A stretch of DNA of 64,000 bases from Sulfurimonadaceae bacterium (GCA_041571435.1 JBFFUI010000003.1:32001-96000), one strand, 5' to 3'; shown: positions 1-64,000, counted from the stretch's first letter. The notes: generated from the letters alone by a model not told the origin. Program-made: numbers and translations.

Positions 1-608
1 GGGACAAAGGCATTGGCCTCCTGCCCCTTAAGCATCTCATCGCGTTCTTCCCACTTGCAGAGAAAAAGCGCCATCTTGCGTTTTTTCCCTTTGGGGACAA
101 AGCTCTCCCCCTTTACAAACGTAAAGCCCTGCTCTGTCAACGCTTTGCGCGTATAGCTTGAGACGGCGATCTCATTGCCCTTGGCCTGCTGTTCGACACG
201 CGCCGCGACATTGACGATATCGCCATAGACATCGTCTTGTTCAACGATGGCCTCTCCCGTATGGATACCGATACGGATCTTGATCGGAAAACCGGCATCC
301 TTCGTGCGTTCCCGTCGAAGCGCTTGCTGCATGGCGATCGCTGCTGAGAGGGCCTCTTCAGGCCGTTTGAACATCGCCATGATGGAGTCACCTATGGTCT
401 TGATGATCCTGCCCCGAAACTTTTTGACCAGCGGAAAGAGGATCCTGTTGTGACGGTCCACCATCAACCGCCCTTTGACGTCACCATGTTTATGCCAATA
501 CTCGGTGGAGTCCTCAATGTCCGTAAACAGGATGGTCGCCTCTTTTTTGGACCGTGAGATCCGGTGCGTCATACTTTTTGTCAGTTCACTCTGTTCTTTT
601 TTAGGCAT
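1..608 (-). CDS. Class III adenylate/guanylate cyclase domain protein (3' end outside window)
   Basis: Not in the ORF track. Manual translation from ATG at 608 gives MPKKEQSE...ATILFTDIEDSTEYWHKHGD...GRIIKTIGDSIMAMF...IRIGIHTGE...DVYGDIVNVAARVE, which are the canonical cyclase motifs. Confidence 0.9.
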   Translation of the reverse strand, partial: MPKKEQSELTKSMTHRISRSKKEATILFTDIEDSTEYWHKHGDVKGRLMVDRHNRILFPLVKKFRGRIIKTIGDSIMAMFKRPEEALSAAIAMQQALRRERTKDAGFPIKIRIGIHTGEAIVEQDDVYGDIVNVAARVEQQAKGNEIAVSSYTRKALTEQGFTFVKGESFVPKGKKRKMALFLCKWEERDEMLKGQEANAFV

Positions 609-797
609 AAACACTCATTCATCATCTGCCGTTTCGGCATTTATCCCTGTTATTGTACACACTAAACCTTTACAGGTATCTCCAACTGCCTGACACCAAA
701 GGCAGACCCATCTAAAAAGCATAAAATCCAATAACTTTATGCCGTCAAAGGAAAATAAAAGGAATTGCCTAATATAATTCCAGCCTTTCAACACGAT

Positions 798-874
798 GTC
801 AAGGTAGCTCAGCTGGTTAGAGCACTGGTCTCATAAGCCGGGGGTCGGGGGTTCAAGTCCCCCCTTTGACACCA
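798..874 (+). tRNA. tRNA with CAT anticodon (elongator Met, or Ile2)
   Basis: Cloverleaf with GTCAAGG acceptor stem, D-arm TAGCTCAGCTGGTTAGAGC, anticodon loop CTCATAA, T-loop GTTCAAGTC and encoded CCA. G1-C72 pairing argues against initiator. TATAAT lies just upstream (773-778). Confidence 0.95.
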
Positions 875-925
875 TCAATCAATAAACCTCAAAATTTCGG
901 ACTTTACTTTTTAAGAATAGCTTAC

Positions 926-944
926 TGTGCCCAGAGTGTGCCCA
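926..944 (+). repeat. Tandem direct repeat TGTGCCCA x2 (11-bp period) just downstream of the tRNA; possible integrase arm-site remnant
   Basis: TGTGCCCA at 926-933 and 937-944, followed by degenerate AGTGTCAA. Confidence 0.4.
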
Positions 945-1220
945 AAAGTGTCAACTGAGAAGCTTCTCTTTCAGAAATAATCCACGTTTAACATTCTCCC
1001 TTTTATATACCAAGTATAAAGATATAATAAATTTTGTAATCAATAAATACCTCTAATGCTTCGTACTGTTTTCCAAACTTAAACTCTTGAATATATTGTC
1101 AAGTTTATAGGTGACATTCCATACACTTGTTGTTAACTACTTATATCTCACATTAATTTTTTTACATTTTCATGTGTTATAGTGATTATATATAATTATT
1201 TTCCAGTAAAGGTATTTGTA

Positions 1221-2177
1221 ATGTTGGATATTGATACAAAAAAAGCTATTAATGCTATTGAACAATATATAAATGACCTTATGAAAGAAAAAAACAAAAG
1301 CCATATAGTTTTTGGACTAAGTGGTGGCATAGATTCTGCTGTTTTGGCCGTATTGGCTGTGAGAGCAGTTGGAGCGGACAATGTTAAAGCCTACTATCTT
1401 AAAGATCGTGATAGTGAAAAAGACTCACAGATAAAGGCCCAACTTATTGCAGATTGGCTTGGTTTTGAGCTAGTAGTTCAAGATATTTCACCGGTAATGC
1501 ATGAAGATGGTGTCTACTCTCCGCTGATTATGTACATAAGTACTATATCGCATTTCATTAATCGTATGATTCAAAGGTCCTACTGTCTGCTTTTTAGAGA
1601 AACACCGCACAAATCAACTCTAAAAGAAGGTTGCGGTGAATTTGGTAATAATCCTTTAAAGCGCCTTGTATTCAACCTGAGTATACGCCATCTCGAAAAA
1701 GGTTTTAATGCTCGGCATATTCATCGCCGTAAAGTAATTGAAAAAATTGCGCAGGAAAATAATTACCTTATACTTGGTGCAGCTAATCGATCAGAAAGTA
1801 TGGTTGGTTGGTTTGTAAAAGACGGGATTGATGATATGCCGATTCAACCACTGATTGGTCTATATAAAACACAAGTATGGCAGTTAGCAGACTATCTTGA
1901 ATTACCACCAAAAATTCGACATCAGGAGCCATCGCCGGACATGATGAAAGGTATTACCGATGAATTTGCAATAGGTATGAGTTACAACAGGCTGGATGAA
2001 ATTTTGGACTATCTAGATCGCGGTTTAGACGAGAGCGAGATTATAGCTCTTGGTGTTACACCAAAAGAGCTAAAACATGTCATAGACATTCACAGACTCT
2101 CGGCATGGAAACGTGATTCTGAACATGTTGAACCACCACTTGATGGCACTACCAACAGTTCATATAGGGTAGATTAG
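1221..2177 (+). CDS. nadE: NH3-dependent NAD+ synthetase family protein with internal insertion
   Basis: PP-loop GLSGGIDS, GAANRSE..GWFVKDG, PLIGLYKTQV and PSPDM..GITDE motifs. ATG 1221 follows AAAGGT; the track start 1182 is less likely. AT-rich. Confidence 0.8.
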   Translation: MLDIDTKKAINAIEQYINDLMKEKNKSHIVFGLSGGIDSAVLAVLAVRAVGADNVKAYYLKDRDSEKDSQIKAQLIADWLGFELVVQDISPVMHEDGVYSPLIMYISTISHFINRMIQRSYCLLFRETPHKSTLKEGCGEFGNNPLKRLVFNLSIRHLEKGFNARHIHRRKVIEKIAQENNYLILGAANRSESMVGWFVKDGIDDMPIQPLIGLYKTQVWQLADYLELPPKIRHQEPSPDMMKGITDEFAIGMSYNRLDEILDYLDRGLDESEIIALGVTPKELKHVIDIHRLSAWKRDSEHVEPPLDGTTNSSYRVD

Positions 2178-2264
2178 AAAATAAAAGCTATAGCTACATC
2201 CCTGTGAGTTACAATTTAATGTAAAACCTGCTGCATTCGTACTACATTTAAGCTTCTTATGATC

Positions 2265-2390
2265 TTAACCATTGATGATGACGAGAGGGACACCCTTGCC
2301 GTTATATAGACGGAAAAGCCGTCTCCCCTCTGGTTTGAACTTGATATCGTATTCGATGTAGGTAATACTGTTGGTGATGAAAAAAATATG
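2265..2390 (-). pseudogene. Glutaredoxin/NrdH-like gene remnant
   Basis: Minus-strand frame reads HIFFITNSITYIEYDIKFKPEGRRLFRLYNGKGVPLVIING*, with the YxEYDI and GVP motifs but no start and no CxxC. Confidence 0.5.
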
Positions 2391-2468
2391 ATTTACTGTG
2401 CCAAAATTCTATATTCAACCTATCCCCTTGTTTTTAAATACAAACTATATTCTCTTCGACTAATTATA

Positions 2469-2540
2469 CTTTAGTCTTAGTGACTAAGAGTGTTGACTTG
2501 TTGTCTATTTTTATGTAATATTTCAGCATTAAAAATAGAC
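2469..2540 (+). promoter_or_regulatory. groESL promoter with HAIR-like operator and a second inverted repeat
   Basis: CTTTAGT-N7-ACTAAGA at 2469-2489 resembles HspR HAIR (CTTGAGT-N7-ACTCAAG). TTGACT-N17-TAATAT at 2493-2521. Perfect 11-bp inverted repeat GTCTATTTTTA/TAAAAATAGAC at 2503-2513 and 2530-2540. Confidence 0.65.
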
Positions 2541-2557
2541 CTATATAAAGGATACAC

Positions 2558-2818
2558 ATGAACTTTCAACCTCTAGGAAAACGTGTTTTGGTAGAGCGAA
2601 CAGAAGAAGCTAAAACGACTGCATCCGGGATCATTATTCCTGACAGCGCAACGGAAAAGCCGTCTCAGGGAAAAGTCGTAGCTGTATCTGCCGAAGTCGA
2701 CAATGTCAACGTTGAGGATGTCGTCGTATTTGGAAAGTATGCAGGCAACGAGTTTAAAGTCGGCGGTGAAACGTATCTTATCATCGATGTTGAAGACCTA
2801 TTTGGTATCATCAAGTAA
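2558..2818 (+). CDS. groES: Co-chaperonin GroES
   Basis: [12 protein letters not shown]...[15 protein letters not shown] signature; directly upstream of groEL. Confidence 0.98.
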
Positions 2819-2852
2819 TCTAAACACTATATAAACAGGAGAACTAAACATT

Positions 2853-4490
2853 ATGGCAAAAGAGATCCACTATTCAGACAACGCACGCAACGCCTTGGCA
2901 GAAGGCGTTCAAAAACTTACCGATGCGGTAAAAGTCACAATGGGACCACGCGGTCGTAACGTCCTTATCCAACGCTCATACGGCGCACCGGTCATCACCA
3001 AAGACGGTGTCTCGGTCGCTCGTGAGATCGAGTTGGAAAACCCGCTTGAAGACATGGGTGCACAACTGGTCAAACAGGTATCTGCCAACACAGCAGATGA
3101 AGCGGGTGACGGTACGACAACAGCGACTGTTCTTGCAAATGCTATCTTCTCTGAAGGTCTTCGCAACATCACTGCCGGAGCGAACCCGGTCGAAGTAAAA
3201 CGCGGTATGGACAAGGCCATGGCGGAGATCTTGACACACCTTACTGCCGCGTCGATGAAAGTTGCCGGTAAAAAAGAGATCGCACAGGTCGCCAGTATCT
3301 CGGCGAATTCTGACACAACTATCGGCGATATGATCGCTGAAGCGATGGACAAAGTAGGTCAGGACGGTGTCATCACCGTTGAAGAGGCCAAAGGTATCAG
3401 CGATGAGCTTGACGTGGTTGAAGGTATGCAGTTTGACCGCGGGTACCTAAGCCCATACTTCATCACTAACACGGAGAAGATGACGGCCGAGATCGAACAG
3501 CCTTTCATCCTTATGTTCGACGGCAAGATCTCCAACCTCAAAGATATCCTTCCGGTTCTTGAGCAGGTCCAAAAGACAAACCGTCCGATGCTGATCATCG
3601 CCGAAGATGTCGAGGGTGAAGCCCTTGCTACACTGGTCGTCAACAAAATGCGCGGTATCCTGAACATCACGGCAGTCAAAGCTCCGGGCTTCGGTGACCG
3701 TCGTAAAGCGATGCTCCAGGATATCGCGATCCTGACAGGCGGACAGATCATCTCTGAAGAGATCGGCCGTACGTTAGAGTCTACAACGATCCAGGACCTT
3801 GGTCAGGCATCACGTGTTGTCATCGACAAAGACAACACGGTTATCGTAAACGGTATTGGTTCAAAAGAGGCAGTTGCATCGCGTATCACTGAGATCAAAA
3901 CGCAGATGGAGACAACGTCATCAGAGTATGACAAAGAGAAGCTTCAGGAGCGTCTGGCAAAACTTTCCGGCGGTGTTGCTGTCATCAAAGTCGGTGCTGC
4001 GACTGAGACGGAAATGAAAGAGAAGAAAGACCGTGTAGACGATGCCCTTGCTGCAACCAAAGCGGCTGTCGAAGAAGGCATCATCATCGGTGGTGGGGCA
4101 GCCCTTGTCCGCGCTGCTGCCAAAGTGTCTCTTCCAGAACTCGAAGGCGACCAGAAGATCGGTTGTGAGATCATCCTTCGCGCAGTCAAAGCGCCGATCA
4201 AACAGATCGCTGTTAATGCCGGTTTTGATGCCGGTGTCGTAGTGAACGCGATCGAAAACGCGGAGAGCGATACACTGGGATTCAATGCTGCTACAGGCGA
4301 GTATGTTGATATGTTCAAAGAAGGTATTATCGATCCGCTGAAAGTGGCGCGTGTTGCTCTGACAAACGCGACATCGGTTGCGAGCATGCTTCTTACAACA
4401 GAGGCGACGATCCACCCTATCCCGGAACCGGCGGCACCTGCCGGCGGTGACATGGGCGGCGGAATGCCGGGCATGCCGGGTATGATGTGA
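2853..4490 (+). CDS. groEL: Chaperonin GroEL
   Basis: [19 protein letters not shown] and EGMQFDRGY motifs; C-terminal GGM repeats. Confidence 0.99.
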
Positions 4491-4532
4491 GTTCGGAAAA
4501 ATAAACGTGAACTGCTTCACGTTTATCCGAAC
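4491..4532 (+). terminator. Long hairpin immediately after the groEL stop
   Basis: GTTCGG..ATAAACGTGAA-CTGC-TTCACGTTTAT-CCGAAC inverted repeat; no U-tract. Confidence 0.5.
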
Positions 4533-4728
4533 GAAACCAAAAGCGATGTACCAGAGGTACCGCTGGCGGCTTAAACATTAATAGTTAACTCCTTAATAAA
4601 TGACTATTTCTTGTCATTTGTAGAGTCGGAACCAAAGCCTATGTGCTTAGTACAGGGGACGGAGTCCACTTCAAGCCAACTGCCCTAAAGAAACATCCTT
4701 CGGAGCGTTTTACTTGTTTTGGTTTTTT
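4533..4728. other. Nested multi-stem structured intergenic element (candidate ncRNA or repeat)
   Basis: Outer stem AAACCAAAA/TTTTGGTTT encloses GGCTT/AAGCC, ACTCC/GGAGT and four local hairpins. Confidence 0.5.
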
Positions 4729-4872
4729 TAGCGTTCACACCATAATTTGATATGCAAAGCATCAGATGACGGAGTATAAATGACAGCGGTGTGTCATCTC
4801 TAGAACCTCTTAAAATATCTTTCCCTGCTTTACAATCTGAAATACAATTAATCGCACAAACTATAAAATTTT

Positions 4873-5409
4873 TTAACAGCAGCTCGACGGAGCTTCTGTA
4901 CTGAAAAAGTTTACTTTAGGCTCTTCCCAGCTGATACCGTGATCAGCTAGAAAATCTTTAACATCTTCTGTGCAACAGACCCCTTTTGGGTTGGACTTTT
5001 CACAAAATGATTTACCTTCGGCGATGATCGCTTTCACCGTTGCTGCAATATTTGGCTCGCTCTTCTCTATCATCTCCAGGACATCTCTTTTGAGTAGCTT
5101 TTTACAGTAGCAAAGAGGGGTCTTAGGATCGTCATTTTTAAGTGCCACTTTTGATTTGACATCCTCTTCTGAAAATGTCTCCGCAGCGTCGTTCGAATAG
5201 TAGACAGTGTGGCATTTTGGATGCGTACAGAAACTGAAATCATCGATCGATGAAGCCATGGTGCCAAGCTTCTCTTTCTTGAGCTGTGACTTGACGGTTA
5301 TTGCTTTGACTTTGATCCCTATTGTTCCACAATCAGGGCAAGCATTCAACGCCTTACTTTCTGTCGAACATCCGCATGATTGGGTATTGTTCTTAACGGT
5401 AAAGATCAT
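4873..5409 (-). CDS. Cys-rich metallochaperone-like protein (CopZ N-terminal zinc/[2Fe-2S]-binding type)
   Basis: CPDCG..G.KV..ITVK, FCTHPKCHTVYY, PLCYC and CEKSNPKGVCC motifs. Confidence 0.75.
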   Translation of the reverse strand: MIFTVKNNTQSCGCSTESKALNACPDCGTIGIKVKAITVKSQLKKEKLGTMASSIDDFSFCTHPKCHTVYYSNDAAETFSEEDVKSKVALKNDDPKTPLCYCKKLLKRDVLEMIEKSEPNIAATVKAIIAEGKSFCEKSNPKGVCCTEDVKDFLADHGISWEEPKVNFFSTEAPSSCC

Positions 5410-5424
5410 TTTTCGCTCCTTTAA

Positions 5425-6729
5425 CTATTGATCAGGCGGTATGAACATCACCACTCGCTTCTCCATCTTTGAGAGGTCGAATTCAACGATCTCATGGGCA
5501 TTGCTATTGGCGATATAAAGCGCACACCCTCTTTTACTGATGCCGCTCGGTTCATCCAGCCCTTCAATGAGCGTTCGTATTGACTGATCGTCAGGAAAGT
5601 AGGCTTTGACCTTGTTATTGAAGGTGTCGGCGATAAAGAGGCGCCCACCGCCACAGCCGTCACCGATAATGCCCGCACAGATGCCCTGCGGATGCTGCAG
5701 CAGTATCTCGTCCTCGCTGCTGTCGCCATAGGTAAAGAGCCCCTCGCCTATCAGCGTGGTGACCTCATCCTTTTCGATTTTCCGCAGTGATGAGCTTTCG
5801 GCATCGACAAACCAAAGCACACCGTCCATCACTACGACCCCGGAGGGCTGGGCCAGCTGACAGGCATCTGCCCTGCCGTCGCGCAAGGCTTCAAAACGGT
5901 TGCCGTATGTCTCTTTCAGTTCCAGTGTCTCCCGATCATAGACAAGCATCTGGTGTGAACCAGCCGAAGCGACTATAAGCCGCTTCCCGTCGACGGCGAG
6001 GTCATAAGGGTTGCGCAACGCCTCTATGAGCCTCTTTTTCTCTTTTGTCTCAAGGTTATAGCATGTGATCGTGCCGGAACCGCTTTCGCAGATATAGAGA
6101 AGCCCGTCTGCATACGCCATCCCCATCGGATGCGCCAGACCTTCAATAACACCAAACACACGTCCCTCATAATCACTCAACCAGACTTCGTTCGCATTAG
6201 TATTGGCAACGGCTAGAAATGTGGGTGCGGCTAGAACCTTTTGCGGGAAGGTAAGCTTTTTGCCACCCTCTTTTTGCTCCGGCCTTTCCATACTCGCCTG
6301 CAGACCGCAGGATGAGAACCGTCCTCTCCACTCCGGAAGTCTCTGCTCTCCGCTGGCGTGGTGGACAATATAGCCTCTGTTGTCGATAAGGATCGTCGTC
6401 GGCCACCCTTTGACTGCATACGCATCGGCAATAATATGTTCAGGGTCATTCACCACAGCAAACACAATACCCTCACGCAGCAGTGCCTCTTTGAGCGCCT
6501 CCAGCTCTTTTTCATGCGCGAACTTGCCCGTATGGACACCGATGACGCACAGGTCTCTGCCGTAGCTTGCATGCAGGGCTTTGACGGTCTGAAGGTTGTT
6601 CAGGCAGTTGATACAACCGAAGGTAAAAAAGTCGAGGAGGATATACCGGCCTCTCAGCTCGGAGATGAACAGCGGATTGCTGTTCAACCAGTCAAGGCCT
6701 TCAGCAAAAGCAGGCGCGCGGACGGCCAT
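5425..6729 (-). CDS. Thioredoxin-like + NHL beta-propeller protein (NHLRC2/SOQ1-like)
   Basis: LLDFFTFGCINC, VIGVHTGKF.HEK and NDP..IADAYAVKGWPT motifs, then NHL repeats (LTFPQKV, LAQPSG, LQHPQG, LDEPSG). ATG 6729 overlaps the tcdA stop (TAATG). Confidence 0.85.
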   Translation of the reverse strand: MAVRAPAFAEGLDWLNSNPLFISELRGRYILLDFFTFGCINCLNNLQTVKALHASYGRDLCVIGVHTGKFAHEKELEALKEALLREGIVFAVVNDPEHIIADAYAVKGWPTTILIDNRGYIVHHASGEQRLPEWRGRFSSCGLQASMERPEQKEGGKKLTFPQKVLAAPTFLAVANTNANEVWLSDYEGRVFGVIEGLAHPMGMAYADGLLYICESGSGTITCYNLETKEKKRLIEALRNPYDLAVDGKRLIVASAGSHQMLVYDRETLELKETYGNRFEALRDGRADACQLAQPSGVVVMDGVLWFVDAESSSLRKIEKDEVTTLIGEGLFTYGDSSEDEILLQHPQGICAGIIGDGCGGGRLFIADTFNNKVKAYFPDDQSIRTLIEGLDEPSGISKRGCALYIANSNAHEIVEFDLSKMEKRVVMFIPPDQ

Positions 6730-7373
6730 TACTTGCCGGTCAGATGTTTGATGGCAAGCGAACACATCGTCAGGCCAAATGCCGCCGTCACTGCCATAAA
6801 GCTTCCTTTTACCTTAACATGCGGCGGTTCGGAACTGAAGATGACGGGATACTTTTTACTGAAGCGTCGTTTTTTCAACTCATACCGGATCTTTGAGGCA
6901 AAGCGGTCACCATGGGTCTTCCAGATGGTCGCCACCTCAATCTTTGTCGGATCAAGCCGTTTGGCAGAACCCGTCGCCGAGATTAGTTTTTTGTAGCACT
7001 TCTGTGCAAGAGCCAGCTTGGCCTGGGTATCGTCAATAGCGTCCAGAACAAGATCGTAGGGTTCAAAATCGAAGTTCTCGACCCACTCGGCATCGATCCG
7101 CTTCTCAATGGCGATAATCTCGGGATAGTGCTCTTTGAGACTCAGTACCTTTGACTCGCCGCAGTGATGTTCCGACCACATCTGGCGGTTCTGGTTACTT
7201 TCGTCATAGGTGTCAAAATCGATGATGGTGATATCACGGATACCTGTGCGATAGAGGCAGTCCAGACAGTAGGAACCGACGCCCCCGACACCGAGAAGCA
7301 GTATTTTCGCTTTTTCGATATCAGCGAACCCCTCGCCAAAAAGCATGCGGCTACGTTCAAATCTCACAGCCAC
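6729..7373 (-). CDS. tcdA: tRNA threonylcarbamoyladenosine dehydratase (ThiF family)
   Basis: GVGGVGS, DFDTYDESNQNRQ, DAIDD..AK, GSAKRLDPTKI and VIFSSE motifs. Confidence 0.85.
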   Translation of the reverse strand: MAVRFERSRMLFGEGFADIEKAKILLLGVGGVGSYCLDCLYRTGIRDITIIDFDTYDESNQNRQMWSEHHCGESKVLSLKEHYPEIIAIEKRIDAEWVENFDFEPYDLVLDAIDDTQAKLALAQKCYKKLISATGSAKRLDPTKIEVATIWKTHGDRFASKIRYELKKRRFSKKYPVIFSSEPPHVKVKGSFMAVTAAFGLTMCSLAIKHLTGK

Positions 7374-8140
7374 TCCTCCAGTTGTTTCATCGACTTGTAG
7401 GCACTCAAATCAAGCTGGACCGGCGTCACGGAGACGAAACCCTGTTCGATCGCCTCGAAATCGGAAAGCATCTCGTTTCCATCCCGAGGTTTAAAGTCGA
7501 GCGGGTGAAGACCAAGCCAGTAGTACTCCATACCTCGAGGATTTCGGTGCAAGTGGGCATCATTACCGTAACAGCGGTAGCCCGCATAGGTCACTTTCAT
7601 CTCTGCCTCACTGACATTGTGCGGTATATTGACGTTCAAAAACTCACGCTCTGGCAGCGGAAACTCACCCTCGAATATCTTCCCGACCAGTTTCCTGATC
7701 GTATTCGTTGCCAGCGTAAAATCGGGAAGCGGCTGGGTAAAGTCCATCACCTGCGAGATCGCAATGGCAGGGACACCCTGAAGCACCGCCTCCATAGCAC
7801 CGGCAGCCGTGCCGGAGTAGGTAATATCCTCGCCCATATTTGAGCCTTTGTTGATGCCGCTGACGACAAGATCCGGTCTGTTCTCTTCAAACATCGAGTG
7901 CAGCGCCAGATAGATACAGTCGCTCGGCGTACCGTCTTCAAGCTTGTAAAAGTCATCTTCCAGACTAATGAAAGTCAGCGGATGGGCAAGCGTAAGCGAG
8001 TGGCCGCAGGCTGATTTTTCATTGGCAGGGGCAACAACAGTCACCCTGGCGATCTTGCGCAACTCGGCTATAAGAGCATGCAGAGCAGCGGATTCGTACC
8101 CGTCATCATTTGTCACTAGAATATGTTTATCTTTTTTCAT
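7364..8140 (-). CDS. surE: 5'/3'-nucleotidase SurE
   Basis: ILVTNDDG, DGTPSDC and SGINKGSNMGEDITYSGT motifs. ATG 8140 preferred over the track start 8206. Confidence 0.97.
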   Translation of the reverse strand: MKKDKHILVTNDDGYESAALHALIAELRKIARVTVVAPANEKSACGHSLTLAHPLTFISLEDDFYKLEDGTPSDCIYLALHSMFEENRPDLVVSGINKGSNMGEDITYSGTAAGAMEAVLQGVPAIAISQVMDFTQPLPDFTLATNTIRKLVGKIFEGEFPLPEREFLNVNIPHNVSEAEMKVTYAGYRCYGNDAHLHRNPRGMEYYWLGLHPLDFKPRDGNEMLSDFEAIEQGFVSVTPVQLDLSAYKSMKQLEEWL

Positions 8141-8236
8141 ACCGGTATTATAACACTTAACTTCGAATTGGATTATGCTATAATCTTCTATTATCGAAGT
8201 ATTCAAGTCATATGTAGATAGAAATGCAGGTGGGAA

Positions 8237-8608
8237 ATGAGCAATAATAACGAGCCGATACGTGTCAAGAGCAATCTAGCCGCATCAAAAAGTTTTCAGC
8301 AACGTAACAATAAGAAACGCAACAGTAACTCTTTTGCCCAAAAAGAGGTCGACATCAAGGCCTATATCATTGCCCCTGAGGGGTATGAGTTCTTTATGTT
8401 CACCATCTATTTTATCACTATCCCCTACCTGGCCGGTTTGACATTTTTATACCTGTTTGTCGCCAAAGCCAGCTTCAGCCACTTTCTTAACTTCAAGATC
8501 AGCTCGTTTTTTGTGATCTGGGCGATCGGCTATGAGATCCTGGCCGTCTTGATATTGGCCGTGATCGCCTACGCCTTTGTCAAATCCTTTAAAAAATCAG
8601 TAGTATAA
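8237..8608 (+). CDS. Hypothetical membrane protein (2 TM)
   Basis: 123-aa ORF with a basic N-terminus and two hydrophobic segments; fills the gap between surE and the kinase. Confidence 0.7.
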   Translation: MSNNNEPIRVKSNLAASKSFQQRNNKKRNSNSFAQKEVDIKAYIIAPEGYEFFMFTIYFITIPYLAGLTFLYLFVAKASFSHFLNFKISSFFVIWAIGYEILAVLILAVIAYAFVKSFKKSVV

Positions 8609-8614
8609 AGATCC

Positions 8615-9901
8615 CTACTTTTTGATCGGTTCAAAGATGAATCGGTTTACACCATCGATATATTCGTACGCCAACGCCATATTATGCGCGTGCAAAATAG
8701 CATCTACGAGATAAAGCCCGAGGCCGAAACTGTCCCTTGAGTTTTCATCTTTTGTAAATGGCTGTACATAGTACGCGAGTGGGTGTTTGAGACGTTCGCC
8801 TCGGCTTTCAAACCATATCTCACCCTCATGTGTCGAGATACTCAGATGTCGATCCGACGAATATTTCATCGCGTTGTCAACCATGTTCTTGATGGCGGTT
8901 GAGAAGAGGTTGAAGTCGGCCATCACCTTGATTTTCGCATCCACGTTCTGGCTGACACTCTCCCTTTCCACCATCGCAAGATCGATCGCACCGTCAATAA
9001 GATCGATCAATCGATATTCTTCGTTCTGTGCATGGCTAAAGCCGGTTGAGACCTCTTCCACGAGAGCAAACTCGTTGATTAGACTCTCCATTCGCAGGAA
9101 GATCCGGCTAAAGCGCTCTTTTTGTTTGCCGCTTTCAAGCATCTCTGCGGAGATCCGCCCTTTGGCTATCGGAGTCTTGAGTTCATGCATGATGTTGCGC
9201 ATAAAGAGTGTACGCGATTCGATCAGCGAGCGGATCTTCTGACGGGTGTTTTCGAGTTCGTTCGCAATGACTGCGATCTCATCTTCACCGCGCATCTTGA
9301 ACGACGTCTGCATTTCACCCGCACCAAAATCACGGATCTTCTTTCGCAGTTTTTGGAGCGGTCTCAGCCGCATCAGGATCAAGATATATGAGATCGTGAT
9401 ACTGGAGACAATGACCAGGTAGGCATAGAGCATATTCCAGTCCCGATAGGGCTTGATCTTCTCGTCGAGAAGAAGCACACCGCGGTTTGGACCCTGAAGT
9501 AAGAAGTAGATAAACCCTTTATGCTGCAGCATGGAGATTCGGATTTCAACGACACTTTGAGGATTAAAGCGGGGACGGAGCTGAAAAGGTGTTTCATCAT
9601 CCATCGCCTGGAAATTTTCACTCTTTAATACCTTTGCCTCATTTGTGATCTTTTTGGCCGCCGTCATATCCTCAATGGTATAGAGGCTGTACAGTGCCAG
9701 GTTGGCTTCGAGCATTGTCGCAGAGGTGCGGGCCTGCATATGCTCGCGATAGATCCGGCTGATGACGGTGTATTTCAAAAAGGTGTTGTTGATGTACTGT
9801 TCGCGGTTAAGTTTATAAAACTCAAAAAAGATATAGCTGACGCTGAACAGGGTAACCGCAAAGGCAAAAAGAACCGTTAGGAGAACAGCATGACGACCCA
9901 T
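8615..9901 (-). CDS. Sensor histidine kinase (ArsS/RacS-like; HAMP-HisKA-HATPase)
   Basis: Two TMs, DEIAVIA HAMP, MHELKTP H-box, NMVDNAMKY and FGLGLY. Confidence 0.93.
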   Translation of the reverse strand: MGRHAVLLTVLFAFAVTLFSVSYIFFEFYKLNREQYINNTFLKYTVISRIYREHMQARTSATMLEANLALYSLYTIEDMTAAKKITNEAKVLKSENFQAMDDETPFQLRPRFNPQSVVEIRISMLQHKGFIYFLLQGPNRGVLLLDEKIKPYRDWNMLYAYLVIVSSITISYILILMRLRPLQKLRKKIRDFGAGEMQTSFKMRGEDEIAVIANELENTRQKIRSLIESRTLFMRNIMHELKTPIAKGRISAEMLESGKQKERFSRIFLRMESLINEFALVEEVSTGFSHAQNEEYRLIDLIDGAIDLAMVERESVSQNVDAKIKVMADFNLFSTAIKNMVDNAMKYSSDRHLSISTHEGEIWFESRGERLKHPLAYYVQPFTKDENSRDSFGLGLYLVDAILHAHNMALAYEYIDGVNRFIFEPIKK

Positions 9902-9911
9902 TGTCTCAATA

Positions 9912-10586
9912 CTATTTTATAAGTTTGTAACCGATGCCGCGCACCGACTCGATCAGAGACTTGTCTCCCAGTTTGGTACGGATACGTCCCACCATCACAT
10001 CGATACTTTTGTTCGAGGAGTCCTCATTGATCGCGGACACATTATGTATAATATCTTCGCGTGAGACGACCATCCCCTCTTTTTTGATCATATAGGCCAA
10101 AATACCGTACTCTGCATTGGTCAGATCAAGCGGACGGTTCTTGTACGAGATCTGCATCGCCGCTTCATCAAGTTTGAAATCGCTGCTGCTCTGCTGCGCC
10201 ACCTCTGCCGCTTTGGCTTCATAGCGGCGGAGCACCGAATAGATACGCGCCTCAAGTTCACGCGGGTCATACGGTTTCGGCAGGTAGTCATCTGCGCCAA
10301 GCTCCAGCGCCGTCACCTTGTCCGTCACGTCAGAGCGTGCCGATGAGATGATAATAGGGATATTCTGGCGTTTGCGGATCTCTTCACACACTTCGAGCCC
10401 GTCCATGCCCGGGAGGGTCAGATCCAGGATCACCAGGTCAAACTCTTTGAGTTTTAAAATACTCAGGGCCTTGAACGGATCATCTTCTGTTTCAACGACG
10501 ATCTGTTCCTGTTTCAACTGCTCTAAAAATTCGGTGAGAATCTCTGCTAATTCGAGATCATCTTCTATCATTAATATTTTTATCAT
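9912..10586 (-). CDS. OmpR-family response regulator
   Basis: IEDD, LDLTLPGMDG, GADDYLPKP and SVRGIGY motifs; adjacent to the kinase. Confidence 0.95.
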   Translation of the reverse strand: MIKILMIEDDLELAEILTEFLEQLKQEQIVVETEDDPFKALSILKLKEFDLVILDLTLPGMDGLEVCEEIRKRQNIPIIISSARSDVTDKVTALELGADDYLPKPYDPRELEARIYSVLRRYEAKAAEVAQQSSSDFKLDEAAMQISYKNRPLDLTNAEYGILAYMIKKEGMVVSREDIIHNVSAINEDSSNKSIDVMVGRIRTKLGDKSLIESVRGIGYKLIK

Positions 10587-10652
10587 GCAACGATTTTAAC
10601 TCAATATGTCTAACAATTAGATAACCTCTACAATTCGCTGTATAATCCACCT

Positions 10653-11024
10653 ATGCAATTTGATTTAGATATAGAGTCTGACCAAAACAGGCTGTTTAAA
10701 CACCTGCGATCCATTATCCTTTCGTTTGAGACAATCAAAGAGAAGAAGAATCCCAAGCAGACCACGTATTATGACAGCCGCAGTGCCGTCTGTATGCTGC
10801 GGGTGCGGCAGGGAAAGGTCCGGCTCAGTTTTGCCAATGGATCTTCTCTGTGCAGAGAGTTTCATGAACTGCAAGGGAGCGCAAAAATCGTCCGCTATCT
10901 CGAATTTGAAGCCGTAGAGGATGTCGATGTTGCACGGATAAAAGAGATGTTAGAAGAGTCGATGCTGTTAAATATCGAAAAAGAGGCTGTCAGAGAGCTG
11001 CGCAAGAGCGCAACTGCTAGATGA
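10653..11024 (+). CDS. DUF1801/YdhG-like protein
   Basis: LRSIILS..., VRLSFANGSSL and LQGSAKIVRYL resemble DUF1801; TGTATAAT upstream. Confidence 0.6.
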   Translation: MQFDLDIESDQNRLFKHLRSIILSFETIKEKKNPKQTTYYDSRSAVCMLRVRQGKVRLSFANGSSLCREFHELQGSAKIVRYLEFEAVEDVDVARIKEMLEESMLLNIEKEAVRELRKSATAR

Positions 11025-13158
11025 CCAGTAACGTCACCCTGTAGGCAATAAACGAAAGCACGTACGCCGTCACCGTCGTAAAGATAAAGAGATAGATAAA
11101 ATACTTGATGCCGCCCGCTTCGCGCGTAAAGACGATCGATGCCGCCAGACACGGCAGATAGATCATGACAAAGACGATAAAGGCAACCGCCGAAGCGAAG
11201 GGGATGTTCTTGCTGATGGCAGTGATGAGCGACTTGTCCGATACATCAATATCGTCACCTATGGCGTAGAGAACACCCAGTGTCGAGACCACGACCTCTT
11301 TGGCAGCCAGACCGGTCTGCAGCGCCACCGTCATCTTCCAGTCAAAACCGAGCGGCTCGAATGCCGGCTCCATAAACTTACCGATGCGGCCAAGGTAACT
11401 CAAGGCCAACTGCTCTTCTAAAAGCTTGTTATGCAGTGCCGACTTCGCCGCTGCACTCTCCGCCCTTTCGATCTTGTTGGCGTAGGATGTGACCACTTCA
11501 TCGTTATGCGGATAGGTGCTTAAAAACCAGACCAGGACCGTGGCCGCCGCAATGAACGTACCCGCTTTTTTGAGGTACATCCAGGTCTTTGTCACTACCG
11601 TATGCCAGATGAGTTTCAGTGACGGCAGACGATACTTGGGCATCTCCATCACAAACGGCTCATCCACCCCCTTGAAAGCGGTCATTTTCAAGATCTTTGC
11701 CGCAATCAGACCGATGACCGCACCGCTGATATAGATAGCAAAAAGGATGTTGCCTGCCGCGCTCTCAGCGAAAAAGGCCCCTGCAAAAAGGACATAGACC
11801 GGCAACCTTGCCCCACAGCTCATAAAGCCGATGATGAAAAGCGTCAACAGACGGTCACGGTCGTTTTTCAGGATACGCGCCGACATATACGCCGGAATAG
11901 AGCATCCAAACCCCGTTACCAGCGGGATAAACGACTGCCCGTGAAGACCGAACTTATGGAAAAAGCCATCAAGCAAAAAAGCAACGCGCGACATATATCC
12001 TGTTGCTTCCAACAGTGCGATCCCGATAAAGAGTATGACGATGTTCGGTACAAACATGACAACAGCGCCCACACCGGCGATAAGACCGTCGACAATCAGC
12101 GAGCGTGTCGATTCATGCGTAATCGTGTTGCCGACAACTCCGCCAAACCATCCGAAAAAGGCATCGATCCAATCCATCGGGATAGAACCGAGTTCAAAGG
12201 TAAGCTGAAAAAGCGACCACATAAAGAAGAGAAAGATCGGGATACCGAACAGCGGATGGATCAGTACGTTATCAATACGCTCTGTCATCGTCTGCTTTTT
12301 GATCGTCAGGTTTTTCTCATTCACCACTTCTGTGATGATACCGCGGTTGAACGCAGCATACTCTTCAGCAAATATCTCTTTGATATCTTCACTGTCGTGG
12401 TGCAATTCAATGTGTTTGTCCGCTTCGATCAACATTGGCTGCAGCTCGGTCCACAGCGGATTGTCATGCAGGACACGATAGGTTTTTTTCTCATTTTGCA
12501 GCAGATTGACCGCGATGTTTCGGTTGGAGATAGTCGCCTTGAAGCGGTGACGGTCAAGATACTCCTGTATGTTTGCGATCTCCTCCTCAACAGCTTCCGA
12601 AAAGATAAGCTTCGGCTCGACCAAAGGCGCCTCATGCACCTCTATGACTGCATCGATCAGCGCATCAAGACCGAGTTTCGAGACCGCAGAAACGGAGATC
12701 GCCGGCAGATCCAAAAGCTGTGACAGGTAGGGTGCATCGATCTCGATCCCCTCTTTTACAGCTTCATCACTCATGTTGAGCGCAAGGACCATCTTCTTGC
12801 TCATGGTCATCAGCTCTGCGGTCAGTTGCAGGTTCTTTTCCAGGTTCGTCGAATCGACTACGTTGATAATAAGGTCATACTCTTCATTGCAAAGGAAGTC
12901 ATGAGTCACCCGTTCTTCGATGGTATAATTGGTAAACGCATACGTCCCGGGTAGATCGACCACGGTAAAATGATACCCTTTATAGTCGAAAAGGACTTCC
13001 GTCTTTTCAACCGTTACACCGGTAAAGTTACCGACGTGGAGATGCGCATTGGAGATGGAGTTGATCAGCATGCTCTTGCCCACATTGGGCTGACCGACAA
13101 GAGCGATTTTGATATGATTGGCTATGACCGGACAGGCAGGACCTTTATTGTGCTGCAT
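11017..13158 (-). CDS. feoB: Ferrous iron transporter FeoB
   Basis: GQPNVGKS, GNFTGVTVEK, DLPG, LNMSDEA, GFGCSIP and MSCGARLPVY motifs. Confidence 0.98.
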   Translation of the reverse strand: MQHNKGPACPVIANHIKIALVGQPNVGKSMLINSISNAHLHVGNFTGVTVEKTEVLFDYKGYHFTVVDLPGTYAFTNYTIEERVTHDFLCNEEYDLIINVVDSTNLEKNLQLTAELMTMSKKMVLALNMSDEAVKEGIEIDAPYLSQLLDLPAISVSAVSKLGLDALIDAVIEVHEAPLVEPKLIFSEAVEEEIANIQEYLDRHRFKATISNRNIAVNLLQNEKKTYRVLHDNPLWTELQPMLIEADKHIELHHDSEDIKEIFAEEYAAFNRGIITEVVNEKNLTIKKQTMTERIDNVLIHPLFGIPIFLFFMWSLFQLTFELGSIPMDWIDAFFGWFGGVVGNTITHESTRSLIVDGLIAGVGAVVMFVPNIVILFIGIALLEATGYMSRVAFLLDGFFHKFGLHGQSFIPLVTGFGCSIPAYMSARILKNDRDRLLTLFIIGFMSCGARLPVYVLFAGAFFAESAAGNILFAIYISGAVIGLIAAKILKMTAFKGVDEPFVMEMPKYRLPSLKLIWHTVVTKTWMYLKKAGTFIAAATVLVWFLSTYPHNDEVVTSYANKIERAESAAAKSALHNKLLEEQLALSYLGRIGKFMEPAFEPLGFDWKMTVALQTGLAAKEVVVSTLGVLYAIGDDIDVSDKSLITAISKNIPFASAVAFIVFVMIYLPCLAASIVFTREAGGIKYFIYLFIFTTVTAYVLSFIAYRVTLLVI

Positions 13159-13387
13159 TCTCTACCTCGATCAGATCCGCCTCTTCTTTGCGAAGGGCCA
13201 AACGCATCTTGCCCACCTTGACCTCAACAGTACTTTTACGCGCTGAATATTCCAGCATCGTAACGGTCGCCCCTTTCATAATGCCGAAAGAGACCAATCG
13301 CTGTTTTAACGGACCGCTTGCATGAAGCTTCGTAATCGTCGTCTCACACCCTTTCGGGCAATTTGTCAATATGTTCATTGTAATCAT
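13145..13387 (-). CDS. feoA: FeoA
   Basis: LKQRLVSFGIMKG...LALRKEEA; overlaps the feoB start. Confidence 0.92.
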   Translation of the reverse strand: MITMNILTNCPKGCETTITKLHASGPLKQRLVSFGIMKGATVTMLEYSARKSTVEVKVGKMRLALRKEEADLIEVENAAQ

Positions 13388-13402
13388 TTATTTAATTTCC
13401 CG

Positions 13403-13455
13403 TAATGATAATAAAAATCAAGTTAATATCGGTTAAAAATGATAATCTAATCGCA
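13403..13455. promoter_or_regulatory. Two Fur-box-like sites upstream of feoAB
   Basis: TAATGATAATAAAAATCAA (13403-13421) and AAATGATAATCTAATCGCA (13437-13455) resemble the GATAATGATAATCATTATC consensus. Confidence 0.7.
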
Positions 13456-13682
13456 TAATCAAGCGTTCTAAGTCACGCCGTTCATGATTATCTGCACTGC
13501 CTCAGCCGATGGGACAAAAGATCGTCTCAAAACACCAGCTGTCAGGATTATTTTTATATCGATGCACCCTTTTGGATCAAACATCATCAACATGCACATT
13601 ATCGAAAAATCTGCACTTTTATCTTTCTTCTTTTCTCTATCAGCTTTTTGCTATAATACCGCTCTCAAACATAAGGATCTAA

Positions 13683-14240
13683 ATGAACTTTCTCTACCGT
13701 GCTGACAATCATTTTAACTTAGCCAACATGTTCACTTTCGGCAATCTTACAAGCGGTTTAATCGCGATGTACCTTGCGACACAGGGCAATTATGTCTGGG
13801 CAGTTGTCTTTTTATGGATCGGCGGCGGCTTTGACATCTTTGACGGTAAGATGGCACGAAAATACGGTCTCTCCAATGAATTCGGTATTCAGCTTGACTC
13901 CTATGCTGACTTTCTGTCATTCGTTTTGACCCCCGTCTTTATTATCTTCATCTCGATTATCAACCAGCCGGATGTCTCGTCATTCTCATTTGCACTGGGT
14001 GTTGCGATCTCGCTCTACTACATCATAAGCGGTCTTCGCCGTCTGATACAGTTCAACATAAACGCCGAGGAGGGAGAGGTCGAAGAGTACTTTACAGGAC
14101 TGCCGACACCGATGGGCGCTATCGTCTTATGGCTTATTTTTTTAGGCGGCCTCTATATTTACCCTGCTTTCATTACCGTTGCATTGATGGCGGTAACAGG
14201 CTGGCTGCTTAACTCAACAGTTAAGATCAAGCACCTTTAA
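13683..14240 (+). CDS. pssA: CDP-alcohol phosphatidyltransferase (phosphatidylserine synthase-like)
   Basis: DIFDGKMARKY...FGIQLDSYAD motif, FTGLPTP; TGCTATAAT and AAGGA upstream. Confidence 0.8.
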   Translation: MNFLYRADNHFNLANMFTFGNLTSGLIAMYLATQGNYVWAVVFLWIGGGFDIFDGKMARKYGLSNEFGIQLDSYADFLSFVLTPVFIIFISIINQPDVSSFSFALGVAISLYYIISGLRRLIQFNINAEEGEVEEYFTGLPTPMGAIVLWLIFLGGLYIYPAFITVALMAVTGWLLNSTVKIKHL

Positions 14241-14307
14241 GAGATAGACTTTTTCGCACTTACTGCGAAAGCCGATACGCATCAACCACAACGCTATAGA
14301 CACTTCT

Positions 14308-14406
14308 ATGACCAAGCAAAACGACCTTATCTTCCTCGGAGACAGCCTTACCGCCTTTCCGACTGGTCGGTATCAGGTCTGCAAGTTTATAGTCAAGGAC
14401 GAATAG
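14308..14406 (+). pseudogene. GDSL/SGNH hydrolase 5' remnant
   Basis: Reads MTKQNDLIFLGDSLTAF, continues as DWS in a shifted frame, then decays into AT-rich sequence. Confidence 0.55.
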
Positions 14407-14632
14407 TTTATAGATCATTAAAAAAAAGTTGTAAAAGTGAGTGCTATCAGCGCACTTCTGTATAGATAATTAGAGGACTTTACAGCTTTTTTACTTTATG
14501 GTTGTTCATCTGTCTATTCTAGCATTGTTGCATTACGTAAGGGTTACATTCATAAAGGGTATCGCTTGACAGGCATCGCAGATAACAGTAGCGTAAGATT
14601 GTATTTGTGGAGGTCTAGAATCTACTCACTCC

Positions 14633-16543
14633 CTATTTTGCGACTTGTTGTTCCTGCTCAATTTTTTCTATCATCTTTTTTGCGCTACGGTTCTGCGGGT
14701 CCAGGCTCAACACTTTCTTATATTCGCTTAACGCGATATCTCTCTTGTCTGCACGATAATACGATCGTGCATATGCCAGACGTGTTGTGATGTCCGAAGG
14801 GTTCTGTGCAAGAAGCTGCTCCAGAATCTCAATTGCCTTGTCATGTTTTTGCAGTGCACTGTAGGTTTTTGCCAGCGCCCGGTACGCTTTGTCATCTTCA
14901 GGTTCCAGTTCCACCGCTTTTTTAAGCGCATCACGGGACTGTTCATACTCTTTTTGCCGGTAATAGACCAGACCGATGTTGAACCATGCCTTGAAATAGC
15001 TGCTGTCTTCCTCGAGGATCTCTTCATAGAGCACCTGCGCCTTGTCATACTCTTTGAGCTTGGTGTAACACACCGCCAGATCAAGTTTGACGTGGACTGC
15101 ATCCGGCGTAAGTTGAAGCACTTTCAGATAGGCATCGACAGCCTGACGGTACTGCTCTTTATGCATGAACAGATCGGCAAGCTCTAGATACGCCTCACCA
15201 TAGTCCGGGTGAAGACGGATCGCCTGCTTTAAAAAACCTTCTGACTCCGCATAGGATGATTGCTGTAGCGACAGGACACCGAGGTTGTAGTATGTCTCAG
15301 AATTGTTTCGCTGCATCTTCAACGCTTTTTCATAGGCTAGTTTTGCATCTTTAAAACGCTCCATCTTGACATACAAAAGGCCCATTTTGTTCCATAATTC
15401 TGCACTGCCTTCGCCTGTAAGTGCCACGACAATGTTATAAGTATCGAGCGCTGCAGCATACGACTCCTGTCTGGAATAAAGATCACCGAGGTACTGATAG
15501 GCCTTGGCATTGGAAGCATCAATGGTCAAAATATTTTCAAGCGCAGCAATAGCTTCCTGGTTTTTTTTCAGGCGTATCAGCAGTTCTATCACTTCAAACT
15601 GAAGTTCAACATCATCAGGCTCATGCAACAGTGCCTGCTGCAGAGTCCGTAATGCTTTGGAAGCCTTGTTCTTGGCCAAATAAACTTTGGCTATAGCGCG
15701 ATATACCTCAATGTTTTCAGGTTCAAGATCGCGCATCACCTCCAACTCCTCCAAACGTTTTTGATATCCCTCTTCATCCTGAGGATACTTCAGTTCCAGC
15801 AGGGCCAAACGGGCGCCAACGTGATCAGGTTTCAGTCGGATCGCTGCCGTAAAAGCGGCGGCAGCTTCTTCCTTTTTCGGCGGCGAGACCAGAAGATAGC
15901 TTTCGCCCAGCATATAGAGCGCCTTGGCCTTGATATTTCCACCGCTCAGGCCGGCTGTACGTTCAAACTCTTCAGCTGCCGCATCGTACTCGTCATGTTT
16001 ATAATAAAGCAGCCCAAGGTTGAAATGGCTCTTTGCGTGGGCATCAAAAAAACGGATCACCTCTTTGTAATCTGCCACGGCTTTGTCATACGCATTCAAA
16101 GCGCTGTAAGCGATCGCCCGGTTATAACGGGCTTTATAATAGCGTGCGTTGATCTTCAGGGCATTGGAGAATGAAACAACGGCCTTGTCATATTTTTTTT
16201 GTTTGAGATAGAGCATTCCCAGCCAGTTGTGGATCTGCGCGGAAGGCTCCTTCACCAAAATACTGAAGTAAATGTTTTCCGCTTCCGTCAGCTTCCCCTT
16301 CGCTATCAGTGCCTCGGCCTGCGCAATACGGGGGTCATCACTGAAATCGACTTCGGCCACGTTATTCATATCATTTTTACTGTTCTCGTCTACAGAGGTC
16401 TGTGCCGTGATGTGAATATGGTGTGCCAATTCCGCATCCTGACTTGCACGGTACTGCACAAAAAGAAGCACCAGAAAAATAGCACTCAACAGCAAAATAA
16501 CGGGGATGATGCTCTCGGTGATCCTATGCGTACCTATTCGCAA
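14633..16543 (-). CDS. Membrane-anchored multi-TPR protein
   Basis: N-terminal TM, then more than 10 TPR units (A.YNLG.LY...A...F..A); TTG start with AGGAG RBS. Confidence 0.9.
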   Translation of the reverse strand: MRIGTHRITESIIPVILLLSAIFLVLLFVQYRASQDAELAHHIHITAQTSVDENSKNDMNNVAEVDFSDDPRIAQAEALIAKGKLTEAENIYFSILVKEPSAQIHNWLGMLYLKQKKYDKAVVSFSNALKINARYYKARYNRAIAYSALNAYDKAVADYKEVIRFFDAHAKSHFNLGLLYYKHDEYDAAAEEFERTAGLSGGNIKAKALYMLGESYLLVSPPKKEEAAAAFTAAIRLKPDHVGARLALLELKYPQDEEGYQKRLEELEVMRDLEPENIEVYRAIAKVYLAKNKASKALRTLQQALLHEPDDVELQFEVIELLIRLKKNQEAIAALENILTIDASNAKAYQYLGDLYSRQESYAAALDTYNIVVALTGEGSAELWNKMGLLYVKMERFKDAKLAYEKALKMQRNNSETYYNLGVLSLQQSSYAESEGFLKQAIRLHPDYGEAYLELADLFMHKEQYRQAVDAYLKVLQLTPDAVHVKLDLAVCYTKLKEYDKAQVLYEEILEEDSSYFKAWFNIGLVYYRQKEYEQSRDALKKAVELEPEDDKAYRALAKTYSALQKHDKAIEILEQLLAQNPSDITTRLAYARSYYRADKRDIALSEYKKVLSLDPQNRSAKKMIEKIEQEQQVAK

Positions 16544-17445
16544 TCCGGGCTCCTTTTGTCAATGATCGAGAGAGGCTCGCGCATTCCCTCGCCGGCAATA
16601 TTCTGGATCTCTATACCCGGTCTGGCGTTTACTTCAAGTATGACCGGACCGCGCTCACTTAGGGCAATGTCGATGCCCAGGTAATCGAGAGGAATCACCT
16701 CTGCCGCCGCTTTACATAGCTCAAGCAGCTCCTCCCAAAAGGGGATCTTGACATTCAGGAGTACCACACCGGTATCGGGATGCGATGTTATATCCTCCCT
16801 TCCGATCCTTGCAGACGATGTATATCCCGTCGCCAAATCGATTGCCACACCGATACCGCCTTGATGGAGGTTCGCCCTCCCATCAGAGGCGATCGTCGCA
16901 ATACGCAACATCGCTTTTACGTTCTTGCCCCTGTAGTTGATCATCCTGACATCTGCCAGACCGTGCGGACTCAATGACGAGATACCCTGATCCTGCACGA
17001 TCTTCTCTTCAATAATGGCGGTATCGTTCATATCGAACGAATAGACGCCGAAGATGATGTCAGCAATATGTTTTTTGATATCTTCCAGGCTATAGATCTT
17101 GCCGCTGACGGAGATCCACTCCTCCTCTTTTCGCTCAGCGATGACGATAATCCCCTTACCGCCACTGCCCGAAGCGGGTTTGATCACAAAACTCTCCACC
17201 CCTTGCAGCGACGCTTCCAGTTGCGTCAGTTCATAGAAATAGCTGATGGTCAGGTAGGTTTTCGGTACCCGAAGGTTTGCTGCTTCCAGGGTCTTTTTTG
17301 TCAAGAGTTTGTTGTTGGCGAATTCAAAATAGCGGCGTTTGTTGCTCGGATAGATATATCCGAGATTGCGGCGATTCATCCCCAGCACCTTGTCGGCATG
17401 GCGCATATTGGCATTGAGCCGTGAAAAAAAGTGTCTGAACCACAT
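16534..17445 (-). CDS. Alpha-L-glutamate ligase-like ATP-grasp protein (RimK-related)
   Basis: VLGMNRRN, NNKLLTK, FVIKPASGSGGKGI, GLADVR, GRANLHQGGIGV, YLGIDI and LEVNARPG motifs. ATG 17445 overlaps the upstream TAA. Confidence 0.9.
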   Translation of the reverse strand: MWFRHFFSRLNANMRHADKVLGMNRRNLGYIYPSNKRRYFEFANNKLLTKKTLEAANLRVPKTYLTISYFYELTQLEASLQGVESFVIKPASGSGGKGIIVIAERKEEEWISVSGKIYSLEDIKKHIADIIFGVYSFDMNDTAIIEEKIVQDQGISSLSPHGLADVRMINYRGKNVKAMLRIATIASDGRANLHQGGIGVAIDLATGYTSSARIGREDITSHPDTGVVLLNVKIPFWEELLELCKAAAEVIPLDYLGIDIALSERGPVILEVNARPGIEIQNIAGEGMREPLSIIDKRSPDCE

Positions 17446-19052
17446 TATCTTTTCTCCCTGAATATCAGTGTCCGGAAACGAATGAGCTCGGAGACGCGCA
17501 TACCGACCCATTTGCCGAGCCAGAGATTCAGCACGATCAAAAAGAGCAGCAGTTCCGGGAAGGCGATGATCAGACTCTGCATGAAAAGCGAGCTCATGAC
17601 GGCGTAAGCCGCAATGATCACGATCGCTGAAAAAAACGAAATACGCAGCGCTTTTGTCAACCCCTGTTCCTCCTGAATGATCCCAAAACGCTCCGCCGTG
17701 ATCGCAAGGATCGCGATCGGAAAGAGCGAGATGTGTGCCAAAGAAAGCAGCGATGAGTGCACGGAAAATACCGTCATCAGCAACATAGAGACAACGACGA
17801 CGGTCAGCATAATGGCCATTTTAGGCGAGTGCAGTAGCTGCAGATAATCCAGAAACTTTCGAACCACTGCCGAAACGAGGATAATAAAAAAGAAGCCGGC
17901 AAGTCCCCACCAGATCCCTGTATCACGGGCTGCCGTGGCGATCAGTGCCGGCAGAAAGGTACCGAAGGTCTCAAGTCCGATGACATTTCTGAAGATGACG
18001 ACGACCAGCGCTCCCAGAGGGATCATCAAGATGATCTTTAGCAGGTTTTGCGAGATCCCAATGCTCTCGAAGATCTTGTACATGTTATAGGCATTGAGCG
18101 GCGAGGCGTACATCGCCTCTTTCATCTCTTTGCGCGGTACCAGCTTTTTGGTAATATGAAACATATACTGAAAATTGATGTTGGTCGTATGTCTGAACAG
18201 GCCCTTATCCCCGTAGTAGAGCCGCACATAGTTTTTGGGGATCTCTGCAAAATAGTTGTTGATCGTGTCAAACGGTATCCAGTGGCCGCGAACATAGACT
18301 TCGACCCACTGGTGGGAGGTCTTTTTGCTGCCCTGGTTAAGAATAAGACCGCCTACCAGGCGCGACGGCAGACCAAGCTTGCGCGCCAATGCCACAAATA
18401 GACGGCTCTTGCCGTTACAGCTGGCCTCTTTGAGCTTCAATGCGGTCAAGGCGTCGGTATACCCGGAGAAATTTCGGTTTTGAAACTCGTTTTGCAGGTA
18501 GTTGTGAATGGTATATAGCGCCTCATAGGTATCCGGTTCTTTGTTGCCGAAAAGCTCTGTGATCGTCTGTTCAATAAGGGGGTCATTGACCTGTATCCCC
18601 TCTTCCTGACCCAGGTAGATAGAGAGATAATCCGGCAGCTCTTTTGCGATAGAGATGTTTCTATCGATATCGTAGATGACGTGTTCGGCCTGAACAAAAT
18701 AGTTGTAACGAATAATATGGGTACCCGAGACCGAAGGTGCTTTCCATGAAGCCATGCGATTGAGCCCCTCAACACTGATCTGTGTTGTAAAGATGTCGGG
18801 TGCACTCCGCTCTTCGGAGATGTTTTGATGCGCCGTACTGATCGGAAGGTAGGTGTAGATGGACATGCTGTCACCGTGGCCGCTGACCTGCATGTTAACT
18901 TCCACATCGTACCCGATGGTCGGAATCAGGTCGGCAAGTTCATACTCCAGTACAAACAGTTTATAACCCATCAGAGAAAAGGTTGTCAGCAGGAGAATAA
19001 AAAGTGTCAACCTGTAGATGACACTAGCTGTTTTCATACCGAACATGGGCAA
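17445..19052 (-). CDS. 7TM membrane protein with transglutaminase-like domain (intact Cys-His-Asp)
   Basis: N-terminal TM; ASCNGKSRLFVALAR..GLPSRLVGG and HQWVEVY..G.WIPFD; C-terminal 7TM with IGLETFGTFLPALIA, LFPIAIL.ITAER and GKWVGMRVSE. True start may be 19046 or 19037. Confidence 0.88.
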   Translation of the reverse strand: MPMFGMKTASVIYRLTLFILLLTTFSLMGYKLFVLEYELADLIPTIGYDVEVNMQVSGHGDSMSIYTYLPISTAHQNISEERSAPDIFTTQISVEGLNRMASWKAPSVSGTHIIRYNYFVQAEHVIYDIDRNISIAKELPDYLSIYLGQEEGIQVNDPLIEQTITELFGNKEPDTYEALYTIHNYLQNEFQNRNFSGYTDALTALKLKEASCNGKSRLFVALARKLGLPSRLVGGLILNQGSKKTSHQWVEVYVRGHWIPFDTINNYFAEIPKNYVRLYYGDKGLFRHTTNINFQYMFHITKKLVPRKEMKEAMYASPLNAYNMYKIFESIGISQNLLKIILMIPLGALVVVIFRNVIGLETFGTFLPALIATAARDTGIWWGLAGFFFIILVSAVVRKFLDYLQLLHSPKMAIMLTVVVVSMLLMTVFSVHSSLLSLAHISLFPIAILAITAERFGIIQEEQGLTKALRISFFSAIVIIAAYAVMSSLFMQSLIIAFPELLLFLIVLNLWLGKWVGMRVSELIRFRTLIFREKR

Positions 19053-19108
19053 CCTTCTATTGATAGCGAATTATAACATTTTATAAATATATAACACCGT
19101 ATTAAGCG

Positions 19109-19477
19109 TTAAAAGATCGTTTGCAGCAGGTCGGTATAGACCACAACATAGAGCAAAACCGCCTGAAGCAACGCAATAAACCAGAACATCATCTGAAAGC
19201 TGCGCTTTGTCGTCTTATGCCAAAAAAGCTGCTGTGCGAAGATGGCGGCAGGGGTCGCCCCTGCAAAGGCCAACAGGTGGAGCAGACTTTCCGGTACCCT
19301 CAGCCAACTGCGCTTTGCATAAAACTTGTCAAGCGCATACATGACAAATCCGGCACTGTTGACAGTTGCGATATAGGCCCAGACCGGTTGGAGATGCATG
19401 CGAAACCTAAACAGAAAAAAGAAAAGGGCCAAAAGCATAAAGCTCAGTACGGCATAGCGTATAAAAGCTCTGCTCAC
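19109..19477 (-). CDS. DUF1294 family membrane protein
   Basis: YALDKFYAKR.WLRVPESLLHLLAFAG..PAA.FAQQLFWHKTTK.SF motif. Confidence 0.88.
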   Translation of the reverse strand: MSRAFIRYAVLSFMLLALFFFLFRFRMHLQPVWAYIATVNSAGFVMYALDKFYAKRSWLRVPESLLHLLAFAGATPAAIFAQQLFWHKTTKRSFQMMFWFIALLQAVLLYVVVYTDLLQTIF

Positions 19478-19479
19478 GC

Positions 19480-19680
19480 CTACCCTTCCAGTTTAAAGCG
19501 GCACTCGCCTATCGTGATCACTTTGCCGTTTTGACCTGCTTCTTTGATGTACTTGAGCGTGCCGGCACCATCGCCCATCTTCATCTCGTCATCGATAAGA
19601 CGGATCGCCTCTTCGTCCGAGACCTTGATCCACACTTTTTCATAAATAAACTGCGTCATTAATTGTTTCTGTTTTTTCAT
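19480..19680 (-). CDS. Small hypothetical protein
   Basis: 66-aa ORF, 2 bp from the DUF1294 gene, with host-like codon usage. Confidence 0.65.
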   Translation of the reverse strand: MKKQKQLMTQFIYEKVWIKVSDEEAIRLIDDEMKMGDGAGTLKYIKEAGQNGKVITIGECRFKLEG

Positions 19681-19794
19681 GCGCTAATGATATAATAATT
19701 CCAGTTAACATGCCTGTTATATTTTCAGGAAAAAAGATGCCTGTATCGCTTTTAGCGCTGCGGTATATCGACGCTGCGTGCAGAAAGGTGACCA

Positions 19795-20484
19795 TTGCAA
19801 AAAGAACTGCTTAAAGACCTCAGGATCCTCTATGTTGAAGATGAAGAGGATGTCCGCCGCAGTGCGGTCGAATACTTAAAACGTATCGCCAAAGAGGTAT
19901 ATGAGGCTGGTGACGGCAAAGAGGCCATCCAAGTCTGGCTCCAGGAAAAACCCGACATCATCATCACCGATATCAGCATGCCCCGTCTCAACGGTCTCGA
20001 CATGGCGCGTTACATCCGCTCAAAAGACCGGGATGTGCAGATCATCGTCGCAACGGCCTATACCGACACCGACTACCTCATGCAAGCCGTTGAACTCAAC
20101 CTGGTCAAGTACCTTGTCAAACCCGTTACCAAAGAGAAACTCCAAAATGCTCTCAGCCACTCTGTAGAGAAGATAAAAGATGAAAACAAATTCTCTGTCC
20201 GACTCTCGCCTGAGTGCCAATATAATGCCTACAGCCAACATGTAGAGTGCGGAGACGAGCAGACCAAGCTGACAAAAAACGAGATCCTCTTCATGGATCT
20301 TCTGGCCCACCATGTCAACCGGACCCTCACCTACCAGGAGATCGAAGATGCCATCTGGCCTTATGAGGGGATGAGCCAAGACGCGATCCGCTCCCTGGTC
20401 CGCGGTCTCCGAAAAAAACTTCCCGACGGTGCGATCGACAATGTCTCCGGTGTCGGCTACCGCCTGCAGGTCTACACACTCTAG
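19795..20484 (+). CDS. OmpR-family response regulator
   Basis: YVEDE, TDISMPRLNG, YLVKP and winged-helix C-terminus NVSGVGY. Confidence 0.93.
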   Translation: MQKELLKDLRILYVEDEEDVRRSAVEYLKRIAKEVYEAGDGKEAIQVWLQEKPDIIITDISMPRLNGLDMARYIRSKDRDVQIIVATAYTDTDYLMQAVELNLVKYLVKPVTKEKLQNALSHSVEKIKDENKFSVRLSPECQYNAYSQHVECGDEQTKLTKNEILFMDLLAHHVNRTLTYQEIEDAIWPYEGMSQDAIRSLVRGLRKKLPDGAIDNVSGVGYRLQVYTL

Positions 20485-20555
20485 TACGCATCCTTGCACC
20501 CTTTTAAGCAGAATTCATCTAAAATTCTATCTATCCACTCCATAAGGAAGCACCA

Positions 20556-21092
20556 TTGAAAGCCAGAACAACCCTGATTTTTTTAACACTGAGTCTATTT
20601 ACCAACCTTCTCTACGCTGATGCCATTTTAAATATAGATCAGCCGGTAAGAAATCTGAAAGTCAGCAGCGATCAGATGAAAAATGCCATTGTCAGCGCTG
20701 CAGAGGAGCAGAGATGGATCGTCACGTCGGAAGGCGAAGGGCGGATGAGCGCGACCTATCACCGCTCCAACTATATGGCCAAGATCTCTATCAGGTACGC
20801 ACCTACTTTCTACACCATCAACTATGCCGACTCAAAGCGTCTGCGTTACACCGGGACAAGCATTCATCCGACCTACAACAAGCTCATCAAAGCACTGCAG
20901 ATAAACATCATCCGTAACCTGAAGAGCGGTGACTTCACTGAGAAGAGTGATACCGAGACGGATACGACACCGGTTGATGGTGAAGGTGATGTCCGTACAA
21001 AACTGATCGACCTCAAACAACTTTATGAAGACGGATTGATCAGTCAGGACGAGTACGATGCAAAACGCAAGGCTATAATCGACTCATATTAA
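20556..21092 (+). CDS. Exported protein with C-terminal SHOCT domain
   Basis: Signal peptide; YTINYADSKRLRY...IHPTYNKLI; C-terminal KLIDLKQLYEDGLISQDEYDAKRKAII. Confidence 0.75.
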   Translation: MKARTTLIFLTLSLFTNLLYADAILNIDQPVRNLKVSSDQMKNAIVSAAEEQRWIVTSEGEGRMSATYHRSNYMAKISIRYAPTFYTINYADSKRLRYTGTSIHPTYNKLIKALQINIIRNLKSGDFTEKSDTETDTTPVDGEGDVRTKLIDLKQLYEDGLISQDEYDAKRKAIIDSY

Positions 21093-21133
21093 AAATTGTG
21101 TAGAATAACCCTAAAATTGTCCAAGGAAACAAC

Positions 21134-21832
21134 ATGAATAAACTTAAAGTTCTCGCACTCTCACTGCTCTTGGCCGCGCCGATGGTCATCAATGCAGCGG
21201 GTATGGGCCTCTATGTGCCTGTCAGTTTTGCCAACAGCAGTTCTGTCACCAAGAACTATGATACAGACTTGATTCCCGACCAGGACGTTGATATTGACTA
21301 TAAACCGTCGGCAGGGTTCGGTATCACCTTTGATTCCAACATCGGTAAAGATGCTCTGTTCAACTACCGCTTGGGTCTGGAGTTGATGCAACAGACGATG
21401 GATACGGTCAACGGCGACCCCTGTACAGGTGAGTGTGAAAACGCAAGGTTCAACATGCTCCACACCTTCGGGTTCGGCGTTCTACGCACTCAGAGAGTCA
21501 GACTCTGGGTCGGGCCGAGGATCAACATTGCGTACGAATGGGATACGGGCGATTATGGCTATTCTCGCGGCGGGGTTGAATTTGGTATTGCACCGGCAGT
21601 CGGTGTGAATGTCAACCTTGAGCGCGTCGTCTCGCTCGCAGCAGATATCGACTACAAGGTAGCGGCGACTGTCGGCGGATGGGACAGCAATATCCCATTT
21701 GACGGCGGCAGTTATTCAGGTTCGACCACAGGTCCTACTGCACGTTTCTACGTTCTCTTCAGATTCGGTGAGCAGTTTCAAAAGCCGGCACCGCAATCTG
21801 CAAACCAAGCTGTGATCGACCAGAGTCTTTAA
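21134..21832 (+). CDS. Outer-membrane beta-barrel protein, paralog 1
   Basis: Signal peptide; alternating amphipathic strands (FNYRLGLE, HTFGFGV, RLWVGPRINI, ARFYVLFRFG). Confidence 0.8.
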   Translation: MNKLKVLALSLLLAAPMVINAAGMGLYVPVSFANSSSVTKNYDTDLIPDQDVDIDYKPSAGFGITFDSNIGKDALFNYRLGLELMQQTMDTVNGDPCTGECENARFNMLHTFGFGVLRTQRVRLWVGPRINIAYEWDTGDYGYSRGGVEFGIAPAVGVNVNLERVVSLAADIDYKVAATVGGWDSNIPFDGGSYSGSTTGPTARFYVLFRFGEQFQKPAPQSANQAVIDQSL

Positions 21833-21840
21833 TCTCTTAA

Positions 21841-21869
21841 AGAGCGGCCTTTTCAGACCGCTCTTTTTT
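21841..21869 (+). terminator. Rho-independent terminator
   Basis: AGAGCGG...CCGCTCT followed by a T-tract. Confidence 0.8.
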
Positions 21870-22000
21870 CCCTTCATATCATACTCATCACATTCCTATT
21901 TTAAACATAACAAATTCAGCATACTATTACTCCTTCTAATATTCTTTCCTGTATTATAGAATGTTAAAAATATCGTTGCGTACACATCCAAGGAGTTAAA

Positions 22001-22699
22001 ATGAACACAATGAAAAAAATGGCGCTCTCACTTCTGTTGACAGTCCCAATGGTCGCGAGTGCAGCCGGTATGGGTGTTTATATCCCGTTCAACATCACTG
22101 AAAACGAAGAGATCGAGTATGATTCGTTGTTTACAGGTACATATGACCATGAATACAAGCCTAGTGCCGGCTTCGGTCTTGCTTTTGACACCAACATCGG
22201 AAAGGACAGTCTCTTCAATTACCGCTTGGGACTGGAATATTCCCACGCAGAGCTGGACAACTTAAATGGGAACACGCTTCCATCTGGTACCGAATATACC
22301 AAAGATAAATACAACATGGTCCATACTTTCGGTTTCGGTGTACTCCGTAAAGAAAAAGTGCGGCTCTGGGTCGGACCACGTATCAATATCCAGCTTGAAA
22401 GCGGTGAGTTCTCAAGTAGCTCAGGCACTATTTGGACGCAAGACAGTGTTGGTTTGGGTCTCGGTCTGGCTGGCGGTGTCAACGTAAACCTGGGCCGTGT
22501 CGTCTCTCTTGCTGCAGATTTAGACTATCATGCTGTTGCAATTTCAGGTACAGAAGACAGTGCCCTGTATTCCGTCAACTATTCTGGTGTTAACAGCGGG
22601 GTTACCGCCCGTTTCTACCTCCTGTTCCGTTTCGGCGAGACGTTCCGAGAACCAGTACCGCAAGCTGCTAACCAAGGCCTTATCGACCCAAGTCTTTAA
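22001..22699 (+). CDS. Outer-membrane beta-barrel protein, paralog 2
   Basis: Same conserved strands as paralog 1; AGGAG RBS. Confidence 0.8.
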   Translation: MNTMKKMALSLLLTVPMVASAAGMGVYIPFNITENEEIEYDSLFTGTYDHEYKPSAGFGLAFDTNIGKDSLFNYRLGLEYSHAELDNLNGNTLPSGTEYTKDKYNMVHTFGFGVLRKEKVRLWVGPRINIQLESGEFSSSSGTIWTQDSVGLGLGLAGGVNVNLGRVVSLAADLDYHAVAISGTEDSALYSVNYSGVNSGVTARFYLLFRFGETFREPVPQAANQGLIDPSL

Positions 22700-22707
22700 G
22701 CGCTCAA

Positions 22708-22735
22708 AGCGGCCGCTTTGGGCCGCTCTCTTTTT
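22708..22735 (+). terminator. Rho-independent terminator
   Basis: AGCGGCC-GCTTTG-GGCCGCT followed by CTCTTTTT. Confidence 0.75.
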
Positions 22736-22846
22736 CAAAAAACAGATATCCTTGTCCCCTTTTCACAAGGTCATCGACACACCATTCTTCAGAAACATAT
22801 CAAGTAAAAGCACCTATACTATTGTAACTCACATCCAAGGATACAC

Positions 22847-23344
22847 ATGAAGTTCTTACAAACACTGGTCATTATTGCTGCAATTGTCTTCTTCTCTGCC
22901 TGCGGTGGCAGCCGTGCTCCTAAAGTTGTCCCGGCAACGCCTGTCAACAACTCTGTTCCGGCTGCACAGAGTGAAAAAGAGTTGCACGACAATATTGTAC
23001 TGCTTGCCAAATACAAAAAGTATCAGATCCTTAGTGACGACGCAAAGAACAAGATGCGTATCAAGTATGACCGTATGTATACGGACAAACAGACAAAGGA
23101 GGTCAAACTCCACTCAAGCATCACCTATGATGTGAAGAACACCGCCAATGACTATACCTTCTCTTATGTAGACAGTACAAACCTTGGATACAACGATGTC
23201 AATATCAGCAGTACCTATACGCGTTATATCAACATGTTTGACACTGCTTTAAAACGCATGTATAACGACCCTGTCTATCTCGAACGTATGCGCAACATCG
23301 TGGCTGGTAAAAATCCGGATGGTACTGAAAAGGCACCAAAATAA
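22847..23344 (+). CDS. Lipoprotein related to 20556..21092
   Basis: Lipobox FFSA-C; YTFSYVDSTNLGY..VNISSTYTRYI aligns with the YTINYADSKRLRY..TSIHPTYNKLI motif. Confidence 0.75.
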   Translation: MKFLQTLVIIAAIVFFSACGGSRAPKVVPATPVNNSVPAAQSEKELHDNIVLLAKYKKYQILSDDAKNKMRIKYDRMYTDKQTKEVKLHSSITYDVKNTANDYTFSYVDSTNLGYNDVNISSTYTRYINMFDTALKRMYNDPVYLERMRNIVAGKNPDGTEKAPK

Positions 23345-23374
23345 CAGTCTCCGCTAATCGTAAGGAAAAATGCC

Positions 23375-24079
23375 ATGACTAAAAAAATATTTTTTTCCTG
23401 CGGCATTTTCTTTCCGCTCTTCTTGCATGCGGTGGGCATGGGGGTCAGTGTGCCGATCACGTTCTATGAAAAAGAGAAGCTCAGCTACAGTACCTCTGAC
23501 ATCTCCACTACGACATACTACTACGAACCTCACAGCGGGGTAGGTTTTGTGTTCGATAGCAATGTCGGTCAGGACAAGACCTTCAATTACCGTTTCAACT
23601 TTGAGTACTCCATCGCCGACATCGAATCCAGCAGCCGTCTCTACTCCAGCAACTTGCGAAAACACAAGTTTAATTTTGTAAACACCTTCGGTTTTGGTGT
23701 CATACAGGAGAGATATCTGCGTTTTTGGGTCGGGCCGCGTATCAATATCCAATACGAACACACCTCGAGTGACTCCAATATCAGGGCACAGAACAGTTAC
23801 GGCATCGGCCTTGCTGCAGCAGCCGGTCTTAACGTCATCTTGGCAGAGCGCTTATCGTTAGCATTCGATGTCGATTATCACGGGACACTGCTGTTCGGCG
23901 GAGAGAGTTATCGGGATTATGACGGGACTACAACCGGTGATGTCACACACTACAGCGGCTACATCGGTACCAATAGAGACTTTACGGTACGCCTCTACCT
24001 GCTGTTTGTCTTCGGCGAGCAGTATGAGCAGAACGCAGTGACGCCTGAAGAGAACTCTGTCATCGATTACAGCCTGTAA
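23375..24079 (+). CDS. Outer-membrane beta-barrel protein, paralog 3
   Basis: GMGVSVP, FDSNVGQDKTFNYR, NTFGFGV, FWVGPRINI and RLYLLFVFGE; ends IDYSL. Confidence 0.8.
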   Translation: MTKKIFFSCGIFFPLFLHAVGMGVSVPITFYEKEKLSYSTSDISTTTYYYEPHSGVGFVFDSNVGQDKTFNYRFNFEYSIADIESSSRLYSSNLRKHKFNFVNTFGFGVIQERYLRFWVGPRINIQYEHTSSDSNIRAQNSYGIGLAAAAGLNVILAERLSLAFDVDYHGTLLFGGESYRDYDGTTTGDVTHYSGYIGTNRDFTVRLYLLFVFGEQYEQNAVTPEENSVIDYSL

Positions 24080-24089
24080 GCCGGAGCGT

Positions 24090-25961
24090 TCACTTCTTCA
24101 ACGTTATTGCGAAACAGGCACCTTCATCGCTGTTATAGACTTTGATCTCTCCGTTTAAGTGTTCTTCTACGATCGTCTTTGACATATAGAGCCCCAAGCC
24201 TGTTCCGCTCTTTTCACCTTTTGTCGAGAAGTACGGTTCAAAGATCTTCTCCTGTATCTCTTCTGTGACACCGCCGCCGTTGTCACAGACGGTAATCGTT
24301 ACCGTCTTACTCTCTTCAGTAACGACGATGCTGATCTTAGGGTGGTCGACTTCACCGCTTAGCAGTACATCTTTGGCATTGGCGATAAGGCTCAGGATGA
24401 CCTGTAGTAGTTCATTGCGGTAGATCATCAACCTTGCATCGCTCTCCAGACTCATCTCCAATGTGATATTGTTTGAGGCAAGCGGCTTTTCGACAAGTGT
24501 GACAACATGTTCGATCACCTCGCTGATCTGTTCGTTACTACGCTCTTTGTCCGGCTTGAAAAAGTTTTTAAAGTCGTCGATGGTGTGCGACATATATTCC
24601 AAAAGCCTTGTCCCCTCTTTGACCTTTTCATCCATATACTCGGGTGTCAACTCTTTGAACTCATAGGCAGAATCAATGTTCATCAAGACATACGACATCT
24701 GGTTGAGCGGTTGGCGCCACTGGTGGGCGATCATGGAGATCATGTCCCCCATAGCTGCCATCTTTGACTGCTGGATCAGCATCTTCTCTTTTTCTCTGTG
24801 GGCGTTGACCTCCTCTTTGACCTGTTCCTGCAGTGAGATGTTCAGTTCACGCAGCGCTGCATCACTACTGTCGAGCTCCTCTTTATAGTTCCGGATGATC
24901 GCAATGATGTGGCGTGAGACAATAACAGTCAAGACACCGACCAGCAGAGCGATAAAAATAGAGACATAGACAATAAAGCGCATCTCCTGATCGATCTCTT
25001 TTTTCATCTTGGTCTGCTGGTCTTGCAGTACCGAGTTGAAAAATTCTTTCTTGAACCCGTAAATGATATGCCAATCGAAAGGTTCGAAATAGTGGACATA
25101 GATATGGGCATTTTCTTTCGGCAACTCTATCCAACCGTTCTCTTTGGCCAGATGTTCGCCCATCTTTTGCAAAAGTGTTGGTGCAAGCGCTGTTTCGTTC
25201 TTATCTGAGATAAGAATCAGTTCACTGCCTTCGAAAATAGCGACATAGCCGGAACGGTCTTTTGGGGAGGTGTCGAGCAGGTGCAGGAGTTCGACCTTTT
25301 TCTCATGCATCGCACGGTCAAGGTGAATACCGCTGCCAAAGAACCATCCGAAATGATCAAAATCCACTACCTTCACCAGCTGCCGGGAATCCCCTTCTCT
25401 AAACCTGGTTTTGATATACCCCTCGCCGTATTTTCTGGCCATCTGTATCTCTTCGAGTATGATCGCCCGTCCGTCGGCATCGGTAAAGCCCGAAATGTTT
25501 TTGTGTTCAGACTCCCCGCTGTCAGAGAGAATACTGTTGCCCTCGTAATCCGTGATCCAGACGTAGTTCTCTTTGCCGTGCCAGGTCATACTGCTAAGCG
25601 CATCGACGATACGCTCTTTGATGGCCTTTTCAGAGAGCCGCCCCCTGTATTTGTCGTAGATGAATGATGCCGACTCATGCGCAAGCTGCAGACGCTCGTC
25701 CAACTCTTTTTTAACGCTCTCGTCCAAGTGTTCATAATTGTAGTTTGCAATGATGTTGATATCCTTGACAAACTCCTCACCCTGACGTTTTTCACCCATA
25801 ATATATTCGTCCAGATACCGTGCGGCGTTCTCTTTGAAATAGTAGTTGAGTTTATCGATATAGAAAGAGGTGATGACCACCGTCAAAATGGCAATAGCGG
25901 TCAGCGGTGTAATACTGATGAGACGCAGGGTCCATCGTTCGCGGAAGGCCTTAAGATTCAT
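24090..25961 (-). CDS. Cache-domain sensor histidine kinase
   Basis: TM-Cache (NYVWITDYEG, TDADGRAII, GEGYIK)-TM; IAHQWRQPL, DNGGG, FEPYFSTK and GTGLGLY. Confidence 0.92.
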   Translation of the reverse strand: MNLKAFRERWTLRLISITPLTAIAILTVVITSFYIDKLNYYFKENAARYLDEYIMGEKRQGEEFVKDINIIANYNYEHLDESVKKELDERLQLAHESASFIYDKYRGRLSEKAIKERIVDALSSMTWHGKENYVWITDYEGNSILSDSGESEHKNISGFTDADGRAIILEEIQMARKYGEGYIKTRFREGDSRQLVKVVDFDHFGWFFGSGIHLDRAMHEKKVELLHLLDTSPKDRSGYVAIFEGSELILISDKNETALAPTLLQKMGEHLAKENGWIELPKENAHIYVHYFEPFDWHIIYGFKKEFFNSVLQDQQTKMKKEIDQEMRFIVYVSIFIALLVGVLTVIVSRHIIAIIRNYKEELDSSDAALRELNISLQEQVKEEVNAHREKEKMLIQQSKMAAMGDMISMIAHQWRQPLNQMSYVLMNIDSAYEFKELTPEYMDEKVKEGTRLLEYMSHTIDDFKNFFKPDKERSNEQISEVIEHVVTLVEKPLASNNITLEMSLESDARLMIYRNELLQVILSLIANAKDVLLSGEVDHPKISIVVTEESKTVTITVCDNGGGVTEEIQEKIFEPYFSTKGEKSGTGLGLYMSKTIVEEHLNGEIKVYNSDEGACFAITLKK

Positions 25962-27276
25962 CCTCGTCTCCTAAGAGCGGCAGACTCTTTTTTGGTTTCA
26001 GTCCCAGTTTTTTCATCGACTCCACCCGATTAAGCAGATTGCCCCGCCCCGTACTGAGTTTGTTCAATGCGCTCTCATAACTCTCCTGCGTCTTGCCGAT
26101 CTGCGTTCCGATCTTTTTGAGGTCGTCAACGAACATGACAAATTTGTCATAGAGGTTTTCAGCCTGTCTCGCGATCTCCTGGGCGTTCTGTTCCTGACGT
26201 TCACTGCGCCAGATATGCTCGATGGTCCGCAGCGTCACCAAAAGTGTCGAGGGGCTGACGATCATGATGTTCTTTTCGTATGCCCTGCTGAAGAAGCTGC
26301 CGTCTTGTTCCAGCGCCAGCAGAAAAGCACCCTCTATCGGCATGAAGAGCAGGATGAAGTCAAGCGTATGCACCCCTTCGAGGTTCTCGTACTTTTTATC
26401 GGAAAGCCCTTTAATGTGGGCATTGATCGAGGCGAGGTGCTGTTTGAGCGCCCGCTCTTTCTCTTCGGGACTCTCGGCACTCATAAAACGTTCGTAGGCG
26501 ACCAGCGAGACCTTGGAGTCGATGACAAGGTCTTTTTGCTGCGGCAGATGGATGATCACATCCGGACGAAGCGTATTGCCCTCTTCGCCTTTGAAACTCC
26601 CCTGTGTCTCATACTCCATCCCTTTACGCAAGCCCGACTCTTCCAAAATGCGTTCCAGGACGATCTCGCCCCAGTTCCCCTGTGTCTTGTTCTCACCCTT
26701 GAGCGCACTGGTAAGGTTCTTGGCATCTTGTGTGATCTGTTCGTTGAGTTCACGCAGTCGCGAAAGCTCTTTGTGCAAGACGGCGCGCTCCGAGTTCTCT
26801 TTGACGAAGCGCTCTTCCGTCTGTTTCGAGAAGCTGGTGATCTGTTCACGGAACGGTTTCAGCAGCAGATGCAGACGCTCCTGCGAGCTCTCTTCAAAAC
26901 GCTTTGTCTTGGACTCGAATATCTCGTTGGCAAGATGGTTGAACTGCTGCTTGAGCGTCTCTTTCGCTTCATCAAGCAGTTTGATCTTTTCGTTGTTCGC
27001 CGAAGTGGCATCCTCATGACGGGTGTGCAAGACGGCGTAGTCCCGCTCAAGCGCATTGCGCTCCTCATTCAGTGATCCCAACTGCGTATTCAGGTTCGCT
27101 ATTTCATCGTTTTTATGAAGAAGCTCTTCGTCAAGTCCTGCTATCTTCTCATCGCGCTCCGACAACAGCAGTTCATACTGTTTCGTTCTTAGGTAGTAAC
27201 GGACATAGAGGACCGTAAAGAGTACTGCAGCTGCCGCTGTGATCGAAAGTAAAATGTACACAAAATTGATTGGCAT
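25951..27276 (-). CDS. rmuC: DNA recombination protein RmuC
   Basis: Coiled coil; KTQGNWGE..LE, RPDVII.LP, IDSKVSL, DFILLFMPIE and VSPSTL motifs. Confidence 0.95.
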   Translation of the reverse strand: MPINFVYILLSITAAAAVLFTVLYVRYYLRTKQYELLLSERDEKIAGLDEELLHKNDEIANLNTQLGSLNEERNALERDYAVLHTRHEDATSANNEKIKLLDEAKETLKQQFNHLANEIFESKTKRFEESSQERLHLLLKPFREQITSFSKQTEERFVKENSERAVLHKELSRLRELNEQITQDAKNLTSALKGENKTQGNWGEIVLERILEESGLRKGMEYETQGSFKGEEGNTLRPDVIIHLPQQKDLVIDSKVSLVAYERFMSAESPEEKERALKQHLASINAHIKGLSDKKYENLEGVHTLDFILLFMPIEGAFLLALEQDGSFFSRAYEKNIMIVSPSTLLVTLRTIEHIWRSERQEQNAQEIARQAENLYDKFVMFVDDLKKIGTQIGKTQESYESALNKLSTGRGNLLNRVESMKKLGLKPKKSLPLLGDEDES

Positions 27277-27380
27277 AATGTTCCTTATGATGTTCTATAT
27301 TATAGCAACCCTAGTAGATAAACCGCATAAATATTGCATCTTCTCGCATTATTGCTATTATTTCGCTATAATTCCATTAC

Positions 27381-27493
27381 TTAAACTTTTGAGCCTTTTT
27401 TAAGGATAATCCTTAACGCAAAAGTATGGGGTAACGCTGCAAGATGCAAAGACCCTCTAGAGAGCCCAGGTGGGCCAACTCCTAAAAGTTTAA
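27381..27493 (+). promoter_or_regulatory. Structured 5' leader (candidate cis-regulatory RNA) of the DEAD-box helicase
   Basis: Starts about 8 nt after TATAAT (27367-27372). Closing stem TTAAACTTTT/AAAAGTTTAA encloses TTAAGGA/TCCTTAA, GGGT/ACCC with TGCA/TGCA, and GCCCA/TGGGC. Confidence 0.55.
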
Positions 27494-27640
27494 AAAACAA
27501 CTGGACATCTTTTAAACTAAATTTCTATGATCGGTAATCCAAGATAATATTTATTTACACAAGGGCATCTTTAAACACCCCTGGCTTTACAACCGGATGC
27601 TTAAAGATTCCCTTAGATGTTCTACGCACAAAGAGAATAC

Positions 27641-29173
27641 ATGAGTAACAACACAACAGAAAAAACAATCGCAGAAGAGCTGCCTATGGAAGAGACATTC
27701 GAACAATTCGGACTTAAAAAAGAGATCATGCGTGCGATCGGTTATGCCGGCTTCAAGTCACCCAGCCCTATTCAGAAGATGGCGATCCCCGTCGTTCTTG
27801 AAGGCCGTGACGTTGTCGCACAGGCACAGACAGGTACCGGTAAAACAGCTGCATTCGGTCTGCCGACACTGAACAACATGACAGGCAAGGATGGTGTCGA
27901 AGCACTGATCATCACACCGACACGTGAACTTGCCAACCAGGTCAGTGACGAACTCTACAAATACGGCAAACAGCTTGGAATTCGCACTGTTACTGTTTAC
28001 GGCGGCAGCTCGTACGGTCGCCAGATTGGTCTTATTGAACGCGGTGCACAGGTTGTTATCGCAACACCGGGCCGTCTGAAAGACATCCTTGCCCGCGAAA
28101 TGATCAAAGACTTCGCTCCGTCAACTGTTATCCTCGATGAAGCGGATGAGATGCTTGACATGGGATTCCTCGATGACATCAACGAGATCTTCTCATACCT
28201 TCCGAGCGACCGTCAGACACTACTCTTCTCGGCAACGATGCCGCCTCCGATCAAGAAACTTGCAGAGCGCATTTTGGTCAACCCTGAATTCATCACGATC
28301 ACACGCGACGAGACGACCAACGTCGACATCGAACAGAAGTACTATGTTATCGACGAGAATGAGCGCGATGATGCTATTATCCGTCTTCTTGACGCGGAAG
28401 ATGCATCGAAATGCGTCGTCTTCTGTCGTACCAAAAAAGAGGTCGACCGTGTGGCTGACGTCCTTATGGGTGTCGGCTACAGTGCCAAAGGTCTTCACGG
28501 AGACATGGAACAGCGTCAGCGTGAAGCCGTTATCAAAGGGCTTAAGACAGGTCAGTATGACATCCTTGTCGCAACTGATGTTGCCGCTCGCGGTATCCAC
28601 ATCGACGACGTAAGCCACGTCTTTAACTACCACATCCCGTTTGACTCGGAGTCGTATGTACACCGTATCGGTCGTACGGGCCGTGCAGGTCAGAAGGGTA
28701 TGGCGATCACACTGCTTACACCGCGCGAGTTCAAAGAACTTCAGCGTATCAAAGCCAAGGTCGGTACGACGATGGAGCACGCCTACGTTCCGTCGAAGTC
28801 ATCGATTAAGAAAGCAAACTTCTCTTCGATTGTCGAGTCGATCGAGAAGCACAAGATCTTTGATGAAGCGCACGAGATCCTTGACGTACTTCGTCAAGAT
28901 ATAGACGACGAGCAGATCATCTATAAGCTTGTCTCGATGATCATCGATCGTCAAGAGGTCAAAGGACCCAATGAGATCGGTATCAACCCTGAACGCCTTG
29001 AGAAGATCCTGAAAAGCCTAGAACGCGGCGGGCGTGAAGGTGGCGGAAACCGCGGTCGCGGCGGCTATCGCGGCAACCGTAACCGCAGCGGCGGTGGCGG
29101 CGGCGGATATCGTGGCAACCGTGACCGCAACAGCGGCGGCGGTGGGTACCGCGGCAACCGTAACAGAGACTAA
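27641..29173 (+). CDS. DEAD-box RNA helicase (DeaD/CshA-like) with RGG-rich tail
   Basis: Q motif, AQTGTGKT, PTRELA, TPGR, DEAD, SAT, ARGI and HRIGRTGR motifs; alternative start 27617. Confidence 0.97.
   Translation: MSNNTTEKTIAEELPMEETFEQFGLKKEIMRAIGYAGFKSPSPIQKMAIPVVLEGRDVVAQAQTGTGKTAAFGLPTLNNMTGKDGVEALIITPTRELANQVSDELYKYGKQLGIRTVTVYGGSSYGRQIGLIERGAQVVIATPGRLKDILAREMIKDFAPSTVILDEADEMLDMGFLDDINEIFSYLPSDRQTLLFSATMPPPIKKLAERILVNPEFITITRDETTNVDIEQKYYVIDENERDDAIIRLLDAEDASKCVVFCRTKKEVDRVADVLMGVGYSAKGLHGDMEQRQREAVIKGLKTGQYDILVATDVAARGIHIDDVSHVFNYHIPFDSESYVHRIGRTGRAGQKGMAITLLTPREFKELQRIKAKVGTTMEHAYVPSKSSIKKANFSSIVESIEKHKIFDEAHEILDVLRQDIDDEQIIYKLVSMIIDRQEVKGPNEIGINPERLEKILKSLERGGREGGGNRGRGGYRGNRNRSGGGGGGYRGNRDRNSGGGGYRGNRNRD
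29060..29170 (+). repeat. Three coding tandem repeats GGYRGNR(N/D)R
   Basis: Degenerate ggcggctatcgcggcaaccgtaaccgc units in the helicase C-terminus. Confidence 0.85.
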
Positions 29174-29264
29174 TTCTCACCTTTTTTTTGAGAGAGTTCC
29201 TCTCTCACTCTCATTTTCTTATTCAACACAATTGACAAAACACTTATTGATATAAATCTACAGA

Positions 29265-29464
29265 TCACTGGTTGGCTCTTTTCATGGCATCTGCAGCGTT
29301 CGCTAGAACTCTTTTGGTCGCGTTATAAAGACCATTCTGTTTAGCGTAACGAGTTTGGGATTTTTAGTGGTATAAGAGATGGAAGTGAAGTGCCCGATGG
29401 TGATCGGGCTCTAAGTCGTCATGATCGCTTTTTTTCGTTTCTACGGTGAAAAAAGGAAAGAGAG
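29265..29464 (+). repeat. ~200-bp structured intergenic repeat, copy A (more degenerate)
   Basis: Shares blocks with 38844-39049: CTCTTTTCRTGGCATCTGCAG, CTGT.T.AG.GTA.CGAGTTTG...TTTTTAG, CCCG..CGGGCTC.AAG, TTTTTCGTTTC and AAAAAGGAAAGAGAG. Confidence 0.8.
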
Positions 29465-29490
29465 AAGTAAATAACGCTTAATACAGAAGA

Positions 29491-30180
29491 CTAAGCAACG
29501 GTCGCATAGGCTTTTTGCAGTGCGCCATAAAGCACTTTAGGTGTCAAAGAGGCGTTCTCTTCCCAAAGCTCCTGCATTACGATATTGTCCTCTTTGCCAT
29601 TCCATTCTTTGATATACGTTCCCTCTTTGTAGCCGTGATCCTGACGGAACTGGTTAAGAATGTTCTTGCCGACATAAAGACGGTAGAGGTCTTGCAGATT
29701 AAGCTTGCACATATAGGCCAGCTCGAAGAAATCTTCAAAAAGCTTGGCACTGTCAAACTTCTCGCGGTTGACCGTATTGCAGATAATGTCTTCGACCTTG
29801 TCCATAATCGTATGCGGCTCGGCAAACTGAAGATTCCCGTTCTTTTCAAGCGTTATATAGCCCGGCATCTGTGATGTCGTCATCGCCAAGTCTTCGATGG
29901 TGCCGCGGAAGTTTTGCGAATAGTCTTCGAGACCAAGACTCATGATGAAGTGCCATACATCGACCACTTCGATCTGAAGGTTGTCCCAGTCAGGTTCCTG
30001 GTTGATTGCTTTCCAGTGCTTCCAGGCAAACGAGTCCACCATCTCACAGCACTCCATGTAGATACAGCGTTTCCAGTTGATGACCTTGCCGTTTTTCGTA
30101 TGTCCGGCCTCCCAGCCTTCGCCGTTCGTCGCATCGTTCAACTCCTGCTGCAGAAGCAACATCTCCAAGACTTTTTCCAT
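29491..30180 (-). CDS. dut: Dimeric (all-alpha) dUTPase, Campylobacter type
   Basis: MECCEMVDSFAWKHWK, EVVDVWHF, KNILNQFRQDHGYKEG and WNGKEDN motifs; ATG 30180 with AGGAG. Confidence 0.9.
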   Translation of the reverse strand: MEKVLEMLLLQQELNDATNGEGWEAGHTKNGKVINWKRCIYMECCEMVDSFAWKHWKAINQEPDWDNLQIEVVDVWHFIMSLGLEDYSQNFRGTIEDLAMTTSQMPGYITLEKNGNLQFAEPHTIMDKVEDIICNTVNREKFDSAKLFEDFFELAYMCKLNLQDLYRLYVGKNILNQFRQDHGYKEGTYIKEWNGKEDNIVMQELWEENASLTPKVLYGALQKAYATVA

Positions 30181-30252
30181 AAACACTCCTATCGAATTAT
30201 GCTGTTCTTTAGACAAGAGAAGTCTTCTCTTTTACAAAAACAGCTCATCATT

Positions 30253-30687
30253 TTACTCTAACTCTCCACCATTTTCCCTTTGCCAATGGAGCTTTTTACC
30301 AAACCCCAAACGGTTGTCTGTCAGCTTGATATCTTCGAGCTCGATAGCCCATAACTGCGGGTTCATCACCTTGGCAAAAGGGTACGCCTTAAAATAGAGA
30401 TGTCCCTCTTTTTGCGAGATCGCCTTCATCGTCGCTCTAAACTGAATTCCTTCGATCTTACCGACCTCATCCGTCTCCAGGGCGACCGTCCCCGAAACAG
30501 TTTTGTTGTCCAGAACATTCTTAATATGCTCTGTTTTTGTATCCGAAGCGACGACAAAAGTGACCTTCTCGGCGTCATAAGCATAAAAGAGACTGGCTGA
30601 CTGCGGCACATTGTCGGCCGAAGTAGCCAAAGAGAGCAGATGGTGTTTAGCAAGAAAAACGTTGATCTTCTCAAGCGTATCTGGCAT
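30253..30687 (-). CDS. Pyridoxamine 5'-phosphate oxidase-like FMN-binding protein (YhbP type)
   Basis: HHLLSLAT, SDTKTEH, GKIEGIQF and KLTDNRLGFGKKL.W motifs. Confidence 0.85.
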   Translation of the reverse strand: MPDTLEKINVFLAKHHLLSLATSADNVPQSASLFYAYDAEKVTFVVASDTKTEHIKNVLDNKTVSGTVALETDEVGKIEGIQFRATMKAISQKEGHLYFKAYPFAKVMNPQLWAIELEDIKLTDNRLGFGKKLHWQRENGGELE

Positions 30688-31570
30688 CGATCATCTCTTT
30701 GTATTTGGCAATGGCATCCGCATTGTTCATTCCCCGGTAGTTTGGCGGCAGCACATCCATCCCGCCGTAGGCACCCAGTACCGCGCCGACGATCATCCCC
30801 CGTGCGGCCGAATCACCGCCGGCAAGCACATTGGCCTCCATCGCTTCCTGGAAATCACTGAAACGTACAAGCAGATAGATCACCGCTGCAAAACCGCCGT
30901 CAACACTGCAGGACTGTCCCAGTGTTTTAATCGCTTCGATGCTCTCTGTCTCAGCCTTCGCAACCCCTTCCCGGACCCATTTTTGGATTTTGTCCGAATA
31001 GGCTAGGGCGATCTCTTCAATCGCCCGCCCTATCTCCGCACCCATACTGACGGCTAGGATCAGCTCGTTAAAGTAGGCCGCACTCTCGACAAGCTCTTTC
31101 GTCATGTGGGTAAAAACGGTGTGCAGTTTGACATACTCCATCATCTTGTCCATGTCGTTATGGTAGGCGTAGATAAGCGGTATCATGCGTCCGACGACAC
31201 TCAGGTCACGCGAACCGGAACCACAGGCCAACGAGTTTTTGCCTTCTGCCAATGCTGCTATCGTATGTTTGGATGCCCCGTCGACATAGCCCTCATACGT
31301 CTCCATCTTGGTCTTCCATTTCATGGAGAAGCCGTGTACAGTGAACTCATCTTCTGCGATCGCTTCTAAAAGCCAAAGCATCTGGTCACCGTAATGCGTA
31401 AAGTCACCGGCGCCCTTACCTTTATGGTAATCCGTCAGCGGGTCATTAAAACGCTTGGTATCAAACTCCGATTTTGAGATCTGGTGTGTGTCGTAGAGCC
31501 AGTGCGCGCCCAGGGCGTAAGCATCCGCGTAAAAAGCACCCCACAGTGCCGCTTCAAGTCTGTTTTTCAT
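30671..31570 (-). CDS. ADP-ribosylglycohydrolase family protein (divergent, SelJ/crystallin-J1-like)
   Basis: ADAYALGAHW, GDFTHYGDQ, FTH and NVLAGGDSAARGMIVGAVLGA motifs. Confidence 0.85.
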   Translation of the reverse strand: MKNRLEAALWGAFYADAYALGAHWLYDTHQISKSEFDTKRFNDPLTDYHKGKGAGDFTHYGDQMLWLLEAIAEDEFTVHGFSMKWKTKMETYEGYVDGASKHTIAALAEGKNSLACGSGSRDLSVVGRMIPLIYAYHNDMDKMMEYVKLHTVFTHMTKELVESAAYFNELILAVSMGAEIGRAIEEIALAYSDKIQKWVREGVAKAETESIEAIKTLGQSCSVDGGFAAVIYLLVRFSDFQEAMEANVLAGGDSAARGMIVGAVLGAYGGMDVLPPNYRGMNNADAIAKYKEMIDARYA

Positions 31571-32288
31571 CCAAAAACTCCTCTATAAGTTCCAGCATCT
31601 CCTCAACCGCCTTCGTTGCCGGACTTTGTAAAAAATGTTCAAAATAGTCGTCGATATGTGTGTCAAAACGCCCGAAAGCGGTCACATGTTCTTCGCGCTT
31701 CGGGTTGATCAGAATAGAGCGGCTGAACTCCTGTACCAAGGGGACGATGTCGATCACCTGTCCGCTCGTCCCGATGGCGATGAACATGTCACTGGCATCG
31801 ACTGCTTCATAGATATGCCGGTAGGCCGGTGCACTCTCGCCGAACATCACGACATTGTGACGAACGTTGTATTCGCCGCAATGGGGACACTGTTCATCCT
31901 CTTTTTGGCAACAGTAACCGACATGAAAGGTCTGTTGACAACTCTCGCACCGAAGATCGATCAGGGTCCCGTGCAGATGAAGCACCTCTGTTGAGCCTGC
32001 CTTTTCCATGAGGTTATCGACATTCTGCGTCAGATGTATGATCTGGTTCGGATAGCGTTTCTCCAAGTCGGCCAGGGCGCGGTGCATTGCGTTAGGCTCT
32101 TTGTCCTCAAGTGCTTCGCGGCGGGCATTATAGAAGTTGGTCACCAGTGCTCTGTCTTGCTGCCAACCCTGCGTCGAGCAGACCGTCATCACGTCATAGT
32201 TCTCCCATAGCCCGTCACTGTCACGAAAGGTGCTGATGCCGCTCTCTGCGCTCAACCCGGCACCGCTGATGATCATCACTCTACGCAT
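31554..32288 (-). CDS. cobB: Sir2-family NAD-dependent protein deacylase (class III)
   Basis: GAGLSAESGISTFR, FYNARR, TQNVDNL, HLHG, Zn CxxC..CxxC, VVMFGE and GTSG motifs. Confidence 0.92.
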   Translation of the reverse strand: MRRVMIISGAGLSAESGISTFRDSDGLWENYDVMTVCSTQGWQQDRALVTNFYNARREALEDKEPNAMHRALADLEKRYPNQIIHLTQNVDNLMEKAGSTEVLHLHGTLIDLRCESCQQTFHVGYCCQKEDEQCPHCGEYNVRHNVVMFGESAPAYRHIYEAVDASDMFIAIGTSGQVIDIVPLVQEFSRSILINPKREEHVTAFGRFDTHIDDYFEHFLQSPATKAVEEMLELIEEFLDEKQT

Positions 32289-32297
32289 GGTGTCCTT

Positions 32298-33482
32298 TCA
32301 ATACTCGTCAAAATCACTCAGGGCCATGTCCAGCTGAGCGATCGCATCATCCATCACCGGACCGGGAACGGCGAAGTTGAGCCGCATGTATCCCTTGCCC
32401 TCTTTGCCGAACGAGACGCCGGGGCTGAGCCCGAGTGCCGCATCTTCGATGAAAAAGCGCTTCAACTCACTGCTTCCAAGCCCCAGACCGGAACAGTCCA
32501 GCCATGCAAGATAGGTTCCCTGAGGCGGGATCAGACGGATCTTGTCACGGTGTCTTTCAACCAGCGCGCTGAGCTTTTCGATATTGCGTTGCAGGTGGAT
32601 CAACAGCTCATCAAGCCACTGCCCCCCTTCGCGGTAGGCCGCCTCAAAACCGACATGGGCGAAGATATTGCCCTGGGCAAAGTGGATGCGCTCATACGCA
32701 TCGCTGAAGACCTCACGCATCTGCTCGTTCTGAACCACGACCGTTGAGACCCCTAGACCCGCCGTGTTAAAGGTCTTACCCGGGCCGATAGCGGTAATCG
32801 TGATGTTGGCAATCTCTTCGCTCAGCGAAGCAAAAGGGGTGTGCTTGTGAGGCGGATAGACGAGATCGGAGTGGATCTCGTCAGCGACAACTTTGATATC
32901 ATGTTCCAGACAGATCGCTGCCAGATCCTGCAGCTCTTTACGTGACCATACCCGTCCGACAGGGTTGTGGGGCGAACACAGCAGCAGCAGCTTCGTATCC
33001 GCATCGATCTTGGAAACCAGGTCTTCAAGGTCGAACGTGTAGTCACCCTCCTCGCTCCGGTGCAGCGGATTGCGCAGGACTTCCCGTCCGTTGCGTGTCA
33101 CATTGCTCAAAAACGGTGGGTAGATCGGTGTCTGGACGACCACCTTGTCACCCGGCTTGGTAAAGGCGTGGATCGCCGTGTTGATCGTTGCGACCACGGA
33201 GGGAGAGTAGAACATCCATTCACGTTTCAACGTGATACCGTGACGCTCTTTCATCCACTCTATCTGCGCTTCATAGGCGCTGTCCGGGAGCTCTTCATAG
33301 CCGTATATGGGATGAGCGGCTCTTTTCTTGACCGCTTCGACGATGCAGGGCGGTGTCTCGATGTCCATGTCCGCCACCCACATGGGGATGACATCTTCGG
33401 TCTTGAACAGCTTTTGTCGCAGCGTGTATTTTTCAGCGTTTGTCGTTGAACGGTCCACAACACACTGAAAATCGAAACTCAT
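32298..33482 (-). CDS. PLP-dependent C-S lyase (PatB/MalY family), candidate OvoB
   Basis: PMWVADMD, CSPHNPVGRVW, DEIHSDL, GPGKTFN, GTYLAWLD and RLNFA motifs; ATGA overlap with ovoA. Confidence 0.9.
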   Translation of the reverse strand: MSFDFQCVVDRSTTNAEKYTLRQKLFKTEDVIPMWVADMDIETPPCIVEAVKKRAAHPIYGYEELPDSAYEAQIEWMKERHGITLKREWMFYSPSVVATINTAIHAFTKPGDKVVVQTPIYPPFLSNVTRNGREVLRNPLHRSEEGDYTFDLEDLVSKIDADTKLLLLCSPHNPVGRVWSRKELQDLAAICLEHDIKVVADEIHSDLVYPPHKHTPFASLSEEIANITITAIGPGKTFNTAGLGVSTVVVQNEQMREVFSDAYERIHFAQGNIFAHVGFEAAYREGGQWLDELLIHLQRNIEKLSALVERHRDKIRLIPPQGTYLAWLDCSGLGLGSSELKRFFIEDAALGLSPGVSFGKEGKGYMRLNFAVPGPVMDDAIAQLDMALSDFDEY

Positions 33483-35587
33483 CGTTTTTTCCAGACACTC
33501 ATCTGCGCGATCGTATGCTGATACTTGCGGGCGGTCTCGGGAATGACAAACGGGACATCATGCGTCGCGACAAGATCAAACCTTGGCGACAACGCTTTTT
33601 TGAGCCCGTCAAGCGTAGTGACGTCTTTGCCCTCTTCGTCTCTGTAGCCGCCAAGCCAAAACTCTTTTTTGGTGTACTCTTCCAGCCAGGTATACGGCGA
33701 AGTGAGGACCAAAAAGCCGCCTGCGTTCAGACGATGCTCAACGTCGTTCAAGAACAGCATCGGCTCATACAGCCGGTCGATCAGGTTGGTTGCCATGATC
33801 AGGTCATACCCGCTGAAATGGGGTTTGAGATTGCAGGCGTCACCCTGCCAGAAGTCAACATTTTGGGCGAGCTCGCTGAAACCGAGCTCCTCGAGTGTCA
33901 CACTCTCTTCTGCCGTAATGTCCCCCTCGACGACACGTTTAAAGGTGATCTTTTTATCATTTTTGAGGGCAAGCCCCGCCTGTATGAAACGGGCTGAAAA
34001 ATCGATCCCCGTCACCTTGTCAAAACCGTGGGCCAGTTCAAAACTGGCCCGTCCCGTCGCACAGCCAAGGTCAAGGGCGTGCCCCATCGGTGTCCCTTTG
34101 GCGTACTCCAAAGCGTACTCGGCACACTTCTTCGCAAAGTTCTCGACACCAAAATGGTCAATCCCGTACTGGAAGTGGCAATACTGCGACACAAGCGCGT
34201 CACTCTCATAGATATTTGCTTTCTCTGTTGACATCGTCTCTCCTTCGACTACTCTAAAACCGGCGTGCTGGTAAAAATGGCGCCGGAACGCATAACGTGA
34301 ATGCTTCATTATCTCATTGCCGCTGCTCGCCCACGACCCGCCTTTGATGATGTTGTGTTTTCCGTCAAAGGTCGGCACGGAGAAATCATCATAGACGTAG
34401 TGCGGCTCAAACCCTTTAAAGCCGTTCATATGACTCTCCGTCCACTGCCAGACATTGCCCATAAGGTCGTAAAAGTCGCCGAAGGCGAACATATCGACAG
34501 GACAGGATGAGGCGTAATGCGAAAAGTTGATGTTGGCCCTGCTGTCGTCCAGCTCAGGCACATCCTTGATCCCGGCCCGCTCATACAAAAGGTACCACTC
34601 CGCTTCGCTCAAAAGGCGGTACGTTCTACCCTCTTTTTCGCTTTTCCATCGACAGTAGGCCTTCGCTTCCAGGTAGTTGACGTCGACTGGCCAGTTCATC
34701 GGCATGGCAATGACCTCGGCCATCGCCCGGTAGTCAAACGTGCCATCTCCTCTGTCGACCCAAAACGGCGGATGGGCCGCTTTCGAGCGTTCCAGAAAAC
34801 GCCGGCCCTCTTCGTCCCAAAACGCGGCATTTGTATAGCCGTCATCACGGACAAAGGCCAGGAACTCGCCGTTGGAGCAGAGGTACTTTGCGGCGCTGAA
34901 GGGCTTGACCTGCTCGTGTTGGACGCCGTACTCGTTGTCCCAGCCGTAGAGGTGGTGATTTCTCTCTTTACCCAGCGTGACCTCGCCGCCGGCGACATCG
35001 ATCATGCTGTTCTCCGGTGCCGGTCCGCTCTTACTGCACAGCGGAAAGTCGGCAACCGGTTTGACCTTCTCTATGGGAAGCTGGCGATGCAGCACGCTCG
35101 AGGTCTCGATATGGATGCATTCATGCTCGATCCCCATCAGTATGACCCACCATGGGCTCTCCTGCGTGATGGGCAGGGTCAGAGGGAGTGTGGTGATAAG
35201 GCTGTCGACAAGGGCACGCACCTCACGCCGGTATGCTCTGGCCTCCGAGACCTTCGGCCACCGGTAGTTGCTGCTTTCGAGGTCATCCCAGTGCATCTCG
35301 TCCACACCGATGGCGAACATCGACTCGAACTCTGGGTTAAGACGTTCATCGATCACCTTGGCGATCATCAGCTTGTTGACGAAAAAGGTGGCGGTATGCC
35401 CAAAATAGAAGATCAGCGGATGACGCGTAGGCTCGGGCTGTTCGTAGTAGACACTGTCATCGACAAAGGTCGTAAACAGCTCTTCAAACAGATCATAGGT
35501 CTTGTGAAAATAGGCTCTGATCTCTTCGCGCTTTTGGTCAGCATCACTACCTGTCAACGTTACCGGCATCGTGTGGAGTGGGTGCAA
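33479..35587 (-). CDS. ovoA: 5-histidylcysteine sulfoxide synthase / methyltransferase OvoA
   Basis: RHPLIFYFGHTATFFVNKL, FAIGVDEMHWDD, Hx3HxE iron motif, FGE-sulfatase domain (YGWDNEYG, GNVWQW, RYAFRRHFYQHAGFR) and C-terminal SAM MTase (LDLGCATGR, TSPYTW). TTG start with AGGAG. Confidence 0.95.
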   Translation of the reverse strand: MHPLHTMPVTLTGSDADQKREEIRAYFHKTYDLFEELFTTFVDDSVYYEQPEPTRHPLIFYFGHTATFFVNKLMIAKVIDERLNPEFESMFAIGVDEMHWDDLESSNYRWPKVSEARAYRREVRALVDSLITTLPLTLPITQESPWWVILMGIEHECIHIETSSVLHRQLPIEKVKPVADFPLCSKSGPAPENSMIDVAGGEVTLGKERNHHLYGWDNEYGVQHEQVKPFSAAKYLCSNGEFLAFVRDDGYTNAAFWDEEGRRFLERSKAAHPPFWVDRGDGTFDYRAMAEVIAMPMNWPVDVNYLEAKAYCRWKSEKEGRTYRLLSEAEWYLLYERAGIKDVPELDDSRANINFSHYASSCPVDMFAFGDFYDLMGNVWQWTESHMNGFKGFEPHYVYDDFSVPTFDGKHNIIKGGSWASSGNEIMKHSRYAFRRHFYQHAGFRVVEGETMSTEKANIYESDALVSQYCHFQYGIDHFGVENFAKKCAEYALEYAKGTPMGHALDLGCATGRASFELAHGFDKVTGIDFSARFIQAGLALKNDKKITFKRVVEGDITAEESVTLEELGFSELAQNVDFWQGDACNLKPHFSGYDLIMATNLIDRLYEPMLFLNDVEHRLNAGGFLVLTSPYTWLEEYTKKEFWLGGYRDEEGKDVTTLDGLKKALSPRFDLVATHDVPFVIPETARKYQHTIAQMSVWKKR

Positions 35588-35818
35588 CTTCTCTCCTTCT
35601 TGTTTACACTATTTTAGCAGATTCTCTTTTGGCAAGGCTTAGTATGACAGGCCGAAGATAAGGTTTTAGTGTAGAGTAAAAATGTGCTCTGAATTATTGA
35701 GAGTAGAGAAAAGTGAAAAGCTTTGTGGAAGCACCCTAAGGTGCTAACTGTAAGCTGTTCCCATCAAAGACTATGGGAACGACTGATTACCGGTTACGTG
35801 CTTAGTACAAACCTGAAC

Positions 35819-37495
35819 TTACTTTGTAAACCCAAGCTGCAGATGTGGGTGTCGACTTCCCTCAATACCACTATCTATAGTCGTTGAACCTGGTGTCATT
35901 GCACCCGTGTTTGAAATAACACCATTACCACCGTAATAAACTAAAATATCATTAGCTGATGTACCTGGATACATTTGTACCGTCAAGTTCTTAGTTGGAT
36001 CATATGTAAAGCCTGATACCGGAACAGTGACCCAATCGCCCGCCTTAGTGCCTGCCGGAATTGTAATATCACCGGTGTAAACTACCGTTGCATCATCCAT
36101 GTTGGCTGCCAGCGTAGCATCAAGATCTGTCAGTGTCGTATGGCCTATTGTAATATTTGCATCGGTATATGTAACGTCAGCCGCAATATCCTGAGCTACC
36201 CTAAAGCCTATACTATTTAAAGTAGCACCTGTACCAAAGACCTGAGAACCATAGATAGCTATTGCCCCTGTACCACCACTGTTTAAAGGCACTCCATATG
36301 CAGCCAAATTCGTCTCAACGACACTCATCGGCGCACCGTTGAAACGGAATTTTGTATCATATGCAGTGGTACTTGCAGCCGTTGCAGTACCGTCTGTTCC
36401 AGTCAATCTGACAACACCTTCCGCAGTACTTCTAGTCAATGTTGTACTCGCTGTTGCAGCTGTTACATTAATGTCCACGATAAGGTTGTCCGTTCCATTG
36501 TAATTAAAGCTTCCGCTCAAAGGCACCCAGAACCAGTCTCCTACTGCCAAATTGGCTGGAACAGTAAAGGTTACGTTGTTCTCCATGACAGTTGGTGTTG
36601 CACTGTAGCTATCTTCGAACAAAGTTCCACTCGTAAATTCGGTTAGTGCAGTATGTCCCATTTTTACCGTTGCCGAATAAGTTGCTTCCGCTGTCACAGC
36701 ACCAACCTGAAATGCGACTCCAGTTAAAGGGCCTGAACCATTGACATCGCTCGCCTTATAAAGCATCTGTGCCCTCGGTAATGAAGTGGAAAATGGCCAT
36801 GTATTACCTGTAGTTCCTGCATAATCAATTGTATTGACGCCGCCTGCAAAGGTAAAGTCCATATCATTTCGCCATGCGAAAGTAATTCCTGTCCCGGTAT
36901 TTCCAAATTCATATACCAGTGAAACTGGTGCCACATATTCACCCAGATCTTCAAAAGTACCGTCACATGCAGCTACCCGATCAAACCCCACAACAAGATT
37001 ATCCATACCGTTATAATTAAACGGTGTATCGAGTTTTATTGTAAACTTATCACCTGCAGAACCTGCAGGGACTGTGAGAGACCCACCAGCCCTTACTATT
37101 TCATTCGTTCCGGCACCTTGTTCAACGTTATCTGCAAATGTTGCCGTCAAATCCGTCAGGGTAGTGTGACCCATTTTGATCGTCATATCTGGACAGATTA
37201 CATCTGCAACCAAATCACTTCTATAAGTAAAACTGATTTCATTAATATATCCAGACCCTTCTATCTCCGACGATGGATATAATACTTGTACGTGCATATC
37301 AGCAGTAGGAACAAAAGTCACTCCAGTATACATATTCGCTGCTGGTATAGTTGAAGATTTTATAAATCCGCCAGTTGCTAGTGTACTACCACCGCCACTA
37401 CCACCGCCGCTGCTGCTGTCACTGCTACATGCTGTCATTGCGACTACCGCCGCGATCGACGCCAGTACTGCCGTTGTCTTTTTGATCATTTTCAT
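35819..37495 (-). CDS. Large lipoprotein with three tandem ~170-aa beta-rich domains
   Basis: Lipobox AMTA-C and Ser/Gly linker. Three repeats of (K/T)(M/I)GHT.LT..., T(V/I)PA...GD and F.Y....NL.V. Codon usage differs from neighbours. ATG 37495 with AAGGAG. Confidence 0.8.
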   Translation of the reverse strand: MKMIKKTTAVLASIAAVVAMTACSSDSSSGGGSGGGSTLATGGFIKSSTIPAANMYTGVTFVPTADMHVQVLYPSSEIEGSGYINEISFTYRSDLVADVICPDMTIKMGHTTLTDLTATFADNVEQGAGTNEIVRAGGSLTVPAGSAGDKFTIKLDTPFNYNGMDNLVVGFDRVAACDGTFEDLGEYVAPVSLVYEFGNTGTGITFAWRNDMDFTFAGGVNTIDYAGTTGNTWPFSTSLPRAQMLYKASDVNGSGPLTGVAFQVGAVTAEATYSATVKMGHTALTEFTSGTLFEDSYSATPTVMENNVTFTVPANLAVGDWFWVPLSGSFNYNGTDNLIVDINVTAATASTTLTRSTAEGVVRLTGTDGTATAASTTAYDTKFRFNGAPMSVVETNLAAYGVPLNSGGTGAIAIYGSQVFGTGATLNSIGFRVAQDIAADVTYTDANITIGHTTLTDLDATLAANMDDATVVYTGDITIPAGTKAGDWVTVPVSGFTYDPTKNLTVQMYPGTSANDILVYYGGNGVISNTGAMTPGSTTIDSGIEGSRHPHLQLGFTK

Positions 37496-37711
37496 CTGTA
37501 CTCCCTTGTACATAAATATAAGGGAAACGAATCCCTCTTGCAACCATTATATTCCTAGTAAATGAAAAGTAAACTGAAATCTTATGAATATTAAAAAACA
37601 TATGATGTTAAAATACCATAGAGACAATGGATTTATGACGTAACAAGTTATATTTTTACCAACATGTATTTCTTTAAAAACAATCACAGATCTTGATGTA
37701 TAATATGCCCT

Positions 37712-38473
37712 ATGTACGCTATTGAAAGTCAGCAACTTAAAGCTTATCCGCAGCTCGCACACACCTTTACAACCCGTCACGGCGGCATTTCCAAACTGCC
37801 ATACGAGAGTAACAACCTTGCTTTTCATGTCGGTGACGATGCCGAGACCGTCATCCAGAACCACAAGCGACTAGCCCAAGAGATGGGCTATGACTACACC
37901 AATCTCGTCCACATGCGCCAGGTCCACTCGGACAACGTCGTCATCGTCGACCCCGAACTCCATGACTTCGAGCATCCGCCGGAGTGTGATGCCCTCATCA
38001 CCGACAAGCCCGGCATCCCCCTGATGGTCATGACTGCCGACTGTACGCCGGTCCTTTTTTTTGATCCGGTCCAAAACGTCATCGCCGTCGCCCATGCCGG
38101 ACGTGCCGGCGCCATCATGGGGATCGTACCGAAAACTATAGAGAAAATGTGTACTCACTACAAAAGCCGAAAGGATGATATAGTTGTCGTTCTCGGTCCC
38201 TCAATAGGCGGATGCTGTTATGAAGTCGGTGAAACGATTGGCAAAGAGATACTGGAGAGTCCCAACGCTTTTGCCGTCATACAGAGAGATGAAAAATACT
38301 TTTTAGAAGTCAACGCCATTATCCACATGCAGCTTGAAGATATCGGCATCTTGCAATCGCACATCGACGACCTGAACATCTGCAACGCCTGCGAAAACGA
38401 GACCTATTTTTCCTACCGGGCAGACAGGCAAAAGACCGGGCGTATCGCCGGGGTTATAATGCTGAAAACGTAA
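37712..38473 (+). CDS. pgeF: Peptidoglycan editing factor / purine nucleoside phosphorylase PgeF (YfiH)
   Basis: FTTRHGG, NLAFHVGD, QVHS, DALIT, TADCTPV, AHAG, GPSIGGCCYEVG and FSYR motifs. Confidence 0.93.
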   Translation: MYAIESQQLKAYPQLAHTFTTRHGGISKLPYESNNLAFHVGDDAETVIQNHKRLAQEMGYDYTNLVHMRQVHSDNVVIVDPELHDFEHPPECDALITDKPGIPLMVMTADCTPVLFFDPVQNVIAVAHAGRAGAIMGIVPKTIEKMCTHYKSRKDDIVVVLGPSIGGCCYEVGETIGKEILESPNAFAVIQRDEKYFLEVNAIIHMQLEDIGILQSHIDDLNICNACENETYFSYRADRQKTGRIAGVIMLKT

Positions 38474-38560
38474 AATCAAAAGTGTAGCTTTTACATCAAA
38501 TCAATACGTTACTTTATAGTCAGTCTCAAACTTTCCTAAATTACTTTATAGCACTAGTAT

Positions 38561-38730
38561 TCAACTTTTTTTCTCTGCTCGTACAGAGAAAAAACCTTGA
38601 GGAAAAAAAGAGAGTACGATACCCTTTGGCCACTATTCACTTTTTTTAAAGTATTAATTCAATACCTCCGTGCATTTTGGCACTACTGCCAAAATTAATG
38701 TCCTCACGTAGCGATGTATCACTCTTTTGA
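38561..38730. other. Multi-hairpin intergenic element
   Basis: TTTTTTCTCTG/CAGAGAAAAAA, GATAC/GTATC outer stem, GTATT/AATAC and ATTTTGGCA/TGCCAAAAT. Confidence 0.55.
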
Positions 38731-38843
38731 CTTCTCCAACTGGCTGAACAGAAGTTCCTTTAACTCAATGCGACACAATGCACTGACTACTACCAGACAG
38801 TACAATAGGGATAAAAGCGTTAGCTTTTACGTTCATCAATGCG

Positions 38844-39049
38844 TCACCGCTTGACTCTTTTCGTGGCATCTGCAGAGCTGACTGAAGTGAGCGGAGTTCC
38901 GTTAAGAAAACGGCACTGTCTGAGTGTAGCGAGTTTGTCGTTTTTAGGAACGCCGAGAATGTAAGGAGGGGACCCGGCAGCTCGCCGGGCTCGAAGCCGC
39001 CACGAGAGCTTTTTCGTTTCCTTTTTGGCGGAACAAAAAGGAAAGAGAG
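38844..39049 (+). repeat. ~200-bp structured intergenic repeat, copy B
   Basis: Homologous to 29265-29464. Stems TCGTGGC/GCCACGA, CCCGGC/GCCGGG and TTTCCTTTTTG/CAAAAAGGAAA. Confidence 0.8.
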
Positions 39050-39090
39050 GCAAGATAGAACTTTAATTGAGTCAAAAAACTTTTGAAGGA

Positions 39091-40911
39091 TTACAGCTCT
39101 GCTTTTACTCTCCCCACAAGCTTCTCCGGACTCAACCCAAGCGAAGCTTCGACCAGCTTTGTATTACCGTGCGTGATGAACGCATCGTCGTACTCGAAAC
39201 TGGTCAGTTCGATGTTGTTGATCTTTGCATCGGCCAGGAACTCGAGGATCGCCGAACCGACACCGCCCATCTTGGCACTGTCACTGAAGACGAACCATTT
39301 CGTATGCTTTTCTGCCAGCGCTTTTAACATCGCTGTATCGAGCGGTTTGACAAAACGCAGGTCCAAAAGCGCCGCATCTTCGTCCATCAACGCTGCGGTC
39401 TGAGCCGCACGTCCGACACCGTTGCCGTAACCGATAAAGAGGATGTCGCCTTCGCTTTCGGCCAGAAGCTGCGCCTTCCCCTCTTCAAAAGGTACGGCCT
39501 CCGGAAGGTCTGCCTCCAGAAATGCCCCCCTCGGGTAGCGCAGCGAAAGCGGGTGGTCATACCGGCTCGCAAACTCTATGGCATGATGGAACGACTTCTC
39601 ATCCCTCGGCGCACAGAGACGCATGTTCGGAATGGCGCGCATGAAGCTGACGTCGAATGCCCCCTGGTGCGTCTCGCCATCCTCACCGACCGTTCCTGCC
39701 CTGTCCATCGCAAAGACAACCGGCAGATCCATCAGACAGACATCGTGGATCACCTGGTCGTAGCCGCGCTGCATAAAGGTCGAATAGATGGTACAAAAAG
39801 GCTTGAACCCTTCGGCAGCCAGCGCCCCCATCGAGGTCACCGCATGCTGCTCGGCAATAGCGGCATCCCAAAAACGGTCAGGGTACTTCTCAAGCAGTGG
39901 CGTCAAGCCGGTACCGCCCGGCATCGCGGCCGTGACACCGACCACTTTGTCGTTCTTTTCGCAAAGCTCCAGCATCGCTTCGGTGTAGATCTGCGTTGCT
40001 GCTTTGGCACCGCTTTTAGGTGCAGCCGAACCGCTTTCACGGTCAAACGGGCCGACCCCGTGCCACTTTTCATGCTGGCCTTCGGCGATCTTGTACCCTT
40101 TGCCCTTTACGGTCTGTGCATGGATGATCACCGGTTTTTTAAGCGCTTTGGCCTTCTCGAAGGTCTCGATAAGAATCTCGAGGTTATGACCGTCTACGGG
40201 GCCGATGTACTCGATGCCCAGCTCTTCAAACAAGATACCCGGGGTGATCAGCTTGAAGGACTCTTCAAAACGTTTGGCAAGATAATGTGCACCCTCGCCG
40301 AAATTGTCGACAAACGACTCGGTACGCCGTTTGAACTTCTGGTAAAACGGGCTTGCCATCGTCGAGGTCAGGATACGTGACAGCGCCCCGATCGGTTTGG
40401 CGATACTCATCTCATTGTCATTGAGGATGATCACCATCGGGTATTTACGGTCACCCAGCTCGTTCATAGCCTCAAAGGCCATCCCCGCCGTGATGGAGCC
40501 GTCACCGATCATCGCTACCGGGACACGGCTCTCCTGTTCCCCTTTGAGTGCGATCGCCTTGGCCGCACCGACACCCAGAGAGATAGAGGTCGAACTGTGC
40601 CCGGCGACAAAGAAATCATCTTCCGACTCGGAAGGTTTTGTGTAACCGCAGATCCCCTCGAACTGACGGAGTGTACTGAACGCATCCCATCGGTCTGTGA
40701 TCAGTTTATGCGCATACGCCTGGTGCGAGACGTCAAAGATAAACGGGTCTTTTTTAGAGTCGAAGACCTTATGCATCGCGACGATCAGTTCGGTAGCGCC
40801 CAGTGTCGAACTGAGGTGTCCGCCGTTGACACTGACCACCTCCAGGATACGTTCACGGATATCACCACAAAGTTTTTGTAATTCATCTAATGAATATGAT
40901 GATATGTCCAT
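39091..40911 (-). CDS. dxs: 1-deoxy-D-xylulose-5-phosphate synthase
   Basis: GGHLSSTLG, DVSHQAYAHK, GHSSTSIS, GDGS...NDNEMSI, AIAEQHAV, DGETHQG and RYPRG motifs. ATG 40911 preferred. Confidence 0.98.
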   Translation of the reverse strand: MDISSYSLDELQKLCGDIRERILEVVSVNGGHLSSTLGATELIVAMHKVFDSKKDPFIFDVSHQAYAHKLITDRWDAFSTLRQFEGICGYTKPSESEDDFFVAGHSSTSISLGVGAAKAIALKGEQESRVPVAMIGDGSITAGMAFEAMNELGDRKYPMVIILNDNEMSIAKPIGALSRILTSTMASPFYQKFKRRTESFVDNFGEGAHYLAKRFEESFKLITPGILFEELGIEYIGPVDGHNLEILIETFEKAKALKKPVIIHAQTVKGKGYKIAEGQHEKWHGVGPFDRESGSAAPKSGAKAATQIYTEAMLELCEKNDKVVGVTAAMPGGTGLTPLLEKYPDRFWDAAIAEQHAVTSMGALAAEGFKPFCTIYSTFMQRGYDQVIHDVCLMDLPVVFAMDRAGTVGEDGETHQGAFDVSFMRAIPNMRLCAPRDEKSFHHAIEFASRYDHPLSLRYPRGAFLEADLPEAVPFEEGKAQLLAESEGDILFIGYGNGVGRAAQTAALMDEDAALLDLRFVKPLDTAMLKALAEKHTKWFVFSDSAKMGGVGSAILEFLADAKINNIELTSFEYDDAFITHGNTKLVEASLGLSPEKLVGRVKAEL

Positions 40912-40979
40912 GTTTACCTCATTACTTGGGAGCGCTGCAGTGACCCTGTTCAAGCGAAACAGGGTTACGGATCTCCGTC

Positions 40980-41918
40980 TTATATAGCGCGAATTCTACC
41001 ATCATCTCTTAGTTGTTCTGCTAAGAGATAAAGATTTTTCACAGCATTCTGGCTTTTTGTCAGATCAGAACCGGACAGTGATGCCATCACTTTTTTAAAT
41101 TCGCCCGATGCCTTTGACGACATATTAGCAAAGAACTTCTCCTGCAACTCTTGTGTGACAGCCCTGAGTGCGAACATAAGTTCTTTTTTATTTACATGGC
41201 GCAAAATCTCTTGTATCTCTCTGTTGCTTAACTGTTGCAAAGCGGTACACTCTTTTTGCAGCAGGAAAAACTCTTTATACAAGGCTCTTTCCAGGCGCAT
41301 CAACGCCCCATGCGAAACAGGTTTACTCTGCTCAAGACGCGAAATCAGAATTTTCCGCTGGCCGGCACGCATCTCTCTTAAAATATCCAACGCTTTTTTT
41401 GGGTCCAGCATCAACACTGTAACGGCCGCGATTTGAGGGTGCTGCTGATTGAGGTACCGCACAGCCTTGTCAACAGCAAACGCTTCGATCAAGACATAGC
41501 CGTCCCTGATTTTCAGAGGCGTAATGATTAATTTATCTCTGGCCTTTTCCAACTGCACGCCAACTGCTTCAGGGCTGCTTGGCGGTCTGTTAACCACAGG
41601 TATCTCGACTTTTGCTTCCGGGGTCGTATCAATCTTCAGCATCTTCTCTTGCGCTAACGGACGCGCCGTCTCATGCAATGGATCATGTTCGAAAAAAGAG
41701 TAGAAGATGAAGGTCATAGCACCTATAATCAGCACTAACATAAGGTAGATGGTATAGATTGCGACGTCTACGAACATGTCGGGGAGAGCCGTCGCTTGTG
41801 ACAGCATAGAAGTACCGTAGAGAAGCAGTACAAGCGCACCGAAAAGAAGTGCCAGCAAGAGCTTAGAGCGTCGTAGCAAGCGCTGTTTAACATGCTGTGC
41901 CAACGCTTCAATCTTCAC
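40980..41918 (-). CDS. Two-TM protein with FliG middle/C-terminal-like domains (probable reduced FliF-FliG fusion)
   Basis: QQHPQIAAV..LDPKKA (FliG EHPQ) and LSNREIQEILRHV.KKEL.FALR...ELQEKFFANMS (FliG-C); occupies the hisC-dxs slot. Confidence 0.7.
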   Translation of the reverse strand: MKIEALAQHVKQRLLRRSKLLLALLFGALVLLLYGTSMLSQATALPDMFVDVAIYTIYLMLVLIIGAMTFIFYSFFEHDPLHETARPLAQEKMLKIDTTPEAKVEIPVVNRPPSSPEAVGVQLEKARDKLIITPLKIRDGYVLIEAFAVDKAVRYLNQQHPQIAAVTVLMLDPKKALDILREMRAGQRKILISRLEQSKPVSHGALMRLERALYKEFFLLQKECTALQQLSNREIQEILRHVNKKELMFALRAVTQELQEKFFANMSSKASGEFKKVMASLSGSDLTKSQNAVKNLYLLAEQLRDDGRIRAI

Positions 41919-41935
41919 AGGTCGCGGCTCACATG

Positions 41936-43030
41936 TCAGAGCAGGGAGTCAGCCAGCTCGAAAAAACGGCCGTTTTGCGAAGGTGTACCGATGGTGACAC
42001 GGATAGCATTCAGACCGTATCCTTTGAGATCGCGTACGATCATCCCGCGTTCCAACAGCGCTTGCGCTAGTTCGGAAGCACTTCTTTCGGCATCGAACAC
42101 CAAGGTGACAAAGTTCGTGAAACTTTCGATCACCTGCAGATTGTGTTTTGCCGCAAAACCATTGTAGCGTCCCATCTCCTCAAAGTTTTTGGCGATGCAC
42201 TCCTGCACGAAAGGCTCGTCGTCAAGAGCGACCGTTGCCGCCTCTAACGTCAATGTCGTGATGTTGAACGGCGGACGAAGTTTGTAAAACGCCTTGATGA
42301 TGTCAGCACGGGCGATGCCGTAACCGACACGCATACCGCCCAGTCCGTACGCCTTGGAGAATGTCCCCAGATAAACGACATTGTCATAAGCATCGACAAG
42401 CTCTTTCGGCGTTACCGACTTGCTCGCATCTTTATAACGGGTATACTCCATATAAGCACCGTCGACCACTACAAGGGTTTCGGAATCGATCTTGTCTAAA
42501 AACGCTTTCAGTGCATTCGCATCGATAGCATCGCCGGTCGGATTGTTTGGTGTACAGATAAAGATGATCTCGGGTCTGTGCTCCAAATAGAGTGCGTAGA
42601 ACTCTTCAAGATCATGTTCTCTCGATGTTGTACGCACGATCTCCGCGCCCACCAGTTTGGCATAGATCTCATACATCGCAAACGTGATGGAGTTCATCAG
42701 GACCTTGGAGCCTTTTGATGCTTTGGCATGGATGGCAAATTCGATCACCTGATCACTTCCCGCACCGATGATCAGTTCATTTTCGGCAACGTCATACTTC
42801 TTCGACAGCGCCGCTTTCAGGTTCATCATCGAATCATCCGGATACAGGGCCATGTTGCCGATGATCTTGCTGACCGCCGCCTGTACCTTCGGTGAACAGC
42901 CGTATGGGTTCTCATTGCTTGCCAGCTTGACAACATCTTTGCTCTCTATACCAAAATCGCGAACCACAAGCTCTATCGGCTTGCCCGCTTCATAACTGAC
43001 GATATCGTCTAAAACCGGATTAAACTTCAT
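41936..43030 (-). CDS. hisC: Histidinol-phosphate aminotransferase
   Basis: KLASNENP, GAGSDQVI, PNNPTG, DGAY and TFSKAYGLGGMRVGY motifs. Confidence 0.97.
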   Translation of the reverse strand: MKFNPVLDDIVSYEAGKPIELVVRDFGIESKDVVKLASNENPYGCSPKVQAAVSKIIGNMALYPDDSMMNLKAALSKKYDVAENELIIGAGSDQVIEFAIHAKASKGSKVLMNSITFAMYEIYAKLVGAEIVRTTSREHDLEEFYALYLEHRPEIIFICTPNNPTGDAIDANALKAFLDKIDSETLVVVDGAYMEYTRYKDASKSVTPKELVDAYDNVVYLGTFSKAYGLGGMRVGYGIARADIIKAFYKLRPPFNITTLTLEAATVALDDEPFVQECIAKNFEEMGRYNGFAAKHNLQVIESFTNFVTLVFDAERSASELAQALLERGMIVRDLKGYGLNAIRVTIGTPSQNGRFFELADSLL

Positions 43031-44109
43031 AACTCCCCTCTTACATAACTGCCTAAGCAGGTGATCTCTTCTTTGTGGTCTTGCACGACCGATTGGATGT
43101 TCGCATCGTCAATATGCCCGTAGATATCCATAAAGAACCAGTAGGCAAATCCGCTCTCATCGTGGGCAGGACGTGACTCGATCTTGCTCATGTTGATCTT
43201 GGCCTTCTCAAAATCACTCAAGAAGTTGACCAGTGCACCCGATTTATCCGCATCTTTCAGGCGGACAAAAAGTGATGTCTTGTCTTCGCCGCTCTGCGCA
43301 TTTCGGAAGTCGCTCAGAATAAAAAAGCGCGTGGTGTTGTCGTGCACATCTTCGATATTCTCAAACATCGTCGGTACCCCATAGAGCTTCGCGGCGATAT
43401 GACTGCATATCGCTGCCGCTTGTGGGTCTTCCGACGCCAGGATCGCTGCTTTGGCGGTTGACTCGACCGGAATCTGTTCAATGTGCAGCAGTTCATGCAG
43501 CTGTAAAAACTCACGGCACTGGCCAAAACCCTTGTCTTTTGAGTAGATCCGTTTGATGTCCTTAAAGTGCTCCGCCTTGGTAGCGAAGGCCATATGGATC
43601 GGCATATAAAGCTCCGCCACGATCTTGATCGGGCTCTTTGCAAGCAGGTCAAGCGTCTCGCCGACAATACCGTCGCGTGAGTTCTCTATAGGAACGACAC
43701 CGAATTTTGCACGGCCCGACTCGACAGTTTTGAAAACAGAGTGGATCGAGCCGACGGAGAGATAGTCACTCATCGCACCGAAACGCGACTCTGCCGCCTG
43801 GTGGGTAAAGCTTCCTTCCGGACCAAGATAAGCGATACGTTCCGGCAGCTCAAGGTTGCGCGAGACGGCGAAAATCTCAAGATAGAGCGCTTCAATGGCC
43901 GCATGGTTAAGAAGACCGCCGTCTGCTTTGGATTTAGCACTGAGACGTTCGATGATCGCTTTTTCACGCTCCGGACGGTAGATGGCACCGCCTGTCTCGT
44001 GTTTGATCTCACCGACACGTTCAACAACACGCATACGTTCATTCAGCAGATCAAGCAGCGCTTCGTCAATACGGTCGATCTCTCTGCGACAATCGTCTAA
44101 TGTTTTCAT
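43027..44109 (-). CDS. pheA: Chorismate mutase / prephenate dehydratase
   Basis: RREIDRID, YLGPEGSFT, VPIENS, NTTRF and KIESRP motifs. Confidence 0.97.
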   Translation of the reverse strand: MKTLDDCRREIDRIDEALLDLLNERMRVVERVGEIKHETGGAIYRPEREKAIIERLSAKSKADGGLLNHAAIEALYLEIFAVSRNLELPERIAYLGPEGSFTHQAAESRFGAMSDYLSVGSIHSVFKTVESGRAKFGVVPIENSRDGIVGETLDLLAKSPIKIVAELYMPIHMAFATKAEHFKDIKRIYSKDKGFGQCREFLQLHELLHIEQIPVESTAKAAILASEDPQAAAICSHIAAKLYGVPTMFENIEDVHDNTTRFFILSDFRNAQSGEDKTSLFVRLKDADKSGALVNFLSDFEKAKINMSKIESRPAHDESGFAYWFFMDIYGHIDDANIQSVVQDHKEEITCLGSYVRGEL

Positions 44110-44884
44110 ATCTTCTCTCCCACTTCCATCATATCGGCACAGATCAACTCTGGTCGCTGTGCCGGTGCTAACATCGGAATGATCTCATCTGCACTCTTGT
44201 ATTTTCCGCTCAGCACGAAGAGCGTCCGCATGCCCAACATTTTCGCACCGACAAGGTCACCGGTGACATCATCACTGATTATGGTGATTTTATCAAAACT
44301 TGCCTCATTTTCTTGCATCTGCAGCTTCTGCAGGGCACTTTCGTAAAAAAGCCGACTCGGTTTGCCCACCACGTCATACTCGGCCGACGTCGCAAAGCTG
44401 AGCATCTTCAAGATAGCACCGACACCCGGATAACGCTTTCCATCTTTGGCGTACAGTGATGTCTCGTGCATTCCGACCAACCGTGCCCCCTGCAGAACAA
44501 ACTCTATCATCTGCGCATACTCTTCGCTGTCAAAATGCTGTTTGATACCGATAATGACTGCTTCTGGGGTTTGAAAGTCAAGTATGTACCCCAAGTTTGC
44601 AAGCTGTTCCAGAAATGTGTCCGATCCGTATACGGCAACCCTGCTACCGATTCCCACCTTTGAGGGCAGCAGCAGTAAGGGGTCCAGGTAATGTGCTTCA
44701 TCGATACCGAACCCGAGTTTATTAAGATAAGTTCTAAACTCTTGCGAGCCCTGTTTTGTGTTGTTTGTGATGATCATGTAGGGAGTTCTATGGGATTGAG
44801 CCGGGCGATGAAGTCAATCGCCCCGCGAATAGGGCGACGATCTCTGTCGTCAATCAATGTCCCTTGAACATCAATAAAGTACAT
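44106..44884 (-). pseudogene. HAD-IIA (NagD-like) hydrolase with a 1-nt frameshift near 44795
   Basis: ATG 44884 gives MYFIDVQGTL...RLNPIELPT*; the rest (PYMIITNN...VVGKPS...ISDD..GDL) is in another frame. The 779-nt span is one short of a codon multiple. Confidence 0.8.
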
Positions 44885-44885
44885 C

Positions 44886-46088
44886 TCAGTCCAAAAACTC
44901 TTTTTCAAGCGCAATCAGGTCCTCAAAAGTCTCACGACGACGGATAAGACGGTCTTTTCCGCCTTCTACTGCAACCTCTGCCGAACGCCCTCTTGTGTTG
45001 TAGTTACTACCCATACCGAAACCGTAGGCTCCGGCGCTGTGCACGACGAGAAGATCATCATGCTCAAGTGCCGGCAGTTCATAGTCCTTGGCCAGGAAGT
45101 CACCGCTTTCACAGACCGGTCCGACGACGTCCGCTTTACTTGTCTCACCCTCTTTGCCGATCGCTTCGACAAAGTGGTAGGCGTTATAAAGGCTTGGGCG
45201 GATCAGATCGTTCATCGCCCCATCGACGATGACAAAACGTTTGTCATCGTTCTTCTTCTCATACATCACCTTCGTCAGGAAGTAACCTGCATTCGCGGTC
45301 AGAAAACGCCCCGGTTCGCCGACGACCGTAATGTCAAGCCCGGTCAGTGTTCCGAGTATTGCCTGTCCGTAGTCGTATGGATCGATCGTCGTCTCATCAT
45401 CATACTTGATCCCAAGTCCGCCGCCGACGTCGAAGAACTTGAGGTCGATGTCGATCGCCTGCAGTGAACGGACAAGATCGGCAACGATCTCGCTCGCTTC
45501 ACGGATAGGGTCAAGTTCCGTCAGCTGCGAACCGATGTGTGAGTGGATCCCTACCGGGTCAAGATGTTCCGAGTTTTTCGCCCGGATATACATGCGTTTC
45601 GCCGTGTTGATATCAACACCGAACTTGTTCGCATGGAGCCCTGTCGAGATATAGGGGTGTGTCTTCGGATCGATGTTCGGGTTGACACGGATACTGATAC
45701 GCACCTGCGCATTCATCTCTTTGGCGATCGTCTCGACACGTTCCAGTTCGCCGTCACTCTCGAGGTTGATGTAGAGAATGTCCCGTTCGATCGCCTCGCG
45801 GATCTCCTCATCACCTTTGCCCACGCCTGAAAAGATAATCTTGTATTTCGGTATGCCGGCCAGAAAAGCACGGCGTACTTCACCGATAGAGACACAATCC
45901 GCCCCGGCACCAAGTTTTGCAAAATGGCGCACAACACTCAGGTTTGAATTGGCCTTGACCGCATATGCCAATATCGCCTTACGCCCTTTAAAAGCACTTT
46001 TCAGAGATTCGTACTGCTGTGTCATATGATCAAGATCATACACATAAAGTGGGGTTTTATATTTGTTTGCTAATGCTTTAAAGTCCAT
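44886..46088 (-). CDS. lysA: Diaminopimelate decarboxylase
   Basis: YAVKANSN, HIGSQ, DVGGGLG, EPGR, GPVCESGD and GAYG..SNYN motifs. Confidence 0.98.
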   Translation of the reverse strand: MDFKALANKYKTPLYVYDLDHMTQQYESLKSAFKGRKAILAYAVKANSNLSVVRHFAKLGAGADCVSIGEVRRAFLAGIPKYKIIFSGVGKGDEEIREAIERDILYINLESDGELERVETIAKEMNAQVRISIRVNPNIDPKTHPYISTGLHANKFGVDINTAKRMYIRAKNSEHLDPVGIHSHIGSQLTELDPIREASEIVADLVRSLQAIDIDLKFFDVGGGLGIKYDDETTIDPYDYGQAILGTLTGLDITVVGEPGRFLTANAGYFLTKVMYEKKNDDKRFVIVDGAMNDLIRPSLYNAYHFVEAIGKEGETSKADVVGPVCESGDFLAKDYELPALEHDDLLVVHSAGAYGFGMGSNYNTRGRSAEVAVEGGKDRLIRRRETFEDLIALEKEFLD

Positions 46089-46199
46089 CACTATCTTTCC
46101 TTACAGAGGCATTTAATTGCTGGAATATTAGCAAAATGGTGCTTATGAAGAGCTCGAATCGGTTGCGAAAAGCGCTGCAAAAAAGTGGGGAGAGCCGAT

Positions 46200-47288
46200 T
46201 TATGGAAGAGGTTTTCTTTTCCCCGGTGTCGAATAGCGGCGCCACTGCCATATCGCCCCTATAAAAAGCAGTACGATAGGCAGTACGATACCGACTTCAC
46301 TCGGTATCGCTTTGTTGAATGCCAGTTCGGACATGACAAAGAGGGTCGTCCAGCTGACGAGTGATGCCAAAATGGCCCCGAAACTGAAGAGCGTGATGTT
46401 CAAAAAACGCTGTGAGATCGGTACAAAGAAGAAGATAATGATCACCATGCTCGGAACAAAAAACGGACTGAGAAAGGTCTTGTACAGGGCACTCTTGATC
46501 CGATCGATGTTGACATTCTGTTCGTTTAACAAGAACAATGCATCGACGGCATCCATAATGGTATAGTTGACTTTGCCCTCATAGACCTGGTCGAGTATCT
46601 TCGGCTTAAAGCCTTTCAAGATCGACAGGTTCTCACTTTCATCGATACTGATACCCTGACCGTCGAACGATATAATATCCGGTTTTTTCAATAGGTCTGC
46701 TTTGGGGACATGCCAGCTTTCATCAGCGTAATAGGCACTTTTGGCGATCACGACTTCGTTTAGATCACTCCCCTCCATCTTAAAGATCCGTATATCCGTT
46801 GCACGTTGCTGCAGCGGATAGAGATGGCCGAAATAGACATATTGGTTTTCAAATGTAAAAAAAAGATTGGAGGTCGGCTGAATGTAGCTTGAATGTTTTT
46901 TGATCCCGCTGGCAAACTCTTCGGCTCTCGCAAATGGTGCCGTCGCGTGCAGCGCAATATAGAAAAAGACAACGCCAATGGAGACAACGACAAACGGCTT
47001 AAGAATGTCGTTTTTTGAGTACCCGATGGAGTAGAATGCGACCAGTGCATTTGAGCGGATCAGCAGCACTTTTGTCGAGATCATCCCAAAGACAAGCGAA
47101 AGTGGCAGCAGCATGTCGATGGCATAGAAGGTTCTGTAGACAAGATAGACGATAACGAGGTTGGCAGAGTCAGGAAGCTTTGCTGCGGCGTCCATATAGT
47201 CAAGGCCGACCATAAATAACGCGAGCGCCGACAGAATGATCAACGCATATTTGATGTAATGAAAAGCGATATACCGAAAAGCTAGCAC
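46200..47288 (-). CDS. LptF/LptG family LPS export permease
   Basis: 3 TM + periplasmic domain + 3 TM; LPLSL, SNALVAFYSIG; position after pth as in Campylobacter. Confidence 0.85.
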   Translation of the reverse strand: MLAFRYIAFHYIKYALIILSALALFMVGLDYMDAAAKLPDSANLVIVYLVYRTFYAIDMLLPLSLVFGMISTKVLLIRSNALVAFYSIGYSKNDILKPFVVVSIGVVFFYIALHATAPFARAEEFASGIKKHSSYIQPTSNLFFTFENQYVYFGHLYPLQQRATDIRIFKMEGSDLNEVVIAKSAYYADESWHVPKADLLKKPDIISFDGQGISIDESENLSILKGFKPKILDQVYEGKVNYTIMDAVDALFLLNEQNVNIDRIKSALYKTFLSPFFVPSMVIIIFFFVPISQRFLNITLFSFGAILASLVSWTTLFVMSELAFNKAIPSEVGIVLPIVLLFIGAIWQWRRYSTPGKRKPLP

Positions 47289-47357
47289 AGCAAAATCCCT
47301 TTACATATAGATGATTCTAAATTTTACCCAATCTTGCTAAAGAGCGGCCTTATTGAC

Positions 47358-47951
47358 TTACTCTCCGTCGGGAAAGGCGATCGGTTTGTTCGCTTTGTTG
47401 GGTACTTTTTTGATCGAGTACTTCGAAGCGACATCTTCCCAGGAAGGGGTTCGCCACAACGCCTCAATGGCATTGGCGGCCTGTGCGATCTGTGCTTTAA
47501 GCTGCTCTTGCTGGCTCTCGTCGTATTTGCCGAGGACAAAACTGGTGACTTCGCCTTTATGCTCCGGACGTCCTATGCCCATCCGGACACGAACGTACTC
47601 TTTTCCGATCAAAGCATCTGTCGACTTGAGGCCATTATGACCACCGTGTCCTCCTCCGATCTTAAAGCGGAGTGCGCCGAAAGGAAGGTCAAGGTCATCA
47701 TGGATCACAATAACGTCATCAATTTTAAAAAACTTTTTTACAGCGGCGACTGAACGGCCGGAAAGGTTCATAAAAGTGGTGGGTTTGAGTAAAAAATGCT
47801 CTTTGATCTTGAATAGTTCGCCTTCGAAAGCGGCTTTGTTTATGGTGTCATGGGAGTGACGTGAAAGAAGTTCATCTATGACCATAAACCCGACATTATG
47901 TCGTGTTTCGGCATAGGCCGAACCGGGGTTACCAAGTCCGACAATAAGCAA
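47358..47951 (-). CDS. pth: Peptidyl-tRNA hydrolase
   Basis: LIVGLGNPG, TRHNVGF, KPTTFMNLSG, HDDLD and GGHNGLKS motifs. Confidence 0.98.
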   Translation of the reverse strand: MLIVGLGNPGSAYAETRHNVGFMVIDELLSRHSHDTINKAAFEGELFKIKEHFLLKPTTFMNLSGRSVAAVKKFFKIDDVIVIHDDLDLPFGALRFKIGGGHGGHNGLKSTDALIGKEYVRVRMGIGRPEHKGEVTSFVLGKYDESQQEQLKAQIAQAANAIEALWRTPSWEDVASKYSIKKVPNKANKPIAFPDGE

Positions 47952-47952
47952 A

Positions 47953-48489
47953 TTACTTCGCTTTGATAATACTTAGTACACCAACACGGTCAGCATCGAC
48001 AAATTTTACATTTTCGATAGCGTCAAGGTCACGGACAAGTACAGAATCACCAAGGTCAAGCTTTTCAACATTGACAACGATTGATTTTGGAAGTGCTTCC
48101 GGTGCTGCTTTAACAGCAAGACGCGGCTTAGCAACATACAGCATACCTTTGTTTTTAAGACCGATCGGTGAACCGACAGTCTCAACAGGTACATGGTACT
48201 TTGTCACAACACCCGGTTGTGCCACCATAAGGTCAACATGAAGAAGGTTTCCTGTTACTGCATGAGACTCATAGCCCTGTACAACAACATTCAACTCTTT
48301 GCCATCCAATTTGATTGGGAATGCCAAAGTCTCTTTATTACGAACTGTACGGATATATTCATTCATTTTGAATGCAGCATTGATGTTCTCAAGGCCTTTT
48401 CCGTAAATATTCGCAATTAGATAACCATCACGGCGCAGTGCTTTTGTACCACGTTTACCGATACTCTCTCTAATAATACCTTCTAACAT
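47953..48489 (-). CDS. rplY: 50S ribosomal protein L25/Ctc
   Basis: LRRDGYLIANIYGKG, LLHVDL and PIGLKNKG motifs. Confidence 0.97.
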   Translation of the reverse strand: MLEGIIRESIGKRGTKALRRDGYLIANIYGKGLENINAAFKMNEYIRTVRNKETLAFPIKLDGKELNVVVQGYESHAVTGNLLHVDLMVAQPGVVTKYHVPVETVGSPIGLKNKGMLYVAKPRLAVKAAPEALPKSIVVNVEKLDLGDSVLVRDLDAIENVKFVDADRVGVLSIIKAK

Positions 48490-48696
48490 AGTTAGTCCTT
48501 TAAATAAAATAGGCCGGATTATACTGAAAATATTTTAAAAAATAGGTTAAGTGGAATAGGTAACTGTGTTTGGGAGCGAACGAAACCGATAAGATAGCAA
48601 AATGTTGAAGCGAGATGTTAGCAAACTAAACGCGGCAGACAATAGCTGACTACGCCCGAAGGCGCAGTATCTGCGAGTTACAGAAAAGAAGAGACG

Positions 48697-49884
48697 CTAC
48701 TGTTTGATCTGGAAAATCTCATCTTCCGCAAAGGCCTTCTCATCTTCGCCACTCTTAGGTGAAGCCGAGATCTTGCCACCCATACCTTCCATCTTAAGTT
48801 TAAGGTCTGAAGGCGAGGTCGCATAGTTGAATGCCTGTTCGGTCGAGATGATCTTTTGTCGCCAAAGGTCCAAAAGGTGTTGGTCAAAACTTTGTGAACC
48901 ATAGATCTCACGACCCTCTTCAATGGCATCACGGATCTCAACATCCCGGCTTTCCAAAATAAGCTGTGCAATATACGGTGTCTTGACCATGACTTCAAGC
49001 GCTGCCGCACGTTTTTCATCGATGGTCGGTACAAGACGCTGTGAGATAACCCCTTGAAGGACCGAAGCAAGCGAAAGACGGATACGCGGTTGCTCTTCCG
49101 TCGGAAAACTTGAGACGATACGGTTGATCGTCTCTTTGGCATCCAGGGTGTGCAGTGTCGAGAAAACCAGGTGACCTGAATCAGACGCGTGAAGCGCTGT
49201 TTCAATGGTTTCACGGTCACGCATCTCCCCGACCAGGATGATATCCGGATCTTCACGGAGTGCGGCACGAAGTGCATTGGCAAAACTAAATGTATCTTGG
49301 CCGACACTGCGCTGGTTGACAACACACTTTCGGTCTTTATGGACAAACTCGATCGGGTCTTCGACCGTGATAATATGCTTACGCTTGTTCCAGTTTATCT
49401 CATTGATCATTGCCGCCAACGTGGTAGATTTACCAGAACCGGTTACACCGGTTACCAGGATCATACCACGTTCGATCTGGGTAAACTTTTTAAGAATAGA
49501 CGGCAGCCCCAGTTCCTCGAGAGAGAGAATCTTTACGGGGATAACACGGAAGACCGCCGATACGCCCTCCATCTGAAAAAATATGTTGACACGAAAACGG
49601 GTGTGTTCATCATACGGATAGACAAGGTCAAGCTCTTTTTTTTCAACAAACTCCGTAAAACGTGTACGCAACAGCTCTTTGGCGAATGTCAGTGCATCTT
49701 CCTTGGAGAGGATATCACCTGAAAGCGGTACGATCTCACCTTGAATACGGGCACGAACAACCGCATTGGCTTTAATGTGAAGGTCAGACCCCTTTGTATC
49801 GATCATACGTTTAAGATAACCACGGATCTTCTCCAGGGTCTCAAAGGTCAACGAACTAATATCTATTTCTACTGGACTTGCCAT
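48697..49884 (-). CDS. PilT/PilU-family type IV pilus retraction ATPase
   Basis: GSDLHI, RFRVN, GVTGSGKSTT, EDPIEF, LREDPD.ILVGEMRD and GHLVFSTLHT motifs. Confidence 0.93.
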   Translation of the reverse strand: MASPVEIDISSLTFETLEKIRGYLKRMIDTKGSDLHIKANAVVRARIQGEIVPLSGDILSKEDALTFAKELLRTRFTEFVEKKELDLVYPYDEHTRFRVNIFFQMEGVSAVFRVIPVKILSLEELGLPSILKKFTQIERGMILVTGVTGSGKSTTLAAMINEINWNKRKHIITVEDPIEFVHKDRKCVVNQRSVGQDTFSFANALRAALREDPDIILVGEMRDRETIETALHASDSGHLVFSTLHTLDAKETINRIVSSFPTEEQPRIRLSLASVLQGVISQRLVPTIDEKRAAALEVMVKTPYIAQLILESRDVEIRDAIEEGREIYGSQSFDQHLLDLWRQKIISTEQAFNYATSPSDLKLKMEGMGGKISASPKSGEDEKAFAEDEIFQIKQ

Positions 49885-49887
49885 ACT

Positions 49888-50871
49888 TTACTCCAATTCA
49901 TTTAAAATTTCTCGAAATGCCTCTTTAAAGGCTTCTAAACCATCATCTATCTGCTTTACAACAACCGCATCGAAATCAATGCCTGCTTCAGCTATCTTCT
50001 TGAAATGCGCATCGATGATCGTAGCATCCAACGGTAATTTTACCATTTTATCGCCACCTTTTACAAAAGCATCGATCGTCTCCACCGGTGCCGTGTTGAC
50101 GGAGTGTGCCGCCAACAGTTCATCGATATAGTATGACGGACGAAGGTCATCGCCTTTTACCCCGGTAGATGCAAAAAGTGTTCGACATCGGTCGACCCCT
50201 TTGGCTTCGATAGCGCTGTAGATCGCAGCGGCATTGTAGTTGCCCGTCAATGCCGGGGTAATCCCTTTTTCTGCGAGTTCTGCATCCAGGGCACGGTCGA
50301 TCCGGCTGACAAAGACACTGATCACCGTGTCAACGCTTGTACCGCTCTCTTTTTGTCCGCTTTCAAAGGCCTCTGCACACGAAAGCGCCTGCTCTTTCGA
50401 AAAGATCAGCGTTGCATTGACGGGGATGCCTTCACCTACCAATGCCTTCATTGCGCCATAACCTGCTTCCGTTGCCGGTACCTTGATCATGACGTTGGGA
50501 CGGTCTATCGTCCTGTGCAGACGGAGACCCTCTTCGATCGTTCCCGCCGTATCATCGCAAAGCATCGGATCCACTTCGATACTGACATAACCGTCGTCAC
50601 CTGCATCATAGAGAGGACGCAGGATATCCGCTGCCTTTTGAATATCAAAGATCGCAAGCGCTTCATATTTTTCTTTGGCACCCAAGCCATCGAGTTCCGC
50701 CAGCTGTCGTTTGTAGGCGGGTGATGTCAGGATCGCACTTTTAAAAATCGCGGGATTGGAGGTTGCCCCGTTGATAATCCCGTTATCGATCAATGTTTTA
50801 AACGCGTTATCCAGATAATCGCGTTCTATAAAGTCTGCCCATAATGCAAACTTCTTGTCTGTTAAGTACAT
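49888..50871 (-). CDS. tal: Transaldolase
   Basis: GATSNPAIF, VSIEVDP, NVMIKVPAT, VNATLIFS, SVFVSRID and ASTGVK motifs; ATG 50871 preferred. Confidence 0.96.
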   Translation of the reverse strand: MYLTDKKFALWADFIERDYLDNAFKTLIDNGIINGATSNPAIFKSAILTSPAYKRQLAELDGLGAKEKYEALAIFDIQKAADILRPLYDAGDDGYVSIEVDPMLCDDTAGTIEEGLRLHRTIDRPNVMIKVPATEAGYGAMKALVGEGIPVNATLIFSKEQALSCAEAFESGQKESGTSVDTVISVFVSRIDRALDAELAEKGITPALTGNYNAAAIYSAIEAKGVDRCRTLFASTGVKGDDLRPSYYIDELLAAHSVNTAPVETIDAFVKGGDKMVKLPLDATIIDAHFKKIAEAGIDFDAVVVKQIDDGLEAFKEAFREILNELE

Positions 50872-51007
50872 CTGTTTTCCTGAGTTATTTATATCGGAAT
50901 TATTATAACCCAAAGATATTGCAAAGCGATTAAGAGTTTGCACTATTTATGAACTATTGCGATCTTTATGTTACGCTTCAGTTGTATACCAGCGCTAGGT
51001 TGCAGTA

Positions 51008-51436
51008 TTACTGCTTTGTAAACCGTAAGAGGCACTCTCTGTTGGCTCGCAGTTCAAGCCTGCCCTCATCATCGATCGCATAGCTTTCAACTCTGACCAG
51101 CCGTTGAAGGAGCTCTCTTTCGAGCGCCATCTGAGGACAAGCCATCATCGTTGACATCCCTTCCTTCAATCGGATCTTCGAATCCTCTGTTGTATAACTT
51201 CCGAAGATCTTATTGCAGCCCCCTTTTCCGCTGTAATGTCCATCTTTAAATATCAGATAGGCATCTTGCGGTACCGCCTTGCGCGTCAGACCGAAACTGA
51301 CCAGTTTCCATGTGATTCCTTCGAACTGCTGCGAGGACACTTTAGGCATTGCATCTTCCTTCACTAGCGGAGATGATGTATTGCATCCCGCAATTATCAG
51401 GACGAATAACAAAATGAAAAAATAGTTTTTATACAC
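51008..51436 (-). CDS. META-domain (HslJ-like) lipoprotein
   Basis: Lipobox IIAG-C; WKLVS, GKGGCN.IFGSY and MSTMMACP motifs. Confidence 0.9.
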   Translation of the reverse strand: MYKNYFFILLFVLIIAGCNTSSPLVKEDAMPKVSSQQFEGITWKLVSFGLTRKAVPQDAYLIFKDGHYSGKGGCNKIFGSYTTEDSKIRLKEGMSTMMACPQMALERELLQRLVRVESYAIDDEGRLELRANRECLLRFTKQ

Positions 51437-51478
51437 AAGGTCTCCTTTTCTGTAAAGTTGAGACAGAGGCCGGCCCCC

Positions 51479-52702
51479 CTACCCGGTAATTTTTTCAAAA
51501 ACAATGGCAGCATTTGTCCCGCCAAAACCGAAATTACAGCTCAGAACACGTTGCACTTCTGTTTTGACCGCACTGTTTTTGACTAGGTTGAGCTCTTCCA
51601 TCTCCCCTTCACTCTCTACAAAGTTTATGACCGGCGGCAGCACGTTCTGCTGCATCGCAAGGATGGAGACTACGGCCTCTATGGTGCCCGCGGCACCTAA
51701 AGTATGACCGACCTGCCCTTTGATCGAACTCACATAAGGGCGCATATCGCCAAAGACCGTCGCGATCGCTTTTGCCTCACGGATGTCATTGTAAAAGGTA
51801 CTGGTACCATGAGCATTTATGTAGTCGATCTTCGGCTCTCCGGCCATCTCAAAAGCATCGCGGATCGCACTGATGGCCCCACGTGATTCCGGCTGCGGCG
51901 TGGAGATATGATAGGCATCCGCACTCTCGCCGAAACCGGTGATCTCGGCATAGATCCTCGCACCCCGTTTTTGGGCATGTTCCAGTGTCTCCAGTACAAG
52001 TGCGCCAGCGCCCTCGCCCATCACGAAACCGCTGCGCTCTTTGTCAAAAGGCCGCACCGCCTCTTTGGGGTTATCATTATGATCTTTGCACAGCGCATTC
52101 ATCGCACCAAATCCGCCGAGTGCCAGCGGTGTGACACCCGCCTCGGCACCCACGACGATCATCCCTTCGCCTTTGGAGAACTGCAGTGTTTTATAGGCTT
52201 CGATGAGGGCATGTGTTCCTGCCGCACATGCCGTGTTCTCGCTCAGGTTTGCACCCCTGAGGTCAAACTTCATCGAGACCTGGCCTGCCAGCATGTTCGG
52301 CATATAGGAGGGGATAAGAAAAGGTGAGATATGGGACAGTTTGGAGCTGTTTTTAATGTCTGCCGCCTCTTCGATAGAGCCAATACCCACAAGGCAGTTG
52401 GCACTGACGACACCAAATGCCGTGGTGTCGACATCATCCAAAGAGGCATCTTCATACGCTTCCATCGCAGCGTGCAGCCCCAGTTGGATAAATCGGTCCG
52501 CCTTCTTCTGCTCGCGTTTTTTCATTACCGTTGAAGCATCAAAATCTTTCACCTCAGCCGCGATCTTGCACTCGAGTTCGCTGCTGTCGCAAAGAGTAAT
52601 CCTGTCAATACCACACTCTCCGTCGATGATGGCCTGAAACGACTCCTTGCTATGGCCCAATGCATTGATCATACCGAGACCTGTAATAACGACACGTTTC
52701 AA
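51479..52702 (-). CDS. Beta-ketoacyl-ACP synthase (FabF-like)
   Basis: TACAAG, YINAHGTST, KGQVGHTLG and NFGFGGTN motifs; catalytic Cys-His-His intact. Confidence 0.93.
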   Translation of the reverse strand: MKRVVITGLGMINALGHSKESFQAIIDGECGIDRITLCDSSELECKIAAEVKDFDASTVMKKREQKKADRFIQLGLHAAMEAYEDASLDDVDTTAFGVVSANCLVGIGSIEEAADIKNSSKLSHISPFLIPSYMPNMLAGQVSMKFDLRGANLSENTACAAGTHALIEAYKTLQFSKGEGMIVVGAEAGVTPLALGGFGAMNALCKDHNDNPKEAVRPFDKERSGFVMGEGAGALVLETLEHAQKRGARIYAEITGFGESADAYHISTPQPESRGAISAIRDAFEMAGEPKIDYINAHGTSTFYNDIREAKAIATVFGDMRPYVSSIKGQVGHTLGAAGTIEAVVSILAMQQNVLPPVINFVESEGEMEELNLVKNSAVKTEVQRVLSCNFGFGGTNAAIVFEKITG

Positions 52703-53841
52703 AAAAGCCCCCCTTTGATATCTTGAATAAGACGGTCACTCCATGCATCGATGTCGGTCTCCGTCTGCGAGGTCAGGATGACAAAAGAGATGTCATATTT
52801 CGGGTAGATCCGCATGATCGTCCTGTAGCCCGGTCCGAGACCCTGATGCTGGTAGTAGAACTCGCCTTTGTCATTGATGTGGTACCAGCCAATCCCGAAA
52901 CTGATCTCCTCCTGCGGTGCGAGAAAGGAGTCGACTTTGACGGTCGGCGTCTCCAAGAAGACCTTTTTGGTCTTCTCATCGATCAGTTTGCCGTTGTTAT
53001 AGGCGGAGAGGAAAAGTGCCATGTCGTGAACAGGAGCGACAAGCCCGCCGGCAGCCAGCCATCCGATATCAAACTGTTTCAGCCACTGCGTCATCCCGTC
53101 CCAATGGTCCTTGTTGGCACTGTCCATAAACATGCGCATCGCAATACCGGTGATCGAGAACATCTTCATCGTCCCGTAGACCTGGTCTTTTGCCATCGCA
53201 TCGGTATAGGTGAACCCGCTTCGCATCATCTGCGCCGGCTCGACCACACGTTCCATCACCATCTCGCCGAAGTCCTCACCCGTCGCTTTTTCAATGATCC
53301 GACTCAGGATGATGTACTCCGCGCTTGAGTATTTGGCCTCGCTCCCCGGCAGATAGGGCAACTCGATATGATCAGCGGTCTCTATGCCGCTCGTTTTGGT
53401 ATAGGCATAATAGTTGTCATCTGTCAGCGGCCGCACCTCTGATGAGCGGTCATTGATTCCCGAACTGTGGTTGAGCAGGTTTAAGATGGTGACCGTGACC
53501 TCTTTATCCTCATACATCGCTTTAAATCGCGGAAGGTACTTCTGCACAGGATCATCCAGCGAAAGGACCCCTTCGTTGACAAGCTGCATTGTCACCGTTG
53601 CCGCCAATATTTTGGTCAGCGAAAACACATGATAGACACTCTCTAAAGAAGTGGCCTGTTTTCTGGCAGAATCGTTAAAACCGAAACTGCTCTCATAAAG
53701 GATCTTGTCGCCTTTTAAAATAGCAAACGAAGCCGAAGGCGGAGTCTGATCATTGATCTCCTCGCGTACAAAACGCTCAAAACTCTCTACGCCGCCGAAC
53801 AGGTTCAGGCTGATAAGAAGCGCCAAGAGGAGCGTTTTCAT
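52699..53841 (-). CDS. Exported serine hydrolase, beta-lactamase (class C-like) family
   Basis: Signal peptide; FSLTK (SxxK), LLNHSSG, YSS and HQG motifs. Confidence 0.88.
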   Translation of the reverse strand: MKTLLLALLISLNLFGGVESFERFVREEINDQTPPSASFAILKGDKILYESSFGFNDSARKQATSLESVYHVFSLTKILAATVTMQLVNEGVLSLDDPVQKYLPRFKAMYEDKEVTVTILNLLNHSSGINDRSSEVRPLTDDNYYAYTKTSGIETADHIELPYLPGSEAKYSSAEYIILSRIIEKATGEDFGEMVMERVVEPAQMMRSGFTYTDAMAKDQVYGTMKMFSITGIAMRMFMDSANKDHWDGMTQWLKQFDIGWLAAGGLVAPVHDMALFLSAYNNGKLIDEKTKKVFLETPTVKVDSFLAPQEEISFGIGWYHINDKGEFYYQHQGLGPGYRTIMRIYPKYDISFVILTSQTETDIDAWSDRLIQDIKGGLF

Positions 53842-55046
53842 CTGCGGACCTTTTTCCCCATACTGTTCTTCTCGATACCTTTGACATTGACAAGTTCGAA
53901 ACTGAAGTTGATCTCCGGATAGTAGCGTTTAAAAAGCGCTCTGACATCGTTTTCGCTCGGCATCTTCCGCCCCGCTATCTGAATCTCGAGACTCTCGTCT
54001 TTGAGTTTGGCACTGTCGCTTTTAATGGCGATCAGCGCATCTGTGGCCCCCAAATCATTTTCGATCATGTTTTCAAGCTCCACGATGGAGATACGCTTTC
54101 CGGAGACTTTAATGATCTCATTGGCGCGGCCTAGCAGTTTGAACTTTCTGCCTTCGAGTTCGATGATGTCCGTCGTCGTATAGGGACGTTTCATCAGCGT
54201 GATCTTCTCTTCAAAAAGGTGGCTGGAGAGATACGGAGAATCCACCACCATACGCGACTCATGGTTCTTGGTCACCGAAACACCATGAAGCGGTTCCCAG
54301 TAGGGATTTGTTCCTCTTTTTATCGCCACGCCGCCTGTCTCCGTCGAACCAAAGAGCTGGATGATCCGCGTGTTGTACTGCTTCTCAAAACGCTCGACCT
54401 CATCTTCTGTCAACAGCCCGGTCGATGACAGGAAAGTCACATTGTTCAGGTCATGCTCGCGTTTAAGACGCAGCAGTGCTTTGATATAGACAGGGCTGGT
54501 CACCACCAGGCTCTTTTTATCTTCGTGCAGCAGGGTCAGCTCTTGCGGGTAGTACTCCTCTTTCAACAACAGTTCACACCCCAGGCGTCTCGGCAGCATC
54601 AGACCGGAGAGAAATCCGTAGATATGGATAAAAGGGACCGTCACAATGATGCGTTCAAAGTTCTCGGGCGCAAAGATCGCCTTCAGTGCATCAAGTTCGC
54701 CTTCGATGTTCTCTCTGTTTTTGATCGCCCCTGTCGGCACCCCGGTTGTCCCCGATGTAAAGAAGAGTGCGTACGTTGATGCCGGCAGTGCGGCGCTGTC
54801 ATTTTTGTGGTCATAAGAGGCAATACCCAACTCTTTAACGCGGGCGTCGATCTCTCCGATATTGTGATCATACAGGACAGGCGTCACACCCTGTTCAATC
54901 GCCTTGTGAAGGAGTCCGAACAGTTCCGGTTTGGTATGGGCACTGAACGTCGCCTCTTTGGTTGCCAGGATCTCCTGTTTCTCCTGGATCTCTTCTAATG
55001 TCGTGTCGTTTCTAATGCCGGCATTGTCAATATGGATAATATTCAT
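53838..55046 (-). CDS. AMP-dependent acyl-CoA/acyl-ACP ligase
   Basis: FTSGTTGVP, HIYG, FGSTETGG, TTD and GRA..IIKVSGKRIS motifs. Confidence 0.88.
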   Translation of the reverse strand: MNIIHIDNAGIRNDTTLEEIQEKQEILATKEATFSAHTKPELFGLLHKAIEQGVTPVLYDHNIGEIDARVKELGIASYDHKNDSAALPASTYALFFTSGTTGVPTGAIKNRENIEGELDALKAIFAPENFERIIVTVPFIHIYGFLSGLMLPRRLGCELLLKEEYYPQELTLLHEDKKSLVVTSPVYIKALLRLKREHDLNNVTFLSSTGLLTEDEVERFEKQYNTRIIQLFGSTETGGVAIKRGTNPYWEPLHGVSVTKNHESRMVVDSPYLSSHLFEEKITLMKRPYTTTDIIELEGRKFKLLGRANEIIKVSGKRISIVELENMIENDLGATDALIAIKSDSAKLKDESLEIQIAGRKMPSENDVRALFKRYYPEINFSFELVNVKGIEKNSMGKKVRR

Positions 55047-55221
55047 ACAGTCTACTTTATATTTTTTAAGTCTAATATTTATAATACAAGATGGCTTATA
55101 GAGAGGTATAGAAGAGATGTTAATTCGCTATTATAATACGATATCGAAGATCGGTACACGCCGTTTCCTGAATCACACCCGTTATCCGTCTGTTATAGGC
55201 ATCGTATCGACAATGCCACTG

Positions 55222-57354
55222 CTATCGTTTTTGCACTGTCTGCAGTACAAACGTCGAAGCAATGCCCAGCGCGATCACCAGGCCGATGTGATGCAGTGCT
55301 CCGATATGGCTAAAGACAAAGATTCCGAAACCGGCGAAGGTGGTGAGCATGGCATAATAGATCGCTTCGTCTGTCTCCTCTTTGACATCGCTCATGTAGA
55401 TGCCGTAGTCGATGGCTGCTACCATCACGATGATGAGTGCAAAAAGATGCATCACCGAGAATGAACCGAGCAGCGCCAGCGTTACAGCGATGACACCAAG
55501 AGGAAAGAGGACATAGTTCATGGCAATCAGGGCCCGTTCTTTCAACAAAACGACGAGCAGAAGCGAAATGAATCCAAAGGTCAGTGCCGCAATGACGACA
55601 AGCTGATCCAAAACATCTTCCACGCCTTTTTGCAGCAGCGTAGAGGCTTCCAACAACACCAGGTCGTCATCATAAGGAAGTGCATCGGCCTCGCTTGCAT
55701 CAATAAAGGCCAGGCTCATCCACCTTCCGTCATCAAGTTGCAGGGTCTCAAAGCCCATAGTTTTTGCAACGACTAGATCCGGTTCGGTGTAGGTTATGTT
55801 ATCGGTAAACCTGTAAGCATTGCTGAAGGTGCCGCTGCGAAAACCTACCTGGGTTGCTATACGTTCCAAAGTCTCGCGCAGGCTCCCGAAATCGATCGCT
55901 TTAACCTTATGGGCATACGCGTCAAAACCCTCTTTGGACCTGTTTATCTTAGCCAAGGAGCGGAATGAAGCGTTCTTTTTCTGAACGGCTTCCATCTTAA
56001 GCAGCATCTCATCCAAAGAGTGTCCGTAGACCAACACCGCACGCTCATCGGAGGCACCGCTTTTGACCTTCTCCTGCAAGGCGAGAAGTTTTGTATTTTG
56101 ATAGTCAAGCTGGCGAAGGTCACCGTTGAAACGCAGTTGCGAGAAAGCAGCCGCGAGCAGCAGCAAGGAGAGAGCCAACACCATTTTAGAACCGATGAGC
56201 CCTTTTGTGACCGCCCGAAGCCGAAACCGTTTGGCTTTGGGTTCAAACTGCCACGATGCAAATAAAAAACTGAACTGAAAGTAGGAGAAAGCCAAGGCGG
56301 CGATCCCAAACAGTGCCAGCTGCTGAATCAGTGGGAAATCTGCAAAGTAAAGGATGCCAAAACCGCTCACCGTTGTCAAAAAAGCGTAAAAGACTTTTTT
56401 GCGACTCTTCTCTTTACCTGTGTAATAGCTGTGAAAGTAGTAATGAAAAAAGTAATCCACCGCCATCATCGCAATACCGGAGCCAAAGGCAAGCGTAAAG
56501 ATGGAGACCTTTGGAAAGATAAAAGTGACCGCAGCAAGACCGACAAAAAGCGAAGAGCCCAATGCGATAGAGGTCAGCAACAAGACTTTAAAGTCGCGTA
56601 GGGTAAAGGCGTAAAAAAGCAGCAAAAGTATCATCGTTACGGTGATGATAAGGTTGACTTCACTTTTTATTTTGGCAGCGTTCTCAGCCGTAAAGAAATG
56701 CGGTGCAAAAGTGGTCACATCGGCGCCATAACCGTCGACAATGGCGTGCACCTCGTCGTAAAGTCTTTGTGATCCTTTTACATCGGCCACCCTGATCTTC
56801 AGAGTCGCCGTCAGCATATAGTTCTGGCCGTTGAAAAGCGCGATACCGTTTTTGCTTTTGGCTCCCGTCTGCTGCATCGGATCACTGAAAAGCTTCAGCG
56901 GATCAGAGGTGTTGAGACCGCTGAAGAGAAACGAGCTCTGCATCTCGTTATAGAGGCTCTTTAGCCGTGTTTCGATGTAGGCAGGCGAGGTTCTTGAGTT
57001 ATTCAGGCCAAGACGCTCTGCGTAGTGCTTACGCAAATACGCCGCAGTCGGCGAGTGGATACTGTCGACTTTGAAGAACAGCTCCTCGATCCCTTCTGTT
57101 GCCTGCAACTTTGCCGCTATCGTCTCCAAACGCTCTTTGGAGGCAGTGTCGCTCCCCTTTGAGATGACCATCAGACGGTTGAGCGTCTGCAGTTGCGAAG
57201 CGTCTTCGAGCTGTTTGGTATAGCTGTTCTGCGGAAAGATGGCGAGCATGTCGGTACTGAAATGTGACGGCGAGAAAAGAAGTCCCGCCGAGAGCATAAT
57301 GCTCAGGTAGATAAAGAGGTAGAGTTTATTGGGCAATAAAGAGCGTAATTTCAT
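55222..57354 (-). CDS. MMPL/RND-like exporter (aryl-polyene cluster type)
   Basis: Two repeats of periplasmic domain + TM bundle; AVDYFFH, FLTT, AIDYGIY and LTTFAGFG motifs. Confidence 0.85.
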   Translation of the reverse strand: MKLRSLLPNKLYLFIYLSIMLSAGLLFSPSHFSTDMLAIFPQNSYTKQLEDASQLQTLNRLMVISKGSDTASKERLETIAAKLQATEGIEELFFKVDSIHSPTAAYLRKHYAERLGLNNSRTSPAYIETRLKSLYNEMQSSFLFSGLNTSDPLKLFSDPMQQTGAKSKNGIALFNGQNYMLTATLKIRVADVKGSQRLYDEVHAIVDGYGADVTTFAPHFFTAENAAKIKSEVNLIITVTMILLLLFYAFTLRDFKVLLLTSIALGSSLFVGLAAVTFIFPKVSIFTLAFGSGIAMMAVDYFFHYYFHSYYTGKEKSRKKVFYAFLTTVSGFGILYFADFPLIQQLALFGIAALAFSYFQFSFLFASWQFEPKAKRFRLRAVTKGLIGSKMVLALSLLLLAAAFSQLRFNGDLRQLDYQNTKLLALQEKVKSGASDERAVLVYGHSLDEMLLKMEAVQKKNASFRSLAKINRSKEGFDAYAHKVKAIDFGSLRETLERIATQVGFRSGTFSNAYRFTDNITYTEPDLVVAKTMGFETLQLDDGRWMSLAFIDASEADALPYDDDLVLLEASTLLQKGVEDVLDQLVVIAALTFGFISLLLVVLLKERALIAMNYVLFPLGVIAVTLALLGSFSVMHLFALIIVMVAAIDYGIYMSDVKEETDEAIYYAMLTTFAGFGIFVFSHIGALHHIGLVIALGIASTFVLQTVQKR

Positions 57355-57811
57355 CGCCGTTACTCATCTTTGTCATAATCTTCTCCAGCCCTTTGGCACT
57401 ACGGTGGACCACAACAGATTTTATCACTTTGTCCACCGGGGCAATCGGGGTAAGCATCACCACAGTCGTCGTTTGCTTGATCGTAAAATTTTCACTCAAG
57501 GCTGCATAATCGCCGCGATAGAGCTTATGGATAAAGTCCATGTAGACCTTCATCATCGGCTGTTCGTTGAGATCGACATGCTGTAGGGTATTGCCGCTGG
57601 CATCGGTGACATCCATGTAGGCGCCGTCATAGTTTATATGGCGCAGTTCGGGTTCCGTATACTCTATCTTCATCCCCGTATCGTCAAAAGTAATCGCACC
57701 TTTCATGTTTAAGGACTTGTCGATACTGTAGATATACCGTTGCTCTTTGAAGTTGTAACTGCCTGCAAAAAGCGTCATAAACGCCAGAAAAAGAAATACC
57801 GTTATCTTCAT
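57326..57811 (-). CDS. LolA-like periplasmic carrier protein
   Basis: Signal peptide; FKEQRY...L..KG, IEYTEP, F..LYRGD..AL..NF, LTP and NGD motifs. Confidence 0.75.
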   Translation of the reverse strand: MKITVFLFLAFMTLFAGSYNFKEQRYIYSIDKSLNMKGAITFDDTGMKIEYTEPELRHINYDGAYMDVTDASGNTLQHVDLNEQPMMKVYMDFIHKLYRGDYAALSENFTIKQTTTVVMLTPIAPVDKVIKSVVVHRSAKGLEKIMTKMSNGDEITLFIAQ

Positions 57812-58548
57812 GCAAAATTCCTTGTCACTTCTATCTGCATCACCTCTCTGACACGGCGCATCAAAGAGCGTACACTCTCATCTTCTTGTGGGTAGATCGG
57901 GTCCAGAAATGTCACTGCAATGTCAGTCTTTTGTTGAGTCTTGGCGATGTTAGAGCCTTTTGAGACAATCCGACCCGTACCGTCGATAATAACCGGAACA
58001 ATAGGAAGCTTGTTGTCGACACTGAGACGAAAAGCCCCTTTTTGAAAGGGCAGCAGTGTGTCAGAATAGTTGCGGGTTCCTTCGGGGAAGATAAAGACAT
58101 TGACATTGTTTTGCAGCGCTCTGGAGAGTCGGTTAAAAACGGTAATCGCTGCATTGGGGTTATGTTTTTCCATATAATAGACACCCACCAGACGGGGGAT
58201 CCTCAGAAAGACCGGCAGATCGCTGATAGGGTGGTTGGAGATCGTTGCAAAGTTCTGGATTATGCTACCGAGCAGGACAAAGTCAATCGATGACTGGTGT
58301 GAAGCGACATAGATAGCGGGTTTACAGCCGTTAAGGTTATTGCTGTTGTTAATAGTAATATCACCGATAACTGGAGATGCCTTCAAAAAAATGCGCCAGA
58401 AAAAGCGGACAACCACTTGAAATGACCAGCGAGGGTCACCGCCGGAAATCCAGACTAGCAGGGTGAACGTACCGGCGAAAACAAGTGCCAGGAGCATCAA
58501 AAAGATAAAAAGCCCGTAGATATAGGCGCTTAACAGTTTACTTGACAC
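57808..58548 (-). CDS. Lysophospholipid acyltransferase (PlsC-like)
   Basis: HQSSID (HxxxxD), IFPEGTR and FQKGAF motifs; GTG 58548 preferred. Confidence 0.9.
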   Translation of the reverse strand: MSSKLLSAYIYGLFIFLMLLALVFAGTFTLLVWISGGDPRWSFQVVVRFFWRIFLKASPVIGDITINNSNNLNGCKPAIYVASHQSSIDFVLLGSIIQNFATISNHPISDLPVFLRIPRLVGVYYMEKHNPNAAITVFNRLSRALQNNVNVFIFPEGTRNYSDTLLPFQKGAFRLSVDNKLPIVPVIIDGTGRIVSKGSNIAKTQQKTDIAVTFLDPIYPQEDESVRSLMRRVREVMQIEVTRNFA

Positions 58549-59059
58549 CGCGAACCTTTCCGTAGATGATCTGAAGGACCAACGCACCTCCGAAGAGAAG
58601 GTACCAGCCTACTGTCGTATAGAGTGCCCAGATCTGCATCGAAGCAAACAAGACAGCCACCTGCAGCACCAGGTTGACCGTTGTAATGATCAGCCAGTAG
58701 ACATGGGAGCTTTCAATAAAGGCCAGTTTTTCATCGCTCCAGGCAACCTTGGGCGTCTTCCGGACCATTGTAGCCAAAAAGGGTCTCTTCATGATGACGG
58801 CTTCTGCAAATTTGACAAAAAAGAGCGAGGTGATCAGCACCGGGAGCAGCTTGAAAACAAGTGTTGAGTCCAAGAGCCAGACCAAAAGACCAACAACGGT
58901 TGCAGCCAAAGGGACCAGAACATTTTTAAAACGGTTTTTAATCAGTTCGTAGAGTGTCCAGGGTGCCGCAAGGCTGAAGAGCGCGACACCTACAGTGTGG
59001 GGTTCAAAAAAGCGAAGACCTACTACTATGAAGAGAACATAGAGCAGTGTCAATAACAT
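58538..59059 (-). CDS. Membrane protein typical of aryl-polyene clusters (COG4648-like)
   Basis: Multi-TM; KLLPVLI and WALYT..GWYLLFG motifs; follows the ACP. Confidence 0.65.
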   Translation of the reverse strand: MLLTLLYVLFIVVGLRFFEPHTVGVALFSLAAPWTLYELIKNRFKNVLVPLAATVVGLLVWLLDSTLVFKLLPVLITSLFFVKFAEAVIMKRPFLATMVRKTPKVAWSDEKLAFIESSHVYWLIITTVNLVLQVAVLFASMQIWALYTTVGWYLLFGGALVLQIIYGKVRGVK

Positions 59060-59066
59060 TAAAGGC

Positions 59067-59306
59067 TTATCCTCTAGTCATGATCAGCGCAACGAACTCG
59101 TCCACTGTACGGATTTTCTGTGCATCTTCAGCTTTTAGGTCAATATTGAGTTTTTTATCCATCATGACAATGAGATCGATCGCGTCTAGACTGTCCATAT
59201 CAAGATCTTCAAAAAAGTTGGCACCTTCGACGATCTCATCCTCTTCGACTTCAAATTCTTCTATTAAAACTTCTTTTAGCGTTGCTCTTACCAACTCTTC
59301 GGTCAT
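59067..59306 (-). CDS. Acyl carrier protein
   Basis: Acidic 79-aa protein with DLDMDSLDAID phosphopantetheine site. Confidence 0.95.
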   Translation of the reverse strand: MTEELVRATLKEVLIEEFEVEEDEIVEGANFFEDLDMDSLDAIDLIVMMDKKLNIDLKAEDAQKIRTVDEFVALIMTRG

Positions 59307-60541
59307 TACTGTTCCTCTATTTTTTTAAAGATAAGCGAGGTGTTGATCCCACCAAATGCAAAATTGTTATTCATAACTATATCATGATTACCATAACGGT
59401 GTTCGAAAAGATAATCAAGCGGTGCGCAGGTCTCATCGACCTTTACAAGGTTTTTGTTTGCCGGCATCAGCCCCGTTTTCAGACTGATAAGACCGATGAT
59501 CGACTCGACGACACCGCATCCGCCGAGGATATGTCCCATGTACCCTTTGGTGCTGCTAATCGGCGTTTTGTCGCCGAAGACAGCGTAGGTCGCATGCGAT
59601 TCGGCAATGTCCCCTTTAGGCGTGGATGTTGCGTGGGCATTGATGTAACCGACTTTGTCCGGTGTGATCTGTGCATCGTCAAGCGCCAGACGCATCACCT
59701 GTTCCATTCCCTCACTCGAAGGAGTGGTGATGTGTTCACCGTCGCATGAGGTCGCATACCCGATGATCTCGCCATAGATCTTGGCACCACGTGCCTTTGC
59801 CGCTTCATACTCTTCCAGAACCAGAGTGCCGGCACCCTCAGCCGTGACCAGTCCGTCACGTTTGGTATCGAACGGGCGCGGTGTCTGATCCGGCTTGTCA
59901 TTGTATTCGGTTGATGTGGCTGCCATGATCTCAAAGATGCCTGCGTTGTAGGGGTGCGCCTCTTCCGAACCGCCGACAAACATCATGTCGCTCATACCGT
60001 ACTTAATACTCTCATAACCGATACCGATTGCCATCGACGACGAAGTACAGGCGGAGCAGGCAGGGATGTTGCGCCCGCGGATCTTGAACATCGCTGCGAT
60101 ATTGGCAGCGACCGTATGGCTCATAAACTGCAGAAAGCTCATGGAGTTCTGGCCGTTAAACGTCATCTCTTTCGAGATGGTCCCGATAGAGTCGAACAGT
60201 GCTTCGTCAGAGCCCATTGTCGAACCGAACGAGATACCCGTTCGGGGATTGGATATCTGCTCTTCGCTCAAGCCTGCATCCGCAACGGCATCCTGCATCG
60301 TCTTAGCTGCCATGATCGCAACACGTCCCATGGAACGTCGGCTTTTACGCGGAATCGCTTTATAGTCGTTCCAGTTGACAATGCCGCAGACACGTGTCTT
60401 GAAATCTTTGTACGCAGACCACTCTTCGATATGCTGTACACCGCTCTTGGAGTTTTCCAAGGCCTCTTGGAGTTCCTGCATATCATTACCGATCGGCGAC
60501 AAAACACCGACACCGGTAATTACAACACGACGTGTATTCAT
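59306..60541 (-). CDS. Beta-ketoacyl-ACP synthase
   Basis: SACTSS, YINAHATST, KGYMGHILG and NNFAFGGIN motifs. Confidence 0.93.
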   Translation of the reverse strand: MNTRRVVITGVGVLSPIGNDMQELQEALENSKSGVQHIEEWSAYKDFKTRVCGIVNWNDYKAIPRKSRRSMGRVAIMAAKTMQDAVADAGLSEEQISNPRTGISFGSTMGSDEALFDSIGTISKEMTFNGQNSMSFLQFMSHTVAANIAAMFKIRGRNIPACSACTSSSMAIGIGYESIKYGMSDMMFVGGSEEAHPYNAGIFEIMAATSTEYNDKPDQTPRPFDTKRDGLVTAEGAGTLVLEEYEAAKARGAKIYGEIIGYATSCDGEHITTPSSEGMEQVMRLALDDAQITPDKVGYINAHATSTPKGDIAESHATYAVFGDKTPISSTKGYMGHILGGCGVVESIIGLISLKTGLMPANKNLVKVDETCAPLDYLFEHRYGNHDIVMNNNFAFGGINTSLIFKKIEEQ

Positions 60542-60544
60542 CTT

Positions 60545-61246
60545 CTACCTCACCATTCCGCCACTGATATTGATCGTCTCGGCAGTGATATACGTCGCTT
60601 TGTCCGCTAGGAAAAAGACCACCTCGGCAACCTCTTCAGGCTTGCCGATACGTCGCAGCGGGATCCCTTTTTTCATCTCTTTAAGCGGTAAATCTTCTGT
60701 CATCTCCGACTCGATAAGGCCAGGGGCGACACAATTGACACGGATCTTGTAACGTCCCATCTCCAGCGCCAGCGCTTTGGTAAAAGCGATAATACCGCCC
60801 TTGGTCGCCGAGTAGTTTGTCTGTGCCGTATTGCCGGCAATACCCGAGACCGATGACATATTGATGATGGCGCAGTTTTTCTTGGCGATCATCTTCTCGG
60901 AAACCGCCTTTGTCACATAGAACATGCTGTTAAGGTTGGTATTGATAACATCTTCCCACTCCTCATCTTTCATCCAGAAAAAGAGGTTGTCTTTCGTGAT
61001 ACCCGCATTGTTGACCAGCACATCCAGATCCAGTTCGCCAAAAGCCTCTTTGACGCTCGCTTTGTCACTGACGTCACAGTAAACAATCTCACCATTCTTG
61101 ACCTCATCCAGGATCTCTTGCGCCTTTGCCTGTTGCGAGCGGTAATGTATATAGACATAGTAACCGGCATCGGCAAAGGCGCGGACACACGCCTCACCGA
61201 TCGCACCGGTTGCACCTGTGATCAGGACACGCTTCTGCTCACTCAT
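60545..61246 (-). CDS. 3-oxoacyl-ACP reductase (FabG-like)
   Basis: TGATGAIG, NNAGITKD, YSATK and NCVAPG motifs. Confidence 0.93.
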   Translation of the reverse strand: MSEQKRVLITGATGAIGEACVRAFADAGYYVYIHYRSQQAKAQEILDEVKNGEIVYCDVSDKASVKEAFGELDLDVLVNNAGITKDNLFFWMKDEEWEDVINTNLNSMFYVTKAVSEKMIAKKNCAIINMSSVSGIAGNTAQTNYSATKGGIIAFTKALALEMGRYKIRVNCVAPGLIESEMTEDLPLKEMKKGIPLRRIGKPEEVAEVVFFLADKATYITAETINISGGMVR

Positions 61247-61247
61247 G

Positions 61248-62768
61248 TTAAGAAAGTTCTCCGTTATTGATCATCTCGACCACTTTGACAATTTCAATGT
61301 CCATACGGCGGTCTTCGACCAGTGGCGGGATGACCGTACGGATCTTTCTGTAGATCTTCTCAAGCTGAGGAGAGATCCCCTCATGACCGCGAATATCAAC
61401 AGCCTGTGCCAGTCCCATAAAGGCGATAGCAAGCATATTGTCAAGATCCGGAAGCGTACGTTTGAAGTTCAGTGCCGCTGTTGTTCCCATACTCACCTTA
61501 TCCTGGTTAAGCGATTCTGTAGGACGGGAGAAGACAGAGGCCGGCATAATGTTCATCATAACATCCGCACTCAATGAACTCAGAGAGATCTGCATTGCCT
61601 TGAAACCGTGGTGGTGTGGTTTGTCAGAGAGCTTGAGGTTTTCACCGATCCCGCGGTTGAACTTATGATCGACCAAAAGCGAAAACTGTTTATCAAGCAG
61701 ATCAGCCGCATTGGCAGAACAGATCTTCAACGTGTCCATCGCATGTGCGACATAACCGCCGTAGAAGTTACCTGATGTGTAGATCTTTTTGAACTCGCCG
61801 TCAATGATCGGATTGTCGTTGACCGCGTTACATTCGGTCTCAACCCATTTTTTAGATATCTCAAGGTTATCCCAGACAATCCCCAGTACCTGAGGTGTAC
61901 AGCGGATCGAGTATTTGTCCTGGATACAGAGCGTATCATCATGGAAAAATTTCTCATAGCGCTCATCCTGTGCCTGGACAATGTCTGAGCCTTCAAGTTT
62001 TTTTGCCAGCTGCGCCGCACAGCGGATCTGACCGGCAAAAGGTTTCACCTCATGGACCAGAGGCTGAAGTGGTGTCCCGTCAGCGTGCATCATCTCAAAT
62101 AGACCTGCAATAAAGCTCTCATAAGCGTGCATCCAGTTCTCAAACTTCTGCATTGCAATAATCGCGATTCCGCTCATCGACGCGGTACCGTTCATGATCG
62201 CAAGTGCCTCTTTTGGCTCTAGTTCATACGGCTCGATATCAAGCTCTTTATAGACTTCAGCACTGCTTCGGATCTCGCCTTTGTAGTAGACCTCACGCTC
62301 ACCGACAATCGCTGCCGCAATATAGGAGAGCGGTGTCAAGTCACCGCTGGCACCGACTGAACCCTGCGCTGGGATTACCGGGATAATGTCATTATTGAAG
62401 AAATAGGCCAGACGCTCCAACAGGTTTGCCGTAACACCCGAGTACCCTTTCGAGAGACTTGTCAAACGGATCAACAAAATACGCTTACATTCATCATGCG
62501 TCAGCATCTCACCAATACCGCAACCGTGGAAACGGAAGAGGTTTTTTTGCAGCTCTTTTGCCTGTTCAAACGCTGAATAGTTCGTACCTGCTTCGCCATA
62601 ACCAGTTGTGACACCATAAATCGGCTTGCCCGTAGAGATCTCATTAAGCAAAAACGCGTGTGAATCCGCAATCTTTTTTCGAAAAGCCTCTTCCGTAGAG
62701 ACCGCCACCTTCTCTGTATGACAAAGCTCTTCATAGTCGATATGTTGTGCATTGATTGTAATTGACAT
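61248..62768 (-). CDS. Aromatic amino acid ammonia-lyase (HAL/PAL/TAL family)
   Basis: IYGVTTGYG, MIO motif GSVGASGDL, KEALAIMNGT, QDKYSIRC and NQDKVSMG. Confidence 0.95.
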   Translation of the reverse strand: MSITINAQHIDYEELCHTEKVAVSTEEAFRKKIADSHAFLLNEISTGKPIYGVTTGYGEAGTNYSAFEQAKELQKNLFRFHGCGIGEMLTHDECKRILLIRLTSLSKGYSGVTANLLERLAYFFNNDIIPVIPAQGSVGASGDLTPLSYIAAAIVGEREVYYKGEIRSSAEVYKELDIEPYELEPKEALAIMNGTASMSGIAIIAMQKFENWMHAYESFIAGLFEMMHADGTPLQPLVHEVKPFAGQIRCAAQLAKKLEGSDIVQAQDERYEKFFHDDTLCIQDKYSIRCTPQVLGIVWDNLEISKKWVETECNAVNDNPIIDGEFKKIYTSGNFYGGYVAHAMDTLKICSANAADLLDKQFSLLVDHKFNRGIGENLKLSDKPHHHGFKAMQISLSSLSADVMMNIMPASVFSRPTESLNQDKVSMGTTAALNFKRTLPDLDNMLAIAFMGLAQAVDIRGHEGISPQLEKIYRKIRTVIPPLVEDRRMDIEIVKVVEMINNGELS

Positions 62769-62934
62769 CTATTTTCCCGTTAAACTGTCACTAGATGGTG
62801 CTTTAATAGACATACATGAATAAAAAAGGTGCCCAAATATAACAGTTGTAAATATTTTTTTGTATTCTAGCACTCCAACCTAATAAATTGACTGAAGTTA
62901 TCCATGCGTATGGTGATAATTTACACTGCTATTT

Positions 62935-63657
62935 TTATTTAGCCGAGGGGGATTTTATACCTATAAGCCGAAGCAGGTTCTTGGCAAAAAGCCTTGCATG
63001 CAATTTACTCAGCCTGACGTTGTCTGTCACAGCATCAAAATGGCTGACACGCTCTTCGGGTTTTGGATAATGGACCTCGATCTCGACTTCCTCTATGCAC
63101 CCGCCGCTCCAGACATAACGCACCAGCACTTCGATCTCAAAGTCATAACGCCGTTTCTCAATAGGCAGGTCTAATACAGCGACCGGGTACGAACGGAATC
63201 CGGACTGGGTGTCGTCGAGATGCAGACCTGTCTCCGTCCAGATCCAGAAGTTGCTGAACTTGCGTCCAAACTTCGATGAGCCGGGAACGTTCTCTGCAAA
63301 TCTTCGACACCCGATCACGATACATTTGTCAAGGTCTTTGCCGATAAAGTTGGCGATCTCGTGCGGAAAGTGCTGTCCATCGCCGTCAACAACAAAAAAA
63401 GAGTCAAACCCCAGCTCTTTGGCTTTATGCCCGCCCGTCAAAATGGCTTCGCCCTTGCCCTTGTTCAATTCATGTCTTATAAGGTAGAGGTTTTCATCTT
63501 CATCAATGTTTAACATGACACCCGGTTCGGAACCGTCATCAACGACGATGACCGTACTTTTTGTTTTCAAGGCAGCATAGACAACTTCTTCTATAGTATC
63601 AGGATTGTTGTATACCGGTATTACAATACAGCTTTTATACAATGAGGACTCTCTCAT
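62935..63657 (-). CDS. Glycosyltransferase family 2
   Basis: VIPVYNN, VDDGS, NKGKG, DGDGQH, DTQSGFR and FEIEVL motifs. Confidence 0.92.
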   Translation of the reverse strand: MRESSLYKSCIVIPVYNNPDTIEEVVYAALKTKSTVIVVDDGSEPGVMLNIDEDENLYLIRHELNKGKGEAILTGGHKAKELGFDSFFVVDGDGQHFPHEIANFIGKDLDKCIVIGCRRFAENVPGSSKFGRKFSNFWIWTETGLHLDDTQSGFRSYPVAVLDLPIEKRRYDFEIEVLVRYVWSGGCIEEVEIEVHYPKPEERVSHFDAVTDNVRLSKLHARLFAKNLLRLIGIKSPSAK

Positions 63658-63796
63658 ATTTAATTTGCCAAATTATAACAGAGCGCGCCTTTATCGGATA
63701 AACCGATAATTCACTCCTATAAACGCTTTATTACAAGTTATTATATACATTCGGTTCGATATAATTCGCAAATGTTACTATAATTGAAGGAATTGA

Positions 63797-64000
63797 ATGA
63801 CTGAGTGTGATGTATTTATTATCGGAGGCGGTCCGGCCGGCTCAATTGCTGCGTTAAAACTGGTAAAAGCTGGCTATAAAGTCGAACTTGTCGAAAAAGT
63901 TAAATTTCCCCGTTTTGTTATTGGAGAGTCCCTTCTTCCACGTTGTAATGAGATTTTAGATGAGGCCGGGATCCTTGATGTTATCGAAAATGCAGGGTTC
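63797..64000 (+). CDS. FAD-dependent oxidoreductase/halogenase-like protein (5' part only)
   Basis: Manual translation MTECDVFIIGGGPAGS...EKVKFPRFVIGESLLP, a Rossmann motif plus the FPR..IGESL signature. Confidence 0.85.
   Translation, partial: MTECDVFIIGGGPAGSIAALKLVKAGYKVELVEKVKFPRFVIGESLLPRCNEILDEAGILDVIENAGF

Follow-up and report, generated by a model that had tools for sequence, protein, structure and literature searches.

An intact-triad transglutaminase-7TM protein, an ATP-grasp ligase and a TPR protein form a conserved gene cassette in a Sulfurimonadaceae bacterium and its relatives

Gene content of the locus

The window analysed here is a 64,000-nucleotide stretch of the genome of a Sulfurimonadaceae bacterium (GCA_041571435.1, JBFFUI010000003.1:32001-96000); positions are counted from its first letter. 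Its minus strand carries three translationally coupled genes that encode a membrane protein with a transglutaminase-like (TG) and a seven-transmembrane (7TM) domain (TG-7TM protein, 17445..19052, 535 aa), an RloC/RimK-like ATP-grasp ligase (16534..17445, 303 aa) and a TM-anchored TPR protein (14633..16543, 636 aa). The first-pass annotation had described three overlapping genes, and the ORFs were recovered at exactly the coordinates it gave. The longest ORF of the ligase (16534-17511, 325 aa) begins with an ATG at 17511 that would overlap the TG-7TM gene by 67 nt; the ATG at 17445, which shares one base with the end of the TG-7TM stop codon (TAA), yields 303 aa, the length seen among relatives, and this length and the overlap support it as the start. 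The TTG start of the TPR gene at 16543 is preceded by AAGGAG and overlaps the end of the ligase gene by 10 nt. A promoter scan of the locus returned 7 candidates against 7.6 expected from shuffled sequence, hence not above expectation, and a terminator scan gave nothing usable. Neither the DUF1294 gene upstream (19109-19477) nor a divergent response regulator was accepted as a component of the system, because each recurs in close relatives only.

The TG-7TM protein matches Transglut_core (PF01841, 2.8e-21, residues 169-262) and 7TM_transglut (PF14402, 5.6e-50, residues 300-529) in Pfam, and its best 120 database matches all have both domains. An N-terminal TM helix is followed by a periplasmic beta-sandwich and a transglutaminase-like Cys-His-Asp domain, the 7TM domain and a K/R-rich C-terminal tail. 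The proposal that the transglutaminase triad is complete is confirmed: the sequence contains ASCNGKSR, HQWVEVY and WIPFD, and C212/H247/D262 are invariant among 12 homologues from several phyla and align with the Cys/His/Asp of 3ISR, a solved cysteine-protease-like structure. In the AF2 model (pLDDT 94.3), residues 45-306 superpose on 3ISR (Cytophaga hutchinsonii, annotated as a putative cysteine protease) with Z 24.5 and an rmsd of 2.9 over 253 residues, a match that includes the N-terminal beta-sandwich.

The fold and the Cys-His-Asp triad are likewise shared with the periplasmic protease LapG, the pseudomurein endoisopeptidases PeiW and PeiP and the periplasmic domain of TgpA (Z 8.5-9.1). 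In contrast to the TG-7TM protein, 3ISR and these proteins (all at 10-17% sequence identity) lack a fused 7TM domain of this kind and an accompanying ATP-grasp ligase gene. Factor XIII and TG2 also match (Z 9-10), and the intact acyl-transfer triad common to such cross-linking transglutaminases would suit a true transglutaminase/transpeptidase that attaches a ligase-made peptide to peptidoglycan, a lipoprotein or the TPR protein, which is the 'attach' reading of the first-pass annotation. We consider covalent tagging of this kind unlikely: the closest structure carries a protease annotation, and LapG, PeiW and PeiP, as further prokaryotic fold matches, are hydrolases.

A Foldseek search with the TG-7TM model returned matches to the TG domain only. 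When the whole model was used in the fold search, RnfE/NqrE-like proteins came out as the top helical matches (Z 8-9), and the 7TM domain alone (model pLDDT 80.6) matched ABCB9 best (Z 8.6); Z 8-9 is the noise range for helical bundles, and poor matches of this kind are no sign of a new fold. A role of the 7TM domain in transport is thus a conjecture, since no convincing structural relative was retrieved. The 7TM motifs are conserved in both branches of the family. A 7TM fold that resembles no known transporter in the fold search, and the precedent of TgpA, a periplasmic TG domain on a membrane anchor without any ligase, would also be compatible with an envelope protease or sensor (LapG/LapD- or TgpA-like) whose 7TM domain regulates the ligase, the RimK-like ligase then modifying a cytoplasmic protein or making a small solute and no polymer being exported. 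We regard this possibility as distinctly unlikely for reasons of architecture given below.

The ligase belongs to ATPgrasp_ST (PF14397, 1.4e-70). Its best NCBIfam match is TIGR02291, although the 270.5 bits do not reach the cut-off of 314.2, and it scores 57.2 bits on the RimK-family model TIGR00768, under the cut-off of 143.4. Identity is 36-40% to the ligases encoded in RloABC-type loci, in an alignment that conserves the columns K89, GSGG, NLHQGG and D259/E271/N273, and 28% to the genome's own RimK. In a profile search (40 rows, one of them the genome's own RimK), RimK poly-alpha-glutamate ligases came closest among solved structures, with cyanophycin synthetase and TTLL7 next. RimK-RimB comprises the poly-alpha-glutamate ligase of ribosomal protein S6 and its retropepsin. 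The cassette ligase is related to this enzyme but differs from it in that it aligns without the RimK N-terminal domain and is coupled to a membrane protein; moreover, a true RimK-RimB pair is encoded separately, on a different contig of the genome, its RimK scoring 365 bits on NF007764.

The TPR protein was identified by matches to many TPR families (TPR_1, 5.2e-58, Pfam), a single hydrophobic segment (residues 11-29) and synteny. Its N-terminal tail and anchor are conserved, including columns E10, S11 and P14. In TG-7TM-ATP-grasp fusions (six database proteins and L138) the ligase is joined to the C-terminus of the 7TM domain, and P0156 is a triple fusion, TG-7TM-ATP-grasp-TPR, with a TM helix (797-815) between the ligase and TPR parts; one TM helix separates the TPR protein from the ligase. 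The topology pictured by the first-pass annotation, with the TG domain and the TPR protein outside and the ligase inside, agrees with the predictions, and we place the ligase in the cytoplasm. Complex prediction for TPR residues 30-636 with TG-domain residues 36-335 gave a score of 0.01 (mark 0.32), which speaks neither for nor against an interaction. If no polymer is exported, a triple fusion with the ligase threaded between two membrane-crossing parts is left unexplained, as are the barrel described below and the periplasmic TPR protein that is an almost universal partner.

Conservation of the cassette and loss of the barrel gene

Five named phyla contributed 77 related loci to the synteny analysis, with TG-7TM identities of 55-96%. 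The ligase gene lies downstream of the TG-7TM gene in all testable loci (74/74) and is followed by a gene for a TM-anchored TPR protein of about 635 aa in 67/67, which substantiates the earlier proposal that the TPR gene is a partner of the pair; a retropepsin peptidase was found in 0/77. After the TPR gene, 59 of 61 loci have a gene for an outer-membrane barrel of about 400 aa. The first-pass annotation was thus right about the trio but overlooked the usual fourth gene. Assignment of the barrel is based on weak Pfam matches (8/26 members to BBP2_2), signal peptides and C-terminal aromatic residues; its profile retrieved nothing from the PDB at E <= 1. In a sister clade with Cys-His-Cys (80 metagenome loci), a ligase or fused ligase is present in 53/60 and a TPR gene in 44/46, and a C3-type profile found the barrel in 3/29.

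The cassette occurs in Gallionellaceae, Mariprofundales, Sulfurimonadaceae and Thiohalomonadales, lineages rich in iron and sulfur oxidisers, and in Nitrospirota. With at least about 55% identity to its members and an intact triad, the TG-7TM protein belongs to this clade, which databases call 'UUP1 family membrane protein'. The system had been put forward as a candidate for an undescribed one; the family proved to be large, widespread and already named, but it is unstudied in the literature found. Searches on 'UUP1 family' and on the six Pfam/TIGRFAM identifiers returned no paper, and among papers combining transglutaminase, ATP-grasp, seven transmembrane and tetratricopeptide, none describes an active-triad, TPR-linked variant in its available text. 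Going by reference lists, the ATP-grasp/7TM/inactive-TG neighbourhood was reportedly first described by Iyer et al. in 2009.

Neither the window nor the rest of the genome, whose completeness by marker genes is 100%, contains the barrel gene, and two related genomes with an intact trio lack it as well. Remnants at 14308-14489 mark a single deletion of ~5.1 kb that took out the barrel gene, another TG-7TM/TPR pair and the greater part of a GDSL-lipase gene. One is the decayed 5' end of a second TG-7TM paralogue (14365..14489, minus strand, spanning roughly codons 1-44, split between two frames), detected by tblastn with the paralogue of G001, where it is intact, and 80% identical to it at the DNA level. 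The other is the 5' end of the GDSL-lipase gene (14308..14370, plus strand, about 21 codons), recognised from the sequence and from a three-way alignment that includes the two flanks in G001; in L004 the homologous gene is intact and has a GDSL Pfam match. The junction lies at 14360-14370 in the shared sequence CCGACCAGTCG.

Two truncated genes within a scar that is bridged by contigs from 4/4 runs could mean that the trio itself is a decaying remnant, functionless here after the loss of the barrel and the second pair. This we hold to be very unlikely. The three ORFs are intact over 4.4 kb, whereas the adjacent paralogue remnant is already out of frame, and two other barrel-less genomes keep an intact trio. 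The dN/dS values against G001 are 0.047 (TG-7TM), 0.119 and 0.103, that is 0.05-0.12, which falls within or close to the values of the flanking genes (0.009-0.064), each being an average over the whole divergence and not limited to the time after the deletion. As judged by these ratios, the three cassette genes are under purifying selection. Because the barrel was deleted, the product of the cassette is expected to stay in the periplasm or envelope in this genome, and release from the cell is not a general requirement, since the barrel is missing here, in two relatives and in most sister-clade loci.

Relation to RloABC-type loci

RloABC is a Pseudomonas aeruginosa operon for a TG-7TM protein with an inactive TG domain, together with an ATP-grasp ligase and a retropepsin, as described in the available part of Lormand et al. 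(mBio 2025, PMC12239564). This operon and our Gammaproteobacteria sample confirm that the ATP-grasp family usually has such partners. Our cassette shares with it the 7TM_transglut family, the ATP-grasp subfamily, the order TG-7TM then ligase and a TG domain predicted to be periplasmic. It differs in that the triad, lost in RloB-type proteins, is intact; that the secreted retropepsin RloA has no counterpart at this locus or the 77 related loci; and that a TPR protein with a TM anchor is added, joined in relatives by an outer-membrane barrel. The TG-7TM protein scores 144.4 bits on NF052267 against a cut-off of 900 and is thus not an RloB equivalog.

The absence of the peptidase noted in the first-pass annotation holds for the locus: the genome's only PF05618 gene lies beside the true RimK on the other contig and lacks a hydrophobic N-terminus. 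PF05618 genes were found in none of five genomes with the active cassette. In a Gammaproteobacteria sample, whose loci are related to each other and partly hand-picked, a RimB/RloA-like peptidase match at the locus accompanied every one of the 28 triad-less proteins and a TPR gene none of them, whereas the three triad-bearing (Cys-His-Asp) proteins all had a TPR gene and none a peptidase; Cys-His-Asp was kept in 0/28 of the former, including all those from RloABC-type loci. In the loci tested, triad retention therefore goes with peptidase loss and TPR gain, the correlation suggested in the first-pass annotation. A single origin of triad loss was rejected, the tree demanding at least 11 changes.

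As far as the available text goes, RloA cleaves polyglutamate in vitro, the defects of rloA1-3 are suppressed when rloB or rloC is lost, the phenotypes of the Rlo system are osmotic, and rlo mutants show altered cell shape and beta-lactam sensitivity (PMC12239564). The last two changes, like the trio without a barrel in three genomes and most sister-clade loci, would fit an envelope-retained product and hence covalent tagging, but the exact complementarity with the peptidase suggests that hydrolysis is the shared job. Osmotic phenotypes, and a ribosomal protein as the known RimK target (PMC12239564), would in turn be in keeping with a ligase that acts in the cytoplasm and no exported polymer; against this, Lormand et al. 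found, in the part available, no genome-encoded polyglutamate substrates.

Proposed function of the cassette

With moderate confidence, we propose that the cassette is the core of an Rlo-type envelope system in its active-enzyme form, which would make, move and process a probably Glu-rich peptide, the chemistry being inferred. On the cytoplasmic side of the 7TM domain, the RimK/RloC-like ligase would assemble a short acidic product, which is likely to be an oligo- or polypeptide rich in Glu or a peptide tail attached to a carrier; the 7TM domain would then hand it over to the periplasm. There the transglutaminase-like domain would process it in cis by hydrolysis or transpeptidation, a job that in Pseudomonas would fall to the secreted retropepsin RloA in trans, and the TPR protein would receive it and, in relatives, pass it on to the barrel for release. 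The active form would reveal what the inactive form has outsourced, periplasmic processing being carried out either in cis (Cys-His-Asp) or in trans (retropepsin), never both together in the loci examined.

A bolder reading, which we find rather doubtful, is that the cassette gives Gram-negative bacteria a secretion route, so far undescribed, that does without the ribosome, with the ligase on a 7TM translocon of a new type, a built-in cysteine transpeptidase that cuts or anchors an acidic peptide polymer, and a TPR-barrel conduit that releases it. If such a route is indeed present, the polymer of the iron- and sulfur-oxidising lineages in which the clade is concentrated might be a metal-binding or anti-encrustation matrix or a fixed periplasmic charge.

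In synthase-dependent exopolysaccharide secretion (AlgK-AlgE, BcsC, PgaA, PelB-PelC), polymerisation in the cytoplasm by an enzyme seated on an inner-membrane platform, TPR repeats in the periplasm and an outer-membrane barrel encoded last may be seen as analogous, an analogy strengthened by the barrel gene of relatives even though it is deleted in this genome. Here, however, polymerisation would fall to an amino-acid ligase, no glycosyltransferase family was detected by Pfam in the locus or neighbouring genes, and the TPR protein is anchored to the inner membrane by a TM helix. CapBCAD/PgsBCA poly-gamma-glutamate systems combine a Mur-ligase-like synthetase with a gamma-glutamyl transpeptidase. 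They would be comparable in the ribosome-independent synthesis of a glutamate polymer at the membrane and its anchoring or release by a periplasm-side enzyme, but the enzyme families differ and our searches detected no homology.

The TPR and barrel genes and the natural fusions provide the first architectural argument for a product that leaves the cytoplasm. This bears on RloBC, which in Pseudomonas is relevant to biofilm formation and to the tolerance of beta-lactams and osmotic stress. The cassette is also present on a complete Sulfurimonas chromosome (L010), and such non-pathogenic lithotrophs offer a clean route to the product of the whole family.

The three cassette genes

Three minus-strand ORFs, whose coordinates in the first-pass annotation proved exact, make up a conserved, selected gene set that spans the cell envelope. 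The cassette is real, a new form of the Rlo type of system, named after the rloABC operon of P. aeruginosa; the variant with an active (triad-intact) transglutaminase-7TM protein (TG-7TM), a ligase and a TPR protein was not described in the searched literature, which did not take in Iyer et al. 2009. Gene 1 (17445-19052) encodes TG-7TM, 535 aa long, with Pfam matches to Transglut_core (2.8e-21, residues 169-262) and 7TM_transglut (5.6e-50, residues 300-529). Gene 2, with its start ATG at 17445, encodes an ATP-grasp ligase (ATPgrasp_ST, 1.4e-70, Pfam), and gene 3, with its start TTG at 16543, encodes a 636-aa TPR protein (Pfam TPR) with a single hydrophobic segment at residues 11-29. The top NCBIfam model for gene 1 is RloB, far under its cut-off (144 bits vs 900), and that for gene 2 is TIGR02291, "alpha-L-glutamate ligase-like", just under its cut-off (270.5 vs 314.2). 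The three genes are coupled translationally: the TAA stop of TG-7TM and the ATG at 17445 have one base in common, and the TTG of the TPR gene (16543), with AAGGAG just ahead of it, overlaps the end of the ligase gene by 10 nt. Read from ATG 17445, the ligase has 303 aa, the same as in relatives.

Triad and fold of TG-7TM

The periplasmic Cys-His-Asp domain is intact in the TG-7TM of the window. None of C212, H247 and D262 varies among 12 homologues with source names from several phyla, and profile alignment pairs them with the Cys, His and Asp of a putative cysteine protease, PDB 3ISR, bearing out the full triad that had been read from the sequence. In the AlphaFold2 model (84 sequences; pLDDT 94.3, pTM 0.85), the predicted structure of residues 45-306, a beta-sandwich with the TG core, superposes on 3ISR with Z 24.5 and rmsd 2.9 over 253 residues; the next fold matches of the model are animal transglutaminases, TgpA, LapG and PeiW/PeiP (Z 8.5-10). 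No convincing structural relative of the 7TM part emerged from the whole model or from a separate fold of this part (pLDDT 80.6; best Z 8.6).

Conservation of the cassette in relatives

A word-indexed search with TG-7TM (7998 candidates scored) returned 1372 proteins at E <= 0.001; the best 120 of these 1372 matches all contain PF14402 and PF01841, and several of the 120 bear the NCBI name "UUP1 family membrane protein". From a scan of species-representative genomes, which gave 323 stretches encoding a TG-7TM relative, 77 loci were kept; they were retrieved by a pattern including the catalytic-Cys motif and are thus triad-bearing by selection. By record taxonomy, 57 are Pseudomonadota (16 Gallionellaceae and 3 Mariprofundales among them), 9 Campylobacterota and 5 Nitrospirota, the rest being filed under Myxococcota (3), Thermodesulfobacteriota (2) or no phylum (1). 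All ORFs of the 77 loci were scored against the window proteins and a profile of the barrel. Wherever at least 300 nt lie downstream of the TG-7TM gene, the ligase gene comes next (74/74), and wherever at least 1400 nt are available the TPR gene comes after it (67/67), which upholds the proposal of the first-pass annotation that the TPR gene belongs beside the pair. A RimB-like peptidase turned up in none of the 77 loci.

Of the 61 loci with 3300 nt or more downstream, 59 have a fourth gene of about 400 aa after the TPR gene. The product of this gene starts with a signal-peptide-like N-terminus, contains a GLGYDSNPY motif and has an aromatic C-terminal residue; 8 of 26 members match Pfam BBP2_2 and the remaining matches are all to outer-membrane barrel families, modest evidence that the gene encodes a putative outer-membrane barrel. 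Directly 5' of TG-7TM, 13 related loci, from some gamma- and betaproteobacteria (e.g. L013 593-2368, L017 2459-4279), have a lipoprotein-like gene of about 600 aa with weak YfiO/TPR-like matches, which is absent from the window. Extra TG-7TM and TPR pairs without a ligase of their own occur in the loci L003, L005 and L007 (about 11500-15100) and in the metagenome loci L167, L169, L173 and L176. In the three former, from Sulfurimonadaceae, the extra pair separates the first trio from the barrel, an arrangement suggesting one ligase for two membrane modules.

Triad state, peptidase and TPR gene

The relative with a published description is the rloABC operon of P. aeruginosa. Excerpts of that description (Lormand et al. 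2025, PMC12239564) present RloA as a retropepsin that is secreted and cuts polyglutamate in vitro, RloB as a 7TM protein with an inactive TG domain and RloC as an ATP-grasp protein, and report that the hypo-osmotic lethality of a triple rloA mutant is suppressed by deletion of rloB or rloC. Excerpts of a Shewanella transposon study link membrane-vesicle output to an inactive-TG 7TM gene.

PF14402 was found in 74 of 400 sampled Gammaproteobacteria; the tally takes in two unpublished genomes, G150 and G317, which contributed none of the fetched loci. We sampled 32 loci (20 hand-chosen from about 60 high-scoring matches and 12 mostly lower-scoring), yielding 31 TG-7TM proteins. The full triad is missing in 28 of these; each of the 28 has a RimB/RloA-like match in the fetched locus, 23 loci have the order peptidase, TG-7TM, ligase, and none gave a TPR or barrel match. 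RloA models score best for two sampled peptidases. The three proteins that keep Cys-His-Asp are all accompanied by a TPR gene and none by a peptidase. The correlation suggested at the outset, of triad retention with peptidase loss and TPR gain, holds for all 31 sampled proteins (28 triad-less vs 3 triad-bearing); the pattern is striking, and it is not statistical proof, because the sampled loci are phylogenetically related.

No PF05618 gene was found in five active-cassette genomes from five lineages. The genome of the window (G000) has one, best matched by RimB and lying beside a true RimK on another contig. That contig (C15; L001 2-1944) has a row of the RimB-like retropepsin, which is canonical (152 aa, N-terminus not hydrophobic), the RimK (365 bits, over the cut-off of 331) and a succinylglutamate-desuccinylase/aspartoacylase-like gene; G000 thus has both a cytoplasmic Rim pair and the Rlo-like cassette.

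Triad states were compared in the query and the 150 best 50%-identity cluster representatives: 53 of these 151 proteins are Cys-His-Asp and 28 Cys-His-Cys, the others having a degenerate or incomplete triad. A FastTree of 143 proteins, rooted at the midpoint only, falls into two parts (split support 100): one contains every sampled protein of RloABC-type loci and is triad-less in 60 of 65 rows, and the other is active in 66 of 78. Triad state must have changed at least 11 times to account for the well-supported branches. The active form may be ancestral, since regain of the triad is implausible.

The Cys-His-Cys proteins (P0125-P0171, loci L147-L226; 28/151 representatives) form a large sister clade in which the catalytic Asp is replaced by Cys. 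A metagenome scan for this form gave 80 loci. The ligase, separate or fused, is next in 53 of 60 testable loci and the TPR gene in 44 of 46 (4 of these lacking the ligase); the barrel profile matched in only 3 of 29, and varied secreted proteins or lipoproteins stand next in place of the barrel.

Topology and proposed function

Six database proteins (P0150, P0152, P0158, P0165, P0225 and P0247) and the locus L138 encode TG-7TM-ATP-grasp fusions according to Pfam, and P0156 (1558 aa) is a TG-7TM-ATP-grasp-TPR fusion in one protein, in which a hydrophobic helix (797-815) separates the ligase from the TPR repeats. The ligase, being ATP-dependent, must be cytoplasmic, which places the 7TM C-terminus inside and both the TG domain and the TPR repeats outside; the 7 K/R among the last 24 residues of TG-7TM fit a C-terminus inside. 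Both the active and the RloB-type branches retain the 7TM motifs (among them RNxxGxxTFGTFxP and an E-R pair). The TPR protein likewise has a conserved N-terminal tail-and-anchor. The window ligase retains the ATP-grasp hallmark columns in alignment. Its nearest solved relatives, in a search with a 40-row profile that includes the RimK of G000 itself, are RimK, followed by cyanophycin synthetase and TTLL7; all three are polymerising amino-acid ligases. There is a direct physical link between a cytoplasmic ligase of polymerase type and a conserved 7TM domain.

We propose that the ligase makes an acidic peptide product, which the 7TM domain would move. The TG domain would process it in cis, by trimming or attachment, a job done by RloA in trans, and the TPR protein and the barrel may hand the product on.

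Deletion of the barrel gene in the window

In a close relative, G001, whose TG-7TM is 96% identical to that of the window, the order is TG-7TM, ligase, TPR, a second intact TG-7TM, a second TPR, barrel and a convergent GDSL-lipase gene. Past the TPR gene, the window DNA matches the start of the second TG-7TM gene, a remnant already out of frame, down to about 14360-14370, and beyond that it is the 5' end of the GDSL gene; CCGACCAGTCG is common to both flanks at the junction. Compared with G001, about 5.1 kb are missing. The junction is bridged without differences by contigs of four sequencing runs from one study, one of which may be the source of the window. The barrel profile, which finds the barrel in two positive controls, has no match in G000 (100% complete by marker genes) or in the genomes of L004 and L006. 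Trios without a barrel persist both here and elsewhere, so the system may really act in the periplasm or envelope, with release from the cell as a possible addition.

Against G001, dN/dS is 0.047, 0.119 and 0.103 for the three surviving genes and 0.009-0.064 for four flanking genes. In the same comparison (window 16534-19052 vs L082), dS is 0.63 for the ligase and 0.41 for TG-7TM, and lower (0.18-0.27) in the TPR gene and the four flanking genes, which hints at recombination, or gene conversion with the paralogous pair. A set of linked variants at 14807-15033, in the 3' portion of the TPR gene, occurs in contigs of the runs X1, X2 and X4 and implies at least two coexisting strains.

Divergent from the cassette, at 19795-24079, lie genes for an OmpR-type response regulator and a SHOCT-domain protein, a 165-aa ORF and three ORFs of about 232 aa. 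Neither the 165-aa ORF nor the three others match Pfam; the three appear to be paralogues, as their counterparts in L003-L007 cluster together. The divergent set is conserved only among close Sulfurimonadaceae, and in relatives it is followed by a dCache histidine kinase.
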